64,000 nt of DNA, taken from NCBI GenBank assembly GCA_041178425.1, contig JBEGVH010000016.1, forward strand, positions 32,001-96,000, in the 5' to 3' direction. This DNA is from Pseudomonadota bacterium. Lineage in GTDB: Bacteria > Bdellovibrionota > Bdellovibrionia > Bdellovibrionales > Bdellovibrionaceae. The notes under the pieces were generated by a model. It made no database searches. It was not told the origin of the DNA and saw only the letters and a list, made by a program, of their open reading frames with translations. Below are positions 1-64,000 of the stretch, piece by piece. Position numbers and translations under genes: made by a program. Numbering within the stretch: position 1 is the stretch's first letter; each line of letters opens with the position of its first letter.

Positions 1-6
1 ACGAGA

Positions 7-447
7 ATGGACCATTCAAGAGCTTTCGATCGGGGAGATAGCCTATGGATAATCCCTCATGACTCGAGTTCTTACTGGTATCAGCGCTTGAATTGGCTTA
101 CCAATTTTAAACTCACGGCTAATGAGCTGCACTCGCGGCCTAAATTAGACCCCTGGCTGCTAAAACTCTTAGACACCTGCGACATTAAGGCACCTGAAAT
201 ACCGATTGCTGATCCACTTCTCGTTCCTGTAGCACAGTGGCTTCCAGCGGATTGGCTTATTATTCTCCCCTATTCTTCTCCAAATGACTCTCAGTTTGTT
301 CAAAAAATTAAAGAGGTGTGGGAACAATTTCAACGTCCCGCAATGAGAGTCTTTGTTCCCAAAGACATTTCTTCCAAGAACCTTGAATCACTTTGGATTC
401 GACACAAAATAACTAACCAAGCTACTTTTGTCTTCGAAACAGAATAA
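7..447 (+). CDS. Hypothetical protein (5' context cut by the window edge)
   Basis: 146-aa ORF, co-directional with the next two genes; no recognisable motif. Confidence 0.6.
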   Translation: MDHSRAFDRGDSLWIIPHDSSSYWYQRLNWLTNFKLTANELHSRPKLDPWLLKLLDTCDIKAPEIPIADPLLVPVAQWLPADWLIILPYSSPNDSQFVQKIKEVWEQFQRPAMRVFVPKDISSKNLESLWIRHKITNQATFVFETE

Positions 448-500
448 TGATGCAGGCACTGCTTTCTTGACCATCGCCACCTATGCTCTAGACTTCTTGT

Positions 501-1055
501 ATGAGCATTATTTCAACAGATAAAATTAAAAGTAGTCTTAAAAAAATCGAGGCAGAGGTCCAACATTTACTCGAGCTTAAGCCAACGCCGATTGATTTGT
601 TTGAGGTTTCCACCGACTTCGAGAATGACCGATTTCAAATTCAAGCTAACGATAGAGAAGAGTTCTATATTCTTCTGTTCTCGAGACTGTCCCAGTCCTT
701 TGAGAAGGGATTTCTTTTAGAAGCTTCCAATAACTATTCAGATAAAGCTTGGACCTGTGCCCTTCATTTTTCTGAGGGAAGTATTTCAGTTGCTGAACAT
801 CCGATTCCCGTCGAAATCACAATCCCTTCGCCCGGACCAAACAAAGTGATAAAAGCTAGTCCGCTTGAATGGAACTTAAAAACAGTCTCTTGGAAAACCT
901 TGATTCCCGTTGGCAGAGAATGGTCTGCACTCCTTTTTGAGATCTCGCCGGATATTCGTTTTTTATTTATAACTCGTTTGGCTGAACCATGGCTCCAAAT
1001 TCAAACGGAAAAAGCTCACCAGTTTATTGAAAGGGCGCTATCACTTCAACCATGA
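501..1055 (+). CDS. Hypothetical protein
   Basis: 184-aa ORF; stop overlaps the next start (ATGA at 1052-1055), suggesting translational coupling. Confidence 0.7.
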   Translation: MSIISTDKIKSSLKKIEAEVQHLLELKPTPIDLFEVSTDFENDRFQIQANDREEFYILLFSRLSQSFEKGFLLEASNNYSDKAWTCALHFSEGSISVAEHPIPVEITIPSPGPNKVIKASPLEWNLKTVSWKTLIPVGREWSALLFEISPDIRFLFITRLAEPWLQIQTEKAHQFIERALSLQP

Positions 1056-1888
1056 ATAAAGGAACTATATACATCATTTCAGATAGCACCGGAGAGACCG
1101 CGGCCACAATGACCAGAGCCGCTCTTGTTCACTTTCCAGAAATCGACATTACCATTGTTCGTTACAAAAATATTCGCAGCGAGCATCAAGTTGAAAGCCT
1201 CGTTGATGAAGCTTTTCAATCTCGGGCCATGCTTATCTATACCGTTGTATCTCCACAATTGCGGAATAAGATTCGCGATCTGGCTGGAGAAAAAGGTCTG
1301 GTCTTTTTTGATCTACTCGGCCCTCTACTCGGCCAACTTGGTTCTTACTTAGGCGCTTCTGACGAACAACATAAAGTCGGCGCGCTCAGAGCCGTAGACG
1401 AACGATATTTCAAAAGAATTGAAGCGATAGAATATACCGTGAAACACGACGATGGAAAATGTCTCACCGATTTAGATAAAGCCGATATTATTCTCGTGGG
1501 TATTAGCAGAACAAGTAAAACGCCACTTTCAATCTTTTTGAGTCATAAAGGCTGGAAAGTAGCAAATATTCCCTTGGTTTTAAATCAAGCGCTTCCCGAA
1601 GAATTATTTAAAGTTGATCAGCGCAAAATTGTAGGTTTATTGATTGATCTCCCAAGTTTACAAAAAATCCGCCGTAATCGACTAGAAAAGTTTGGTACTG
1701 ATCCTGGTGGTGAGTACGCATCGATGTCCTACATCGAAAATGAACTCGCATATGCAGAAGAACTCTTTCGAAAAAATAAACGGTGGCCGATATTTAACGT
1801 TACCGAACGGGCACTAGAAGAAACGGCAAGCGAAATTACTCGAATTGTTGCTACACGTATGGGCTGGCCCGATTCAGCCCTTTTTTAA
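1052..1888 (+). CDS. Pyruvate phosphate/water dikinase regulatory protein (kinase/pyrophosphorylase, DUF299 family)
   Basis: N-terminal ISDSTGETA, RIEAIEYTVKHDDG and P-loop GISRTSKTP, then ANIPLV. Confidence 0.93.
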   Translation: MNKGTIYIISDSTGETAATMTRAALVHFPEIDITIVRYKNIRSEHQVESLVDEAFQSRAMLIYTVVSPQLRNKIRDLAGEKGLVFFDLLGPLLGQLGSYLGASDEQHKVGALRAVDERYFKRIEAIEYTVKHDDGKCLTDLDKADIILVGISRTSKTPLSIFLSHKGWKVANIPLVLNQALPEELFKVDQRKIVGLLIDLPSLQKIRRNRLEKFGTDPGGEYASMSYIENELAYAEELFRKNKRWPIFNVTERALEETASEITRIVATRMGWPDSALF

Positions 1889-1908
1889 AATTGACTAAAG
1901 TGAAACGA

Positions 1909-2814
1909 CTAAATGCGATCTTGAGCCAATAGAGCGTTGTAGAAATAGTCAAACAAGGCTTGTTTCTCTTCATTTGGCTGAGCATAAAAAAGTAAGTCAA
2001 CTTGGTAACTAAAATCCTCAACATGGATCCTTTGAAGTCGCCCCAACTTTACTTGTTTTCTAATACTATGTGAGGGCAAAAATCCCCAGCCCAAACCAGT
2101 TTCCACAACTCTCTTTAAGGTGCCGACATTAGAGGACTCAAAAACGACTTTTAGATCAACTCCAGCGGCTTTGATTTTTTTATTCAAATTCTCATGAAAG
2201 GCTTGATATTCACCTTGAAAAAGTATGTGTGGGTGTTTGCCCAATTCACTTAGTCTTATTTCTCGAGGCACTCCCTGTTCCTTTCCAGAGGCCACCAACC
2301 AGAAATCTTCTTTTTGTAAAAATCGGCCCTGGATATCTTCTAATGAAATAGAAAACTCTTTTTCAAGATGGGGGGCAATGAGCACATCGATTTGATTTTT
2401 TTTGTAGAGCTTAATCAAATCATCAACTCGACCGTACTCCAATCTCATTTGAATGTCTGGATTATGCTTTAGAAGCTTGCCAAGTACACCTGTCATCAAA
2501 TGTAGACCTATCGAATTGAGACACCCAACCCTTAAATGTCCTGACAGCTTTGCGTTCATCATGGTCACAGAGGCTTCGGTCTGCTGTACCATTTGGAGAA
2601 TTTTTTTTGCCTGCTCAAACAAGAGCTCACCTTGACTTGTGGGCTTAATATGCCGAACTCCCCTGACTAGAAGTTCTACGCCTAGACCCTCCTCAAGGCT
2701 TCGGATTTGCTGACTTACGGCGGGCTGAGTGAGGTAGAGCTTGTCGGCGGCGGCTGTCATGCTACCTTCACTGACGACGGTCACAAAACTTTGTAGTTGG
2801 TAGAGGTTGATCAC
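1909..2814 (-). CDS. LysR-family transcriptional regulator
   Basis: HTH signature SMTAAADKLYLTQPAVSQQIRSLEE; start moved to GTG at 2814, which follows an AGGAGG Shine-Dalgarno. Confidence 0.93.
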   Translation of the reverse strand: MINLYQLQSFVTVVSEGSMTAAADKLYLTQPAVSQQIRSLEEGLGVELLVRGVRHIKPTSQGELLFEQAKKILQMVQQTEASVTMMNAKLSGHLRVGCLNSIGLHLMTGVLGKLLKHNPDIQMRLEYGRVDDLIKLYKKNQIDVLIAPHLEKEFSISLEDIQGRFLQKEDFWLVASGKEQGVPREIRLSELGKHPHILFQGEYQAFHENLNKKIKAAGVDLKVVFESSNVGTLKRVVETGLGWGFLPSHSIRKQVKLGRLQRIHVEDFSYQVDLLFYAQPNEEKQALFDYFYNALLAQDRI

Positions 2815-2879
2815 GATTAATCCTCCTGTATAATCTAAAATAAAAGCAGAGATTTCGACTTTTAACAAAAGAGAATTTC

Positions 2880-3614
2880 ATGAATTTTAGAAATTTAATG
2901 GCCTTTTTGTTTATTATTCTTACTAGCGTTTTCTCTGAAGCGAAAATGTTTAGAAACGCTTATCTTGCCTTCGAACTACCTGAGGGCTGGAACTGCGCCC
3001 TAGAAGCGACGGAGTGGATTTGTCGTAGCCAGGATACGGCGTCTGCGAAGCAAGCGATTATCATATTTACCGCTAAAGAAGTGGGCCCTACCGATAGCTT
3101 TTCCATCTACGAGCAAACAATTAACACCCCAAGAACTGTCAGTGACAAAACAGGAAAGGCTGTAACGTCGATGGTTGTGATGAAGGGAAAGCAAACTAAA
3201 ATCAACGATCAGCTTTGGATTGAGGGATTACAAAAAGGAAGTGAGATTCCCAATTATTTCACTCGCTATGTTGCCACAATTAAAGAAAAAATAGCTATCC
3301 TTGTTACTTTTAGTGCCCATGCCGATCACTATGCCAAATACTCAACCGATTTCTTTAAAGCCATACAGAGTCTTCGAGTAATTGCTTCGAAAAACCTCTT
3401 AGCTCAGCCCAGCGGAACTTCGGGTGGGGCCAATACCGCAGGCGTCTGGGGAGCCGCAAGTTCAGCGCCAGGTGGGTTAAGCATGACTGGCGAAGCGCCC
3501 TTTGGACGCCGCAAACAATCTAAATCAAACAATCTAACCTATATTCTGATCACCGTCGGAGCATTATTAGTAGCCGCCGGCGCCTTTTTCTTCTTAAGAA
3601 CACGCAAACACTAA
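2880..3614 (+). CDS. Exported protein with signal peptide, Gly/Ser/Ala linker and C-terminal membrane anchor
   Basis: Signal peptide ending SEA; C-terminal hydrophobic helix followed by RTRKH. Confidence 0.75.
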   Translation: MNFRNLMAFLFIILTSVFSEAKMFRNAYLAFELPEGWNCALEATEWICRSQDTASAKQAIIIFTAKEVGPTDSFSIYEQTINTPRTVSDKTGKAVTSMVVMKGKQTKINDQLWIEGLQKGSEIPNYFTRYVATIKEKIAILVTFSAHADHYAKYSTDFFKAIQSLRVIASKNLLAQPSGTSGGANTAGVWGAASSAPGGLSMTGEAPFGRRKQSKSNNLTYILITVGALLVAAGAFFFLRTRKH

Positions 3615-3647
3615 AAATAAAAAACCCACTAATTACTTAGTGGGTTT
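3614..3647 (-). terminator. Intrinsic terminator for csrA-fliW (possibly bidirectional)
   Basis: Inverted repeat AAACCCACTAA-ttac-TTAGTGGGTTT with an A-run on the left, which is the U-tract on the minus strand. Confidence 0.75.
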
Positions 3648-3675
3648 ATACAATAATCATACTTTATAAAGCCCT

Positions 3676-4206
3676 TTAAGTAGCAGCCTCAGGTCCTATG
3701 GGCCTAACAACAACGCCAAGATCAGAGACATTTGTTTGACTCTTGATCGAAACAGAAGGGTTCTGCACCACTCGCTGCTGCAATTTTGCAAAAATAGCCT
3801 CACGAATTTGCAACTGATTATCCTGAAGCACGCACTGACGAGCTAAACGCAGCTTCACATTCACCAAAATAGGAGCCTTCAAATTTGCCGTCATGAGGGT
3901 TGGATCCTCTGGAATTGTGATAATGGCGAAGGCTCGCGGGCGCTGTCCACCCTCAAGACGAAGCGACTCATTGTCTGTTTTTGTGAGCATTGGTTTATAT
4001 TCAGGAGCAAAAATTTCTGGTTCTAAAACTGGAAATGCAATATCGGGCACTTCGCAACTTTGTAGCCATGCAAAGATTTCGTCGTTAGGGTCATCAAGCA
4101 AAACAAAACGACGTAAATCATTAAAGCCAAGGATTCCCTCTGGAAAATTAATGACATCCTCTTGCGCGATCTGAACTTTTCCAAATCGTGTCGTAGTGAT
4201 AATCAC
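3676..4206 (-). CDS. fliW: Flagellar assembly factor FliW (CsrA antagonist)
   Basis: TTRFG, FPEGILGF, WLQS and TANLKAPILVN motifs; GTG start at 4206 after AGGAGG; next to csrA. Confidence 0.93.
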   Translation of the reverse strand: MIITTTRFGKVQIAQEDVINFPEGILGFNDLRRFVLLDDPNDEIFAWLQSCEVPDIAFPVLEPEIFAPEYKPMLTKTDNESLRLEGGQRPRAFAIITIPEDPTLMTANLKAPILVNVKLRLARQCVLQDNQLQIREAIFAKLQQRVVQNPSVSIKSQTNVSDLGVVVRPIGPEAAT

Positions 4207-4515
4207 AGTCCCTCCTGTTAAAAACCGTTTTTTGGCGATCATCCTTGGTTTTAAATCCAAAAAACGTCTTACCGATACTAGTTCAAATCGGCCATTCGTT
4301 TGCCCGATTGCCTCTGCAGAAATCTTAAAGACAAACTCTAATGCTCGCTTTGCAGATTCCACATTGAGACTCTTTAAATAGTACCCTGATTAAAATGTGA
4401 CTTTATTTTTGAAGGGAAACAAGATAAATCTAGACCTGCCTGATTCGACGCACAAAGCCAACCTCATCACTACAGTGGAGATTGGTTTGGATTACTTTAC
4501 CTTATGAAGTGCTAA

Positions 4516-4758
4516 TTAACCTGAATGCTCTTCTTTTTTTAACATTCTTGAAATCGAGCGAGTGACATCAGAAGTAGAACTAGCCGCTTGCTGGTTTTGC
4601 TCCTGAATTGCCATATAAACTTCTTCTCTGTGAATTTTAGTGTCCTTGGGAGCCTCGATACCAAGCCTTACTTGCTTTCCCTTGATTTGGACAACTCTAA
4701 TCTTGATGTGATCATCTATTGCAATGCTCTCACCAAGTTTGCGCGTCAACACTAACAT
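4516..4758 (-). CDS. csrA: Carbon storage regulator CsrA (FliW-type, with C-terminal helix)
   Basis: MLVLTRKLGESI...VRLGIEAPK...IHREEVY, plus the IQEQN extension typical of FliW-regulated CsrA. Confidence 0.97.
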   Translation of the reverse strand: MLVLTRKLGESIAIDDHIKIRVVQIKGKQVRLGIEAPKDTKIHREEVYMAIQEQNQQAASSTSDVTRSISRMLKKEEHSG

Positions 4759-4861
4759 GTTTACTCCTTCAACATCCAGGTCAAAGTCCTCGGATCAGTT
4801 TGATCACACTCTCAGAGCGATTTTTATAAATAATCGCTACTGATTGAGGATGACATCCTAC

Positions 4862-4888
4862 TTATCGGCAACTCTAAGTGGAACTGTA
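4862..4888 (-). promoter_or_regulatory. Sigma28 (FliA) promoter for csrA-fliW
   Basis: Minus strand TACA-N15-GCCGATAA against the consensus TAAA-N15-GCCGATAA. Confidence 0.8.
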
Positions 4889-4898
4889 GGTATTATTT

Positions 4899-5993
4899 CT
4901 ATTTTAGAAAGTCAAGGAGACTTGGTTGGATCAATCGGCCGGAAGTTTCTAAGCTAGCCTTAAGAGCCGATTCGGCTCTATGAATATCATTTACCAATTG
5001 GAAAACGTCTGCATCTTCTGTGAGCGAGGCCCTTGTCCGGGACTCAACCACTTCTTTTTGAAGGGATTCTTGGGTGCTGTTTAGAGTAGCAACTCGCGCA
5101 CCGACCTGAGCTCGACCTGAAATAACTTGATTGAAGGCTAAATCGATTTCTTCGAGACTGTCTTGAATACCCTTTTTGTTGTCAGTTTGCAGAGAAATGA
5201 CCAAATGGTTAAGAACCTCAAAGATATTGGCACCAGCTGTTTTTTTATATTCGGCGCCCTCTTGACCGTCATCGGGCCCCCCAACGGTCGCAATCCCTCT
5301 GGTGATCTTATCTGATCGGTGTACTTCTGCCAAAGGCACCTGCTGATTAATGCGCTCTTCTTCGATTAGTTGAGCCTCTTTGAACTTCTTAAGAGCGTCA
5401 GCCCCCCTCGGAACATCGGTCGCATCAACAGTGCCTTCGCTTGCACTTTCACCCAGGAAAATACGGTCACCTGGAATATTCATCGTTGAGTAGGCATCCT
5501 TATTGACCTGAATTTTTATTTCACCATTATCTCCATGATAGGTACCATCTTTTGAAAACGGTGCCTGATTGGTTCTGAACCCGCCAAAAATATACCGATC
5601 ACCAGCCTTACCGTTTGCTAACTGCAAGGTCTGCTTTAACAATTGCTCAACTTCTCGAGCTGCCACTTGTCGAGTTCCTATGTTGGCGGAAGCCTCACTC
5701 GCTTGATTTAGGGCTACTTCTTTGGCCCGACTTAGAATATCAGTCACTTCACTTAAAGATTGATCGGTAAAACTTAAAAAATCTCTCGCTATATCAATCG
5801 ATTTTAAAAATTGGCGTTGGTTTCTTTCATCGGATTTTGCACCGAGTACGCGAGTAGCTCCAAGAGGATCATCGGACGGCTTATTAATTCTACGCTGGGT
5901 GGAACTTTGCTCCTGCAAGTTATGCATTTCTAACCTGTTTCGTCCCAGGCTACTTTGAACTTGTTGAAGGGCCATTTTATCCGCGATTCTCAT
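4899..5993 (-). CDS. flgL: Flagellar hook-associated protein 3
   Basis: RINKPSDDP, LAN...GDRYIFGG, C-terminal SLLDFL; follows flgK. Confidence 0.95.
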   Translation of the reverse strand: MRIADKMALQQVQSSLGRNRLEMHNLQEQSSTQRRINKPSDDPLGATRVLGAKSDERNQRQFLKSIDIARDFLSFTDQSLSEVTDILSRAKEVALNQASEASANIGTRQVAAREVEQLLKQTLQLANGKAGDRYIFGGFRTNQAPFSKDGTYHGDNGEIKIQVNKDAYSTMNIPGDRIFLGESASEGTVDATDVPRGADALKKFKEAQLIEEERINQQVPLAEVHRSDKITRGIATVGGPDDGQEGAEYKKTAGANIFEVLNHLVISLQTDNKKGIQDSLEEIDLAFNQVISGRAQVGARVATLNSTQESLQKEVVESRTRASLTEDADVFQLVNDIHRAESALKASLETSGRLIQPSLLDFLK

Positions 5994-6019
5994 AAACTAA
6001 AGGAGTTCCTTTCTCATCA

Positions 6020-7429
6020 TCACATTGGCTTCAAGCCAAGAATAGTATTAAACATTTCATCGGCAGTTCTCACAATTCGAGCTGAAGCATCAAAGCTGCG
6101 CTGAAACTCGATCATTTTAGTCGCCTCTTCATCGAGACTGACCCCGCTGATACTCTCTCGAAGATTTGATAGTTGAGTTAAAATGTTTTTTTGTGATTCA
6201 CTTTCGTTCTTAGCTCTAGCCGCCAAAACCCCCACTTGGGAAATAGAGGCCCTGTAGTAGTCGTCAAGAGTTGCCGTCCCATCATTTAAAATGGGCAAGG
6301 ATTGCAACTTTGTGATGACGTTGGCAACCGTATTATCAGCAACACCCTTTTCTTTAATGCCCGTAACCACTCTATTGACATCTTTTTTGAGCGCGGCGTT
6401 TACACTCATCGTTGCCGCAGCTCCCTTTACGTCTTTTGGATCTTCGAAAAATCCGAGGCCAGGACGCCCGACGAGATCAACCCCTTGAGAATGCACTCGG
6501 TTAACTTCACTTGTTAAGGTATGAGCCAATGTATCGACTCGCTCTTTGAATTCTTCGATAGTCTTATCTCTAACCTCAATCAATGCACCAAGCTTACCAC
6601 CCGTAATGGTTTTTGTGAGAGGCACAGCTTCTCCGGCTGTTGTTTTAAATACTACATCTAAAATATCTCCATTGGCTGACGGATGAGTATCCAGCTCTAA
6701 AGCTGTAAAACCAGAAACAAGAATCGCATTTCTACCCGCAACGATCGTTACCTGTCCGTTATCACTTTCGGAGCAAGTAATATCGATTTTCTCATTTAAT
6801 TTTTTTAAAAGAAGATCTCGACGATCTCGCTCATCGTTATCAGGTATTCCCTGCATTTCGACAGCCGCAATCTTTTCGTTCAAATTGGCAATTTCTTTGA
6901 CCATCTGATTGATTTCAACCACATGGGTTTTAATTTGCATATTCAAGTCTTGCTGGGCACCCACAAGATTACTATTTACTCGCTGAAAATCCGATGCAAG
7001 AATTTGCCCTGCATCTCTGACGAAAGTTCTTGTGGCGATACTTTCAGGCGTATTTGCGAGCTCTCTAAAGGCATTAAAGAATTCACTCATATTTTGGCTG
7101 AGCCCCTTGTTCACTTGCTCATTGTAAATTTGCTCAACACTTGCAAGTGCCTCGGCTCGGGCATCCATAAAACCGCTGTTAGAGGTTTCCTTCTGAATTT
7201 GTTTTTCTAGATAGGGGTTATTGATTCTCGTGACCTGTGAGGCACGAGAGCCTGTTCCAATTTGTAAACGGCCGACAGAAAATGGGACGTTCGCTTGCAA
7301 CTCAACTCTTTGACGTGAGTAGCCCTCTGTGGATTTATTCGCGATGTTATGACCAACGGTTTGAAGGGCAGTCTGATTATTCATCATTGCCCTCTTACCT
7401 GTATCTATAAGGAGAGAAATCTTGGACAT
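6020..7429 (-). CDS. flgK: Flagellar hook-associated protein 1
   Basis: GHNIAN..TEGYSRQ and SISGVSLDEE motifs. Confidence 0.96.
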   Translation of the reverse strand: MSKISLLIDTGKRAMMNNQTALQTVGHNIANKSTEGYSRQRVELQANVPFSVGRLQIGTGSRASQVTRINNPYLEKQIQKETSNSGFMDARAEALASVEQIYNEQVNKGLSQNMSEFFNAFRELANTPESIATRTFVRDAGQILASDFQRVNSNLVGAQQDLNMQIKTHVVEINQMVKEIANLNEKIAAVEMQGIPDNDERDRRDLLLKKLNEKIDITCSESDNGQVTIVAGRNAILVSGFTALELDTHPSANGDILDVVFKTTAGEAVPLTKTITGGKLGALIEVRDKTIEEFKERVDTLAHTLTSEVNRVHSQGVDLVGRPGLGFFEDPKDVKGAAATMSVNAALKKDVNRVVTGIKEKGVADNTVANVITKLQSLPILNDGTATLDDYYRASISQVGVLAARAKNESESQKNILTQLSNLRESISGVSLDEEATKMIEFQRSFDASARIVRTADEMFNTILGLKPM

Positions 7430-7474
7430 CCTGTCCCCCTTTCTCTAACTCTCGCGAATAAAGGAATCCTTCCT

Positions 7475-7999
7475 TTAAGCTTCGCGACTGATTAGATGAC
7501 CCGAAACCTCTGAACTTTTATCTTTATAACCCTCTCGTCGATAAGTAACACCACCAGTGAGAGTCTCTTTTACGTTGTCAATCGCACCTCTGATTGAACC
7601 AAGAGCAGATTGAATGTATTGTTCGTTTTCTCGATTGAGCTCGGGAATTTTCTTCATCAGAATTTCTAGGGCAGCATGAATACTTCGAAGTTTATCGCCG
7701 CGAGCACTGCCAATCTTTCTAGCTATTTCAAGTAAGCGAGGTTGTTCGGGGTCAAGACCCAATTGCCCAGCCAAATCAGAGGCATATTTAACTCGCAGTG
7801 AATCAAGGCTCTTAAGACGTGAAAGAATGAGCTCTTTCTGCTTGTTGGACTCATCCATTTTTTCAACATCAGCCTTAATGAGAATTTCTTTTTCTTTTCT
7901 TAGAAGATCTAGCATCTGTCGATAGAGTTTGGTTATTTCTTCGAGATTATTTTCTAATTTTATGTACAAGCGATCTAGTGTACCTTCTTGAGCAATCAT
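7475..7999 (-). CDS. flgN: Flagellar export chaperone FlgN
   Basis: Helical protein of the expected size between flgM and flgK, with NxxN and a C-terminal TY motif. Confidence 0.85.
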   Translation of the reverse strand: MIAQEGTLDRLYIKLENNLEEITKLYRQMLDLLRKEKEILIKADVEKMDESNKQKELILSRLKSLDSLRVKYASDLAGQLGLDPEQPRLLEIARKIGSARGDKLRSIHAALEILMKKIPELNRENEQYIQSALGSIRGAIDNVKETLTGGVTYRREGYKDKSSEVSGHLISREA

Positions 8000-8036
8000 C
8001 CTTGATTCTCTCCTCGTTTTTTATTTTAAATAAAAT

Positions 8037-8348
8037 TTATTCGCCAAGCATTAAATGTTCATCAACCATTCGATCCGCGATAGCCTCGGAATCTATTTTA
8101 TATTTCCCTTCGTCGATCAGTTTTTGAAACTTAGCGACTTTATCCATATCTACATCAGGTGCGGCCATTGCTAGCTCTTTAATTTTCTTCATGTCTTGAG
8201 CACGCTGAGAGATATCTACTTTTGCAGCAGATGCTAGTTCATCGGGCCGCGATCCAACACCAGGAGTCTTTTTTCCTTTAATATCAATCTTGTCTATTTT
8301 CGCATTATCGAGTCCCGTAACATTGACCGGTGAGTTTTGAACCTTCAT
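8037..8348 (-). CDS. flgM: Anti-sigma28 factor FlgM
   Basis: VDISQRA...DKVAKFQKLIDEGKYKIDSEAIADRM. Confidence 0.92.
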   Translation of the reverse strand: MKVQNSPVNVTGLDNAKIDKIDIKGKKTPGVGSRPDELASAAKVDISQRAQDMKKIKELAMAAPDVDMDKVAKFQKLIDEGKYKIDSEAIADRMVDEHLMLGE

Positions 8349-8555
8349 GGCACCCTCCTGTGATGTGAGGCCATTCGACCTCTTTTTTCAGTGTATCAAA
8401 GTTAGACACTTTTGGCTTCTTTCGTACGACTTTTTTTTATTAGCTAGCCTAAAATCGAGTTTAATGGGTTTCTAAAACGCAGCGCTTAAAAAGTCCGGCA
8501 ATAGAAGCACGCCACTTCTGTCGGTTGCTAGATTTATGCCAAAGGAATTTTGAAC

Positions 8556-9074
8556 TTAAAAGTTGAATCCAAACTGGAGCAGACCAGGCCCTGCAAACAA
8601 GTAAGAGAGATAAAAATCGAATGTATCTCCCATAATGAAGAAGCCCAAACCGGAGTAACTACTGCCAAGAGCGCCCGACAACTTAAGATGGGGACCAGAT
8701 TGCACTGCAAGTCCCGCAAAAGATCCCACTTGTATATAAGGACGAATATTAGCTTGCCCCAAAATATATTTCACGTTGATTGCACCTGCCATATCTAAAT
8801 TAGCATGACTGCTGCTCGCGTTGCTAAAATAGCATCTTATCGAGCCATTACTGCCGGGTGTGCAATCTTCAGACTCTGTTGAATTTAAATAGCCCATCCC
8901 AAACTCAAAGGCCCACCGATACCACAATCGAGTAAAATTTAAACCGATGGCTGCATTGGGTGGATTATGGTAACCCATGCCCCAATACCAACCTGGCGGA
9001 CCAGCCAACGCTGTATTTGAAATCAGATAACTCATCAAAACAGAAATAGCTAAAACTCTTCTTACTGGCCACAT
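8556..9074 (-). CDS. Small outer-membrane beta-barrel-like protein
   Basis: Signal peptide ending ALA, alternating Gly/aromatic strands, terminal Phe (LQFGFNF); ATG at 9074 lies 2 nt after the flgJ stop. Confidence 0.65.
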   Translation of the reverse strand: MWPVRRVLAISVLMSYLISNTALAGPPGWYWGMGYHNPPNAAIGLNFTRLWYRWAFEFGMGYLNSTESEDCTPGSNGSIRCYFSNASSSHANLDMAGAINVKYILGQANIRPYIQVGSFAGLAVQSGPHLKLSGALGSSYSGLGFFIMGDTFDFYLSYLFAGPGLLQFGFNF

Positions 9075-9076
9075 AA

Positions 9077-9724
9077 CTATTCTTTCTCTTCCATTTTCCA
9101 TAAAAACTGTTTGGCATCGGGAGCAAGAACTCCAAGATTTTCTCCTGCTGAAATCTTGTCTCCTATTTGTCGGTCAGAGAACTGAAAGTTTCCAATAAGC
9201 AAAGACTTTACACCTTGATGATCTAACTTTGCGACTTCAAGACCATTTTCGAGTTTGAAGCTCCCAAGCCACTGAGCATCCCACGGACTCTGAATCGGAG
9301 TTGGCTTTCCCTCATTCGACTGAATCTTATCAAATTGAATAGCCTTGTTACGCTCCTGAACCTGCCCCATCCAGAGGTCTTTTTGACTCAGTGGTAAAGG
9401 CCCCATTGGCTTTTCTTTTGGAACTCTGATGCCAAGACGATCTCCGTATCGATCAACTAACTGATCGTAGATCATTTTACCGAGCCCGATCCCCCCCTTG
9501 TCGCCCCACTGTTCGACATACTGCTGATCGAGCTGCTCGCGATAGTATTTTTCAGCAAAACCAGATGGCATGAACTCGCTCTCATTCACCGTGGCTCGCA
9601 TTTGTTTTACCATTTCGCGAAGAAATTGCTTTTCATAGAGAGAAGCAACATCCTTCAGCTGCTTTTCTGCAGCTGAAGGTTCCATGATTCGACTGGGCGG
9701 ATTGGATTTAATGTTGATTCCCAT
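9077..9724 (-). CDS. flgJ: FlgJ rod-binding protein without glucosaminidase domain
   Basis: Rod-binding motif LKDVASLYEKQFLREMVKQMRAT...LDQQY...GIGLGKMIYDQL; follows flgI. Confidence 0.85.
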   Translation of the reverse strand: MGINIKSNPPSRIMEPSAAEKQLKDVASLYEKQFLREMVKQMRATVNESEFMPSGFAEKYYREQLDQQYVEQWGDKGGIGLGKMIYDQLVDRYGDRLGIRVPKEKPMGPLPLSQKDLWMGQVQERNKAIQFDKIQSNEGKPTPIQSPWDAQWLGSFKLENGLEVAKLDHQGVKSLLIGNFQFSDRQIGDKISAGENLGVLAPDAKQFLWKMEEKE

Positions 9725-9734
9725 ATTTTAAAGA

Positions 9735-9940
9735 AGAAAAAAGTGGGGAGGTTAAGTTTGAATCGCGTGCATCCTGCACTGACTCTTTAAGCTTCGGCCT
9801 ATTATCACCATTCCTTGGTGTGCTGACCTTGTGCCCTTGTTTCCTGCAAAGAAACGTTTTTTTTACTCTTGACCATCCATGGTTCGAGATTCTTACTCAC
9901 CCTCCCCGAACCTTAAACACATCCATGTGTCTAAGGCTTA
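9735..9940 (-). ncRNA. Candidate CsrA-binding (CsrB/RsmY-like) structured RNA with five ANGGA-loop hairpins
   Basis: Minus-strand hairpins ACAC-AUGGAU-GUGU, ACC-AUGGAU-GGU, UUG-CAGGAAA-CAA, CACCA-AGGAA-UGGUG and GUGC-AGGAU-GCAC; closing helix GGGGAGG/CCUCCCC followed by a U-tract. Boundaries are approximate. Confidence 0.7.
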
Positions 9941-9996
9941 AAAACAAACTTATAAATTTAGTGTAATAAAAAATGTAAAAATCTTATACATATTTC

Positions 9997-11028
9997 TCAT
10001 AAAATCTGTAATTCCCCGTGCAAAGCTCCAGCTGCCTTTATGGACTGAAGTATAGTTATCAGGTCTTTTGGAGAGATTCCGAGCTTATTTAAGCCCTGGA
10101 CTAGCTCCCCAACACTAATCGATCCACCAATAATCGCCATTTTTTCTTCTGCCGCCGACTTGTCTTTTTTGCCATCCGCGCTAGGTACTTTAATCGAAAT
10201 TGATCCGTGACTTAAGACAACTCTTGAAATTTTCACTTTGTCACCAATGACAACAGTACCAGTCTTTTCATTGATAACAACTTTGGCTTGAGAATCAGGA
10301 TTTACCTCAATCGATTCTATATTAGCTAGAAAATCAACGCCTCTCCCCTCGAAAGAAGGCGGAACTATAATATCGATCGTGGCTGGATCTTTTGCTGAGG
10401 CATACAGACCTCCCAATTCTTTGTTGATCGTCAGTACAGCCCTTGTCGCGGTTGTGAAATCAGGATTATTAAGCGTCAAACGAAACATTTTTTTTGAATT
10501 AAAATCACTTGAAATATCTTTTTCAATCATTGCCCCATTGGGAACCCGGCCCACGGTTGTATGAGCTTCTTTTTCGGCCCCAATAAAAACAGGCCCTTGT
10601 GCCACACCATAAACTTCTTCATTGGCGGCTCGCATCGGTGTCATAAGAAGAGTTCCCCCTTGTAAACTGGAGGCACTTCCGATTGAATTCACCATCACAT
10701 CAATAGTATTTCCTGCTTTTCCAAAAGCCGGCAAGGTCGCCGTAACCACAACAGCAGCGACGTTTTTACTTTCAAGATCTTGATTCTCAAGTTTCAATCC
10801 TAATTTATCAAGCATTCTAACAAAGCTTTTTTTTGTGAACTCATCCTTGGCATCTCCAGTACCCTTAAGACCTATCACTAGGCCATAACCAATGAGCTGG
10901 TTTTCTCTAACACCTCGAATATTCGCGATATCTTTGAGACGTGAAGCCAAACACCATTCTGAACTCAGCAAAATTAATAGAGAGGCTAAAATAAATCTTA
11001 TCTTTACTGATCTTTGGTCTAGTCTCAT
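9997..11028 (-). CDS. flgI: Flagellar P-ring protein
   Basis: RLKDIA...GVRENQLIGYGLVIGLKGTGD, KNVAAVVVTA, SLQGGTLL. Confidence 0.97.
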   Translation of the reverse strand: MRLDQRSVKIRFILASLLILLSSEWCLASRLKDIANIRGVRENQLIGYGLVIGLKGTGDAKDEFTKKSFVRMLDKLGLKLENQDLESKNVAAVVVTATLPAFGKAGNTIDVMVNSIGSASSLQGGTLLMTPMRAANEEVYGVAQGPVFIGAEKEAHTTVGRVPNGAMIEKDISSDFNSKKMFRLTLNNPDFTTATRAVLTINKELGGLYASAKDPATIDIIVPPSFEGRGVDFLANIESIEVNPDSQAKVVINEKTGTVVIGDKVKISRVVLSHGSISIKVPSADGKKDKSAAEEKMAIIGGSISVGELVQGLNKLGISPKDLITILQSIKAAGALHGELQIL

Positions 11029-11846
11029 TGAAGACTCCTTCTGAGGCTCACGACGTCAATTTGCGGATCTAGTAGTTTGTTAGAGCTAATTCCTTCGTCA
11101 GAGAAATCTTCTGGGCGAACCAAGCCAGTCACGATCACGCGAAATTCTTTTTTACCAATCATGAAGGATTGCTGTCCTTTTACCCGATAATTTCCATCAC
11201 CCATTCTTTCGGAGACGCGAGTAGGAACTGTTTCGAGATTGATCGGAATATCGGCTTCCTCGGACGGATCGGCTTGTTTACTAACGACTCCCGAACCCGT
11301 TGAGGGAGCATTGGCTGGCGGAATTGCTTTTTCACCATTACCTTGATTAGGCTGAGGACTGGTAGCCTCAGAAGCGGGATCTCGAGGAGAATTTGCTGCC
11401 AAAGGTGCACCGCTAGCACTCCCCGGCTGGGGCGCAACTATATCTAGTCTTGCCAGTAACTTCTTGATCACCTGGATCTTAGAATCAATTTGTGTTTTAG
11501 CATTGCCTTCCATTTTAACAGTCAAGAGGTCACCCTCTCGATGCAATTTATTTTGCGTAAACAAATAAGATGAAGGCCCCTCTGTATTCCATAAAGACCC
11601 AGCCCGACTTCCAACGTCACTCTCCTCTTCAAGAGACTTTCTTGTCATCCGACGGTATCGCCTTTCATTAAAAGCCCCAATATTTGGATTTTCCGAAAAT
11701 CGAACGGGATCTTTTTTTATCGCTTCAACAGGTTGCCGACTTGCATTGTCTGGTGGATTTGGACTGGTATCGAACATTGGCCCCAAGGTTTCACAACCCA
11801 TCAACAAAAACGATATACCTATAAGAGCGTAAAGGTAATTCATCAC
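11025..11846 (-). CDS. flgH: Flagellar L-ring lipoprotein with a Pro/Ala/Ser-rich insertion
   Basis: Lipobox LMGC, GSLW, GDLLTV, GNYRVKG and GLVRPED motifs; lies between flgA and flgI. Confidence 0.88.
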   Translation of the reverse strand: MMNYLYALIGISFLLMGCETLGPMFDTSPNPPDNASRQPVEAIKKDPVRFSENPNIGAFNERRYRRMTRKSLEEESDVGSRAGSLWNTEGPSSYLFTQNKLHREGDLLTVKMEGNAKTQIDSKIQVIKKLLARLDIVAPQPGSASGAPLAANSPRDPASEATSPQPNQGNGEKAIPPANAPSTGSGVVSKQADPSEEADIPINLETVPTRVSERMGDGNYRVKGQQSFMIGKKEFRVIVTGLVRPEDFSDEGISSNKLLDPQIDVVSLRRSLQ

Positions 11847-12781
11847 TGTACCTCCACCAATCCTTTACCAGAAATGACTCCAGAAAAGGTTTTTTGAGTC
11901 TCCATATTTTTTATTTTTATATTATCACCGATAGATCCATTTTGCTCGGCCACCCCACTAGCCGACAGCAAAAAACTATCACTTTTATAGTGCACCTGAA
12001 CAACCTGCCCCTTTTCGACCAGGCTTTCCTTTTTTAGCTGTCGATATTGGATAGGCTCACCTGCTCCCAGGGGGAAAGATAATGTTCGACCTATGATTTC
12101 TTCCATTTTCGGAACGAACCCTTGATTCAAGGTAACATCCTTTTTGGCCAAAACGAGGTCTTTCGAATCAATCCTTTGATTAGCCGTTAATGGTCGACTT
12201 AAAACCGGCAACTCTTGGAAGATTCGAAACTCGCCGTTAACACTAAAGTTTTTATCATCAGCGGTTATGAGCATTCTAAATTGATTGATTCCATCAACTC
12301 GAAAGGAACCCCATTTAACAGAGTTATTTTTCTCACATTCTAGTCTTGGAACTTGCACCCTTACAATTTCATGAATTTTATCTTCAAACTGACTCAGAAA
12401 TTGCTGCTCGAGCCATGGAAAAACTGTTTCAGGGGTTAGAAATTTCTCCCGTGTAAAGGTAATCCGAGAGGGAATCCTAAGCTCAACGTTCGAAAGACAG
12501 AGTGACCGCGATTTTTTTAGCAGGTCTACTATGCGTTCTTGGGTTAGCTCAATGATTTGAGCTGATTTAATAATCTCACTGTCGGAAAAATCAAGAGGAC
12601 TCACTGAATCTAAACAATCAGCTTCTTTCGGAGATAGGCCCGACATAACAGACTGCCAGGAGATAGAATGGCCACAGAGACGAACAGCTTTGCTTGAAAA
12701 GAAAACAGCACGCTCATCATCGGCATGAACAGCCTCAGTAAAAATCATCATACTTAAGATGAGAACCAAAAATCTATTCAT
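11843..12781 (-). CDS. flgA: Flagellar P-ring assembly chaperone FlgA
   Basis: C-terminal SAF/FlgA motif LVEKGQVV...GVAEQNGSIGDNIKIKN; synteny. Confidence 0.88.
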   Translation of the reverse strand: MNRFLVLILSMMIFTEAVHADDERAVFFSSKAVRLCGHSISWQSVMSGLSPKEADCLDSVSPLDFSDSEIIKSAQIIELTQERIVDLLKKSRSLCLSNVELRIPSRITFTREKFLTPETVFPWLEQQFLSQFEDKIHEIVRVQVPRLECEKNNSVKWGSFRVDGINQFRMLITADDKNFSVNGEFRIFQELPVLSRPLTANQRIDSKDLVLAKKDVTLNQGFVPKMEEIIGRTLSFPLGAGEPIQYRQLKKESLVEKGQVVQVHYKSDSFLLSASGVAEQNGSIGDNIKIKNMETQKTFSGVISGKGLVEVQ

Positions 12782-12786
12782 TCTTA

Positions 12787-13572
12787 TTACCTCAGATTAT
12801 TAATCGATTGAAGCATTTGATCAGCCGATTGAATGACCTTAGAATTGGTTTCATAAGCTCTTTGAGCGGTAATCATGTTAACCATTTCGTCAACAATATT
12901 CACGTTACTTCCCTCTAACTGACCCTGAGCTAAAAAGCCCGATCCATTAAGGCCAGGACGCGTCGTTGTGGGTGCACCACTTGCTCCTGTCTGTAAAAAT
13001 AAATTTTTACCTGCGGCACTTAAACCCGAAGGGTTCACAAATGTGACTATATCTATTTGTCCTATTTGCGCTGGTGGGCTATTTACATCCTGCAGAACGA
13101 GAACCTCACCTGCCGAAGAAATCTCAACACCTCGAGCCGTTGTTGGAATAGTAATTTCTGGCTGAAGGGCGTTTCCGTTTTTATCCACAATCTTTCCGTT
13201 TGCATCTTTTTTGAATGAGCCGTCACGTGTGTAGGCAATTTGTCCATCGGGAGTCATGACCTGAAAAAAACCAGAGCCTTCGATCTGTAAATCGAGAGTC
13301 CCTTTGGTGATAATTGCTGTACCCTCATCAAAGGTTTTCTGAATGGCGGCAGTTCTCACACCTAGGCCCGTCTGAACCCCTGTGGGTGAGACGGCATTCA
13401 TGCCAGTCGCCGCGCCTGGTTCTTTGAGAGTGTGATACATAAGGTCTTCGAACTCCGCGCGCGATTTTTTAAATCCTGATGTATTTACGTTTGCAAGATT
13501 GTTGGCAATAACGTCGAGATTCGTTTGTTGCGCCTGCATTCCAGTCGCAGCTGTCGTTAAACTTTTAATCAT
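12787..13572 (-). CDS. flgG: Flagellar distal rod protein FlgG
   Basis: ANNLANVNTSGFKKSRAEFEDL, YTRDGSF, LEGSNVNIVDEMV; 261 aa. Confidence 0.97.
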   Translation of the reverse strand: MIKSLTTAATGMQAQQTNLDVIANNLANVNTSGFKKSRAEFEDLMYHTLKEPGAATGMNAVSPTGVQTGLGVRTAAIQKTFDEGTAIITKGTLDLQIEGSGFFQVMTPDGQIAYTRDGSFKKDANGKIVDKNGNALQPEITIPTTARGVEISSAGEVLVLQDVNSPPAQIGQIDIVTFVNPSGLSAAGKNLFLQTGASGAPTTTRPGLNGSGFLAQGQLEGSNVNIVDEMVNMITAQRAYETNSKVIQSADQMLQSINNLR

Positions 13573-13609
13573 AATTTCAAATCCCCCTATTTATGAACAA
13601 CAAAAGCAC

Positions 13610-14425
13610 CTAGTTAGATCGTGGCACCACGTTAACTAACTTATCAGCCATTGAATCGTAAGCTTGGATTGCTTTTTGCGAGCTCTCAAATAAGCGCGTA
13701 GCACTTATCATATCTGTCATCTCCTGAATGATATTGACATTACTGGTCTCGACAAAGCCCTGCCGAAGTTGCGGATTAACCACGTTGGTTAATTGTGGGT
13801 TCATGTTTTCTTTTAAACCAAAAACAGAATTTCCTTCTTTTTGAAGAGAATCTGGATCTAACAGGTCAATCACTGAAATTTGCGCAGCAACCTCACCATC
13901 AAATAAGATCTCTCCATTTTCGTTAACATTTAACTTCGCACCCACTGGAATTTTGATGACCCTTTGATCGGGAGTAACACCAGGCTCAGCTCTTTTTAGA
14001 ACAGGCCAACCTTCTTTGTTTACTAACTGCCCTTGTCCATCAATTGAAAATGAACCATTTCGGGTAAACTTCACTCCTCGCGGAGAAGCAATTTCAAAAA
14101 AACCTTTTCCATCAAGTGCTAAGTCGAGAGCGTTGCCGGTTGCTTTTAATCCACCTTGCGAAAAATCAGAATAGGTTCCTGCTGAATCGACAAAGCTTTT
14201 GTCGCCACCTTGCATGTCGTAAAAACTTTCAATCGACGCAGGAACTTTAGGTGTTTGTATTACAGACGGTGGTTTTTCATTTGCGGTTAAGTACTCTTTA
14301 AATATTTGGGTGTCTTTCTTAAAACCAGGAGTATTTACGTTAGCCAGATTGTTGGCCACAGTTTCTAGTCTAAGGTTCTGTGCCATGGCACCACTCACAG
14401 CAGTATACAATCCTTTAATACTCAT
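13610..14425 (-). CDS. flgF: Flagellar proximal rod protein FlgF
   Basis: ANNLANVNTPGFK, FTRNGSF, ETSNVN; directly upstream of flgG. Confidence 0.9.
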   Translation of the reverse strand: MSIKGLYTAVSGAMAQNLRLETVANNLANVNTPGFKKDTQIFKEYLTANEKPPSVIQTPKVPASIESFYDMQGGDKSFVDSAGTYSDFSQGGLKATGNALDLALDGKGFFEIASPRGVKFTRNGSFSIDGQGQLVNKEGWPVLKRAEPGVTPDQRVIKIPVGAKLNVNENGEILFDGEVAAQISVIDLLDPDSLQKEGNSVFGLKENMNPQLTNVVNPQLRQGFVETSNVNIIQEMTDMISATRLFESSQKAIQAYDSMADKLVNVVPRSN

Positions 14426-14450
14426 ATTTCCCTCTTACCGAAAAGAGAGA

Positions 14451-14466
14451 AGCAACTTCAATGCCA
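14451..14466 (-). promoter_or_regulatory. Sigma54 (-24/-12) promoter of the flgF operon
   Basis: Minus strand TGGCAT-TGAAG-TTGCT matches TGGCAC-N5-TTGCW; 25 nt upstream of the flgF ATG. Confidence 0.85.
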
Positions 14467-14666
14467 TCTTTAATGCTAGACTTTAGGCTCGGGCGTGAAT
14501 TCTGAACGTGGATGTTTTTGGACGATGGTAATAAAAAGACTTTCAATGGCGTCAATATCTGCACATGGATCCGTCAAAATAATTGAATCGCTTGTCTTTG
14601 GTCTGCCTGCTAAAAACCAACAATAAATCGCTCGACGAGTTTTCATTTTGTGAAGATACTGATTCT

Positions 14667-15596
14667 ATGAAAAAAGCCCTCATTTGGACGATCAATATAA
14701 TGATGAGTACCGCACACTGTCTGCCGAATACGGCAATAAAAAAGCCTGAGGCTTCTTTGAGTACCAAGACGATGATCTCAGATGCCTCAGCACCGTTGAT
14801 ATTTGATATTCCGGTTACCTACAACAGCCAAGTCAGTCGTTGGATTAAGACCTACCAAACGGGTGGCCAGAATATGTTTAAGCGATGGCTCGAACGGTCT
14901 TACAAATACTTTCCGATGATAAAAAAAGAACTCGAGAGAAATAACTTACCAAAAGATTTAGCTTATATGGTTATGATTGAGAGCGGATTTGCGCCTCTTG
15001 CGACGAGCCATGCTGAAGCTGTCGGCCCCTGGCAGTTTATAGAGTCTACTGCTAATCGATATGGCCTACAAACTAACTGGTGGCTAGATGAGAGAAGAGA
15101 CTTTCGTAAAAGCACTTTAGCTGCTATCAGCTACATGCGTGATCTCTATGCTGAATTTGGCTCATGGTATCTGGTGGCTGCAAGCTACAACATGGGCGAG
15201 AATGGCTTACGGAGAACTATTCAAAAACACCAAACCAAAGATTACTGGAAGCTCATTCAACTCAAAGCTCTTCCCACGGAAACGGCTGAGTACGTCCCCA
15301 AACTACTAGCGTCGATGTTAGTGGCCAAAGCTCCCAGTCTCTACGGTTTTCGCTCTCTTCGAGCCATGGAACCCATTGATTACCAAATCGTAAACGCCCC
15401 AGGCGGTTCCCAATTAGATGAGCTCGCCGATTATTTGGGGGTCACACGCCAATATCTCAGAGAGATTAATCCGGAGCTCAAGGTTGGATTTATTCCTAAA
15501 GAGATTGCAAACCATCCTATTCACGTACCTAAAGGCTCTTTGAAGCTTGCGAAACAATTTATTTCCAAGAGTGAAAAATCTGTGGCAGTAGAATAA
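14667..15596 (+). CDS. MltD-like lytic transglycosylase (SLT domain, LysM-like C-terminus)
   Basis: MIESGF (catalytic Glu), AVGPWQF, ASYNMGE, ETAEYVPK; ATG at 14667 preferred over the upstream TTG. Confidence 0.92.
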   Translation: MKKALIWTINIMMSTAHCLPNTAIKKPEASLSTKTMISDASAPLIFDIPVTYNSQVSRWIKTYQTGGQNMFKRWLERSYKYFPMIKKELERNNLPKDLAYMVMIESGFAPLATSHAEAVGPWQFIESTANRYGLQTNWWLDERRDFRKSTLAAISYMRDLYAEFGSWYLVAASYNMGENGLRRTIQKHQTKDYWKLIQLKALPTETAEYVPKLLASMLVAKAPSLYGFRSLRAMEPIDYQIVNAPGGSQLDELADYLGVTRQYLREINPELKVGFIPKEIANHPIHVPKGSLKLAKQFISKSEKSVAVE

Positions 15597-15598
15597 AC

Positions 15599-16786
15599 AT
15601 GAAAACATTGGTTAAAAAATACGGTGGAGCCACTCTTGCTGATCCAGATAAGATTAAGGCCGTTGCTCAAAGTTTAAATGAGTGCCATCGGCGTGGAGAA
15701 AGGCTCCTCGTTGTTGTCAGCGCCATGGGGCAGACGACAAATAATTTAATTGAGCTTGCTCAAAATGTGAGTGTTCGCCCTAAAAAAAGAGAACTTGATA
15801 TGCTTCTCTCAACCGGCGAACGAATTAGTATGTCACTCCTTAGTATGGCGCTGAATGACCTGCAATGTCCTGCTATTAGTTTTACGGGATCGCAAGCAGG
15901 GGTACTAACTGACGAATCTCACTTAAACGCTTTCATCACTGATGTGAATCCTATTCGAGTTAAAGAAGCGCTTTCAAAAAATCAAATTGTCATTATTGCC
16001 GGATTTCAAGGTGTTTCTCCGAAGACCAAAGAAATCACTACACTTGGACGTGGTGGCTCCGATACGACGGCCGTTGCCATGGCCGCTGCCATTGGTGCGG
16101 ATCACTGCGAAATACTTAAAGACGTGTCTGGCGTTTTTTCTGCCGACCCTAAGATTTGTAAAAAAGCAAAACACATCTGTAGGCTCACATACCAACAAAT
16201 GTTAGAAATGAGCTTTTGGGGGGCCAAGGTCCTACACTACCGATCCGTTGAACTGGCTCATCAGAGAAATGTCCCTATTTATATCGGACCAGCCCATGAC
16301 ACCACTCAAGGAACATGGATCAAAGAAAAGGACGGCAACATGTTTGAGTCAATGAATGTCATTTCTATTAATTCTCATAATGAAATTTTAAAATTAAAAA
16401 TTAAAGAAAAAAGTTTGCCAGAAGGGCTGTCTCATTTACAGTCTCTATTTAGCCAAAAAGAAATTGCTTTCCCACAATTGTTAACTACAGAATCAACACC
16501 AGAAAATGAGAACTTCGTTTATCTTGCCGGTCCAAGCGAAGTCTTGTCGGCGATTAAACGAGAAGCAACAAGTCTCATAGTAAATAATAAATCATTTTCA
16601 ACGGTGACTGCTACTTGCACGGGGGTTTCAACTCCCGAAATAGCAATTAAAATTTCGAGTCAGTTAGCCAAAATCGGAATTCCTATCGAGCGGATTTGGA
16701 TGTCTGGACTTAGCTGCACTGTGCTTGTTAGCCAAGAAATGCGAGAAAAAGCAATAGCGGCCATTCACGAACTCATACCTTCGTAA
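15599..16786 (+). CDS. lysC: Aspartate kinase
   Basis: KYGG, VVVSAMG, TTLGRGGSDTTA, DVSGVFSADP; ACT-like C-terminus. Confidence 0.95.
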   Translation: MKTLVKKYGGATLADPDKIKAVAQSLNECHRRGERLLVVVSAMGQTTNNLIELAQNVSVRPKKRELDMLLSTGERISMSLLSMALNDLQCPAISFTGSQAGVLTDESHLNAFITDVNPIRVKEALSKNQIVIIAGFQGVSPKTKEITTLGRGGSDTTAVAMAAAIGADHCEILKDVSGVFSADPKICKKAKHICRLTYQQMLEMSFWGAKVLHYRSVELAHQRNVPIYIGPAHDTTQGTWIKEKDGNMFESMNVISINSHNEILKLKIKEKSLPEGLSHLQSLFSQKEIAFPQLLTTESTPENENFVYLAGPSEVLSAIKREATSLIVNNKSFSTVTATCTGVSTPEIAIKISSQLAKIGIPIERIWMSGLSCTVLVSQEMREKAIAAIHELIPS

Positions 16787-16789
16787 GAA

Positions 16790-17584
16790 TCAACCACCCG
16801 CCTTTTGGAGCCTCCACTCAGCCAACGAAGACTGAAGGTTACTTTTTACCTTAGTGTCGAGCATTGGATCTTGGGCCGCTCGCTCGTAGAAATCAAAAGA
16901 TCCTTCATTGATGAATGGCTGAATTTTCTCAGAGAGTCCCTGACGTACTAAGAGAGATCCCGAAAATAGAGCTGCTCGCACTTTTTCGTGCACTCGATCT
17001 GCACCATCGCCACCAAGATGCCGACTCAACTCTTGAATCGCTAAATCAAGTAGATTGGAATCATGAAAATCTAAAACTCCTTCAGAAACGGCTTCAATAT
17101 TTTCTGCGGCCGCATCTTGAGTGAGCAGTAATTTTAGAGCGCTTTCTTTAATGTAACCCTCTTTTTCCATGAGAATTTCTCGAGCGAGTTCGGCAATTTT
17201 AGGTGACTGCATTTTCTTGTTAGCTATGAAGATATACCGTTGATCAACTTTATATGCTAACTCGCGAGCCACGGTCATCTGACGACTTCTTGGGTCTGGC
17301 TCCTGATCAGCTCGACATTGATCATCAATAAGACATTCGCGATAGGAGCTCAAATCGCTTTTTAGTTGAATAATCACTTGCTCCTGAATTGCTATAGACT
17401 CATTCTTTATTTCTAAACGCTTTTCTTCTGCGACTTTACCTGTTGACGCTAAAGACGTCGCGTTCGAAGGGCCCAACACTGGCGATTCCTGGATATCAGA
17501 TTTTTGGAGATCTCCTGCCCAAAAGATGCTTCCTAAAATAAAGACCGCAAAGAATAGGCCGGAGGGAACTTTATCGTATTTCAT
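16790..17584 (-). CDS. Hypothetical membrane-anchored helical (HEAT-like) protein
   Basis: N-terminal hydrophobic segment and helical remainder; ATG 2 nt after the upstream stop, preceded by GAAGGA. Confidence 0.65.
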   Translation of the reverse strand: MKYDKVPSGLFFAVFILGSIFWAGDLQKSDIQESPVLGPSNATSLASTGKVAEEKRLEIKNESIAIQEQVIIQLKSDLSSYRECLIDDQCRADQEPDPRSRQMTVARELAYKVDQRYIFIANKKMQSPKIAELAREILMEKEGYIKESALKLLLTQDAAAENIEAVSEGVLDFHDSNLLDLAIQELSRHLGGDGADRVHEKVRAALFSGSLLVRQGLSEKIQPFINEGSFDFYERAAQDPMLDTKVKSNLQSSLAEWRLQKAGG

Positions 17585-17586
17585 TT

Positions 17587-19182
17587 TTATTCCTTCGAAT
17601 CCACAACACGAGTCCACTGAGAGAATGTTTTTTCGGGAAAACCGCGCCCAGAATAAATATAACCACTGCCTCCCGCATACTCTATTTTATAATACAGTTC
17701 ATTAACATCCCCTCTTCCGATCACCTCAGATACAAGCAACTCTGAGTTCTGGGGAATCTGTGTGAGGACCACACCACCAATCGTTGTGCGCAAGTTAACA
17801 CCACTAGAATTTTGAACTCGCACTTTTTCTCCAGGTTTTGCAATCAATGCGCCCTTGAGAGGTTCATTTGTTTTTTTGAACCACTGGCGATGATCAGATA
17901 ATTGACCACCGTAAACGTAACCCCATTGCCCATTCCAATAGATTTGATAATATCTCTTTGCGAGATTTTGCTGACGAACCTCAAAGTCAAAGACCTGCAC
18001 GAGAGCACCCTCAGGTAAAACATGAGTCATCTGACCGGCAGGTGTTGCTCTCACATAAATAGCTTTGGTTGCTTTCAGAATAGTTCCGAGAGGGTGTACC
18101 CCTAAGTTTGTTTTGTTAACACAAAGAGAATGGCGATCAACTGGCTCTCGAGGAATTGATTTTTCCACCTGAGAATTCATACGACTAAACGACTCATCAG
18201 TGGCACCAACAAAACGTTGAAGACAAGACAAATCCTTAGAATTCGTAATACAAATAAACCCGCCGTCACCAAGCCCACAATATTCTCCTCGTGAGTTTTG
18301 ATATATTTTTCCTGGCTGGGGACCTTCAGGTGGTTTTGCAAAGTCTCTCATCGGACAGTTTTCATTGCCATCAACGAGACATGGCACGTTCACCACTGTT
18401 TTTTTAGAGGGGTCCTTGATGTATTGTGACCACTGCTGCCCATCAAATTTTTGAATAAAGCCTTTGTCGTTGCGAGCCCATTTGTCGTCGGGGTTTGTCC
18501 AACGGCAAATGCGAGAGGCACCCCCATTATAGGCACTATAGGCCGAGCGGGCTCTCGCTCTCCAGTCGTTTGGATCGGTCATACAGGGTGCCTGGGTTGC
18601 GGCCTCCCAATTGTCATAATATTCTTCTAGAGAGTACACGATATTGTTAACGACATTCCAAGCCGTTCCCTTAGTCACAGCGACGAAGTGCCATCGGTCA
18701 TCGACTTGCATGAGGCCATGGCCATGACCATAATCACCCCTCATCATTTTGAGAGTACCATCCTCATGAAGTCGATAATGGGACCAAAAGCTTTCTTGGT
18801 GAGCCATCGCATGAGAGGCGTGGATAAAGGCCTGCATTTCATCCTGACTCACCTGAGGCTTTCTCTTTCTTATGTAGAGCTCGGCCGACTCTCTGATGAC
18901 TGCCGCAAGCTCATCCATATAGCGAACGCGCTCCTTTTCGGCATTCTTTTTGATATCGAATATAAGAGGCAAATAGGTTTTCCAAACATAGGTATCTTCG
19001 CCAAAGGTGCTCGCATCACAGGCGTACGGAGCCACTCCAAATGACCAAACACCCGCAACTTTATTTTCACATTGCCAATGATCGGGGGTGTTGTTGGGCG
19101 CTGCCAGACTTAAGTTTGGCAGACACCAGAGAACTAAAGACAATAAAAATAATTTTGTATTAAAAATTTTGCAGATTCTCAT
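17587..19182 (-). CDS. Secreted lysozyme/SLT-fold protein with two C-terminal SH3b-like domains
   Basis: Signal peptide; AHQES, GHGLMQV, AYSAYNGG; SH3b-like IYVRATP...WGYVY and VNLRTT...SGYIY. Confidence 0.75.
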   Translation of the reverse strand: MRICKIFNTKLFLLSLVLWCLPNLSLAAPNNTPDHWQCENKVAGVWSFGVAPYACDASTFGEDTYVWKTYLPLIFDIKKNAEKERVRYMDELAAVIRESAELYIRKRKPQVSQDEMQAFIHASHAMAHQESFWSHYRLHEDGTLKMMRGDYGHGHGLMQVDDRWHFVAVTKGTAWNVVNNIVYSLEEYYDNWEAATQAPCMTDPNDWRARARSAYSAYNGGASRICRWTNPDDKWARNDKGFIQKFDGQQWSQYIKDPSKKTVVNVPCLVDGNENCPMRDFAKPPEGPQPGKIYQNSRGEYCGLGDGGFICITNSKDLSCLQRFVGATDESFSRMNSQVEKSIPREPVDRHSLCVNKTNLGVHPLGTILKATKAIYVRATPAGQMTHVLPEGALVQVFDFEVRQQNLAKRYYQIYWNGQWGYVYGGQLSDHRQWFKKTNEPLKGALIAKPGEKVRVQNSSGVNLRTTIGGVVLTQIPQNSELLVSEVIGRGDVNELYYKIEYAGGSGYIYSGRGFPEKTFSQWTRVVDSKE

Positions 19183-19327
19183 AGACTAAGTATCCGCAAA
19201 ATGAGTCGGAAACTTTAGCTTAGGGTGATTTTTAGTTTAAAAGTTAGACAAATCTAGACTATCGATGAGTCTAAAAATACGACGATAGTCGAGGAAGGTA
19301 CGACGACCTCCCGCGACTTTTATTTAA

Positions 19328-20491
19328 CTAGACGTAGGCACCAGTACGAATTTTTTCGAGAATGATCTTCTCAGTCTTCAATGGATCGCGAGGATCCACG
19401 GAGAAAAATGACTGTTGTTCGCAACGTAATTTTTCTTTTACCAACCATCGCAAAATATCAGCCAATTTTTTATTCTTTTTATCCTGAAAAAACGGATCAT
19501 TTTCTAATGCATCTTTAGCTTTTTTAAGTGCGCGCGCCTCTGCGGGATCAGACTCTTTTACTTTATAACAATGAAGATCATACTTTTTAACGTCTTCAGG
19601 AAGAACTCCAAGAAACTTTACATCTGGCGCAGAGAAATCGCTGTTTCGAATTAAACTTGCAGCTGAGCCCGCCTTGAGAGTTCTATAAATATTTTGAAGC
19701 GTATAGGCATCCAAGTCGCCAAAAAAGTACATTGGAACTTCCAGTTGATCCTGTATCAATTTGCACCAACCACGAACCCCGTTACTTGGAACACCTTGCG
19801 CACCCATTAATATACAATTGTTTCTCTTGGTAAATCCCATGGTCGCCAATGTGCCCGCCGTACCTTCTGATTCCACAACGAGGCAAAAATCGATTTTCTT
19901 TTTAGACTTCAGTTTTAGTGACTGAGGACGATTTTTAGGCTGAAAAGGCGATGTCCCAAGCGAACCAAGCTCAACAATAGCTTTCTCACCGTCGGGAAGA
20001 GTTTCCGTAACGATAAGTTGCTGCGAGTAGGTTTGCCCACCCCGATCGTTTGCATAACAGTTGAGTTCTTCTCGGTAAACTTTGAGCATATCCCCAATGA
20101 AATCAACGATAGAGTCACTTTCATCCTGATCCTCAAAATCTAAAGGCTTAAGTTGTCCCGTGCCTTTGATAAGACCTTTAGCAATATAATATAATTCCCT
20201 CTTGGTATTCACCGCTCCGATATCAAGGTTCCGCAGTAGAATCTCGAGCATAAAAACGACTCGAGCGAGTTTCTGAACACTTGAAACATTGAGCTCCGTT
20301 CGAACCGTTTTGTCTCCGGGAGTGAGAAAACCCACTTTTGCATCATAGTAGGAATTATCAAGTGAGCACTTTACAGCTTCAAGAACGGGGCGCTTAGATG
20401 CCTCCAAATCTTTTAACATCTGCTCAGCTAAACGAGTGGCCTCTTTTGGAATATCAATTTTTAGATCACGAATTTTGATTAATTTAGACAT
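19328..20491 (-). CDS. top6A: DNA topoisomerase VI subunit A (Spo11 family)
   Basis: TKRELYY with the catalytic Tyr, FEDQDESD, TOPRIM VVE, GxP and GDLD; downstream of top6B. Confidence 0.92.
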   Translation of the reverse strand: MSKLIKIRDLKIDIPKEATRLAEQMLKDLEASKRPVLEAVKCSLDNSYYDAKVGFLTPGDKTVRTELNVSSVQKLARVVFMLEILLRNLDIGAVNTKRELYYIAKGLIKGTGQLKPLDFEDQDESDSIVDFIGDMLKVYREELNCYANDRGGQTYSQQLIVTETLPDGEKAIVELGSLGTSPFQPKNRPQSLKLKSKKKIDFCLVVESEGTAGTLATMGFTKRNNCILMGAQGVPSNGVRGWCKLIQDQLEVPMYFFGDLDAYTLQNIYRTLKAGSAASLIRNSDFSAPDVKFLGVLPEDVKKYDLHCYKVKESDPAEARALKKAKDALENDPFFQDKKNKKLADILRWLVKEKLRCEQQSFFSVDPRDPLKTEKIILEKIRTGAYV

Positions 20492-20524
20492 GAATCAAGT
20501 CCCTCATTACCTTGTGCAGTTTGT

Positions 20525-22198
20525 CTATACATCTTCACTGTCGTCGCTTTTCGATTTTAACTCATCAACTGCGGCATGAAGGTGTGCATCTTTTTTCTTT
20601 TGGGCAGCAAGGCGACCTTCGGCCTCTTGCAACTCTTTCATGGCATCACTGGAATCTCTCCCAAGAAGTTTACGCAAGCCTTCTGCCGCCTTGAACTTTC
20701 GCTCCTTGGATGCACCCACTATTCGAACCAATCCCTCAACAAGAATGGGGCCAAACTGTTCAATGTGAGCTAGTTTTCTTTCGAGATCAGCTTCTTTTTC
20801 CTCCTTACGAATATGCCGCGAAAGCTTTTGCCCCGCCTGCATCAAAGCTCGTCGGATTTCTTCGACTAATTCATCAGAACTATCGATTGTTTCTTTTGAA
20901 GCGTTTTTAAACTTAATAAATGGAGAAACAACACTCACCGCAAAAACGTAGGGCCCCAGTGGGAGACTATCTTTGGGTTGATTGAGTCCGTAGTTTTTCC
21001 AGTTAACAGTCTCTATGGCCCGCGTGATCGCACAGGCGGCCTTGTCGAATTGCAAGGGAACTCTATTTGCAAAACGTAAAACTTGAACGGGATTGTCGGC
21101 TTCGCCTCGATCTAAAAATCGAGCAAGTGCCACTTCAACAGACACAGGTTTAAAATCGCAAATAGTCGGTTTACGTGTCATAACGGAGAAAAAGTCTACA
21201 CTTCCCAAACGCATGATCGACTTTGAAAGAGATTCCTCACCGACCGTAAGGACCGATTTGGTACTTGGTGCCATCAAATCTGTTTTTTGCATCGCTGAGA
21301 AAATGGTTTTAAAATCATCTTCTTTAAATGACGTTAACGACTTATCTAACAAGGCTTTGGGCATGCCATTTTTGACGATATCCTTAATCGTTTGATCAGC
21401 TATCCGCGAAAACCCTGTCTTCAAAAGTTTTTCTAGGGAAATTTTACCGTATAAGTGAGCATGGGCGATAAATTCCCCCAGCTTCATGGTGTGGGGGTGA
21501 GGCAGTGTTGGCGACGGAACCTCAGGAATGACCGAACTCACCCTTTGAATCATTACGGGTGCACTATCGAGGAGCTTGTATCTCATTTCGAGATGAGGAT
21601 TTACGAGCACAGTACCCTCAAGATAGGTTAGAAGCCCACCATCACCATTCAGTTGTATTCGACCGTCAATAATAAATTCAACGTGAACGCCGCTCTCTTT
21701 GTCCCAATCAATTGTTTCTTTATTTTTCAAAACACCTGTATTCGATCGAATATCAACTTCAACTATACCCGCCACGGCCTTTCGCATTTTCTTGGTTTTA
21801 GAAATAACGCGAACCCCTTTAGCATTGGTAAGCTGGGCCCAGGTGGTTGCTGCCGAAATACCAATCCCTTGCTGCCCTCTGGTGCATTGGCCGCGTCCAA
21901 ACTTTGAGGAAGCCAAATATTCACCAAAGACTCGAGCTAGGTCTTCGGGCTCGATCCCTGGCCCATTATCTTCAACAATAATTTTAATAAGATCAGAATT
22001 CTTTGTGGACCCCGCCCCCACCTTTTCGATGACAATCTCTAAAGTTGGAAGAATTCCTGCGCCCTCGCAAGCATCCAATGAGTTGTCGACGGCTTCTTTG
22101 AGTGTGGTGAGAACGGCCTTAATAGGAGACGAAAACCCTACCTGTTGCAGGTTCTTAGCAAAATACTCTGCGGTGCTACTTTTTGTGATTTTATTCAC
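20525..22198 (-). CDS. top6B: DNA topoisomerase VI subunit B (GHKL ATPase)
   Basis: AEYFAKN..GF, KEAVDNSLDA, EDNGPGI, RGQQGIGISAA, RFANRVPL, FKNASKE. Confidence 0.95.
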   Translation of the reverse strand: MNKITKSSTAEYFAKNLQQVGFSSPIKAVLTTLKEAVDNSLDACEGAGILPTLEIVIEKVGAGSTKNSDLIKIIVEDNGPGIEPEDLARVFGEYLASSKFGRGQCTRGQQGIGISAATTWAQLTNAKGVRVISKTKKMRKAVAGIVEVDIRSNTGVLKNKETIDWDKESGVHVEFIIDGRIQLNGDGGLLTYLEGTVLVNPHLEMRYKLLDSAPVMIQRVSSVIPEVPSPTLPHPHTMKLGEFIAHAHLYGKISLEKLLKTGFSRIADQTIKDIVKNGMPKALLDKSLTSFKEDDFKTIFSAMQKTDLMAPSTKSVLTVGEESLSKSIMRLGSVDFFSVMTRKPTICDFKPVSVEVALARFLDRGEADNPVQVLRFANRVPLQFDKAACAITRAIETVNWKNYGLNQPKDSLPLGPYVFAVSVVSPFIKFKNASKETIDSSDELVEEIRRALMQAGQKLSRHIRKEEKEADLERKLAHIEQFGPILVEGLVRIVGASKERKFKAAEGLRKLLGRDSSDAMKELQEAEGRLAAQKKKDAHLHAAVDELKSKSDDSEDV

Positions 22199-22306
22199 TG
22201 ATCTACGTCCTTTTGTTACTAAAAAAACACAGTGCGATTCATTAAATGAGTCTTTTCCGTAGTTTTTTTCTAAACTTACTCTCTAATTCTTGTTACGGAT
22301 AATGGA

Positions 22307-22792
22307 ATGGTGACAAGGAACTTTTTGGTTTTATTGATTGTATTGCTAGGCGTCGGCTGCACCCCACAGTGCGAAAGAAATCAATTTGAACCATCAAAAC
22401 CCTATTCAAAAGCCATTTCTGAGTTCAAATCCGAAGATATTGGTGAGGGCTCGGGGCCCGAACTCCAAGAGGGCGATTTAGTCGAAGTTAAATTTCGTGG
22501 GTGGATTTACGACTCCAATAAGAGCGATGGCAAGGGTGCCCTCGTTTTCGACAGTTATACCGATAAGACTCCGCTAAAAATCAACTTTGGCCAAGACGAA
22601 ATCCTCTTAGGATGGCAAGAAGGCCTCCTCGGAATGAAAATTGGGGGTAAACGGCGTTTATTTATTCCCTCCCCCATGGCGTACGGTGACGCAGGAGCTG
22701 GTACCATCGTCCCTCCAAAAACTGATCTTATCTATGAAATTGAAGTACTTTCTATTCAATCGGGATCGACAGACGGTGACTCAAAAGAATGA
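22307..22792 (+). CDS. FKBP-type peptidyl-prolyl isomerase (lipoprotein)
   Basis: Lipobox GVGC; FDS, GWQEGLLGMKIGGKRRLFIPSPMAYG, LIYEIEV. Confidence 0.92.
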   Translation: MVTRNFLVLLIVLLGVGCTPQCERNQFEPSKPYSKAISEFKSEDIGEGSGPELQEGDLVEVKFRGWIYDSNKSDGKGALVFDSYTDKTPLKINFGQDEILLGWQEGLLGMKIGGKRRLFIPSPMAYGDAGAGTIVPPKTDLIYEIEVLSIQSGSTDGDSKE

Positions 22793-23112
22793 TCCTGTTG
22801 AGGATCAACCCTTTCGGCTCCTTCGCGACGGTTTTTTAATTCCTCAAAGGCCCTATCTACTGAAGTCTTATAGCCTTTTTCGGTGTTACAGGGTTTACAG
22901 GAAGGAACGACATTGTTTTTAACTGATTGCCCCCCACGAGCGATGGGTAATAGATGATCCATTGTGAGCTCACTGGGGTGAAATCTTTGTCCGCAGTGCG
23001 AGCATATCCCCTTACCCAATTGGTTTTTCCACCATTGAGAGGCTCGTAAATCTCGTGCTTTTAGCTTTTCCCGGCGCTGGTGCTCCGGAGAGGCGGCGAT
23101 AAAAAATTCCAT
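22756..23112 (-). CDS. Small HNH-family endonuclease
   Basis: CSHC...TMDHLLPIARGG...NVVPSCKPCN; ATG at 23112 preferred. Confidence 0.88.
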   Translation of the reverse strand: MEFFIAASPEHQRREKLKARDLRASQWWKNQLGKGICSHCGQRFHPSELTMDHLLPIARGGQSVKNNVVPSCKPCNTEKGYKTSVDRAFEELKNRREGAERVDPQQDHSFESPSVDPD

Positions 23113-23255
23113 CGCATCGGTGATAAACGAAACCCAAAAGAAAATCAATGAATGCTATCTAAAAATTAAGCATTTCTGAGACTGATGACAAACTTTGGCC
23201 ATTGCTCTGTGAATAAAATCCCTTTATATAAAGAGCTCTTGATAAGGAATACCAG

Positions 23256-23489
23256 ATGACCCAAGAGCAAATGCTTAATCGCCTAATAACCGCTTTTCCA
23301 AACTCGGATATCGAGGTTTTTGACCTGACTGGCACTGAAGATCATTGGGAAGTTCACGTAACTTCTCAAAAATTTTCCGGACTTCCCCGTATTCAACAAC
23401 ATAAACTCGTCATGCAAGCTTTTGACGAGGAGTTGAAAACTGGGGAGGTTCACGCCCTAACAATGAAAACAAAGGAGAAAAAAATATGA
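23256..23489 (+). CDS. bolA: BolA/IbaG family protein
   Basis: DHWEVHVTS..FSG..RIQQHKLV...VHAL; AAGGA SD. Confidence 0.92.
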   Translation: MTQEQMLNRLITAFPNSDIEVFDLTGTEDHWEVHVTSQKFSGLPRIQQHKLVMQAFDEELKTGEVHALTMKTKEKKI

Positions 23490-23794
23490 CCACGCACGAA
23501 AGAATTGATAAAATTGTTACCGAAAACAAAGTCGTTCTCTTTATGAAGGGCTCCCCGTCGTTTCCACAATGTGGTTTTTCAGCCCGCGCTACAGCCATTC
23601 TCCAAGAAATTGGAACTTCCTTTTACTCAGTAGACGTTCTCGAAGACCACGAAATACGCCAGGGTATTAAAGAGTATGGAAACTGGCCAACCATCCCGCA
23701 ACTTTATGTCAATAAACAATTGATTGGTGGCAGCGACATCATGATGGAAATGTACCAAGAAGGCGAACTTCAAGAACTTCTAGCTTCAAAGTAA
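23486..23794 (+). CDS. grxD: Monothiol glutaredoxin Grx4
   Basis: LFMKG..PQCGFS, WPTIPQLY, GGSDI. Confidence 0.97.
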   Translation: MTTHERIDKIVTENKVVLFMKGSPSFPQCGFSARATAILQEIGTSFYSVDVLEDHEIRQGIKEYGNWPTIPQLYVNKQLIGGSDIMMEMYQEGELQELLASK

Positions 23795-23878
23795 CCTCTG
23801 AGATTTGGTTCTTTTTGGGGGAAGACCCCTTTGGGTTAGCTTTCCTCGATACCTCCGCTGTATTATTTTTAGTTAAGA

Positions 23879-23910
23879 AGGCCCTGAGACATTAGTTGTA
23901 CTCAGGGCCT
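23879..23910. repeat. 10-bp inverted repeat downstream of grxD
   Basis: AGGCCCTGAG-N12-CTCAGGGCCT. Confidence 0.6.
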
Positions 23911-23975
23911 CAGTTGTCTCGAAATTTGTTAGGTAACTACAACTAAATATCACTTATTTTGACGTAAAAGCTGCA

Positions 23976-25460
23976 ATGACTAGCCTCGAACATGTTTCGA
24001 TTTGGAGGTCGTGTATGAAAAAGCTATTTACGAAAAAATCATTGCCTGTTCTAACAAAAATCCCGCAAGCGAGCATGTACCCTCCGTTGGGATGGGGTGA
24101 ATTTCTTGCTGCCCTCGTTATCTTTCTTGCCATCGTTTCCCTACCCTTTCGAAGTCAGGCTCAATCGAACCCATTCCTTTGCCAACCTGATTTACTTGCT
24201 AAAATAAATACCAAGTGGGCTCAATACCCCTTCTTAGGAGCTGCCAAAGGAACCCCCGCCTTTATTCTGATGAAAAAAACCTGCGTCGCCACTTACGAGA
24301 ATGGAGTTGTCTTGGCCACCTATGAACATGGCGCCTTCGAACTCCATGGTTCGATTTGGTCGAAATGGAAGTTACTTGGGGGACTTAACGGTTTCCTCGG
24401 AACACCTCTTACTGATGAATCGGCAACTCCCGACGGTGCTGGGCGATATAATCACTTCGAAAATGGTTCTATTTATTACTTTCCCTGTTTGGGCCCCTTT
24501 GAAGTTCATGGACTCATCCGCAATCGCTGGGCCCAAATGGGTTGGGAGCGAAGTGCCCTTGGATATCCGAAATCTGACGAACTCACCCTCGCAGACGGAC
24601 AAGGTAAATTCACCCTCTTCCAACATGGAGCTATCTATTGGCATCCCTCCGACAATAAAACTTACGTTTTAACTGGAGATATCTTTAACCAGTGGAAAGA
24701 CCAAGGCGCCGATAAGGGCATTTTAAAACGACCGATTGGCGACGTCACATGTACTCCCTTCACCTGCATTCAAAAATTTGTAGGTGGAACCTTGAGCTCA
24801 ATAAAAATAAATCGCCCCGTGGATCTTCGAAGTGAAATAAATCGGCGCGGGATTACGATTGCCAATCAATCGCCGCGCCCCACCTGCTCCGTGCACGCAA
24901 TGACTTTTTTGCTGGAGTGGGGCTACACAGAGCTCTGTGGTTCGAGAATGAAGGATCTATCGGAAGAATACCTCAATCATATGACCAATCTGGCCTCGGG
25001 GCGCACGAATGATGGCGATTTCTTTTCCTTTATCGCCGCTGGTTTTGACAAATATGGAATCGTTTCTGAGGCGGATATGCCCTATAAAACAAGCTATAAC
25101 TTTGCCAACGTGAGTGCATCGAGCGAACTCATCTCTAGAGGGCAAGTCTTCACACGCAAGGGGGTTAAGCTCAATGGCCACTTCATTAAACCCAACGATG
25201 GAAGTGTGGGAATGACGGATTCCCAATATAAAGAAGTCTTTCAATGGCTTCTCAAGGGAATTCCTGTAGCCATTGGCCGATCCCATTCGACGGTGATCGT
25301 TGGGTATAAGTATGACGCCACTCGTGGAGGAGGAGGCCAATTCATAATTCGAAATAGCTACGGTCCAAACACAGATGACCACGGCTATTTTTATGAAGAT
25401 TTCGATTCAGTAAAAAAATCCGTCAACGACGTTTATGTTTACGACTGGCCAAAACAATAA
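23976..25460 (+). CDS. Secreted LGFP-repeat plus papain-like (C1) cysteine peptidase
   Basis: Repeats FLGTPLTDE...FENGSIY and LGYPKSDE...FQHGAIYW; catalytic NQSPRPTC, HSTVIVGY, IRNSYG. The true start may be 24015 (GGAGG upstream). Confidence 0.82.
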   Translation: MTSLEHVSIWRSCMKKLFTKKSLPVLTKIPQASMYPPLGWGEFLAALVIFLAIVSLPFRSQAQSNPFLCQPDLLAKINTKWAQYPFLGAAKGTPAFILMKKTCVATYENGVVLATYEHGAFELHGSIWSKWKLLGGLNGFLGTPLTDESATPDGAGRYNHFENGSIYYFPCLGPFEVHGLIRNRWAQMGWERSALGYPKSDELTLADGQGKFTLFQHGAIYWHPSDNKTYVLTGDIFNQWKDQGADKGILKRPIGDVTCTPFTCIQKFVGGTLSSIKINRPVDLRSEINRRGITIANQSPRPTCSVHAMTFLLEWGYTELCGSRMKDLSEEYLNHMTNLASGRTNDGDFFSFIAAGFDKYGIVSEADMPYKTSYNFANVSASSELISRGQVFTRKGVKLNGHFIKPNDGSVGMTDSQYKEVFQWLLKGIPVAIGRSHSTVIVGYKYDATRGGGGQFIIRNSYGPNTDDHGYFYEDFDSVKKSVNDVYVYDWPKQ

Positions 25461-25489
25461 CTTCCTTCCTTTGCTCAACTCATACTTAA

Positions 25490-25520
25490 ATCACCGGGGT
25501 GCCCGTCGCTCCCCGGTGAT
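25490..25520 (+). terminator. GC-rich hairpin after the peptidase gene
   Basis: ATCACCGGGG-N11-CCCCGGTGAT; the U-tract is weak. Confidence 0.5.
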
Positions 25521-25576
25521 GATTATTGACAGCCTGAGTCCAACTCTCCTAAAACAATAATCACTTAGGGGAGTTT

Positions 25577-26152
25577 ATGAAACCTGCTGCTTTTCTCGAT
25601 CGTGACGGTGTTATCTGTGAATACGTTGATCACCTTCATCGCGTCGAAGATTTTAAATTACGCGAAAAATCCGCCGAGGCTATTCGCTCCCTTAACGAAG
25701 CTGGCTACTGGGTGTTTGTTATGACGAATCAACCCATGATTGGAAAAGGTCTTCTGACTCACGAGGGTCTCTCCATCATCCATGCACGTATGCACTCAGA
25801 ATTAAAACTTCACGGCGCGCACCTAGATTCTGTTGAGTTCTGCCCCCACTCTCCGGTAGGAACAATTGCTCCTTGGAATGTCGAGTGTGAGTGCCGCAAA
25901 CCAAAAGTTGGTATGATTCAAAAGCTTTGTCGCGAATTTTCCATCGATCTCCATAATTCTTTTGTTGTGGGAGATACTTGGCGTGATATTCAATGCGCTC
26001 AAACCATGGGTTTATTCAATTATGGTGTTTGCGGAGGAGCGGGGTTCCCTTACACTGAATCAAGCAAATATGCCTCGGTGAAACCAGATTTTATGGTCGA
26101 GTCTCTTTGGGATGCCGTTCAGCATCAGTTCGGAGTCAGGAATGATAAATAA
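25577..26152 (+). CDS. HAD-IIIA phosphatase, GmhB (heptose 1,7-bisphosphate phosphatase)/HisB-N family
   Basis: FLDRDGVI, TNQ, CPH...CECRKP, VGD..RDI. Confidence 0.88.
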   Translation: MKPAAFLDRDGVICEYVDHLHRVEDFKLREKSAEAIRSLNEAGYWVFVMTNQPMIGKGLLTHEGLSIIHARMHSELKLHGAHLDSVEFCPHSPVGTIAPWNVECECRKPKVGMIQKLCREFSIDLHNSFVVGDTWRDIQCAQTMGLFNYGVCGGAGFPYTESSKYASVKPDFMVESLWDAVQHQFGVRNDK

Positions 26153-26948
26153 AGTTAAAATTTATATCGTTGTAATCACAGCACTCGCTTCACTCCATTG
26201 TCAGAGATCGCACACTCTCTTCGCCTACCATTCCCTCGAAACCGTCAACCTTTCACCAATCGAAACCCTCCCTGCTATTATTGGCGGCGAAGAGGTTAAT
26301 ATTAGCGACCCGTTCATTTTATCAATCGTAGGTGTCGTTAATATGGAGAAAGGCTCCCTCTGCACAGGAACACTGATTGATCGAACTCATGTTCTCACCG
26401 CTGCTCATTGCCTTCCTAAAAATGTTCATAGCTTGAGGTTATTCACGGGACTCAATCGTAAAGATAAGACCTCGGTGCTTGATGCGGTTTCATTTGCCTC
26501 AACTCCGCAATGGCAAGAGCATGATTCTGACGAATTTGATCGCGGAGACATCGCCGTTATTAAAATTACTGGCGATTTGCCCCGCGAATATAAACCAATT
26601 CAATTTGTGAGCGCTGAGACTCTCCAGGCGGGCGAGGAAGTTCTCATTGCCGGCTATGGGCGAAATGATGGTTTTAAAAAATCTGGCGCTGGAACCTTAA
26701 GAAAAACATTTATTACTATTGAGAATCCCCAACACGGAAAAACCGAAGTTCTCTTTAATCAAAGCAATGGCAAAGGCGCCTGCCATGGTGATTCCGGCGG
26801 CCCGGCCTTTATTACCACTCCAAAGGGTTATTACCAATGGGGCGTGACCAGCCGCGAATATAAAGATCCCGAAAAAGACTGCAGTCACTACTCGATCTAC
26901 TCAAAGATCGAGCCTCACATGGATTGGATTCGTCAAAATTTGAATTAA
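26142..26948 (+). CDS. Secreted trypsin-like (S1) serine protease
   Basis: IIGG, LTAAHC, DIAVI, GDSGGP. Confidence 0.93.
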   Translation: MINKVKIYIVVITALASLHCQRSHTLFAYHSLETVNLSPIETLPAIIGGEEVNISDPFILSIVGVVNMEKGSLCTGTLIDRTHVLTAAHCLPKNVHSLRLFTGLNRKDKTSVLDAVSFASTPQWQEHDSDEFDRGDIAVIKITGDLPREYKPIQFVSAETLQAGEEVLIAGYGRNDGFKKSGAGTLRKTFITIENPQHGKTEVLFNQSNGKGACHGDSGGPAFITTPKGYYQWGVTSREYKDPEKDCSHYSIYSKIEPHMDWIRQNLN

Positions 26949-26982
26949 AAAGATCCCGGCCTATAACTTGGACGTGCCTCAT

Positions 26983-27471
26983 CTATTCGCTTTGGCAACT
27001 CATGCTCAAGGTGCCCCCCATGTGGAAGCCCGCTTGAAAAATATAACGGGCTTCAAATTCATCACCCTTTGAAGCGTCGAGCACAAGATCTCCCCACATT
27101 CCATGCTCGAGCCCATCGGTCGAAGTTGCATCGAGGTTTTTGAAGCGAACCCAACCTTTGTATTTTCGGGGTCGATACGTGGTATCGGAACTCATCGATG
27201 CAATTGTAAACTGACCGCGATATCCGTTGTCGGGTGTGATCTTGTCGCCATCAAGAAAAGGCGTCTTTACATTAAAATAACCATTGAGATTGGTAATTAA
27301 GTATTTTGGTTTTTGTGCACGCTCGAGCGTAAATCGCAACTCGCTTTCTTGGGGAAGGAGTCCGGCTCCCGCTTGAACGGCTGATATCCCTTTGCAAACA
27401 ACGGCCTCGCTGGCTGAAACTCTCATAGCGATCAAAAATACGGTTAATGTAAATAATGACAATAGATTCAT
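26983..27471 (-). CDS. Hypothetical secreted protein
   Basis: Signal peptide; AAGGAG SD; one Cys near each end of the mature chain. Confidence 0.72.
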   Translation of the reverse strand: MNLLSLFTLTVFLIAMRVSASEAVVCKGISAVQAGAGLLPQESELRFTLERAQKPKYLITNLNGYFNVKTPFLDGDKITPDNGYRGQFTIASMSSDTTYRPRKYKGWVRFKNLDATSTDGLEHGMWGDLVLDASKGDEFEARYIFQAGFHMGGTLSMSCQSE

Positions 27472-27515
27472 TTTGAACTCCTTAAGCTCTATGGATGAGC
27501 CAAGGAATCACTGGT

Positions 27516-27531
27516 AGCAATAGTTCGGCCA
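27516..27531 (-). promoter_or_regulatory. Sigma54-type promoter for the 27471 gene
   Basis: Minus strand TGGCCG-AACTA-TTGCT (GG-N10-GC). Confidence 0.6.
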
Positions 27532-27677
27532 GTTTCAGTTAAAACGAAATCGATAAGAGGCCCGCTTTTCGGATATTCCGACCGCCTTTTCGGAAACTAA
27601 GAGCTGTGGAAAAAACCAAGATTATTCAATTTTTTTAATTTTGGCCATTTTGCCATTTAGATGAAACGTATCTTACA

Positions 27678-27737
27678 AAAATTCACGGGGCCACCGTGAT
27701 ATTTCATCGAAAATTCACGGAAGTGATGTGATAATTC
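27678..27737. promoter_or_regulatory. Tandem palindromic operator-like sites
   Basis: Two copies of AAAATTCAC-N9-GTGATA 32 bp apart in a divergent intergenic region. Confidence 0.6.
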
Positions 27738-27946
27738 AAATATGTACAACCGATTATTTTCGCCTTTCGACACAGAAGACGAATGTGAAATAATACCCGT
27801 TATGAAATTTGTTGAGTCACTCTGGAGCCTTGAGATTTAAGTTATTGGACTTATCCCCTATAAAAAATAAATTTTAATTGGATAGAGGGTGTGCATCGAT
27901 GATGATACATAGTATGAAGAACTAGGTCGTTTCTTAAGGGAGCCCT

Positions 27947-30751
27947 ATGTTTAATTTTAATATTTTCGGTACAGCTCGAATAAAAGGTGAAAAGAAAGTA
28001 TCCTCAATTTTAGGTGAAAATACTGAAGAACAAAATTGGCACAAAAAAACGTCAGAAGAGGCTTTACAAATATTGAGGTCTTCTCTCAACGGACTTTCAA
28101 CTGACGAAGTTCAGCAACGCCTTCTCACTTTTGGTCGCAATCAATTACCAGAAACGAAGAAACGCTCCCATTTAAATATTTTTTTTAGTCAATTCTTAAG
28201 CCCCCTTATTTATCTTTTGCTCTTCGCCTCTATTATTGCCTTTTTTATTGGTGAAGCGAAGGATTCTCTCGTCATATTAATCGTCGTTTTTCTCAATGCT
28301 GTAATTGGAACGCTCCAAGAGGGACGCGCCGAACAATCTCTCGATGCACTCCGAAAGCTTTCGCAATTGCAATCTAGAGTTGTAAGAAACGACAGAGAGC
28401 AACTTGTAGAGGCCAGCGAAGTGGTTCCTGGAGACATCCTCTCTTTAGCTGCTGGCGATGCCATTCCCGCCGACTCTAGAATAATCGATTCAAGCCAATT
28501 GACGACCGCTGAGGCAGCTCTGACCGGTGAATCACTCCCTGTGGAGAAGAACTCTCAATTGCTAACAGCAGACACTTTGTTAGCAGACAGAATCAACATG
28601 ATATATGCCGGAACTTACGTTCACTCAGGACGTTGCCGAGCCATCGTAACTGCAACAGGCCTCAATAACGAAATTGGCAAAATTGCTCAATTGGCATCAA
28701 CTACTGTGCAGCCAAAAACAAAACTTGAGCTGCGTATTCATCACTTTGGTCGTCTTCTCATCATTGCATCAATCCTCATTTCGGCCGTTGTAGTAATCAT
28801 CGGTATCTTTCGAAATATTCCACTCGCCGAAATTTTTATGGTGGCCATTAGTCAAATGGTGTCTCTAGTTCCTGAGGGGCTTCCAGTTGCAATGACCATT
28901 GCCCTTGCGGTCGGAGTTCAACGAATGGCCAAAAGAGGAACAATCGTCAGAAGACTCTCCGCCGTCGAAACATTAGGATCAACAACGATTATTTGCACAG
29001 ATAAAACAGGAACACTCACCCGTAATGAAATGACAGTCACAAATATCTATCTTCCCTATCAACAAAGGTCACTCACCGTCTCGGGAATCGGCTATTCACC
29101 CAATGGTAATTTTATCGAAAAAAATAATATCCCTGATACTCAAAAAGATGACCAATTAATTCGTCTATTACGAGCCTGTGTACTTTGTAACGACGCCCAA
29201 CTGCAGCCTCCACAGCAAGAAAATGAAAACTGGAAAGTTCTTGGTGATCCCACCGAAGGGGCCCTGCTTACTCTGGCATTAAAAGGCGGTATAGACGCTC
29301 TAGGTACACGAAATGAATTTCCTAGGGCTGCTGAGATTCCCTTTGATTCCGAGAACAAAATGATGGCAACCCAAAATCGTTTTGATGAAGAATACTATGT
29401 TTTTTTAAAGGGCGCTCCAGAGAGTCTATTAGATCTCTGTTTTGCAATTGACCAAAATGGTGAAACTAAAATTCTATCATCCGAAATACGCTCCGAAATT
29501 CAGTCAGCTGCACATACGATGGCCGATTCAGCATTAAGAGTACTGGCCTTCGCTTATATTAAAAATTCTACCATCGATCTCTCCGCAGGATTTAAAAGTC
29601 TAAAAAATAAAGGTGTATTTTTAGGTCTGGTTGGTCAGATTGACCCACCACGTAGTGAAATTGCTCAAGCAATCACTGACAGTGGTCGAGCCGGAATAAG
29701 AACTGTCATGGTCACAGGCGATCACAAAGCGACAGGAAAAGCCATCGCTACCAATCTAGGAATTAGTCGTGATGGCGATATCGTTATCGACGGCAAAGAG
29801 TTAGAGACGTTGTCTGATGGAGAGCTTGATGCGATAATCAATAAGGTTTCTGTTTTTGCTCGCGTGCATCCCGCGCAGAAACTTCGAATCGTAGAAACGT
29901 TTCAGAGAATGGGCCATGTTGTTGCCATGACGGGCGACGGAGTGAATGATGCTCCAGCTCTGGTAAAAGCAGACGTTGGAGTTGCAATGGGAATCACTGG
30001 CACAGAGGTGGCAAAGGAGGCTTCAAAGATAGTTATCACCGATGATAACTTTGCCACTATCGTTGCTGCTGTTGCTGAAGGGCGCCTTGTTTACCAAAAT
30101 ATCAAAAAATTAATCCTTTTTCTTTTTGTCACTTCGATTGATGAGGTTTTAATTTTGCTTTTAGCATTGCTCTTCGGCTATCCAATTCCACTTGCTGCTG
30201 TTCAGATTCTTTGGATTAACCTCGTTACCGAAGGAACTCTCACAATCAATCTAATCATGGAGCCTTTCGAGGGCGATGAAATGCAAAGATTGCCAACTCC
30301 TACCCAAGAGCTCTTATTGGATCGATCCCTTCTATCGCGGATCCCACTTATGGTGGCGGCCTCAGTGACATCAACATTTGGCTGGTTTATCTTTAGAGCC
30401 TCTCAAGGAGTTGCACCTGACCTCGTGAAAACAGAGACTTTCACAGTTCTTGCCGTCTGCCAATGGTTCAATGTGCTCAACTGCCGCTCGTCCATTCAAA
30501 CGGCATTTTCGTTGGATCTTATCAAAAACCCATGGTTGATTGGTGGCCTTGTGTTAGGCAACATCCTTCATCTTGCCGTCATTTATTGGAAACCACTCAG
30601 TCAATTTTTTCATACGGTCCCCATCGCGCCGACTCAATTTATTTCCATTGGAGCGGTTGCAAGCCTCGTTCTCTGGGTAGAAGAACTCAGGAAGTACTAC
30701 TCGAGACGGAAGCAATCCTCCAACTGTGTCGCCTCCCTGGGAGCTATGTAA
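27947..30751 (+). CDS. Cation-transporting P-type ATPase (type II, Ca2+-like)
   Basis: LTGES, VPEGLP, DKTGTLT, KGAPE, TGD, GDGVNDAPAL. Confidence 0.95.
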   Translation: MFNFNIFGTARIKGEKKVSSILGENTEEQNWHKKTSEEALQILRSSLNGLSTDEVQQRLLTFGRNQLPETKKRSHLNIFFSQFLSPLIYLLLFASIIAFFIGEAKDSLVILIVVFLNAVIGTLQEGRAEQSLDALRKLSQLQSRVVRNDREQLVEASEVVPGDILSLAAGDAIPADSRIIDSSQLTTAEAALTGESLPVEKNSQLLTADTLLADRINMIYAGTYVHSGRCRAIVTATGLNNEIGKIAQLASTTVQPKTKLELRIHHFGRLLIIASILISAVVVIIGIFRNIPLAEIFMVAISQMVSLVPEGLPVAMTIALAVGVQRMAKRGTIVRRLSAVETLGSTTIICTDKTGTLTRNEMTVTNIYLPYQQRSLTVSGIGYSPNGNFIEKNNIPDTQKDDQLIRLLRACVLCNDAQLQPPQQENENWKVLGDPTEGALLTLALKGGIDALGTRNEFPRAAEIPFDSENKMMATQNRFDEEYYVFLKGAPESLLDLCFAIDQNGETKILSSEIRSEIQSAAHTMADSALRVLAFAYIKNSTIDLSAGFKSLKNKGVFLGLVGQIDPPRSEIAQAITDSGRAGIRTVMVTGDHKATGKAIATNLGISRDGDIVIDGKELETLSDGELDAIINKVSVFARVHPAQKLRIVETFQRMGHVVAMTGDGVNDAPALVKADVGVAMGITGTEVAKEASKIVITDDNFATIVAAVAEGRLVYQNIKKLILFLFVTSIDEVLILLLALLFGYPIPLAAVQILWINLVTEGTLTINLIMEPFEGDEMQRLPTPTQELLLDRSLLSRIPLMVAASVTSTFGWFIFRASQGVAPDLVKTETFTVLAVCQWFNVLNCRSSIQTAFSLDLIKNPWLIGGLVLGNILHLAVIYWKPLSQFFHTVPIAPTQFISIGAVASLVLWVEELRKYYSRRKQSSNCVASLGAM

Positions 30752-31749
30752 TGCTTTTAATCTTTACACACTTTGTAGTTGCCGCCCTAATTATTATTTT
30801 CGCCGGTTCAAAACTAACAAAATATGCAGATAAAATTTCCGAACTGACTGGCTGGGGACGACTTTTTGTTGGTAGCCTCCTCGTAGCGGGTGCTACTTCT
30901 TTGCCAGAACTGACCGTCGACGTTCGTGCTATTAAGGAAAACCTTCCTGACCTCGCCGTTGGAGACTTACTAGGAAGCAGTCTTTTTAACTTATTAATAT
31001 TAGCCTTATTGGATTTTTCCTACCCGTCAGTCTTTCGGGGTACAACTTTCTCACCAAAGTTTCTCCATCATTCTCTCTCTGCTGTATTAACCATTGTCTT
31101 AACCTCACTGGTTGGAGTTGGAATCGCCTCTCGCCTTGAGTACTCTTTCCTCGGTGTTGGCCTCTTTTCTTGGGCCGTTTTATTTATTTATCTATTTGGC
31201 TTGAGATTAATCTTTATTGACGGCAACAGTGGACTCCTTGAAAAAGAGGCACCGACACCACCAATATCAAATAAGTACAGTTTACTTACTGCTTTCCTTG
31301 GGTACGCAGCCTCAGCATTAGTTATTCTAATTGCTGCCCCCTATCTTGTTGAGGCGGGAGATAAAATTGCAATATCCACTGGCTTCGGACACACCTTCAT
31401 TGGTACCGTACTCATTGCCTTCACGACATCATTACCAGAACTCATTGCAACACTATCGGCGTTCCAAATGGGAAAACCCGATTTAGCTCTAGGAAATATT
31501 TTTGGAAGCAATGCCTTTAATATGGTTCTTTTTGTTCCATTAGATTTTTTATTCTCTAATTCACTTCTTTCTGCGGTCAGTAGGAGTCATGTCGTAACGG
31601 CTTTTGGTGTGGTGACGGCAACCGGCATCGCCGTCATGGGTCAACTCTATCGAAAAAAAGAGCGTTCGCGACTTACCGAACCAACCTCAGAAACCGTTTT
31701 AGTTGTAATTTTATTATTCTTGTTACTGCTTTATTCTATGAATGCTTAA
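30751..31749 (+). CDS. Cation/Ca2+ exchanger (CaCA, sodium:calcium antiporter family)
   Basis: Two alpha repeats, ATSLPE..GDLLGSSLFN and TSLPE..GNIFGSNAFN; true start at the TAATG overlap with the ATPase stop. Confidence 0.92.
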   Translation: MLLIFTHFVVAALIIIFAGSKLTKYADKISELTGWGRLFVGSLLVAGATSLPELTVDVRAIKENLPDLAVGDLLGSSLFNLLILALLDFSYPSVFRGTTFSPKFLHHSLSAVLTIVLTSLVGVGIASRLEYSFLGVGLFSWAVLFIYLFGLRLIFIDGNSGLLEKEAPTPPISNKYSLLTAFLGYAASALVILIAAPYLVEAGDKIAISTGFGHTFIGTVLIAFTTSLPELIATLSAFQMGKPDLALGNIFGSNAFNMVLFVPLDFLFSNSLLSAVSRSHVVTAFGVVTATGIAVMGQLYRKKERSRLTEPTSETVLVVILLFLLLLYSMNA

Positions 31750-31786
31750 TCTTGAGTTTTTTAAAAGAATGGAGAACTGATTTACT

Positions 31787-31869
31787 TGGTGCGCGGGGAG
31801 GGACTTGAACCCTCACGCTCTCGCATACGCCCCTCAAACGTACGTGTCTACCAATTCCACCACCCGCGC
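31787..31869 (-). tRNA. tRNA-Leu (anticodon GAG), CCA encoded
   Basis: GCGCGGG/CCCGCGC acceptor stem, D-arm GTGGAATTGGTAGACAC, anticodon loop TT-GAG-GG, long variable arm, GTTCAAG T-loop, ACCA end. Confidence 0.97.
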
Positions 31870-31966
31870 ATATAAAAAAATGGTGTTGAATTCACTTTTT
31901 AACCGCGCCGATGGTGACTTGTCAACTTTACACTTTGATTAAAGAAAAGAGTGGCGAGCTTAGATT

Positions 31967-32380
31967 CTAAGCAATCTTCTGCCCGTTGGCTTTTTGCCAA
32001 GCCAATTTGATCTTCTCTTCGAATTGTTTTGCAGAGAAAGGTTTTAAAATGTACTGGCTGACCCCTGCGGAAATCGCATCAAGAATATGCTCCTTTTGCC
32101 CCTCCGAGGTAAGCAAAATGAAAGGTAAGTTGGTTCCTTGGGGATGCATTCGTACCCTTACTAAAAAATCGTAACCCGACAGGTTGGGCATATTCCAGTC
32201 AGAGATAATTAATCCTACAGGCTCCTGCTGGAGTAGTTGCTGCCAATAATTCCAAGCTTTTGCACCATCGTCAGCCTGAACAATTTTATTGTATCCCAAG
32301 CGACGTAACTCGGTACCCACCATGTCTCGAATGGTTGGCATATCATCACAAATAAGAATGCGAGTGTCTTTTGAAAACAT
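31967..32380 (-). CDS. CheY-like single-domain response regulator
   Basis: ICDD, ISDWNMP, LTSE, YILKPF. Confidence 0.92.
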   Translation of the reverse strand: MFSKDTRILICDDMPTIRDMVGTELRRLGYNKIVQADDGAKAWNYWQQLLQQEPVGLIISDWNMPNLSGYDFLVRVRMHPQGTNLPFILLTSEGQKEHILDAISAGVSQYILKPFSAKQFEEKIKLAWQKANGQKIA

Positions 32381-32476
32381 ATCTCACATGGTAAACTCGC
32401 AAAATAGGGACCGCAAATGGAGATTTGGTGGCTAGACTCCCCCTGAGCCAAGGTCTAAGAACATTTGAGAGGGGGG

Positions 32477-33076
32477 TTAAAATTGATACCCAAGAGCGAC
32501 GGCAACAGAACCAAGCATCCCATTAGGATACACCGGCACATAGACAGTTTGACTCCAGATATCCACAAAAAGGTTTAATACCCCTTTGAGGCGCATTCCG
32601 ATGAGATATCCTCCGAGGGCATTATTTTTGCCCACCATAGTTTTTGAAGAGCCAAGAACGCCCATGGTTGATTCTGGCAACAACCATCCGGTTCCCACAC
32701 CGCCATAAACAACATAGTTTTCGGTTAGATCTACAAATCCAAGCCCCCACACTTTGAATTCAGTGTAACGATTAGTCACATTGAGCCCCTCATTGCCCGT
32801 TGCCCGCTCAGTCGAATAAGTGTCGAATCTCAATGCCCAAGGCGATCGACGCAGGTAAATATCGCCAAAAAGGCCGACACCATTAGAACTCATGCTGGGC
32901 TCTTCACTGGTCTCTTCAAAAGTTCCGGCAGCAGAAAAAATGCCAATCGAGGTTTGATACTTTTCACTAAAGCTCATGTTCTGTTCTACAAAAGCAAAAC
33001 TGTTTAGAGAGCTTAAAATGATAACACCTATTATCGAGGCAAATTTCAGTCTTTGACTAAAAGGTGATTGCGACAT
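32477..33076 (-). CDS. Outer-membrane beta-barrel protein
   Basis: Signal peptide ending SFA; amphipathic strands; C-terminal LGYQF. Confidence 0.72.
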   Translation of the reverse strand: MSQSPFSQRLKFASIIGVIILSSLNSFAFVEQNMSFSEKYQTSIGIFSAAGTFEETSEEPSMSSNGVGLFGDIYLRRSPWALRFDTYSTERATGNEGLNVTNRYTEFKVWGLGFVDLTENYVVYGGVGTGWLLPESTMGVLGSSKTMVGKNNALGGYLIGMRLKGVLNLFVDIWSQTVYVPVYPNGMLGSVAVALGYQF

Positions 33077-33103
33077 GCATTGACTCCTAAAGTTCCAAAA
33101 ATA

Positions 33104-34447
33104 TTATTGCCTGCAGCGAGAATTAAAATTCTCGAGGTTTTCTTTGGTCTTCAACACTGCTAACCACTTCTCACAACGCTCAGAAGGAATTTGCGGGCTT
33201 CCTGGACCAAACAAAAGAGTATCAACAATTTTTTCCCACTGAGCGACCGAGACTCTCATTTCGTCTTCCACATAAACTTTTATGAAATGAGGCAAGAAGG
33301 TCGGAAGAACTTCGACTATTCTCTTGGCCCATTGGCGTCGCGCCAATAGATCATTCAGTTCGCCTCTCTCCTCTAATCTCACATAAACCATACGAGCTAA
33401 GCTCGAACCGAGTTCGTAACCGTACTTGACGGCCTGCCGCTCCTGCCCCGCTTTATCGAGCCAAGGAGAATATTTTTTTCCAAGGTCTTCTACAGTGAAA
33501 AATGAAGGTGATCCTTGATCGGATTTAAGACATCTCTCATCACCGATGCTCTTATCAAATGATAGCGTCATAAAACAGGGATCAGAGCTGTACATCCAAC
33601 CCCATACATCGGCGAGCCCTTCGTTCAGTCCGCGCAGAATCGTTCTATTCAAGAATCGTGTTTTAAAGACCTCTAAAACCTCGATATTTTTTGAATGGTC
33701 TTCGATCTTTGAATTCTGCCGATTAAAGGGAGGAGAAATCGAAAAAACATTAAAAACCGAACGTGAAAAATCAAATAAATGAGGGGTGAATTCATTTAAA
33801 TTGAGAATGTTTTTTTTCTTTGCTTCTGAGTTCTTCAGCAAAGGCAACAACAACAGCCTCGCAAAAATAGAATGAAAGTGTTCATGAGCCAGCACCGCTC
33901 CATTCACAGACAACGGCAGGCCTTTTCGGCGATAGGGAACCACAAAAAAGGAATCAACAGCGGCATCGTAGAACGCATTGTTAGTCATGATTTGTCCGCC
34001 ACCAAGATCTTCGATGAACTTCACATAAACTTTTCGAGCGACATCCGAATCAGGCAGGGAAAGCTCTTTGTCGAGCTTTTGCATTTTCTCTAGGTGTGCA
34101 TAGATGGATGCAACCTCTGTCGAAAAGCGAGTGAGAGGAATAATCGCCCCTGATTTATCCTGCGAGTATTCTAATAAAATATCCTGTGATGAAAGCGTAT
34201 TCTCATCGATTCGCAAAACATGGCTTCGTAGCTGGGCTGCTCCCCCATTGAGAGGCGCCCAACTGGTCACTGTGTCGAGCTGAATCTTTTGAACCGAATA
34301 GGCTCCGTTAGCTCCCATCCAGGGTAGCCAAATTTGATGGCTTATTGATGTCTTCTTCGCGGGAGTACAGCCAATCGAGCTAAAAACGACAAAGAAAAGC
34401 AGCGCACCCCAAAGGGCACCTTTTACCGGTCGGTTTTCTTCGTGCAT
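33104..34447 (-). CDS. Lipoprotein with gluzincin (M4/M36-like) Zn-metallopeptidase motif
   Basis: Lipobox SIGC; NNAFY, LAHEHFH, LNEGLAD. Confidence 0.75.
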   Translation of the reverse strand: MHEENRPVKGALWGALLFFVVFSSIGCTPAKKTSISHQIWLPWMGANGAYSVQKIQLDTVTSWAPLNGGAAQLRSHVLRIDENTLSSQDILLEYSQDKSGAIIPLTRFSTEVASIYAHLEKMQKLDKELSLPDSDVARKVYVKFIEDLGGGQIMTNNAFYDAAVDSFFVVPYRRKGLPLSVNGAVLAHEHFHSIFARLLLLPLLKNSEAKKKNILNLNEFTPHLFDFSRSVFNVFSISPPFNRQNSKIEDHSKNIEVLEVFKTRFLNRTILRGLNEGLADVWGWMYSSDPCFMTLSFDKSIGDERCLKSDQGSPSFFTVEDLGKKYSPWLDKAGQERQAVKYGYELGSSLARMVYVRLEERGELNDLLARRQWAKRIVEVLPTFLPHFIKVYVEDEMRVSVAQWEKIVDTLLFGPGSPQIPSERCEKWLAVLKTKENLENFNSRCRQ

Positions 34448-34576
34448 CTTCCCTCACTTCTGGTCACATATCGTTGACCAACCTGACTTTTCAGGTAAAA
34501 AGACAGTCTCTATCTGATGATTTATGACATATCCAGTCATAAGTCTTTAAAACTCTCTAAGGGAGAAACTAAGATA

Positions 34577-36835
34577 ATGCAACCCACAGATATTCTTACA
34601 AAAAACTTAAACCCCCCGCAAAGAAAGGCTGTGGAAACATTACAAGGACCGGTGCTCATTCTCGCCGGTGCTGGATCAGGAAAAACCAGAGTCCTCACCC
34701 ATCGAATGGCAAAGATTATTGCCGAAGGTTTTGCTTATCCCGAAGAAATATTGGCAGTTACCTTCACCAACAAGGCCGCTTCTGAAATGGAGCACCGAAT
34801 TTACCAAATTTTGTGCCAACTCGATTATACGGTCTCAGTTCCTCTGTGGGTAACAACGTTCCATAGTTTCTGTGCTCGACTTCTCCGAAGTCACATTACC
34901 ATGCTCGACTTCCAACCTTTTTTTAATATCTACGATAGCCAAGATCAGCTCCAGGTAATCAAGCGAGTCCTCACTCAACTTCATATTGATGATAAAATAT
35001 TCCCTGCCAAAAATTTTCAATCGCGGATTAACAACGCCAAAATGCTCGCACTCTCGCCAGAGGACGCTGCTCGATCAAATAAACTACATCTCGATGAGCA
35101 AACAATCAATGTTTATAAAAAGTACGAAACCCAGCTAAAACAGGCCAATGCTCTCGATTTTGGCGATCTACTTTTAAAAACTTATGAACTTTTTCGAATG
35201 TATCCCGATTTACTGGCGGGTTATCAGCAAAAGTTTAAATATATCATGGTCGATGAGTATCAAGACACCAACCATATTCAATACTTGCTTGTTCAGCAAT
35301 TGGCCTCTCAGCACCGTAATCTCTGCGTGGTTGGAGACGAAGATCAATCGATCTATAGCTGGCGGGGCGCTGATATTTCAAATATTCTGAATTTCGAAAA
35401 AGATTTTCCTGAGGCCCATGTCATTAAACTCGAGGAGAACTATCGCTCCACGAAAACAATCGTTAATGCTGCTAGCCACCTCATACGCAATAACACCGAG
35501 AGAAAAGACAAAACCCTCTTTACCAACAATAACGACGGCGACCCCATCACCATCAAAGAAGAAAAAAATGAGTACGATGAAGCCCGCTTTGTCGTAAAGA
35601 ACCTCTTAGAGGGCGTCAGCCATGGCGATAAAAACTGGGCCGACTGCGCTGTTTTCTACCGAACCAACGCTCAATCAAGGGTTTTAGAAGAGCAACTTCG
35701 AATGAACCAGATCCCCTATCGCCTTGTTGGTGGGGTTAAGTTTTATGAGCGAATGGAAGTTAAAGATCTGTTATGTTACATGAGAATCACCATGAATCTG
35801 AATGATGATCTGGCATTTAAGAGAATCATCAATACTCCAACCCGCGGCATCGGAAAAACAACGTTAGAGAGAATCGAAGAAATTGCAAACAGTCGCCAAC
35901 TCACTCTTTGGCAGGCGCTCCAGCACTCGGTTGAAAATCGTGAATTTTCTGCGGGTATCACACAAAAGTTAAGACGTTTTATTGACCTTATCGAAAAACT
36001 AAAATTGGAGTCAGAAAAGAGTGGCCTTCTCGACTTTTATAAATTTGCAATAGACCAAACCGAATATGTTGCAAAACTTGCCATCGAACAAACTCCAGAA
36101 GCTCAGGCTCGTATTGAAAACCTTGAGGAATTAAGCAACGCCATCGGACAATTTGAAAAAGAACGTGGCAAGGAAGCGACTCTTGTGAGTTTTCTCGAAG
36201 AAATGGCCCTTGTTAGCGACACCGACGACATGAAAGAAGATCGAAACGCCGTCACGCTCATGACACTCCATATTTCAAAAGGTTTGGAGTTCCCGATAGT
36301 TTTCGTTGTGGGAATGGAAGAGGGACTCTTTCCGAGTTTCCGCTCTATGGATGATCTCGACCCAAGTTCGGTAGAAGAAGAGCGAAGACTTGCCTATGTG
36401 GGAATGACCCGCGCAAGGGAGACCCTGTTTCTCACTTACACCCAATCACGCAGAGTTTGGGGTCAGGAGCAGTTTAATCAACCTAGCCGTTTTCTTGATG
36501 AACTCCCTAAAAACCTTGTGCAATGGAAAAAACCATTTGCGACGAGACCAAACTTTTTAAATTCAAGTGCCGCAACCAAAGGCTTCAGTGGATCAAAACA
36601 ACATAATGATGATTGGGACGTGCAATACTTTCCCGATGATATTCCTCAAGCACCATCAAATCAGCCGAGCTCCCCTTATTCAAAAGGCAAAAAGGTCCGC
36701 CATCCAACATTTGGAGTGGGTCAGGTTTTTGAAGTTGAAGGTAGCGGCGAAGATCTCAAGGTCAGTGTGCTTTTTCAAGATCGTACCATTAAAAAATTCG
36801 TAGCTAAATACGCCAGGCTCGAACCGGTTAGTTAG
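34577..36835 (+). CDS. uvrD: UvrD/PcrA SF1 DNA helicase
   Basis: AGAGSGKT, TFTNKAA, DEYQDTN, VGDEDQSIYSWRGA, LEENYRS, SKGLEF, EERRLAYVGMTRA; C-terminal Tudor-like domain (VRHPTFGVG). Confidence 0.96.
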   Translation: MQPTDILTKNLNPPQRKAVETLQGPVLILAGAGSGKTRVLTHRMAKIIAEGFAYPEEILAVTFTNKAASEMEHRIYQILCQLDYTVSVPLWVTTFHSFCARLLRSHITMLDFQPFFNIYDSQDQLQVIKRVLTQLHIDDKIFPAKNFQSRINNAKMLALSPEDAARSNKLHLDEQTINVYKKYETQLKQANALDFGDLLLKTYELFRMYPDLLAGYQQKFKYIMVDEYQDTNHIQYLLVQQLASQHRNLCVVGDEDQSIYSWRGADISNILNFEKDFPEAHVIKLEENYRSTKTIVNAASHLIRNNTERKDKTLFTNNNDGDPITIKEEKNEYDEARFVVKNLLEGVSHGDKNWADCAVFYRTNAQSRVLEEQLRMNQIPYRLVGGVKFYERMEVKDLLCYMRITMNLNDDLAFKRIINTPTRGIGKTTLERIEEIANSRQLTLWQALQHSVENREFSAGITQKLRRFIDLIEKLKLESEKSGLLDFYKFAIDQTEYVAKLAIEQTPEAQARIENLEELSNAIGQFEKERGKEATLVSFLEEMALVSDTDDMKEDRNAVTLMTLHISKGLEFPIVFVVGMEEGLFPSFRSMDDLDPSSVEEERRLAYVGMTRARETLFLTYTQSRRVWGQEQFNQPSRFLDELPKNLVQWKKPFATRPNFLNSSAATKGFSGSKQHNDDWDVQYFPDDIPQAPSNQPSSPYSKGKKVRHPTFGVGQVFEVEGSGEDLKVSVLFQDRTIKKFVAKYARLEPVS

Positions 36836-36861
36836 TTAGTTATTTAGTTGGTTAGTTAGTT
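36827..36861. repeat. Degenerate GTTA/TTAG tetranucleotide repeat at the uvrD stop
   Basis: gttagttagttagttatttagttggttagttagtt. Confidence 0.7.
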
Positions 36862-36875
36862 GACTGACCCGTCAT

Positions 36876-36909
36876 CATAAAAAGGGGCTGAGATAAGCCC
36901 CTTTTTATG
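36876..36909. terminator. Bidirectional intrinsic terminator
   Basis: CATAAAAAGGGGCT-gagata-AGCCCCTTTTTATG between convergent genes. Confidence 0.88.
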
Positions 36910-36926
36910 TCTACCAGTTTTCTGAA

Positions 36927-37736
36927 TTACAATTTAATTTGAGCACCCATCAGATACTTAGTTTCTCGTGTGTCGAAAGCTGAATATTCAGAACGAACTT
37001 TTTTGGACGTTGGATTTAGTATATTTCTCTCTTGGGAAACTGAGAGGGAAATCTTAACAATCTTATGAGGTATTAGGTCGATTCCCAATTCTGGGCCGAG
37101 AAACTCTTCCGTTCTCGACATAGCCTCTCCACCCATAACTTTAATTCGATGGTTCATTGCCAAGTAGGGAACAATCGCTTTACCTTGTGCTAACTTAGCC
37201 TGAGAGACCAATTCAAATTTTGAATCAGTCACGGCATAGTCAGTCACCCGCGGACTCAATTGCACTGTTGCCGTTCTTTGTGAAGCTATCGTATATGGCA
37301 ATTTAATATCGGCACGAACCTGAAAATTCTCTTTGAGGAGCCCAGACTGCTCAGAAGTTGGAAAATATATGCGAGCATCGATTTCGGTTTTATCTGAACC
37401 CCAAAAACTAGGTGCTACTAAAAGCCCAGCAACGGCAACATTAGAAGCTATCATTTCTTGATCGGCTTGGTCTTGATTAATCGTTGCGAGATTATATTTT
37501 CCTCCAATCAAAAGACCTAGTTGAGCTTGGTCGTTGAATTTGTAGGCCAGACGAAATTGAGTTTCAGTGCCTGCCCCACCAAGCTCCTTACCGGTCTGAA
37601 TGTTGCTTGCCATTTCGCTCCTCAACGTGGCTGTCCATGGAAGAACAGGCGCCGGCGCTACAATCGTAGTTTCTGATTGGGCCAAAACGAAAGGTGAACT
37701 CAAAATAAAGATTGACGCAAAAACTAATTTTTTCAT
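36927..37736 (-). CDS. Secreted, probable outer-membrane beta-barrel protein
   Basis: Signal peptide ending VLA; alternating strand pattern; C-terminal YLMGAQIKL. Confidence 0.68.
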   Translation of the reverse strand: MKKLVFASIFILSSPFVLAQSETTIVAPAPVLPWTATLRSEMASNIQTGKELGGAGTETQFRLAYKFNDQAQLGLLIGGKYNLATINQDQADQEMIASNVAVAGLLVAPSFWGSDKTEIDARIYFPTSEQSGLLKENFQVRADIKLPYTIASQRTATVQLSPRVTDYAVTDSKFELVSQAKLAQGKAIVPYLAMNHRIKVMGGEAMSRTEEFLGPELGIDLIPHKIVKISLSVSQERNILNPTSKKVRSEYSAFDTRETKYLMGAQIKL

Positions 37737-38016
37737 GGAACCCCCAAAATTTTCCCTTACCCCGAGTTATCTCGACTGTCCGAGCTTGAAAATATCAAAC
37801 TTGAAATTGACGGATTCTTAACGTTATCTTGAGCTATTGCGTTAATGAGTACTGGTAATAATCGATAAGATCTTAAGTTCGACAACTGTAGAATATTTAA
37901 ACACCATCCGTTTAGCTCATAATATTAGACACTTAATGATTCCACTCCTCTGGCACGATTTTCGATAGGAACTCAGTTGAGGGTGTGTTTTATTTCGCGC
38001 CCCCTCGGAGGCGATT

Positions 38017-39984
38017 ATGAAAAGATGGCAATCAAAAAACGAAAAACTGATGGTCGGAGGACTCTTCTTAGTTCTGATGGCGAGTTCACTCTCCTCGACA
38101 CATCTTTGGATTAGCGATCTTGGATCGACTGATTTGGCCACCACCATCGCCAATCCGGAACCTTCGAGAGACAATCAATCAAACACTGATGAATTAAATG
38201 ATATTCCACAAACACTCACACGAAGAACGTTACCTGCCATCGAGGAGTCGGCTCAATCTGAAGGTGATGCTGAGGAACGTTCTGAGACTCGAAATGAACT
38301 CGTTGCACCAAATCGAGATAGGGAAAAAGCCATTAGAGGCCAGCTAAACGTGGACGAGCGAACTTTTGAAGCAACCTATAAGCAAGATGAAAGTGATCGA
38401 TCGAAAACCCTTGTTACCCTCGAACCAGCCAGTGAAACTGAAGGTCAAGCTTGCATTGAATGTAAAACCTATCGTGTTCCAAGGCCCCTAAACGGTGGAA
38501 ATCTCGAAAACATTCAGGCTATCAACAAAGCTTTAAAAGATAAGCTCAAAAAAGATAAAGACACGGTGGCAGAGAGGCCCCAGCAAAATCAGCCTCCTCA
38601 ACGCGAAGACCGTCGACCACGCCCTCGAGATATGAATGAGCGTGATCAATTCAGAAGCGTTGATGTTATCGAGGAACGATGTGGCAACAAACGAAGCCGT
38701 GACTTTTTCACCCTCTGCGCAATGAAAGAGTTTGGTCGTATCGCCAATATCAAGGGAGATGATGCGCCTGATGCCTCAGAACTCCAAGATATTTTCGAAC
38801 AACACATTTATTCGAATCTCCGAGATCAGTTGAAGGACCGAAATAATAAAGGCCGCCAAGATGAGGCCAAAATTGCGATTTCAAATCTTATTGAAAAGCT
38901 CGACACCCCCAATAGCGAAGGAGTGCGTACAGCTCTCACAAAAATGAAACAAATTCCGATGATCCTCGAAGTTCAAGACTTGGCCGTTCTTGAACGTGAG
39001 GCTCGTTCTTTAGAAAAAACCAATCCCTCGCGAGCAATGCGCCTCTTGAATGAATTCAATGTTCGTCGCAATGGTTTTCAACAGTCCTATAATGAGGACA
39101 TGATAGACATGGCACAAGCCTATGAAAATCTTGTGGATGACGATAGTCTTACTCGCGAAAGAGCATTGAATCTACTCTATGATAATTACGTTGACCCTTT
39201 GTCAGCTTACAAAGATGCGCTCTGGAGCAATGACCCTGCGGGAGCATTGAATAATCTTCCTAACCCTGGACTCTCAAACGCCGTCAATGGCGGGTTACGC
39301 GGGGCCAGGGGTGGCCAAGGTGGAAGTAATTTTCCACCACTTAATCAGGCCGGTGGAAATAATAATGGTATGAATAATAATATGAATTCTCGTGGCTATC
39401 CGCAGACAGGTGGAGGTTTCAATTCGAGATTCAATAATGGTGGAAACGTTTCGAACCCAATGAATAATAATAACTACGGACCCAGCAATATGGGCCCGAA
39501 CAATATGAATGGTATGAACAGTCGATTCGGAGCCCCTAATACAGGTTTTAACCAAGGTGGTTATCAACCAATGATGAACAACTACAATCCAGGAATGAAT
39601 GGAGGATACCCTCCAATGAACTCTGGAATGCCGATGGGTAACTACGGATACGGCCCTGGTATGGGCTACTCAAATCCTGGTTACATGGGCGGAATGGGAA
39701 TGGGCGGAATGGGAATGGGCGGAATGGGAATGGGTGGTCCAGGAATGGGCGGAATGCGGCCACCGATGTATGGCACAGGTATGGGTGGCGGACTATTTGG
39801 TGGTTATGGTGGCGGTATCGCAGTCACTCCAATTGGAGGTGGTCCTTTCGGCGGTGGTATGTATGGAGGACCGATGTATGGCGGCGGTATGTACGGAGGT
39901 GGACTTGGAATGATGCCTATGGGAGGCCCTGGAATGTTTCCAATGGGCGGCCCTGGTATGAGCGCAGCTCGTCCGCGATTTTGA
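38017..39984 (+). CDS. Exported protein with a long Gly/Met/Asn/Pro/Tyr low-complexity C-terminal tail
   Basis: GGAGG SD; N-terminal hydrophobic segment, helical core, about 230 aa of low-complexity tail. Confidence 0.8.
   Translation: MKRWQSKNEKLMVGGLFLVLMASSLSSTHLWISDLGSTDLATTIANPEPSRDNQSNTDELNDIPQTLTRRTLPAIEESAQSEGDAEERSETRNELVAPNRDREKAIRGQLNVDERTFEATYKQDESDRSKTLVTLEPASETEGQACIECKTYRVPRPLNGGNLENIQAINKALKDKLKKDKDTVAERPQQNQPPQREDRRPRPRDMNERDQFRSVDVIEERCGNKRSRDFFTLCAMKEFGRIANIKGDDAPDASELQDIFEQHIYSNLRDQLKDRNNKGRQDEAKIAISNLIEKLDTPNSEGVRTALTKMKQIPMILEVQDLAVLEREARSLEKTNPSRAMRLLNEFNVRRNGFQQSYNEDMIDMAQAYENLVDDDSLTRERALNLLYDNYVDPLSAYKDALWSNDPAGALNNLPNPGLSNAVNGGLRGARGGQGGSNFPPLNQAGGNNNGMNNNMNSRGYPQTGGGFNSRFNNGGNVSNPMNNNNYGPSNMGPNNMNGMNSRFGAPNTGFNQGGYQPMMNNYNPGMNGGYPPMNSGMPMGNYGYGPGMGYSNPGYMGGMGMGGMGMGGMGMGGPGMGGMRPPMYGTGMGGGLFGGYGGGIAVTPIGGGPFGGGMYGGPMYGGGMYGGGLGMMPMGGPGMFPMGGPGMSAARPRF
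39685..39734 (+). repeat. 15-bp coding tandem repeat (ATGGGCGGAATGGGA x3, encoding MGGMG)
   Basis: Three perfect copies plus a partial copy, read directly from the sequence. Confidence 0.9.
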
Positions 39985-40110
39985 AAGGTCTTCAGCCCTT
40001 TATGTTAAGCCAAAGACACTCTTTGGCTTACAAGAGATAGTTTTTCAAAAAAACTTTCTAGCCTTCAGATACAGCACACTCCTTGATAGTGCTGTTAATC
40101 TGGAGGCTTT

Positions 40111-42870
40111 ATGCTTTTGAGATCAAGACATTTTATTCTCTCTTCAGTTGCTTTCTTGCTGGTATTAACAGCGGGATGTGACGGAGCAAAACAGGGTCGA
40201 CCTGCATTTCGAGTTCGAACCGCTGAAAAAGCCAAGTCCAATCATAAGGTCGAAGCTAAAGAAAAAACCGAAGAAAGCTTCAAGGTAGAACAGAAACCAT
40301 CAGTTCCTGTTACACCACGACCAAGCCTTCCTCCACCGATAACGGAAAAATCAAAAGTAGTCTTTAAGGCTAATCAGGCAGAGATATCGATTGCCAAAAT
40401 TGCTCTCGATAAGGAGTTTTTGCTTCAAGGCGTTTTAATTCCTCAAGATGGCGTTGCCATGGGAAAATCTATCAAGAGCCGCGTGATAGCATTTCACATT
40501 CGTGGAAAATCCTTAATAATGCTCGAGGCGACCCATGGCCATAGCATCAACTCTGACTTTTCTCAAAAATTGGTTCTGGCAACCTTCAACATCCTAAAAC
40601 AAGACGACGACTTCATTACTTTTGATTTCAATGCTGGTATGTCGAAACTCATGGCTCTTCGTGACTGGTATGCAAAAGACATTGAGGGCCAAAACTATTC
40701 TACAGAAAAACAGTTCGCTGCCTCTCAGGTCCTCAATAGTTACATTGAAGAGGCACAAATAGATAATTCAAATCAGCTGGTCATTCGCCAAATAAGTTTA
40801 ATGAATGCTACGCAGACCAGTAAAGAACTAGGATCCATAAGGATTCCTGTTGAAGTAAAATACTATCTAAGCCCCTACCGACCAACCGAGAGCTACCGAC
40901 CTTACGAGTCTCCCCGCCGTTTTGATCAAATGGGCTTTTTTGAAATTAACCCTCAGCTTAATAAATCGGGAATGACAGTTACCTTAGCTTCTCGCTTCAA
41001 CCCTGAAAAACCAATTGTTTTTGCGATTTCTGCAAATACTCCTCCTGATTTTAGAAAGGCCGTCCAAGATGGAATTCTCTATTGGAACAAAGCTTTCGGT
41101 AAAGAAATCGTTCAAGCTATCATCGCACCCGAGCATGTTCGCGCTCCAGATATTAACTACAATGTGGTTCAATGGGTGACTCATGATAACGCCGGCTCCG
41201 CTTATGCCGACGGCCAAATGGACCCACGCACGGGAGAAATCCTTCATGCGCAGGTTTACTTGACGAGTGCTTTTGCTTTTGGTGGCAAGAATAAAGCTCG
41301 TGAAACTCTTCGCAAGTTAACGTTGACCCCAGACCTCTCGACGCCCGAGTCTTTATCACCCTTTCTCAAGGGCCTGAACAAAGAGGAATGGTGCAATCTT
41401 GAGTACCGAGAATCCCTAGCAAAAGCTTTAGAAAACGTTATCAATCAGAATCTCGAAGATGATAAGGTTTTGAAAGTCTCACAGGATTACGTGAGAGAAG
41501 TGGTTGCTCATGAGATTGGTCATACCCTTGGTCTTCGACATAACTTTGCCGGTACGTTGGCTGCAAGCTACAAAGCAGCAGACCGCCAAAAATTATTTAA
41601 GGACTACTTAAATAATGGAAAAGCGAACACTGACTACACCTATTCGAGCTCGGTCATGGATTACCACCGCCTTGAAGAATCAGCCATTTTGGGTAACCTG
41701 ATTGAACTTGATCCGAAACCCTTAAGCTATGATTTAAAAGCTATTCGCAAACTTTATTTTGATGAAGATCTAAAGCTCAATCCGAATCCATTATTTTGTA
41801 CCGACTCTCATGCCGATATTGAAGGGTTTGTCGATTGCCAACGATTTGATTTTGGTTCATCACCACTTGAGTACGCCCATTGGAAAATCGAAACCAGCAT
41901 TAATGAGCTGCCACAAAGCCTTATCGAAAAATACATTCGTAATAAAACAGACTCGCTAGCGAAACCTTATCTAATTGAACAAGTTCCTCTCGAACCAACT
42001 CCTAAATTAGCAGATACTCTTTTACAGCCTTTATCGGACACCATGAAACTACTCACCTCGGATCGAGCGCTTCTCAAGGTTGAAAGAAACTTCGAAGAAG
42101 TGGATGAACGAACTGAAGATCAATTGCAAGATGCTTATGACAGCTATATCGAAACTGAGGTCTCGCGACTAGGCGGCCTCAATTCATTAATCAACGTGCT
42201 ACCGCCACATTTTTCAGAAAAAACAAAGTCGAGAATTGAAGCCGCTCTCAACAGCCCTTCCTATCGCGAGGGCTTTGGTTATGGCGGAACACCTTTTTCT
42301 ATGACCGGCCAAGAAATATCGCAAATTAAGAGAGATTTGTTTATTTATGTCGAAAAACTCGAAAAAAGCTTGATTAAAAGCGAACTCAAGAAAATAAGAA
42401 CAACGGAATTTAACCGCGATGTAAATTCAAAATCTTCTCTTATTCGCAACAACCCAGTGTCTTTGGAGCTCGCTCAGGTACTTGCTAGAAAAATGGAAAA
42501 ATATATTCTATCGACGAGCGGTACTGTTATTGAAACCGATCTCACCAAAGATAAATATATTAGCAAAGTAAAAATACCTCTTTTTGTTCTTACTGCTGCT
42601 GAAAAAGTTTACGAGACAATCCCCGTTAAACTTCCGGTTTTTTCATATTCAACTGACATTAGGGAACTCGCTGCAACCCTCCTCAATGAGGGCAGGGGTG
42701 AAGATGTCGCATGGGGCAGCGAAGAGAAATTTCAAATCATTGGTAAGCTCAATCGTCTTCTCGAAGAATCACTGACCGTGCCACTAGAAACAATTGAACC
42801 ATCGAAGCAAAATAAAACGGTTTTTCGCTGGATTGCGGAAAACAAGAAAGTAAAACAATCTTTTAAATAA
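40111..42870 (+). CDS. Large lipoprotein zinc-dependent metalloprotease (metzincin, DUF4953/DUF5117-like)
   Basis: Lipobox TAGC; WNKAFG, DPRTGEIL, HEIGHTLGLRHNF, Met-turn SVMDY. Confidence 0.88.
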   Translation: MLLRSRHFILSSVAFLLVLTAGCDGAKQGRPAFRVRTAEKAKSNHKVEAKEKTEESFKVEQKPSVPVTPRPSLPPPITEKSKVVFKANQAEISIAKIALDKEFLLQGVLIPQDGVAMGKSIKSRVIAFHIRGKSLIMLEATHGHSINSDFSQKLVLATFNILKQDDDFITFDFNAGMSKLMALRDWYAKDIEGQNYSTEKQFAASQVLNSYIEEAQIDNSNQLVIRQISLMNATQTSKELGSIRIPVEVKYYLSPYRPTESYRPYESPRRFDQMGFFEINPQLNKSGMTVTLASRFNPEKPIVFAISANTPPDFRKAVQDGILYWNKAFGKEIVQAIIAPEHVRAPDINYNVVQWVTHDNAGSAYADGQMDPRTGEILHAQVYLTSAFAFGGKNKARETLRKLTLTPDLSTPESLSPFLKGLNKEEWCNLEYRESLAKALENVINQNLEDDKVLKVSQDYVREVVAHEIGHTLGLRHNFAGTLAASYKAADRQKLFKDYLNNGKANTDYTYSSSVMDYHRLEESAILGNLIELDPKPLSYDLKAIRKLYFDEDLKLNPNPLFCTDSHADIEGFVDCQRFDFGSSPLEYAHWKIETSINELPQSLIEKYIRNKTDSLAKPYLIEQVPLEPTPKLADTLLQPLSDTMKLLTSDRALLKVERNFEEVDERTEDQLQDAYDSYIETEVSRLGGLNSLINVLPPHFSEKTKSRIEAALNSPSYREGFGYGGTPFSMTGQEISQIKRDLFIYVEKLEKSLIKSELKKIRTTEFNRDVNSKSSLIRNNPVSLELAQVLARKMEKYILSTSGTVIETDLTKDKYISKVKIPLFVLTAAEKVYETIPVKLPVFSYSTDIRELAATLLNEGRGEDVAWGSEEKFQIIGKLNRLLEESLTVPLETIEPSKQNKTVFRWIAENKKVKQSFK

Positions 42871-42898
42871 CATTTTTCGATCCGCGTTTGATCGAACC

Positions 42899-42942
42899 CA
42901 AAAGGGAGACGGCATTATCTGCCCTCTCCCTTTTTTCTTTTT
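42899..42942. terminator. Intrinsic terminator, usable in both directions
   Basis: AAAAGGGAGA-CGGCA-ttatc-TGCC-CTCTCCCTTTTTT. Confidence 0.8.
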
Positions 42943-42944
42943 AT

Positions 42945-43044
42945 GTATAAACAACGAAGAGACGAAGACTAAGTACCGACGAATCATTGGCCTCGCTTTG
43001 CCGCCACCAAATCCACTGACTAAATTTCGTTCTCCTGTATAAAC
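42945..43044 (-). ncRNA. Candidate rod-shaped small RNA
   Basis: About 100 nt of imperfect self-complementarity that needs G-U pairs on the minus strand; upstream GCCGAAGT resembles a sigma28 -10 element; terminator downstream. Confidence 0.4.
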
Positions 43045-43119
43045 TTCGGCAACAAATCCCAATGTGAGACATTTTAAAAATTCTAATCCTGCTTAAATTT
43101 GTTCTGGTAAAGACGCGAA

Positions 43120-43135
43120 AGGCCCTCAACTTGCA
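43120..43135 (+). promoter_or_regulatory. Possible sigma54 promoter
   Basis: AGGCCC-TCAAC-TTGCA (GG-N10-GC), about 50 nt before the 43184 ATG. Confidence 0.4.
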
Positions 43136-43183
43136 TCCCCATGTATTAAAGAAGGTACTGTCGAAATTTTCGGGGAGGTTAAA

Positions 43184-43957
43184 ATGAACCTAGCAAAGTT
43201 AATAGGCATATTCCTGTTCCCCGTTCTTTCGTGGGGGATCTCAAGTAAATATCCTCTCACCCCTCTCGACTTAAAGAGTTTGGCCAAGCTATCCTCTCAA
43301 AGCTTTCGTATCGATGTCGATCCTTCTGGAAAAATTCGCCTTAATGGACGATGGCCAAATGTTTGCGCTAAGACTTCTGCGATTGGGAGTCAGAGAAGTC
43401 AAAATGGTTTAGGCATTATAATCAATGTTACTGATGAATGTTTAAATCTATTAAAACTAAGCCCGGCTCAAATTGCTAAACTCCCCCAAAGTTCGATGAA
43501 AAAAATAATCGAGGGACAACTTTTGAAATCAAAAGAATCAGTTTTCATTAAGAGCACCAAGCCAAAACTGGATCTTACCTTTAACTACGAGGATGTAGAA
43601 AAGATGAAAGCCAAAGAAAATCTTTTTTCTGTTCATCCTGCTATCGATGCAGACAATGATCAGGCAAGAAAAAATCTTTACACTGAACCCAAACGGCCCA
43701 CCAATGAATTCGACAGTTCAATTAACTATAGAGGCTGCAAACCAAATGATTATGGCGTGACAGACCCCGAAGTCTGCAGAGACCGCCACGGTATTGATCT
43801 CAACGCTGATATTCCACTCGGCCCAGGTTCAAAAATCGTGGGAACGACTCGTTTTGATTTTGTTCTGCCTAACCGATTACAAGATAGCTTTGCAGATAAC
43901 TTAGGGGTGAACGTTCAATTTGTTCACGAAATTAGTGGGTCCGTTGGTAGTCAATAG
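43184..43957 (+). CDS. Hypothetical secreted protein
   Basis: GGAGG SD; signal peptide; four Cys. Confidence 0.7.
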   Translation: MNLAKLIGIFLFPVLSWGISSKYPLTPLDLKSLAKLSSQSFRIDVDPSGKIRLNGRWPNVCAKTSAIGSQRSQNGLGIIINVTDECLNLLKLSPAQIAKLPQSSMKKIIEGQLLKSKESVFIKSTKPKLDLTFNYEDVEKMKAKENLFSVHPAIDADNDQARKNLYTEPKRPTNEFDSSINYRGCKPNDYGVTDPEVCRDRHGIDLNADIPLGPGSKIVGTTRFDFVLPNRLQDSFADNLGVNVQFVHEISGSVGSQ

Positions 43958-44471
43958 TGGTTCTTTCTTTTTCCCAAACGTAAATGAGCGTTTCATCGGA
44001 GAGAGGCAGCTCCATATAAAGTCGATCGAGGACCCTTCTCATGGGAGTGACTTTCTTTTTACCAACTACCATATCTGGATCTCGATAGCATTCAAATGCG
44101 TTCTCTGGATTTACCCAGGTCACTTCATCCGTTAAGCTTGAGCCATCAAAGGTGTAGAGTCCTTTTCGCTCGCAGAAACCATGTTCGTTGAGCCTAAACC
44201 ATCGCAAAACATCTGTACCATCAGACAAAAATTCAAACGAAAGAATTAAATTAGGATTTGGGGGTGCATGAAAGACTTCATCGTAGACATATCCAATATA
44301 CTTCCAACGTCCTACCAAAAGAGCGCCCTTATCCGCGGAAAAGGCCGAAGGAGCTATTGAGAAAATCCAGAGGCCTATCAAAAGATGTCTTATAATTTTC
44401 AACCTAACCCCCAACCGTGGAATAGGACCTAGCACCCACTTTGGAAGGTCACAATTCATGGGGCGGCGCAC
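43932..44471 (-). CDS. Secreted lipocalin-like protein
   Basis: Signal peptide ending AFSA, then LVGRW (GxW motif), FxxDG and GxY. The start may lie further downstream. Confidence 0.6.
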   Translation of the reverse strand: MRRPMNCDLPKWVLGPIPRLGVRLKIIRHLLIGLWIFSIAPSAFSADKGALLVGRWKYIGYVYDEVFHAPPNPNLILSFEFLSDGTDVLRWFRLNEHGFCERKGLYTFDGSSLTDEVTWVNPENAFECYRDPDMVVGKKKVTPMRRVLDRLYMELPLSDETLIYVWEKERTTIDYQRTH

Positions 44472-44474
44472 CCT

Positions 44475-45848
44475 TTAGTTTGGCCAACCTCGGGAATCAA
44501 GAACCCCTTGAATTTTACGAATCACATCTTGGCTCATACTCATATTCGCCATCGAGTCACCGATCGCAAACCGCACATCTGCGAAAGTTGGTTGAGAGCT
44601 AAGGCGAACGATAGTTTTAAGCGCTAATTTTTGAGCTTCTTTTGCCCCAATCAACTTTTCGATATCCCAAAAGGTGCCGCTCAAAATCCCGCTATCATGA
44701 TAAATACCGCCATTTTTTTCTGAATAATGAGTGTTATTATTCACCGTTCTGGTGAACGGTCTCTTCAAAAAGGCAGTGTGGCCCATTTCGGGGTTTCCCC
44801 ACAAGGAAGCCGTCAGGTAATCTGCAAAACCTTCATTAATAGAAGCTGATTCACCCTCGGTCCCCATACCACTGAGAGAATCAATAATTGCATGGGCAAC
44901 CTCATGACTCACTATGGATGGATCGCGTGGAATTCCGCGGTAACTTAATCCATCGCCATCACCAAGACGAATGAAACCTTTGTAATAATAGGCCGTATTT
45001 ACTTTATTAGGATATCCCGCACGTAGTCCTATTTTAATTGGAAAGGGCAGACTCAAATCCCATTGAGTTTCAGCATAACTCAACATTTTCTGCGCATAAA
45101 AAAACGCCTGCACATGATCAAATCGGGGATCATCCGGTCCAAATACAAATTCACCATTTTCGGCATTTACTTTTTGCCCATCTTCACTGCTAACATAAAC
45201 CCGCGGACTACTGAGAGTTCCATCTCCCAAAAGGGGTTTTAATACCGTTTCAATAAGGTCAGAGAATCGAGGACCAATTGGAAATACAACCGATCGCCCC
45301 TCATGAAAACAAAGTTCTACTCGTCTAACAGATTCGATGGCGTAGGATGAACTGACTTTCATTGAATAAACGGCACTACTATCTTTGGGAATATATTCAA
45401 ATTTATAATACAATTGAGGATTATCTTTTGATCCACCAACGACAACTTGTGGCTCAAAAATATGACTAGCATTATTGAGTGCGAGATGTTTGCGCTTTAT
45501 TGTTTCAAGTGCCTTAAATCGCTGAAGATGCATTAGCTCTGCTTGCGGTTTTAATTTTGAAAGGTTCGCTTCGCTAAAGTTTGCATTTACAAATTGAGTT
45601 TTGCCTGAAACGTTAGAAATTTTTTGATAAAAAGACGACTCGACAGCAGCTCCACCCACTTTTTGGGTAGATCTTTCTATGATTTCATCAAAGACCTTGA
45701 GGGTAATGTCTGCGCGAGGAATATTATTTGGCTGAGCCTCTGTTTTTAGATTTTTTTGGTTAACCGACCAACGATATTTCGTTAGTTCTAGTTCCCTTTG
45801 ACAACCCAAAATAAAAAAAACGCTGACACCAAAAACAATTCTCTTCAT
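44475..45848 (-). CDS. M4/M36 (thermolysin-like) metallopeptidase lipoprotein
   Basis: Lipobox ILGC; NTAYY, LGDGDG, SHEVAH, INEGFADY. Confidence 0.85.
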   Translation of the reverse strand: MKRIVFGVSVFFILGCQRELELTKYRWSVNQKNLKTEAQPNNIPRADITLKVFDEIIERSTQKVGGAAVESSFYQKISNVSGKTQFVNANFSEANLSKLKPQAELMHLQRFKALETIKRKHLALNNASHIFEPQVVVGGSKDNPQLYYKFEYIPKDSSAVYSMKVSSSYAIESVRRVELCFHEGRSVVFPIGPRFSDLIETVLKPLLGDGTLSSPRVYVSSEDGQKVNAENGEFVFGPDDPRFDHVQAFFYAQKMLSYAETQWDLSLPFPIKIGLRAGYPNKVNTAYYYKGFIRLGDGDGLSYRGIPRDPSIVSHEVAHAIIDSLSGMGTEGESASINEGFADYLTASLWGNPEMGHTAFLKRPFTRTVNNNTHYSEKNGGIYHDSGILSGTFWDIEKLIGAKEAQKLALKTIVRLSSQPTFADVRFAIGDSMANMSMSQDVIRKIQGVLDSRGWPN

Positions 45849-45929
45849 TCTTACCCCTCACCTAAGCATCAACTTAGGAAATTGCAGCGAGACTCTCCCT
45901 CCGAGCCTCACTGCAACTCTATCGGTACT

Positions 45930-46325
45930 TTACTCTTCGATTTGAATTACTTTTTCGATGTAAGTACCATCTCCATTAAGTAGTCTAACTGCATGTTTAC
46001 CAATAGACAATTTACCTAAGTGAATTTCTTTTGAGAAAGGAACCAGCACCATTAAACACATTCCCTGACTAACAGTTGCAGACGCTCGAATTTCGTGGAC
46101 GTTAGTCGAGGGGTGACGAACATCTGATTCTTTCCAACGATAACAGCCATTTGGAAACAATCCGCTCGCAACTACAAAAGTATCACTATTACTATCAAAC
46201 CCACTTGGGATAAAGGCATCACTAAATCCGACTTGAATTTCTCTCTCGTCAGCTCCTGCCTGAGCACCCTGAGAAATCATTAACGCACCTACCAATGCTA
46301 ATGCTAATCTTGCAAACGCTTTCAT
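45930..46325 (-). CDS. Hypothetical secreted protein with a disulfide pair
   Basis: ATG after GGGAGG; signal peptide ending AQA; FPNGCY and CLMVLVPF. Confidence 0.72.
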   Translation of the reverse strand: MKAFARLALALVGALMISQGAQAGADEREIQVGFSDAFIPSGFDSNSDTFVVASGLFPNGCYRWKESDVRHPSTNVHEIRASATVSQGMCLMVLVPFSKEIHLGKLSIGKHAVRLLNGDGTYIEKVIQIEE

Positions 46326-46592
46326 TTTTCCTCCCTGTTTTTTGCCTCTGAGAACTCTCTCTTTGGCTTTCACCTATTAGGTAACACCGAGGCACTTACC
46401 CATCAAACAAGAACGGCACGACTGCTTGAGTCACTCGACCAGCCAATCGATTTTTGTGACATTATAAACAAAATTTAATTTTTTATGGGTTAAAGATTCT
46501 CATTTATGAAGTTTGAATCCCACCTCGCCCAAACATTTTGACATCTTTGAGTGAGGAGCAGACCTGTTTATACATAACCAAAAGGAGAGCTT

Positions 46593-47000
46593 ATGAAAGC
46601 AATACCCACTATCCAAAAATATATGACCCCAATGCCACATACTATTGGGAGCGATCAAAATCTAAAAAAAGCCCACGAACTTATGCGCGAATATAGAATT
46701 AGGCACTTACCGGTACTCAAAGGCGGTAAACTTGTTGGTATTCTTACCGATCGTGATCTCGCTCTTGTTGAAAGCCTTAAAGATGTAAATCCAGAAACGG
46801 TGCCTGTCGAAGATGCCTGCACTCCAGATCCGTATATTGTAAGCCCCCAATCAAAGTTGAATGACGTCTGCGACGAAATGGCAAGACACAAATATGGATC
46901 TACATTGATAGTAGATAACAATAAATTAGTCGGTGTATTTACTTGGGTTGATGCACTGAATGCGTTTAGCGATCTCTTAGAAACTCGATTAAAAGGTTAA
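46593..47000 (+). CDS. CBS-pair domain protein
   Basis: IRHLPV..GKLVGILTDRDL and a second KLVGVFT repeat. Confidence 0.93.
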   Translation: MKAIPTIQKYMTPMPHTIGSDQNLKKAHELMREYRIRHLPVLKGGKLVGILTDRDLALVESLKDVNPETVPVEDACTPDPYIVSPQSKLNDVCDEMARHKYGSTLIVDNNKLVGVFTWVDALNAFSDLLETRLKG

Positions 47001-47002
47001 AA

Positions 47003-47037
47003 AATAAAGGCTGCTGTATTTGCAGCAGCCTTTATTT
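47003..47037. terminator. Bidirectional intrinsic terminator
   Basis: AAATAAAGGCTGCTG-tattt/g-CAGCAGCCTTTATTT between convergent genes. Confidence 0.88.
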
Positions 47038-47050
47038 GCTTGGCGCTATT

Positions 47051-48964
47051 TTACTCAGCGTCTTCGAGATAGGTGTATCCCGATAGACCTTCCTCATAGT
47101 GCTTTATAAGAAGCTTGGCATCTTGCTTGCTCAGGTGCCCCTTCAAAATTCCGTTCTCGGTCGCCTGCCGAACCTGTTCAATTAAACTACCTCGAGAATA
47201 TTGAACATAACTCAAAACTTCTGTTACCGTATCTCCGGGAACGTATTGATCAATGGTATAACCACCCTCTGTTAAAGATACGTGGACAGCATCGGTGTCA
47301 CCAAAAAGATTATGAAGATCTCCAAGAATTTCCTGGTAGGCACCCGTCAAGAAAACGCCAACGTAGTAATTTTGTTTACCATTAAATGTATGCATATTGA
47401 GGGTTTTTCGGTACCCACCCGTTTCAACATCGATGAACTTTTCAATTTTACCGTCAGAGTCACAGGTGAGATCAGCAAGGGTCGCCATTCGCTCTGGCTT
47501 TTCTATCAATCGATGCAGCGGCATGACCGGAAACAATTGTCCTACGGCCCATGAGTCTGGCACCGACTGAAAAACAGAAAAGTTACAGAAATAGGTATCG
47601 CAAATTTCTTGCTCGAGCGCCCGGTAAATATCTTCAAATTCGTTCGGGTTCAATTTGGCGATCGCAATCATCTTGGTGGCGATTGCCCAGGCCATAGCCT
47701 CAGCTTCTGCTCGATGCTGCAAACTGAGAACTCCATAGACGAAGAGTTGAAGCGCTTCTTGTTTGATCTGAACCAAATCATTGAAGCACTCATTGAGGTT
47801 TTCGCCATTTACCTTTTCATAAATATACTGCAAATCTTGAAGTAACTTTGGATCATCTTTCTTGATGGGCCTCGGTAGCTCGTAGCGATGCAAGTCGTTC
47901 ACCCCAGTGACATTAAACACTAACACCGAGTGGTGCGCGACTAAGAAGCGCCCGGATTCCGTGACAATGTGAGGATGAGGGATTTTCTTTTCATCACACA
48001 TTGATTGAATAACAGAAATAATATCGTTGGCGTATTCTTGCTCGCTATAGTTCAAAGAACTATCGCTGCTCCCAGTACCATCATAATCAACTCCTAGGCC
48101 CCCTCCAACATCGAGATATTTAAGTCCTGTAGCGCCCATTCCGTAGATTTCGGTGAAAAAACGCCCACCCTCTTTGAGAGACGATTTAATAGCCTGAATC
48201 GAAGGAATTTGAGAGCCAATATGAAAATGCATTAGCTCCAAACAATCCAGGTATCCTTCTTTTTGAAGAAGCTCTAGCCCCTCAACGATCTCGATAGCTG
48301 TAAGCCCGAATTTTGAACGCGCGCCCGAAGAATCGACCCACTTCCCCGCCCCTTGAGTATTTAATTTTGAACGGAATCCAATTTTTGGACGAGCCCCAAG
48401 CTTTTTTGCTGCCGAAAGGATTAATTGGAGCTCATCGTAACGATCTACAACGATAATGGTATTACGACCAAGCTTTTGAGAAAGAATCGCTGTCTCGATG
48501 TATTCTGAATCTTTAAATCCGTTACAAATAATAATGGAATCTTCAGTCGTGGCCATTGCCAAGACGACCAAAAGCTCAGGCTTACTTCCGCACTCGAGAC
48601 CTAGACCAAAGCCTTTTCCATACCTCACAAGTTCCTCAACCAGTTGATGCTGCTGGTTGACTTTTATCGGGTAAACTCCTCGATAAGCTCCTTTATAGCC
48701 ATGATCTTGAATGGCCGTGGCAAAACACTGATTAATTAATTCAATGCGCGAACGGATGATATCAGGAAATCGAATCATTATGGGAACCCTGATCCCCCGA
48801 TCTCGGAGATCCTCGGTTAATTCAAAAAGATCAATGTGCCTTGGACTATTTTGATACGGAAAAATTGCTACATTGCCCTTTTCATTGATTCTAAAGTACC
48901 CCTGCCCCCATTGGTTAATGCCATACAGCTCTGCACTCTCTGAAATAGACCATGATTTAGACAT
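47051..48964 (-). CDS. speA: Biosynthetic arginine decarboxylase
   Basis: YPIKVNQ (PLP lysine), GSKPEL, HFHIGSQI, DVGGGLGVDYDG, TCDSDG, GAYQEILGDLHNLFG; ATG after AGGAG. Confidence 0.97.
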   Translation of the reverse strand: MSKSWSISESAELYGINQWGQGYFRINEKGNVAIFPYQNSPRHIDLFELTEDLRDRGIRVPIMIRFPDIIRSRIELINQCFATAIQDHGYKGAYRGVYPIKVNQQHQLVEELVRYGKGFGLGLECGSKPELLVVLAMATTEDSIIICNGFKDSEYIETAILSQKLGRNTIIVVDRYDELQLILSAAKKLGARPKIGFRSKLNTQGAGKWVDSSGARSKFGLTAIEIVEGLELLQKEGYLDCLELMHFHIGSQIPSIQAIKSSLKEGGRFFTEIYGMGATGLKYLDVGGGLGVDYDGTGSSDSSLNYSEQEYANDIISVIQSMCDEKKIPHPHIVTESGRFLVAHHSVLVFNVTGVNDLHRYELPRPIKKDDPKLLQDLQYIYEKVNGENLNECFNDLVQIKQEALQLFVYGVLSLQHRAEAEAMAWAIATKMIAIAKLNPNEFEDIYRALEQEICDTYFCNFSVFQSVPDSWAVGQLFPVMPLHRLIEKPERMATLADLTCDSDGKIEKFIDVETGGYRKTLNMHTFNGKQNYYVGVFLTGAYQEILGDLHNLFGDTDAVHVSLTEGGYTIDQYVPGDTVTEVLSYVQYSRGSLIEQVRQATENGILKGHLSKQDAKLLIKHYEEGLSGYTYLEDAE

Positions 48965-49034
48965 TAATTCTCCTACAAGCATATGAAAACAAAGATCTTT
49001 TTTAACTTAAGACTCTCTGATCTTCAGGGGGTTT

Positions 49035-49063
49035 AAAAGAGAACCATCAACGGCTTCTCTTTT
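49035..49063 (-). terminator. Terminator-like hairpin in the speA leader
   Basis: Minus strand AAAAGAGAAGCC-GTTGAT-GGTTCTCTTTT, about 70 nt upstream of the speA start. Confidence 0.5.
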
Positions 49064-49271
49064 GCCTTTCTGAACTGCACCAATTTGAAATCCTTGTAAA
49101 GTTAAAAGCTGCCATAAAGGTACAAAAATTGTCGAAGTTTCCTTCAGTTTTTCAGAAAATCTTTCATTTTACTGCAGAACTCTATCCATAGGTCGAGCTC
49201 TGTGGGGCCATAACCTAAAACTAGACGTTTTATTTCTCTCGTTTGTGCCTTTTTTCTGCGAAACTATCCTT

Positions 49272-50252
49272 ATGCTAAAGGCCGTTTTCTCAAGCACTCA
49301 ACGAAGAATCCTTGTCGTCGATGAAGACCTCGGCCTCACATCTCTTATTCGCACAACTCTGGAACACCAAGGACACGAAGTAACTGTCACAGACAATGCT
49401 CTCAGCGCGAAAGAACTCGTTCTTTCGTGGCATCCTCACCTCGTGTTAATCGATGTTCATGCACCGAGCCTGAATGGAATGGATTTGCTCACAGATTTAA
49501 GAGACTCTGAGAGCCTTTGCTCCATCATCATTATTTCGGATAAAAATTCTCCTGATGAAATTGCCGCGGGCCTGGACTCTGGGGCCGACGACTATATTTC
49601 GAAGCCTTTCGACAAAAACGAACTCGTAGCAAGAGTTCGTGCGCAACTGAGACTTCGCGACATGAACGAGCAATTACTTTCAAACAATGCTCGTTTACAA
49701 GAGCTTGTCGATATTGATGACCTCACTGGTTTACTCAATATGCGCTCAACCTTTGAACGCCTAGAGCATGAACTCATGCGCGGAAAACGTCATGAGAGAA
49801 CCGTGTGTGTTATCATGATGGACATGGATCACTTTAAAGGTGTTAACGATGGGCATGACCACCTTTTCGGAAGCTTTGTTTTATCAGAAGTAGGAAAAAT
49901 CATTCGATCATCCATTCGTAATATAGATATTGCCGCTCGCTATGGAGGCGATGAATTTCTGATGGTTCTAAGTGAAGTCGACAAAGAGGCTGCTTTTAGT
50001 TTTTGCGAAAGGCTCAGGCAAAGCGTTGAGGCTTATACTTTCAAAAGCGGATCCGACACCATGAAGCTAACAGCAAGTATTGGTTTTTCACTGACAGATC
50101 CAAAAAGGCCGGATGTCGATCCTAAGCAGCTCGTTCGAGTGGCCGATTGGGCGCTCTATGAAGCCAAAAGATCAGGCCGAAACCGTGTTTGTTTTTTCGA
50201 TCTGGCGGAGCATCCAGAATTCAGCCAGCAAACTTATAAAAAGGCCCAATAA
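49272..50252 (+). CDS. Response-regulator diguanylate cyclase (REC-GGDEF)
   Basis: REC domain (VVDED, LIDV, GADDYISKPF); DDLTGL; I-site RNID; RYGGDEF. Confidence 0.93.
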   Translation: MLKAVFSSTQRRILVVDEDLGLTSLIRTTLEHQGHEVTVTDNALSAKELVLSWHPHLVLIDVHAPSLNGMDLLTDLRDSESLCSIIIISDKNSPDEIAAGLDSGADDYISKPFDKNELVARVRAQLRLRDMNEQLLSNNARLQELVDIDDLTGLLNMRSTFERLEHELMRGKRHERTVCVIMMDMDHFKGVNDGHDHLFGSFVLSEVGKIIRSSIRNIDIAARYGGDEFLMVLSEVDKEAAFSFCERLRQSVEAYTFKSGSDTMKLTASIGFSLTDPKRPDVDPKQLVRVADWALYEAKRSGRNRVCFFDLAEHPEFSQQTYKKAQ

Positions 50253-50291
50253 AGACTTTGCCACAAAGAAAACTACTGCTATTAGAAAATC

Positions 50292-51314
50292 ATGAAAAGT
50301 CATGGCCAAGTAAATCAAAAAAATATTGAAAAAACCCTAAAATGGGCTTCCGTTTTTTCAGTCGTTGTGAGCTTCTGCGTTCTTGGCCTCAAGTCCGCCG
50401 CTTTCTTTGCAACGAATTCCCAGGTTGTTTTATCAGACGCACTGGAAAGTATTGTTAATGTGATTGCAAGTCTCATTGCTCTTTGGATTGTTCATGTTAG
50501 CAGCGAACCCGCTGACGATAAGCATCCGTATGGGCATGGGAAACTCGAATATTTTTCGGCAGCTTTTGAAGGGGGCCTCATCTGCTTCGCCGGCCTAATG
50601 ATTATTGCCGAATCAGTTCAAAGCCTTTTCGAAGGTGAGTTGATCGCGAATTTTGAAGTAGGTTTTCTTTACTCTATAGTCGCCAGTCTACTCAACCTGG
50701 GACTCGGGCTATATTTAAAATATGTGGGCTCTAAACATCATTCAGCAGCACTCAATTCTAGTGGGACCCATGTTCTGTCAGATATATGGACGACTATAGG
50801 CGCACTCATCGGCCTGGGCCTCGTTTGGCTGACTGGAAAGCTTTGGCTTGACTCAATCTCTGCTATAATAATGGCTCTCTATCTGCTCTATAGTGGCTAC
50901 AAAGTTGTTCGCTCCGCGGTTGGAGGTTTACTCGACGAAATTGACAACGACTCATTGGGAAAACTGGCGGCCGTGATTGAGAAAACCCGCTTTCCAGGAA
51001 TCATTGATATTCACCAAACAAGGATGATCCGGGCAGGGCGCTTTCATCATATCGATTCACATGTTGTTGTCCCTGAATTTTGGGATGTTAGTGAAGCTCA
51101 TCATCAAACGACCCTCTTTGAGCGCCTAGTTGTTAAGGAGTACCATTTGGAGGGCGAGGTGGCCTTTCACGTAGATCCTTGCCTGAAGTCCTATTGTGGT
51201 CAGTGTGATCTTGAACCCTGCCCCATAAGAATTGCCGAATTTGAAAAAAGATCACACGTTACCGCTCATAGCTTGACCCAAAAGCCCATCTTAGAAGAAG
51301 AAGATGGTCTATGA
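50292..51314 (+). CDS. Cation diffusion facilitator (FieF-like) transporter
   Basis: SDALES, PADDKHPYGHGKLEY, HVLSD; Cys-rich C-terminus. Confidence 0.92.
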   Translation: MKSHGQVNQKNIEKTLKWASVFSVVVSFCVLGLKSAAFFATNSQVVLSDALESIVNVIASLIALWIVHVSSEPADDKHPYGHGKLEYFSAAFEGGLICFAGLMIIAESVQSLFEGELIANFEVGFLYSIVASLLNLGLGLYLKYVGSKHHSAALNSSGTHVLSDIWTTIGALIGLGLVWLTGKLWLDSISAIIMALYLLYSGYKVVRSAVGGLLDEIDNDSLGKLAAVIEKTRFPGIIDIHQTRMIRAGRFHHIDSHVVVPEFWDVSEAHHQTTLFERLVVKEYHLEGEVAFHVDPCLKSYCGQCDLEPCPIRIAEFEKRSHVTAHSLTQKPILEEEDGL

Positions 51315-52006
51315 ACGAACGTCGTCCTCAACTAAGCCTAACCAGAACTATTCCTAAGCCAACCTATTATATTTCGGCAATAGATGGCGAGTTTGCAGAG
51401 TTTGCCTTCAATGAAGAACGCGCACCACAAAACCAGGGTGCTTGGCGATCTAATGTATTTAAAGTCGAAGACTCCGTCCCCTTAGATCTTGAATTTGGTA
51501 CTGGTAATGGCCAACACTTTGCCCATCACGCAAATTCAAACCCAAATCGCTGCTTAGTTGGATTTGAACTAAAATATAAACCACTCATTCAAAGTATTCG
51601 CCGTACCCTGAATGGTGGAGCAAAAAATGCCAGAATTCTTCGATATCATGCTCACAATGCTGATCTTGCTTTTGCCGAGGGCGAAATTAACAATGTCTAT
51701 GTTCACTTTCCTGACCCTTGGGAACGACCTAAGAAATTTAAAAATAGAATTATTTGCGAGACATTTTTAAATCGACTCTACAAATTACAACGACCCGGCT
51801 CCTTCGTGGAGTTTAAAACAGATTCACGCGAATACTTTCTATGGGCTCTCGAAGAAATCAAGAAAACCAACTACGTTTTAGAATTTCATACTTTAGATCT
51901 TCATCAGTCTGAGATGGCATCAGAAAATTTTATTACGACTTTCGAAAAAATTTTCTTGGGAGAGGGTATTCCCATCAATGCCTGTCGTCTTCGCAAACCG
52001 CTTTAA
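51311..52006 (+). CDS. trmB: tRNA (guanine-N7)-methyltransferase
   Basis: LEFGTGNG, HFPDPW, FKTD, TTFE. Confidence 0.92.
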   Translation: MNERRPQLSLTRTIPKPTYYISAIDGEFAEFAFNEERAPQNQGAWRSNVFKVEDSVPLDLEFGTGNGQHFAHHANSNPNRCLVGFELKYKPLIQSIRRTLNGGAKNARILRYHAHNADLAFAEGEINNVYVHFPDPWERPKKFKNRIICETFLNRLYKLQRPGSFVEFKTDSREYFLWALEEIKKTNYVLEFHTLDLHQSEMASENFITTFEKIFLGEGIPINACRLRKPL

Positions 52007-52012
52007 TTTTTA

Positions 52013-52300
52013 TTACCAGTAGGGGGTATCGATAGTGATGTCTCCAAGAACTTCGACTTGGCAGGTTAAACGACACTGAGATGGTAAATTTTTGATCTCA
52101 ATAAGATGCGCCTCCTCTGATCGAATAGCTGATAAATTTTCTTTGCCATTTAAAACATACACCCAGCATTTCGCGCAAACCGCATCCCCAGAACAAGATG
52201 ATGCAACCGATATTCCATTTTCGAGTAAAGCCTTCATCAGATTCACTCCCATAGGCACCGTAATGGGTTTTTTATTTTTTAAAAAATTGATGGTTGCCAC
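52013..52300 (-). CDS. 2Fe-2S ferredoxin
   Basis: CSGDAVCAKC...RLTCQ. Confidence 0.9.
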   Translation of the reverse strand: MATINFLKNKKPITVPMGVNLMKALLENGISVASSCSGDAVCAKCWVYVLNGKENLSAIRSEEAHLIEIKNLPSQCRLTCQVEVLGDITIDTPYW

Positions 52301-52488
52301 AGTTGCTTACCTCTCTTTTAACGGCATCTCTTTCTTTTCAACAATCCTATAATTTTTATTCCCTCCTCACAAGCTCCACTCTAACAAGTTCCTTCAAGGA
52401 GCCTTTGGGCACCCTCCTTTTAAAGATAAATATAGGTTTTTTACCTGAGTTAGTTTATCTATCATCTCTGACCACTTAGGAGCTAAAA

Positions 52489-53223
52489 TTGGACATGCAA
52501 ATAATCGATCAAAATGAACGCATAGCAATTTTAGGAGCAAGCCGCGGCCTCGGATTAGAACTGCTCAAAAAAATATTAGAAAAGACCAGGGCAAATCTAT
52601 GGGTCAGCTCTCGCAAAATTGGAATTCTTAATGACAATGAATACCTCAGAGAATTTCAAGATCGAATCGAAAGCATCTCGCTCGATTATTCAAAACCTTC
52701 GGATGTTGATAAACTCATTGAGTGCTTGCTGCTCTATAAGCCAACAAGACTATTTTACTGCGCTGGAGGGGGGCCTTTTGGTTTATACTCAGACAAGCCC
52801 TGGCACTCTCATACTTGGGCTTTTAATCTGAATCTATTGGTGCCCGCTCAATTATTGCACACGATCCTTAAAAACAAAGAAAATCATTTTGAAACCTTAA
52901 AACAAGTGATCTTTATCGGCTCTTCAATTGCTGAGAACGCTCCTGATCCTGGGGCGTCTAGCTATGCTTCTGCTAAACACGGACTCAATGGCCTTATTAA
53001 GAGTGTTGTGATGGAAACTCAGGCAACCCCAATCGATTTGCGCCTCTACAGCCCCGGATACATGGACACCGGCCTCCTCCCACCTAACTCACGCCCACGA
53101 CTAGATGGCTCATTGATTGCCGATCCAGAAAAAATAGCAGAAGATCTGCTAGATTGGGCCCATACCCCCATCGACAAGTTGCAGTGGCATAGGGTTTCCA
53201 ACGGTAACGAATTTATGAAATAA
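52489..53223 (+). CDS. Short-chain dehydrogenase/reductase
   Basis: GASRGLG, YASAK, PGYMDT. Confidence 0.85.
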   Translation: MDMQIIDQNERIAILGASRGLGLELLKKILEKTRANLWVSSRKIGILNDNEYLREFQDRIESISLDYSKPSDVDKLIECLLLYKPTRLFYCAGGGPFGLYSDKPWHSHTWAFNLNLLVPAQLLHTILKNKENHFETLKQVIFIGSSIAENAPDPGASSYASAKHGLNGLIKSVVMETQATPIDLRLYSPGYMDTGLLPPNSRPRLDGSLIADPEKIAEDLLDWAHTPIDKLQWHRVSNGNEFMK

Positions 53224-53226
53224 GGA

Positions 53227-54168
53227 ATGATTATGGATAAAAAGATTGAAAACGTTATTATCATTGGTTCTGGTCCTGCGGGGCTCACATCTGCAATTTA
53301 CACATCTCGTGCTCGTCTTGACCCCCTCATGATTGAGGGAGAAGAAGCTGGAGGTCAGCTCATGCTGACCACAGAAGTTGAAAACTTTCCGGGCTTTGAA
53401 CATGGTATCTCTGGCTCTGAACTCATCGACGTCATGAAAAAGCAGGCAACCCGATTTGGCACCCGCTTTCTTACCAAAAATGTGACCAAAGTTGACTTTA
53501 ACCAAAAGCCTTTCAAAATTTGGGTCGGCAACGAAGAATTCTTGGCAAAATCGGTTATCATTTCTACTGGAGCCAGTGCGAAGTATCTAGGGCTCCCCTC
53601 CGAAAAATACTACATGAATAAAGGGGTCTCAGCTTGTGCTACGTGTGATGGTGCCTTTTTTAGAAATCTAGAAGTGGCCGTTGTTGGCGGTGGTGATACC
53701 GCCATGGAAGAAGCGCAGTTTCTTACGCGATTTGCTAGTAAAGTTTATCTTATCCATCGACGCGATAGCTTTCGTGCCTCAAAGATTATGGCAGAGAGAG
53801 TGATGAATCACCCAAAAATTCAGATCATTTGGGACACCGAAGTTATCGAAGTTATCGGCGACAATAAAGCTATGAGCTCTTTAAAGCTTCGAAATCTTAA
53901 AGATAATAAAGAATCTATTCTTCCTGTTCAGGGACTTTTTCTTGCAATTGGTCATAAACCGAACACAGAAGTGTTTAAAGAGTTTATTCATCTGCATGAT
54001 AATGGTTATATTAAAACAGTGCCTGGCTCATCAAAAACTAATATTGAAGGAGTTTTTGCTTCGGGTGACGTTCAGGATCACATTTATCGTCAGGCCATTA
54101 CTGCCGCTGGATCAGGATGTATGGCTGCGATAGATTGTGAGCGTTGGCTAGAAAATCAAAATCACTAA
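53227..54168 (+). CDS. trxB: Thioredoxin reductase
   Basis: GSGPAG, GGQL, CATCD, GGGDTA, HRRDSFRA, YRQAITAAG. Confidence 0.97.
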   Translation: MIMDKKIENVIIIGSGPAGLTSAIYTSRARLDPLMIEGEEAGGQLMLTTEVENFPGFEHGISGSELIDVMKKQATRFGTRFLTKNVTKVDFNQKPFKIWVGNEEFLAKSVIISTGASAKYLGLPSEKYYMNKGVSACATCDGAFFRNLEVAVVGGGDTAMEEAQFLTRFASKVYLIHRRDSFRASKIMAERVMNHPKIQIIWDTEVIEVIGDNKAMSSLKLRNLKDNKESILPVQGLFLAIGHKPNTEVFKEFIHLHDNGYIKTVPGSSKTNIEGVFASGDVQDHIYRQAITAAGSGCMAAIDCERWLENQNH

Positions 54169-54191
54169 ATAAAAATCCCATTGGAGGGGAT

Positions 54192-54704
54192 ATGAAAAAA
54201 ATTAACACCAAGGATTTGGTTGAAAAAATTGAACGTATCACTCGCGCCAAAATGGCTCACCAAGAAGTGGTTCCCTTGGGATCTTTTCGTGAATTGAAGA
54301 AAAAAATGGATCCCAAGGTTATACTCGTCGTCGAAGATGATGAAACAATGAGACTGGCACTCAAAAGAATACTTGAACAAGATTCCTACCTAGTAAAGAT
54401 TGCCTCTGATGCAACCGAACTGGCAAGGGTGCTCGATGACAAAGCGATTGATTTACTCATCTTAGATATTGGGCTTCCTTGGATTGATGGATTCGAATTA
54501 GGGCAAATCTTGAAAGACCATAAAGACTTAAAGAATATTCCTCTGATTTATGTTTCAGGACACGTGACCGAAGGTGATCTCAAGAAAGCCTTCGAAATCG
54601 GGGCCAGCGAATTTTTCCAAAAACCCTTTGACCCCGAAAAACTTAGAAATACCGTAAAGCACTTACTCGCCAATCCCCCTGGACCTTCACTCAATAGAGT
54701 TTAA
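54192..54704 (+). CDS. Response regulator (REC) with a short N-terminal extension and no output domain
   Basis: GGAGG SD; VVEDD, ILDIGLP, KPF. Confidence 0.88.
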   Translation: MKKINTKDLVEKIERITRAKMAHQEVVPLGSFRELKKKMDPKVILVVEDDETMRLALKRILEQDSYLVKIASDATELARVLDDKAIDLLILDIGLPWIDGFELGQILKDHKDLKNIPLIYVSGHVTEGDLKKAFEIGASEFFQKPFDPEKLRNTVKHLLANPPGPSLNRV

Positions 54705-54720
54705 TTCAAGAGGATGATTG

Positions 54721-54750
54721 AAAAAAGGCCATCAAAATTTGACGGCCTTT
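54721..54750 (-). terminator. Intrinsic terminator
   Basis: AAAAAAGGCCATCAAAATTTGACGGCCTTT between convergent genes. Confidence 0.7.
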
Positions 54751-54773
54751 ACAATACCTAGTTTTTAATTTTT

Positions 54774-55316
54774 TTAGTTTGAATCATTTTCGCAGGTTCG
54801 AACCTCTGTCAATAGCTCTTCTTCTTGAGCAAACAGACGATTCTTTTTATCTTCCATGTCGCGAATTTTATCACGCAACTTTTGCTCCTCAACAGCTACC
54901 AACTGCCCTTTTTCATCGTAGCCAAACTTATCAGCATTAATTTGGCCCAGTTCCTGATCTTTTAAAACCATCTGTCGAGCGATCTTCGGCTTCTGCTTTT
55001 TCTGACTCATGCATTCTTCGTAGCGCCCAAAGAGGCCCCTGGTATTGAACCGACGACTTCCGTAGAGCTCATCTTGTTTTTTTCGAACTTCGTAGGAGAC
55101 CTCTTTTAAGTAATCAACAAGCTTTGTTTTTTTCTGAACGATCACCTCTTCGTCTTTGTTAACTCCAAGGGTTTCTTTTGAACTAAGCAATTCAGCACGT
55201 TCAACACTTGTTTTGAGATCTTGAGCTTTAATATCTGCATCTTTCTTTTCTTTTGATGAACAGGAAACAAAAATTAAACAGGTTAAGGCAACAAGGACAT
55301 TCTTTATCATCTTCAT
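54774..55316 (-). CDS. Hypothetical lipoprotein (paralog of 55329-55913)
   Basis: Lipobox FVSC; shares KLVDYL and GxDEK motifs with its neighbour. Confidence 0.78.
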   Translation of the reverse strand: MKMIKNVLVALTCLIFVSCSSKEKKDADIKAQDLKTSVERAELLSSKETLGVNKDEEVIVQKKTKLVDYLKEVSYEVRKKQDELYGSRRFNTRGLFGRYEECMSQKKQKPKIARQMVLKDQELGQINADKFGYDEKGQLVAVEEQKLRDKIRDMEDKKNRLFAQEEELLTEVRTCENDSN

Positions 55317-55328
55317 TTCTCCAGTGAT

Positions 55329-55913
55329 CTATTCGGCTTCTTCAAATTTTGGAAAAGGTTTTGAACCTGAACTAGCTTGTTCGGGATTTTTTAGCTTTAA
55401 TTTACAGTTTTTAGTTTCGGTATCAAACCAGTCTTCTTGTTCGGAATAGGCCTGCTTGTACTCTTCAAAGCGCTTGATACGCCCGGTGATTTCCTCTTGA
55501 GACAAAACCACTAAATTATTTTTTTCATCAACACCCGCTTTCTTTTTCGGGCTCCCAAGTTTGGTTAACAAAACCTTCTCAGGTAATTCTACCATTCCCC
55601 ATTTTCCGGTGTTTTTCTTTTGGAGCTCCGTCATACAGTTTTCAAGTGCTCCATATTTACCGATATTTCCGTAGGACTTATTGCCAAAAAGAGATTCCTC
55701 TGACACATACACCTGCTTCTCGAGATCAATCAGATAATCAACTAATTTTATTTTTTCCTGGATAATTGTATCACCGTCGCTGTTCTTGCCAATCGACGAT
55801 GAAGAATTGATTTGTGTTTGATTTTCCATTTCAGTCTCAATTGACTCTAGTTTTTTCTTCGATGAACAGGCTGTCACACTCATTAATAATATAAGAAAAA
55901 TCCATTTTCCCAT
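55329..55913 (-). CDS. Hypothetical lipoprotein (paralog of 54774-55316)
   Basis: Lipobox VTAC; shares KLVDYL and GxDEK motifs with its neighbour. Confidence 0.78.
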   Translation of the reverse strand: MGKWIFLILLMSVTACSSKKKLESIETEMENQTQINSSSSIGKNSDGDTIIQEKIKLVDYLIDLEKQVYVSEESLFGNKSYGNIGKYGALENCMTELQKKNTGKWGMVELPEKVLLTKLGSPKKKAGVDEKNNLVVLSQEEITGRIKRFEEYKQAYSEQEDWFDTETKNCKLKLKNPEQASSGSKPFPKFEEAE

Positions 55914-56050
55914 AAAATACCTCTTTGCTTGACTAACATTTTAAATACGCGTCTCTCTATGATAGTTTAACCACCAAGACAACCGGCAAGGGATTTTGAT
56001 TTTTTTAGAGCAGACTAGATGAGTGTCTGTGCGACAAGTGGTTTGACGGA

Positions 56051-57553
56051 CTATTTGAGGCCGTCAACTGAAGGGTCGAGTTTCGCAAGGTGCGATTGTT
56101 TACCAAATGAAAAAAACTGAAAGCTAGATCGTCCACTTAAAGGCTTAGCGCCACCATGGCTCTTCGCTAAACGCATGACTACTTGATTTCTCACCGTTCT
56201 CGCCTGAGCGATATTCTTGGTCTGAAAGAAAACACCAAAGTAAACTCGACCTTGGTTTGTACTTACAAAACCAGAAAGCGTCAGAGCATTCGCAAGAGTT
56301 CCAGTTTTTGCTACAACCGCCCCCTTCAAGGGAGCTTGTTTATAGACGCCATTGAGTGTTCCATGATCGATCCCACCTATCATCATGATATCAGGAAGGT
56401 CTAACTTATATTTAGCCAGCTCCTGCTTCATTCCTAGGAGGGCCTTGATCATAATTTCGCAACTTGTTGTGGTATCAGAGCGATCGCCGCTTTGACGGAA
56501 TGGCAAGCCAGACCCCGTAAAGAGTCTCGCATCCGTTTCATTAAGATTCAGTTTTTGCACCAAAAAATTCGAAAAGGACTGTCGACCACCAAACAAATAA
56601 AAGAGCTCGTCTGCGGGATAGTTCATCGAGTGAATATTTAAAATTTTGAGATAATTCATCACGGCTGGTGAATGAGATTCAAATACCTCAACCCCCGCCC
56701 TCCCTTCGAGAGGATCATTATCTACGAAGTTCACTTCGAGCACCTTAAGATCTTGTTCTTTGAAAGGAAGAACCTTTACTCCTAGAACTTCTGCAGTTTT
56801 TTGGAAGCTTGCAAATTGAGTACGATCCTCATTATTCCAATTTCTCGTATTCATCAGATGCATTAACTGTTTGGCTATTACCTCACGAGAAACTCCACCA
56901 TGTTGAGTGATCTCAGTATGATAGTTGGATGGATTTTCCACTCCCTGAAAATATCGAAAGCCTTTGTCAAAATAAACTTTATTTATCTGGCGAATGCCAA
57001 TTTTGTTCAAATCAGAAATAAGTAAAAGTAACCTTCGACGCCCAAAAAATGGGTCTTTAGAACCCTTAATCATAAGTTCTGCTGTCGTTGGATCCCAAAT
57101 AAATTGAGTTTTAAATTGATACTTTGGGCCCAAACGTGAAACAACCCAGTATGAGGTTAATAGTTTAGTCACAGACGCTAATCGAACCTGATGGTCGATA
57201 TTAACCCCTTTAATATCCTCTTGATTGGCTCCCGGATCTAAATAACAAGCGGAGTGCTCCCCAGAATATTGCCTCACCTTATTGAGCATTGATTTAAGAG
57301 CCGCCTGTTGATCCGTTGGTTCCTTTGGAATTTTTGAATCAGGAGGTCTCTGAACCGGCATTTTATTTTCTGGTGCCGGAGATGATTGTTTTGCAGGGTT
57401 TGACTGTTTGGCCGGATGAGGTGGTTGAACCTCCTTAGCCTGCAGTGCCGAATGAAAGAACGTTAAAACAAACAGAAAGTTAGTTAATAACGTGAATTGG
57501 TTTACACCGAACTTGGAATTCTCAAAACACTGTTTATTTTCAGACTTCATCAT
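56051..57553 (-). CDS. dacB: D-Ala-D-Ala carboxypeptidase/endopeptidase (PBP4, peptidase S13)
   Basis: LASVTK (SxxK), GSKDP, SMN (SxN), GSGL, AKTGTL; Pro/Gln-rich linker after the signal peptide. Confidence 0.9.
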   Translation of the reverse strand: MMKSENKQCFENSKFGVNQFTLLTNFLFVLTFFHSALQAKEVQPPHPAKQSNPAKQSSPAPENKMPVQRPPDSKIPKEPTDQQAALKSMLNKVRQYSGEHSACYLDPGANQEDIKGVNIDHQVRLASVTKLLTSYWVVSRLGPKYQFKTQFIWDPTTAELMIKGSKDPFFGRRRLLLLISDLNKIGIRQINKVYFDKGFRYFQGVENPSNYHTEITQHGGVSREVIAKQLMHLMNTRNWNNEDRTQFASFQKTAEVLGVKVLPFKEQDLKVLEVNFVDNDPLEGRAGVEVFESHSPAVMNYLKILNIHSMNYPADELFYLFGGRQSFSNFLVQKLNLNETDARLFTGSGLPFRQSGDRSDTTTSCEIMIKALLGMKQELAKYKLDLPDIMMIGGIDHGTLNGVYKQAPLKGAVVAKTGTLANALTLSGFVSTNQGRVYFGVFFQTKNIAQARTVRNQVVMRLAKSHGGAKPLSGRSSFQFFSFGKQSHLAKLDPSVDGLK

Positions 57554-57712
57554 GGTGCGAAAGTAAACTAATCCGAGCTAAAAACCCATTCTGGAGCTAA
57601 GACATTGAATTTTATCCAAACTAATTTACAAACAGAGCCAAAAAACGGCCCTTTGAGCCCTCCTTGGATCATAACTCAATAAATTACATTTAATGGTTAT
57701 TGCTATGTGATT

Positions 57713-58402
57713 TCAGATTGTTACAAATTTATTTTGGTAAGTCTTCAATAGATCATTGTTAATTAATGCTCTCTTGAACCGCAAACAAGACTCACAAGTC
57801 CCACACCATTTTTCACCATCGAGGTAGCAAGACCATAGCAACTCGAAAGGTAGTGACAAAGAATGCGCAACCCTTACCATGCCCGTTTTATCCAAATTGG
57901 TTGTGAAGCATTGTGCTTTTACTTTGTTCGCTGTTGAAAAACTAAGTGATGCGGTCATTGCTTCGAGAAATGCCTCAGAGTTATCAGGAAATGTCTGAGC
58001 CTCTTCGATGTTAAATCCAGGAACAACAATGTCAGCATCAAATGCCTCTGCATAACCTGCAGCGATATTCAGTAGAATCCCATTGCGGTTAGGAACCCAA
58101 ACGGCCGTCGCCGTTTTTTTTGATTGAGCTTGATCGTCTATCTTTACGTCAGCACCCTGCGGAACCTGGTGCGATCGATCGATCAGACTGGATCGACCGA
58201 AATCTTTGATCCATGAAATATCTAGAACTTTGTGGTTAATACCAAGACGTTGAGTGAGTTCTTTTGCCGCATGCACTTCTTTCTGAGCTACTCTTTGACC
58301 ATAATTGAAAGTAAGAGCTAATCGAACATCTGTTTTTTGACTGGCTATATATAAATTGGTGGCTGAGTCGAGACCACCTGATAATAAAACAACAGATTTC
58401 AA
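57713..58402 (-). CDS. queC: 7-cyano-7-deazaguanine synthase
   Basis: LSGGLDS, FNYGQR, VPNRN, FPD, SCY...CGTCESC; TTG start after GAGG. Confidence 0.95.
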   Translation of the reverse strand: MKSVVLLSGGLDSATNLYIASQKTDVRLALTFNYGQRVAQKEVHAAKELTQRLGINHKVLDISWIKDFGRSSLIDRSHQVPQGADVKIDDQAQSKKTATAVWVPNRNGILLNIAAGYAEAFDADIVVPGFNIEEAQTFPDNSEAFLEAMTASLSFSTANKVKAQCFTTNLDKTGMVRVAHSLSLPFELLWSCYLDGEKWCGTCESCLRFKRALINNDLLKTYQNKFVTI

Positions 58403-58403
58403 A

Positions 58404-58703
58404 CTATTTCCTCGTGCTTTTTTTTCCTGGCTTGGTGCGCTTGATATTCTCGCTGATTTCAGTCGCATGCTTAAGAATCCGATAACCGAGTGCACGCAGG
58501 TCTTGAAGCTTAATTGGGCTAACATCAATAGATTTAAGAACTTGATCAATATTAGCCTGAACTTTTGGTGGCAATTTTAAAAGATTGGAATCGACTTTTT
58601 TGAGAACGTTGTTAAGTGCGCCAGAAGTCTTCTTAGTCATTTTTGATTGAGCGGGTTTCTTTTTGGTTACTTTTTTCTTTGCTTTTGCTTTTTTACCCAC
58701 CAT
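58404..58703 (-). CDS. Small, very basic Lys-rich hypothetical protein
   Basis: ATG after GAGG, overlapping the recJ end; KKAKAKKKVTKKK N-terminus. Confidence 0.65.
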   Translation of the reverse strand: MVGKKAKAKKKVTKKKPAQSKMTKKTSGALNNVLKKVDSNLLKLPPKVQANIDQVLKSIDVSPIKLQDLRALGYRILKHATEISENIKRTKPGKKSTRK

Positions 58704-60429
58704 GACTTGTTTCCTCACCTAAAGCACTCGGCCTTATATCTTTTATTAAAAGCTGAAGTCGCTTTTTATTCTGGAAATAGTTCCACTGTATTTCAGCCAA
58801 AACGTCAACCTGGCGATGGTTGCGAAGCGTCAACAATTGAGCATCTGTAGGTCCAAAGATCAGAGCCTCTCGACCGACACTACCAAAATTTAACTCCAGT
58901 CGACGGTGACCTCCCCGCAATTCTCGCTGAGAAACGACTTCTATATTTGGAATTTTGAAAACGGGAACCTCAAAGCTTTGCCCATAAGGCCCCAGAACAT
59001 CGACCCAATTCATAAAAGCAGGCGTAACATCTTCTAGACTCAGTTCGATGTCATAAAGCACTGGGTCGGCCTCTGTTTTATCTGCCATTAATGCGAATGC
59101 CTCTTCGAGCAATTTAACTATTTCTGGAACTTGGGACGAGGCGTATTCAAAACCTGCGGCGTTTGCATGGCCACCAAAGCGATGAAGATACATCGAGGCT
59201 TTCTCTAAAACAGTAACCAAGTTACCACCCCAAGACTGAGGAGCCCTCGCACTGGCGACAACAATCCCCTCTTCTGTTGCCGAACCTACAAAGGCGGGTT
59301 TTTGAAAGACTTGGCTCAGTCTCGTGGCGACAAGTCCGATAATTCCCTTATGAAAGCTTTGGTCAAAGATAAAGGTAAATGGTTTATTTTCCCACTCCTT
59401 TGCCATCGTCAGAGCGAGCTGCTCAGCCTCTGCCTGAAGTGAAACCCGAAGATCATTTTGCTCGAGAACCTGCCCCATCAGGTCGCGAGCCTCCGACTCA
59501 CTCTCAACTGTAAAGAGATCGAGTGGCCGAATATTTTTCTCCATACGGCTAAGAGCATTGAGTTTAGGGGCAAAGCGGATGGCAACATCCTGACTTGAAA
59601 GCTCCCTTCCGATCAGAGCTAACTCCTCCAAAAGAAATCGAATACCAGGACGCTTGGTTTTACTTAGTTGCAGTAAACCGTGCTTTACAAGAACTCGATT
59701 TTCTTCACGAATTGGCACCATGTCAGTGAGAGTTCCAATAACAAAACAATCAAGAAGCTCCTTAACATCTAGAGCTCCTTCTTCAACTCTTGCTGTCTGA
59801 ACCAAACGACGTCTGAGCGCCCAAACAAGGTAGAAGGCAACCCCCACTCCCGAAAGATGGCCCAACTCCGAAGGACATCCTCCTTGATTAGGATTAATAA
59901 GAGCATAAGCCTCAGGCTTTTCGGAGGCCGGTAGATGGTGGTCGGTTATGATAAGATCGATTTTTAGTTCTTGGCACTTTTTTGCGGCAGCAACAGCCGT
60001 GATACCAACATCAGCAGTGACAATGAGGTTCACACCTTTTTCGTGAAGGGCTTCGACCGCGTGAACATGGAATCCATAACCTTCGGTGAGTCGGCTAGGC
60101 TGATAAGTAACAGTATTTTTAAAACCTAAATTACTAAAAGCTGTTTGCAACAATGCAAGTGCAGAGGTTCCATCTAAATCGAAGTCTCCATACAAAGCGA
60201 CTTTTTCTTGCCTTTCGTGTGCCTGCACAAGGCGATCAATCGCCTTTTCCATGCCAGCAAGCTTGAAAGGATCTCTCAAACTTGAAAGTTTTGGCTGTAT
60301 CCAACTTTGAAAACTTCCAAAATCAACTAACCCTCTCACGCATGCTAGTTGTCGAATTTTTTCGGGAACATCTCCCTCCCACAATGAGGCAGGAGATACC
60401 TCGCTACGTGGCCGCCACACTTGATACAT
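58693..60429 (-). CDS. recJ: Single-stranded-DNA exonuclease RecJ
   Basis: GDFDLDG, EGYG, TAD.G, TDHH, HKGIIGLVA, FGGHANAAG; ATG at 60429 after GAGGTG. Confidence 0.95.
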   Translation of the reverse strand: MYQVWRPRSEVSPASLWEGDVPEKIRQLACVRGLVDFGSFQSWIQPKLSSLRDPFKLAGMEKAIDRLVQAHERQEKVALYGDFDLDGTSALALLQTAFSNLGFKNTVTYQPSRLTEGYGFHVHAVEALHEKGVNLIVTADVGITAVAAAKKCQELKIDLIITDHHLPASEKPEAYALINPNQGGCPSELGHLSGVGVAFYLVWALRRRLVQTARVEEGALDVKELLDCFVIGTLTDMVPIREENRVLVKHGLLQLSKTKRPGIRFLLEELALIGRELSSQDVAIRFAPKLNALSRMEKNIRPLDLFTVESESEARDLMGQVLEQNDLRVSLQAEAEQLALTMAKEWENKPFTFIFDQSFHKGIIGLVATRLSQVFQKPAFVGSATEEGIVVASARAPQSWGGNLVTVLEKASMYLHRFGGHANAAGFEYASSQVPEIVKLLEEAFALMADKTEADPVLYDIELSLEDVTPAFMNWVDVLGPYGQSFEVPVFKIPNIEVVSQRELRGGHRRLELNFGSVGREALIFGPTDAQLLTLRNHRQVDVLAEIQWNYFQNKKRLQLLIKDIRPSALGEETSHGG

Positions 60430-60472
60430 GAACACCTCTCGGTCACCTTCTAGCGTGAATGGGCCTAAAATA

Positions 60473-60505
60473 CAAAAAGCCTCTGACAAACATCAGAGGC
60501 TTTTG
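60473..60505 (-). terminator. Intrinsic terminator after secF
   Basis: CAAAAAGCCTCTGA-caaaca-TCAGAGGCTTTTG. Confidence 0.8.
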
Positions 60506-60531
60506 TGCATCTAGACTAAAAAATAGCTTAA

Positions 60532-61458
60532 TTAAGCCTGAGTTTGGGCTGAACCCCTATCGAAGAGCATCACAAAAGGTGCTGCAACATAGATAGAAGA
60601 GTAAGTTCCAAAAATAATTCCAATAACGAGCGCAAAGGCAATATCAGCAACAGTTCCGTCCGCTAACAACCAAAGAGCCGACGCTGAGGTCAACACTGTT
60701 CCAGAGGTGATGAGAGTTCTTTGAAGCATATCATTAATGGCCTTGTTGACAATAAAACGAATACCCTTTGTCGAATAATGGGATTCGGTCTCACGGATTC
60801 GATCAAAGACCACAATGGTATCATTCAACGAGTACCCCATAAGGGTTAAAATAGCGGCCAAAATAGGAATGTTAACTTCTTTTCCAACCAAAACAAATAT
60901 TGCCAAGGTAATAACCGCATCATGAAACAAACATACTACAGCACCAGGAGCATACTTGTAATCGAATCGAAGCCCCACATAGATGAGGATTACAAGAAGA
61001 CAGTAAAATACCGATAGAAAACCGTTTCTTTTTAGTTCCGCACCCACTTGAGGACCAACCGAATCAACACGACGAAATTCGGGCTTTTGATTGGCAAAGG
61101 TATTAGCAATCGATGTTTTAAGATGCTCTACACTCGCCTTAACTGCTTGGTTAATTTCTTTTTCAGTCCCTTTTGTTGGGAGCTGAAAACGCACAATATA
61201 CTCTTTATCATCTCCGAAACCTTGTATTCCGGGGTTGATGAGATTCTCCTTTTCAACAAGTGAACGAAGCTCATCAATTTTTACTTGGCTTTCAAACTTA
61301 ACCTGAACTTCAGTGCCTCCCAAGAAATCAATACCCCAGCTCACTCCACGCACCCCAAGGTACACCAACGAAAGGAGCACAAGAATTCCCGACATGGCTC
61401 CAAGGAGTGGACTACTTTTTACAAAATCAATTTTTCCGAATGATTCTTCTTTCTTCAT
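60532..61458 (-). CDS. secF: Protein translocase subunit SecF
   Basis: GIDFLGG, VGPQVG, HD, GYSLNDTIVVFDRIRE, GTYSSIYVA. Confidence 0.97.
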   Translation of the reverse strand: MKKEESFGKIDFVKSSPLLGAMSGILVLLSLVYLGVRGVSWGIDFLGGTEVQVKFESQVKIDELRSLVEKENLINPGIQGFGDDKEYIVRFQLPTKGTEKEINQAVKASVEHLKTSIANTFANQKPEFRRVDSVGPQVGAELKRNGFLSVFYCLLVILIYVGLRFDYKYAPGAVVCLFHDAVITLAIFVLVGKEVNIPILAAILTLMGYSLNDTIVVFDRIRETESHYSTKGIRFIVNKAINDMLQRTLITSGTVLTSASALWLLADGTVADIAFALVIGIIFGTYSSIYVAAPFVMLFDRGSAQTQA

Positions 61459-61468
61459 TTTACACCCC

Positions 61469-63160
61469 TTATACGGAAACTTTGTTCCAACCCAATTTAT
61501 GAACTAATGAATCCATAATGACCTTGCCGATAAAAACGTTAGCAAACATCGTTGTGAAAATACCTATTAATAGGGTCACCGCGAAGCCTTTGACAGGCCC
61601 AGTACCAAAATACAGAAGAATAACTGCAGTAGCACCGGTGGTAATGTTAGCATCTAAGATGGCACTCATTGCACGATGATAACCTTCTGCAAGCGCCAAC
61701 TTAAAGCCGCTACCCTTGGCTAACTCTTCTCTCATTCGCTCGAAAATAAGCACGTTTGAATCGACGGCGAACCCTACTGTCAAGGCTATGCCAGCAATGC
61801 CCGGCAGAGTGAGAGTCGCATTAAGTGAGGAAAGTGCTGCCAATGAAATGATGACGTTCAACAAAAGCGTAAACACAGCAATAACGCCGCTGCCTTTATA
61901 ACGAAGAAGCATAAACAGAGCGATAAGAGCAAAACCGACAAACCCTGCCACTTGAGCTTTCTTGACCGAGTCAGCACCCATCGTCGGACCAACACGTCTC
62001 TCTTCAAGTTGCTCCAATGTTGCAGGTAAAGCACCCGCTCTTAAAGCGGTCGCAATCATTTTTGCTTCATTGATAGCCTGATCTCTCACACGTCCTCTAC
62101 CCAAAGTGATCACGGCACGACCGCCACCAATTTTAGTTTGGATAACAGGTGCTGATTTAATGACTTTATCAAGAACGATCGCCATCGATTTACCGATATT
62201 TTCACCTGTGAGGCTCGCAAATTTATTGGCGCCCATGTTATTGAAAACAAGACTCACTTCTGGAACTCCATATTGGTCAAACGAGACAAAGGCGTCGTCA
62301 AGAGCATCACCACTCAAACCTGTATCTGTTCGAACAAGCATTGGAATACGACCAGCCTCTAAGGTTGCAGCATTCTCCATCTTTTCAAAAATGATCATGG
62401 TCTTTTCAGGCAATTGACCCTTGAGATCCTCGTTTAACTTCGATACGTACTGACTGTATCGGAGGGATTTAAAATCGTAGCCACCTTTTTTCTCAGCGTC
62501 CGCAATTAAACCCTGTAATTCTTCAGCGCCTTTAGTCGGTTCGACCATCATAAAATCAAGACGCGCCGAAGTGTTAATAAGAGCCTTTGCTTGCTCAGCA
62601 TCAGCAACGCCAGGAAGCTGAATACTAATTCGATCAGCACCTTGAGCCGCAATACTTGGCTCAGCCACACCAAACTCATCGATACGATTACGAATCGTCT
62701 CTATCGCTTGCTGTAGTACTCGCTGCTTGTAGTCCTGAAGATAGGAGTCAAAATAACGAAAATGGAGAGCACCGTCTTGTACACCTAAGCTTTGAAAAAT
62801 TGTGCCATAGCGGTCGTTGAATAGGCCTTCAATGGCTTTTTGTTGGGTTTCATCGATAAAACCGATCTTAATTTCACCAACAGACGGATTAACAACACTG
62901 ATATCGTTTAACGAGATCCCTTTTTCTTGGAATTCCGATTTTAACTGCGAAGAGAGTCTGGTGATTTGCTCAGACATTACCCCATCAACATCCACGCCCA
63001 TAACAAGGTGCAAGCCCCCTTGAATGTCGAGACCGTAGTTTAGTTTTTTCTTTGTTAACCACTTACTGTTGTCAACGTTAATAAAGTTGGGGACCAACCA
63101 GATCACCGCAACGATAATTCCAATAATCGCTGTCCATAGTCTAAATCGGAAATTTTCCAT
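61469..63160 (-). CDS. secD: Protein translocase subunit SecD
   Basis: GLDIQGG, RIDEFGVAEP, LRAGALP, TLTLPGIAG, AVDSNVLIFER, GTGPVKGFA. Confidence 0.97.
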   Translation of the reverse strand: MENFRFRLWTAIIGIIVAVIWLVPNFINVDNSKWLTKKKLNYGLDIQGGLHLVMGVDVDGVMSEQITRLSSQLKSEFQEKGISLNDISVVNPSVGEIKIGFIDETQQKAIEGLFNDRYGTIFQSLGVQDGALHFRYFDSYLQDYKQRVLQQAIETIRNRIDEFGVAEPSIAAQGADRISIQLPGVADAEQAKALINTSARLDFMMVEPTKGAEELQGLIADAEKKGGYDFKSLRYSQYVSKLNEDLKGQLPEKTMIIFEKMENAATLEAGRIPMLVRTDTGLSGDALDDAFVSFDQYGVPEVSLVFNNMGANKFASLTGENIGKSMAIVLDKVIKSAPVIQTKIGGGRAVITLGRGRVRDQAINEAKMIATALRAGALPATLEQLEERRVGPTMGADSVKKAQVAGFVGFALIALFMLLRYKGSGVIAVFTLLLNVIISLAALSSLNATLTLPGIAGIALTVGFAVDSNVLIFERMREELAKGSGFKLALAEGYHRAMSAILDANITTGATAVILLYFGTGPVKGFAVTLLIGIFTTMFANVFIGKVIMDSLVHKLGWNKVSV

Positions 63161-63513
63161 TAGTTTTTGACCTCTTGTTGTTGTGCCAATGTAGAAGCAA
63201 CTTGTGATCTTAGAACCTTTATTGAAACACCCTCTGCAATCTCGAGTGTAACGAAACGATCCGTGAGTCCTTCAATAGTCCCTAAGATTCCACTCGATGT
63301 AATAACCTCGTCTCCCTTTTTAAGTTCGGAGACAAACTTGTGATGCGCCTTTTGTCGCTTTACTTGGGGGCGAATAACGAGAAAATAGAAAATCGCGAAA
63401 ACAAAAATAAACGGAAGCATCATTTCAATTGCTCCCGGTTGTTTGGGTGCACCATTACCGGTTTGGGTTATTTGTTGTGCCTGTGCCATTAAAGATAAAA
63501 AAAGTACTTTCAT
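63160..63513 (-). CDS. yajC: Preprotein translocase subunit YajC
   Basis: FYFLVIRPQ...LKKGDEVITSSGILG. Confidence 0.96.
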   Translation of the reverse strand: MKVLFLSLMAQAQQITQTGNGAPKQPGAIEMMLPFIFVFAIFYFLVIRPQVKRQKAHHKFVSELKKGDEVITSSGILGTIEGLTDRFVTLEIAEGVSIKVLRSQVASTLAQQQEVKN

Positions 63514-63556
63514 TCGATGTCCTCCAGTTCAAGATTTTTACTTATGACGAAAGGTA

Positions 63557-63594
63557 TTGTTCTAAACGCACTAACCTAATGGCGTTTAGAACAA
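63557..63594. repeat. Perfect 13-bp inverted repeat between tgt and yajC
   Basis: TTGTTCTAAACGC-N12-GCGTTTAGAACAA. Confidence 0.75.
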
Positions 63595-63692
63595 ATTAGA
63601 AGTCCCCTCGCATAACTTGTGAAATCTTAAGGTCCCCTAAAAACTGAACACTTTTTGTTTCAAATAGCAAGGGTTTCACTAAACATCGAAAA

Positions 63693-64000
<308 letters not shown>

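Follow-up and report, generated by a model that had tools for sequence, protein, structure and literature searches.

RNA decoys for CsrA are a feature of the Gammaproteobacteria, and elsewhere the antagonist of CsrA is the protein FliW. The decoys, namely RsmX, RsmY and RsmZ of Pseudomonas and CsrB and CsrC of the Enterobacteria, are abundant untranslated RNAs of 100-350 nt that present GGA repeatedly in their loops and close with a terminator at their end. GGA hairpins are likewise found in the hag leader of Bacillus subtilis and the flaA leader of Campylobacter jejuni, which operate in a flagellar context together with both CsrA and FliW; in these mRNA leaders, the Shine-Dalgarno sequence bears a GGA site. 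According to the relevant portion of PMC4894983, the flaA mRNA also titrates CsrA. The gene fliW is absent from the Gammaproteobacteria and anti-correlated with BarA-UvrY (review PMC7652899). Here we describe a structured RNA lodged between the flagellar genes flgI and flgJ, which we consider, with reasonable though not full confidence, to be a CsrA-titrating sRNA that is unrelated in sequence to the CsrB/Rsm RNAs and coexists with FliW.

The window, i.e. the whole 64,000-nt stretch of DNA that was analyzed, carries on its minus strand genes for FlgI, Rod-binding/FlgJ, FlgM, FlgN, FlgK, FlgL, CsrA and FliW, in that order, and all features described below lie on this strand. The upstream neighbor of the RNA is flgI, coding for the P-ring protein (9997..11028, stop codon 9997-9999; Pfam FlgI, E 5.7e-112), and the downstream neighbor is flgJ, coding for the rod-binding protein (9077..9724, ATG at 9724; Pfam Rod-binding, E 4.5e-15). 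The gene string also contains, 5 kb downstream, csrA, for the presumed protein partner of the RNA (4516..4758; Pfam CsrA, E 9.5e-26), and fliW, for the protein antagonist of CsrA (3676..4362; Pfam FliW, E 1.9e-35). These Pfam matches agree with the initial annotation of the stretch, which had named the two flanking genes and placed csrA-fliW about 5 kb away. The CsrA of the window aligns with the PDB chains 1t3o_A and 5dmb_D, its C-terminal extension included, and one flagellin leader of the same genome displays a GAAGC-AAGGAU-GCUUC hairpin with a GGA-rich Shine-Dalgarno sequence after it. Among the 151 genomes of the window's order, CsrA is present in 140 and FliW in 130, and FliW is also found in at least 108 of the 115 genomes that bear the RNA. 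The five genomes checked that are without CsrA and without the RNA are also without FlgI; hence, what these genomes have lost is the flagellar module in its entirety, which is uninformative on any specific link between the RNA and CsrA.

The flgI-flgJ gap spans 272 nt, and its ORFs, merely 20-48 aa long, were rejected as genes because the alignments show genera differing in length by single bases; the initial annotation had likewise noted no listed ORF in the gap. When folded with RNAfold, the gap reaches a minimum free energy (MFE) of -73.2 kcal/mol, as against -55.2 +/- 4.9 in shuffles (z -3.72), with none of 200 shuffles being as good; the 219-nt RNA proper attains -69.9 with a z of -4.63 on the gene strand, and the opposite strand folds more weakly (-57.3, z -3.45). 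We predict an sRNA of about 217 nt (9737..9953), whose 5' end is projected from the mapped start of its counterpart in Bdellovibrio bacteriovorus HD100 and whose 3' end is set in a run of U residues. The architecture returned by RNAfold for this stretch is the one that had first been proposed, namely five hairpins, an enclosing GGGGAGG/CCUCCCC helix and then the U-run, and the coordinates given at the time all agree with the minus-strand sequence. Hairpin 1 (CCUUAGACAC-AUGGAU-GUGUUUAAGG; 9911..9936) displays the loop AUGGAU. It is followed by the 5' strand of the closing helix P0 (GGGGAGG, 9901..9907), which pairs with 9745-9751 and is extended by GAGU at 9895-9898. Within P0 lie hairpin 2 (ACC-AUGGAU-GGU with an outer stem; 9866..9889), hairpin 3 (GUUUC-UUUGCAG-GAAAC; 9839..9855, or about 9837-9855), hairpin 4 (CACCA-AGGAA-UGGUG; 9806..9820) and hairpin 5 (GAGUC-A-GUGC-AGGAU-GCAC-GC-GAUUC; 9760..9785). 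The 3' strand of P0 (CCUCCCC, 9745..9751), with ACUU at 9754-9757 just before it, leads directly into the U-run (9737..9742), and P0 and the U-run together form a terminator-like end. The notion of five loops presenting GGA is borne out for four of them; in hairpin 3 the GGA lies across the border of loop and stem and is paired in the MFE structure (GUUUCUU/AGGAAAC), making it the weakest site, as had been suspected.

A covariance model of the element recovers the window at 9731-9945 (199.3 bits, E 6.7e-52), a match by construction as the window is in the seed, and detects an independent genome in HD100 coordinates with an E of 1.1e-54. Within the order, 115 of the 151 genomes yield a match, each as a single copy, covering 60 of 69 genera and all 13 sampled families, and outside it there is one weak match among 127 other genomes of the phylum. 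This out-of-order match (L066; 20.2 bits, E 0.0078) displays three GGA-loop hairpins but has neither flgI nor flgJ nearby and was not counted as a member. The next matches in the window's own genome (19.7, 14.1 and 13.1 bits; E 0.013-0.8) were treated as noise rather than as a second copy. Of five gaps examined in model-negative genomes, four still harbor a diverged GGA-hairpin RNA with P0; flgI and flgJ are both missing from the regions inspected in two genomes, G027 and G032 (loci L150 and L151). The synteny is nearly invariant, 60 of the 61 model-matched loci, the window included, being flanked by flgI on the upstream side, in the same orientation, and by flgJ on the downstream side, and the DNA of the gap is 70-89% identical where the FlgJ proteins are just 35-67% identical. 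A pattern scan of all species genomes yielded 51 loci, of which 13 were run against the model and eight proved positive; the five negative ones, under alphaproteobacterial, spirochaetal or planctomycete titles, represent chance matches.

The alignment of the 61 loci points to a conserved RNA fold. In it, 93.0% of the paired cells are compatible with pairing as opposed to 79.0% in shuffles, none of 500 of which reaches the observed value; 37 of the 39 base pairs change on both sides, and the covariation score of 0.411 falls to 0.04-0.09 when the partners are slid by 1-3 columns. The strand is fixed by the frequent G-U pairs, which work on one strand only. In hairpin 1, all 11 pairs of helix 2 display compensatory changes and GGA occupies the loop in 57 of 61 loci. 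In the closing helix P0, pairing amounts to 94.4% in helix 3 and 90.9% in helix 4, and nine of ten pairs have changed on both sides. Helix 5, in hairpin 2, is 95% paired (GGA in loop 59/61), and hairpin 4 has compensatory changes in all five pairs (GGA in loop 51/61). Hairpin 3 retains CAGGA in 56 of 61 loci on a nearly invariant stem, and in hairpin 5, where helix 8 is 99.6% paired, GUGC/GCAC is replaced by GCGC/GCGC or GUAC/GUAC beneath a GGA kept in the loop of every locus (61/61). Thus, the stems covary while GGA or CAGGA is preserved in 51-61 of the 61 loci of the order, upholding the first impression that the stems differ and the loop motif is kept, and extending it to the relatives. The motif is mostly A(N)GGAU, in loops of 4-6 nt spaced 27-40 nt apart. 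The part of PMC4347634 concerned with CsrA selection gives the SELEX consensus as RUACARGGAUGU with GGA in a hairpin loop; hairpins 1 and 5 resemble this consensus, the similarity in hairpin 1 residing in the stretch ACAUGGAUGU.

Motif density by itself is unremarkable. The RNA holds six GGA, not above the chance value of 4.24 in mononucleotide shuffles (P 0.23), and the 447 ANGGA of the whole window fall under the shuffle expectation of 568. A genome scan for at least five GGA-loop hairpins per 220 nt returned 19 window starts in 14 loci, which is no enrichment over the roughly 13 window starts expected by a hand Poisson estimate from the genome hairpin rate with a loose definition of a hairpin. 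Just two of these 14 loci lie outside long ORFs, and the only other non-coding one (C40:44537-44741) is on inspection unlike a multi-hairpin RNA. The reality of the element hence rests on conservation, covariation and a published transcript in a relative, and not on the density of the motif.

That transcript comes from B. bacteriovorus HD100, where, on sequence comparison, the counterpart of the window's RNA is APsRNA1, a member of the same RNA family. In the genome with HD100 coordinates (G089), flgI ends at 499,332 and flgJ starts at 499,642, with the model match at 499,372-499,592. Karunker et al. 2013 (PLoS One 8:e61850, PMC3627812) reported the existence, size, start site and attack-phase abundance of APsRNA1: it is a 207-nt primary transcript at 499,375-499,581, with its start mapped by TAP+/- sequencing, and has an RPKM of 50,451 in the attack phase and 3,181 in the growth phase (their Table 2). 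Their Table S1 lists flgI at 15.0 in attack and 9.0 in growth phase, and flgJ at 7.7 and 41.5, respectively. Accordingly, APsRNA1 stands more than 3,000-fold above flgI and flgJ in the attack phase and is 16-fold lower in the growth phase. The same study scored it as unconnected to the downstream gene, described it as having no homology outside B. bacteriovorus, and does not mention CsrA (PMC3627812). The RNA in the gap between Bd0535 (flgI) and Bd0536 (flgJ) and that of the window are alike in their hairpins, closing helix and U-run. They come from different genera, the window being about 72-75% identical to the loci of the HD100 genus (L010 and L012), and they differ ahead of flgJ, where HD100 has an additional hairpin terminator and a spacer of 61 nt, whereas the window has neither.

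A degenerate inverted repeat (TGTATAAGATTTTTACA; 9974..9990) lies over the -35 region and corresponds to TGTTTC-N5-GAAACA in other genera (alignment A1). With up to three of 12 mismatches, this palindrome was found in 18 of the 61 loci, each with a TAnnnT 6-10 nt further on. By a hand estimate, a genome-wide search with these 12 specified bases and mismatches allowed would give tens to hundreds of chance matches. The window's own copy has five mismatches and was read by eye, the scan having skipped it and reported a different, four-mismatch site for L001. We take the palindrome to be different from the GacA box. Further on lies a -10-like hexamer, TACACT (9960..9965), aligned with the TACAAT of the HD100 locus, which precedes the published start of transcription by 6 nt. 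The hexamer lies in the AT-rich, promoter-like tract noticed earlier. A simple consensus scan of the window found no full sigma-70 promoter here. A sigma-54 or FliA promoter was rejected by eye as its spacing is unfit, and no FliA promoter is listed for APsRNA1 (PMC3627812). In 13 of 60 loci hairpin 1 begins within 25 nt of the flgI stop codon, with no promoter spacer there. At the other end, at least five U occur among the 9 nt after P0 in 60 of the 61 loci, and the published 3' end of APsRNA1 falls inside the U-run. A simple scan found no local hairpin terminator at the U-run, as the P0 stem is long-range.

In light of these observations, the sRNA alternative of the initial annotation is supported by order-wide conservation, covariation, the discrete transcript in HD100 and the co-occurrence with CsrA and FliW. 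We infer that the RNA is transcribed in the window's organism too, from its own promoter right behind the flgI stop codon, and that it ends at the U-run after the long-range G/C helix P0, which would enclose four of the five hairpins. The five GGA-presenting hairpins would offer room for two or three CsrA dimers, and CsrA held by them would be kept off mRNA targets such as the flagellin leaders. According to PMC13443453, the CsrA of B. bacteriovorus represses the GGA-hairpin hag leader of B. subtilis. Given the attack-phase abundance and the 16-fold drop in the growth phase, we propose that CsrA repression would be relieved when flagella and attack functions are needed, with FliW alongside the sRNA handling the flagellin-coupled feedback. 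Five sites make for a small CsrA capacity, a point against titration, and as FliW already antagonizes CsrA in such bacteria, a sponge is not required a priori.

The close spacing between the element and flgJ bears on whether it functions chiefly in cis, as a leader or attenuator of flgJ, flgM, flgN, flgK, flgL, csrA and fliW, in which hairpin-bound CsrA would set the frequency of stops at P0 and the U-run and the short RNA would be a terminated by-product. In the window, the ATG of flgJ lies 21 nt past P0, without a Shine-Dalgarno sequence and without space for a promoter of its own, and in 12 of 20 family loci the projected flgJ start lies no more than 60 nt beyond P0; hence, flgJ must be transcribed through the element, which is also part of the flgJ transcript. 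In RNA run X10, found with the HD100-coordinate locus, one 4,686-nt contig reads from inside the RNA, past the U-run, into the downstream genes, though the word depths (7,113 and 2,242 for short contigs inside the RNA, 459 for the 4,686-nt contig) cannot rank expression. The flgI side is uncovered in this run, to which we attach no meaning. As csrA lies downstream in the same orientation, a feedback loop would be closed, and a genuine flgJ leader with two GGA hairpins occupies the same position in a sister order of the phylum. Yet, an RNA at an RPKM of 50,451 beside a flgJ at 7.7, and scored as unconnected to it, is hard to explain as a by-product. Moreover, P0 and flgJ are anywhere between 15 and 384 nt apart across the family, an additional hairpin terminator occurs in several genera, HD100 included, and the flgJ gene of HD100 is equipped with an AGGAG Shine-Dalgarno sequence. 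In the window, the hag-type feature of a GGA overlapping the ribosome site of flgJ was not found, the 28 nt from CCUCCCC to the ATG (ACUUUUUUCUUCUUUAAAAU) being devoid of GGA. A leader function, the other alternative raised at the outset, may be a second role of the element, but we regard a mainly cis-acting element as improbable. Rather, the terminator of the favored CsrA-titrating sRNA is probably leaky, also feeding flgJ: as flgJ starts just 21 nt further on, termination at P0 and the U-run would be incomplete in the window's genome, with the read-through fraction forming the 5' part of a flgJ-flgM-flgN-flgK-flgL-csrA-fliW transcript. There is a small but appreciable chance that the element is a two-in-one device derived from a CsrA-repressed flgJ leader, combining a free sponge parallel to FliW with a CsrA-responsive terminator. 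P0 would then be closable only once the four inner GGA hairpins have folded, and CsrA dimers bridging hairpins would draw its strands together and favor termination. Free CsrA would thereby reduce read-through into flgJ-flgM-flgN-flgK-flgL-csrA-fliW, placing csrA in a transcriptional autoregulatory loop coupled to sponge production. The ancestral cis form would be the flgJ leader with two hairpins seen in the sister order.

A different objection concerns the partner. The GGA loops could be seeds of a base-pairing sRNA or contacts of a factor other than CsrA, as the binding of CsrA is something that we infer and GGA-rich loops are complementary to targets containing UCC. The relevant portion of PMC3627812 proposes, generically, that the APsRNAs pair with attack-phase mRNAs, and the invariant CGGGGAGGGUGAG is more conserved than a plain stem needs. 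Against this, the same short GGA motif is kept in the loops of five hairpins whose stems vary freely; this is the signature of a repeated protein site and not of one antisense seed. Further, the loops match the CsrA consensus, the RNA always lies inside a gene cluster carrying csrA and fliW, and diverged members retain the GGA hairpins and little else; a base-pairing role or a non-CsrA partner hence seems to us doubtful. That there is no RNA function at all, with the gap being a conserved DNA element (promoter or operator sites, for instance) or the structure being due to chance, would find some comfort in the inverted repeat and -10-like box at the 5' edge of the element and in the ordinary single-genome motif statistics. 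However, such a reading has to contend with compensatory changes in 37 of 39 pairs along with strand-specific G-U pairs, with an abundant primary transcript covering exactly this stretch in HD100, and with the short, length-variable ORFs of the gap; covariation and the HD100 transcript refute it in practice, and we give it next to no credence.

B. bacteriovorus HD100 can be cultured and genetic tools exist for it. The sRNA family therefore renders the question of an RNA decoy beside FliW directly testable, the more so as APsRNA1 is already among the abundant attack-phase transcripts and the CsrA of B. bacteriovorus was recently shown to work on GGA hairpins when placed in a reporter strain of B. 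subtilis (PMC13443453). Should the titration reading prove true, it would provide a function for an RNA unexplained since 2013 and tie CsrA to the switch between attack and growth phases in predatory bacteria; together with the sister-order leader, it would be a case of a protein sponge arising from an mRNA leader. The two-in-one device, if true, would document how an mRNA leader gave rise to a protein sponge acting in trans. Should CsrA fail to bind, an order-wide structured RNA absent from Rfam would still remain.

How, then, does this RNA relate to the known systems? By analogy, it probably works like the Rsm/Csr sRNAs, and the number of its GGA sites is similar to that of RsmY/Z. It displays no homology to them in sequence or structure: a cmscan of 9000-10700 against the 4227 families of Rfam 15, with E up to 10, returned no CsrB, CsrC, RsmX, RsmY or RsmZ match, its sole match being a chance MIR1023 inside flgJ. 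The label 'CsrB/RsmY-like' first given to it hence holds for the probable mode of working and fails for family membership. Further differences are that its putative terminator stem is a long-range helix around four hairpins and not a local hairpin of the Csr/Rsm type, that it is a single-copy RNA fixed within the flagellar gene string upstream of csrA, and that it comes from a FliW-bearing phylum. As against the hag and flaA leaders, it is non-coding, has a terminator-like end, and presents no GGA at the ribosome site of flgJ. Closest in position is the flgJ leader of the sister order (family f21, L162-L173), which likewise sits in the flgI-flgJ gap; csrA follows 4-5 kb downstream, a TAGAAT-like box comes behind the stop codon of flgI, and the hairpins present AGGAU/AGGAA in their loops. 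The covariance model gave no match in this family (0/23), and the leader differs in being just 46-118 nt long. Two GGA hairpins are present in seven of its 12 loci, and four have one GGA, located at the ribosome site. It also has a 3' hairpin on the flgJ Shine-Dalgarno sequence and start codon, and neither a closing helix nor a U-run. This two-GGA-hairpin flgJ leader may be the ancestral form from which the RNA described here emerged.

On the minus strand of the window, the flagellar gene string runs from flgF/G-type rod genes through flgA, flgH and flgI (9997-11028) to a 272-nt gap, followed by flgJ with its rod-binding domain (9077-9724), an ORF of 181 residues without a Pfam family (8556-9101), and then flgM, flgN, flgK, flgL, csrA (4516-4758) and fliW (3676-4362). 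The ORFs overlapping the flgI-flgJ gap encode only 20-48 residues. The initial annotation had described in it, on the same strand, five hairpins with GGA-bearing loops (HP1-HP5, 5' to 3'), a closing helix P0 formed by GGGGAGG (9901-9907) and CCUCCCC (9745-9751), and a U-run (9737-9742), all of which are correctly placed. RNAfold returns the same architecture, with HP1 followed by P0, which encloses HP2-HP5 in a multi-branch loop, and then by UUUUUU; the minimum free energy is -73.2 kcal/mol (z -3.72) for the whole gap and -69.9 (z -4.63) for the RNA proper (9737-9953), versus -57.3 (z -3.45) when the complementary strand is folded. An 11-bp G/C-rich hairpin, CCUUCAGCUGC-AGAAAA-GCAGCUGAAGG, near the 5' end of the flgJ reading frame (9652-9679, minus strand), was flagged in the terminator scan and is the source of a chance MIR1023 match.

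Motif counts within this single genome do not exceed chance; the case for the element is built on cross-genome comparison. The RNA contains six GGA triplets versus 4.24 in shuffles (P 0.23), and over the whole window ANGGA is rarer than in shuffles (447 versus 568). A loose whole-genome scan for at least five GGA-loop hairpins per 220 nt gave 19 window starts in 14 loci, 12 of them within long ORFs, against about 13 starts expected from a hand estimate using a Poisson model on the observed hairpin rate. The two densest clusters, of six hairpins each, are at 690-862 (minus strand), antisense inside the ORF at 501-1055, and on contig C40 of the window's own genome (G000:C40:44537-44741, plus strand); the latter is intergenic but lacks the appearance of a multi-hairpin RNA.

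By DNA search, 26 of 41 relatives contain the gap sequence, and in 20 of 20 loci examined the element lies between flgI and flgJ, the DNA of the gap being 70-89% identical versus only 35-67% for the FlgJ protein. A covariance model built from 20 sequences (219 positions, 39 pairs) finds one strong copy in the window's own genome, the next matches reaching at most 20 bits. Within the order Bdellovibrionales it matches 115 of 151 genomes, spanning 60 of 69 genera and all 13 families sampled, and in a sample of the phylum it matches 21 of 24 genomes of the order versus one of 127 others, this sole match being weak and outside any flagellar context. It lies in genome G292 of another family (L066, ~1501-1691, minus strand, 20 bits), where three GGA-loop hairpins (GAG-AUGGAA-CUC, UUUUACC-AGGAA-GGUAAAA and GCGC-AGGAU-GCGC) may constitute an unrelated candidate CsrA-binding RNA. 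Public records bearing the motif are titled Bdellovibrio, Pseudobdellovibrionaceae, Bdellovibrionales or Bdellovibrionota; the five motif matches from odd taxa that were scored with the covariance model gave no match to it and are chance occurrences. The model undercounts, since four of five gaps in model-negative genomes of two genera hold a diverged RNA with HP1, P0 and further GGA hairpins. In one genome of genus g3 (G097, locus L147) the gap measures just ~100 nt and lacks the RNA, although csrA and fliW are present; this represents a natural loss. A single genome, G145, has two matches, on contigs C296 and C401 (E 1.6e-24 and 1.1e-22), which may reflect a mixed bin rather than duplication, the assembly having 5% contamination.

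In an alignment of 61 sequences, which were picked as model matches and fitted to the model so that pairing counts lean towards the structure, 93.0% of cells hold standard pairs versus 79.0% when columns are shuffled (a level as high as observed arose in 0 of 500 shuffles), both sides vary in 37 of the 39 pairs, and the covariation score is 0.411 versus 0.04-0.09 with partners slid by 1-3 columns. An earlier MAFFT-only alignment gave 16 compensatory pairs out of 37. The frequent G-U pairs establish the gene strand as the functional one. The remark that the stems differ and the loop motif is kept extends to this whole set, in which stems drift and GGA loops stay fixed: GGA falls within the loop of HP1 in 57, HP2 in 59, HP4 in 51 and HP5 in 61 of the model-matched sequences, HP3 retains CAGGA in 56, and the U-run follows P0 in 60, with RNA lengths of 138-259 nt (median 212). 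The GGA-hairpin RNA is thus confirmed by sequence, fold, conservation and covariation, and it belongs to none of the Csr/Rsm families of Rfam.

In the genome with Bdellovibrio bacteriovorus HD100 coordinates (G089), the flgI stop (499,332) and flgJ start (499,642) are those of Bd0535 and Bd0536 in Table S1 of Karunker et al. 2013 (PMC3627812), and the covariance model matches 499,372-499,592. Table 2 of that study places the 207-nt APsRNA1 on the plus strand at 499,375-499,581, with a start mapped via TAP+/- sequencing, no FliA promoter, and attack-phase and growth-phase RPKM values of 50,451 and 3,181, respectively; the corresponding values are 15.0 and 9.0 for flgI and 7.7 and 41.5 for flgJ (Table S1). 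Transcription begins 6 nt 3' of a TACAAT sequence, and the transcript ends within the U-run that follows CUCCCC. Hence, in B. bacteriovorus, the mapped start and RPKM values establish that the element is made as a separate primary transcript, exceeding its neighbours in abundance more than 3,000-fold. Its discoverers reported no homology outside B. bacteriovorus and proposed base pairing, with CsrA unmentioned (PMC3627812). In the literature searched, that outside subscription journals, the term APsRNA led to no other relevant paper, work on Bdellovibrio and CsrA to no RNA antagonist by title or abstract, and work on sRNA, Rsm/Csr and FliW-sponge to nothing further.

Of the two readings initially offered, a CsrA-titrating sRNA and a CsrA-gated flgJ leader, the former is supported by the discrete, abundant HD100 transcript and the order-wide conservation of the GGA loops, with CsrA binding being predicted. 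We predict the RNA to be a CsrA sponge, since it shows the features that define one: GGA hairpin loops in several copies, a high level, a start of its own and a terminator-like end. A role in cis for flgJ would be a likely second function of the element. Across 20 loci the flgJ start is 15-384 nt from P0; in the window it is 21 nt away and lacks a Shine-Dalgarno. This leaves no room there for a separate flgJ promoter, which argues that termination is leaky and that the element forms the 5' part of the flgJ transcript. In one RNA run a 4,686-nt contig begins within the sRNA and continues through the genes behind it, which is consistent with read-through but weak as evidence, since a contig need not represent one transcript. 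Several genera have an additional, local hairpin terminator between the sRNA and flgJ, seen in the HD100-coordinate genome (L139, 1222-1250) and after the U-run in L012, L013, L015, L016, L018 and L020; the window's genus lacks it, and flgJ abuts the U-run.

As for the sRNA's own transcription, 18 of 61 loci, representing at least four families and including L008, L010, L012, L051, L067 and L070, carry a palindrome, TGTTTC-N5-GAAACA, upstream of HP1. The palindrome overlaps the -35 region of the presumed sRNA promoter, 6-10 nt 5' of a TAnnnT box, and in HD100 lies at about -36 to -20 from the mapped start; it may be an operator for a regulator of the sRNA. It is degenerate in the window's genus (TGTATAAGATTTTTACA, 9974-9990, minus strand), where it is followed on its 3' side by a -10-like TACACT (9960-9965, minus strand); a simple scan of the window found no full sigma-70 promoter. 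HP1 begins at most 25 nt from the flgI stop in 13 of 60 loci, so any promoter there lies inside the end of flgI.

In a sister order belonging to the same phylum (family f21), FlgI occurs in 38 and CsrA in 41 of 41 genomes, with csrA 4-5 kb downstream of flgI. Its flgI-flgJ gap (12 loci, L162-L173) spans 46-118 nt in the 11 loci with a downstream ORF, and a TAGAAT-like box follows the flgI stop. Seven of the 12 carry two hairpins with AGGAU or AGGAA loops, and the second hairpin lies on the next gene's ribosome site; another four show a single GGA at that site, and one locus is rearranged. The next gene has a Rod-binding score in 11 of 11, five above the Pfam cut-off. Leaders repressed by CsrA classically have this layout, and, judged by sequence, the f21 element looks like such a leader of the rod-cap gene flgJ, of which we know no previous description. 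With neither a phylogeny nor a root to hand, we infer that an f21-like leader gave rise to the terminated RNA with five hairpins found in Bdellovibrionales.

With PDB chains 1t3o_A and 5dmb_D, which we take to be Bacillus-type, FliW-binding CsrA proteins, the alignment of the window's CsrA runs through the C-terminal extension; alignments with other CsrA chains stop at residue 59 or less. Of the 151 genomes of the order, 140 have CsrA and 130 have FliW; among the 115 with the RNA, at least 108 have FliW as well, six exceptions being fragmented assemblies. Our findings contribute a functional assignment, in which CsrA binding is predicted, an order-wide family, and its coexistence with FliW; the coexistence of an RNA antagonist with FliW was posed as an open question in a 2020 review (PMC7652899). 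HP1 (ACAUGGAUGU) and HP5 (GUGCAGGAUGCAC) are near the CsrA SELEX consensus RUACARGGAUGU, which has GGA inside a hairpin loop (PMC4347634). In B. subtilis, CsrA from B. bacteriovorus acts as a repressor on the GGA-hairpin leader of hag (PMC13443453). Among the seven flagellin leaders of the window's genome, one (L153, G000:C11) has, within the 50 nt before its ATG, a GAAGC-AAGGAU-GCUUC hairpin and then the GGA-rich Shine-Dalgarno AAGGAGGAGGA at the ribosome site; the remaining six are less clear. This leader shares the two-site layout of B. subtilis hag.
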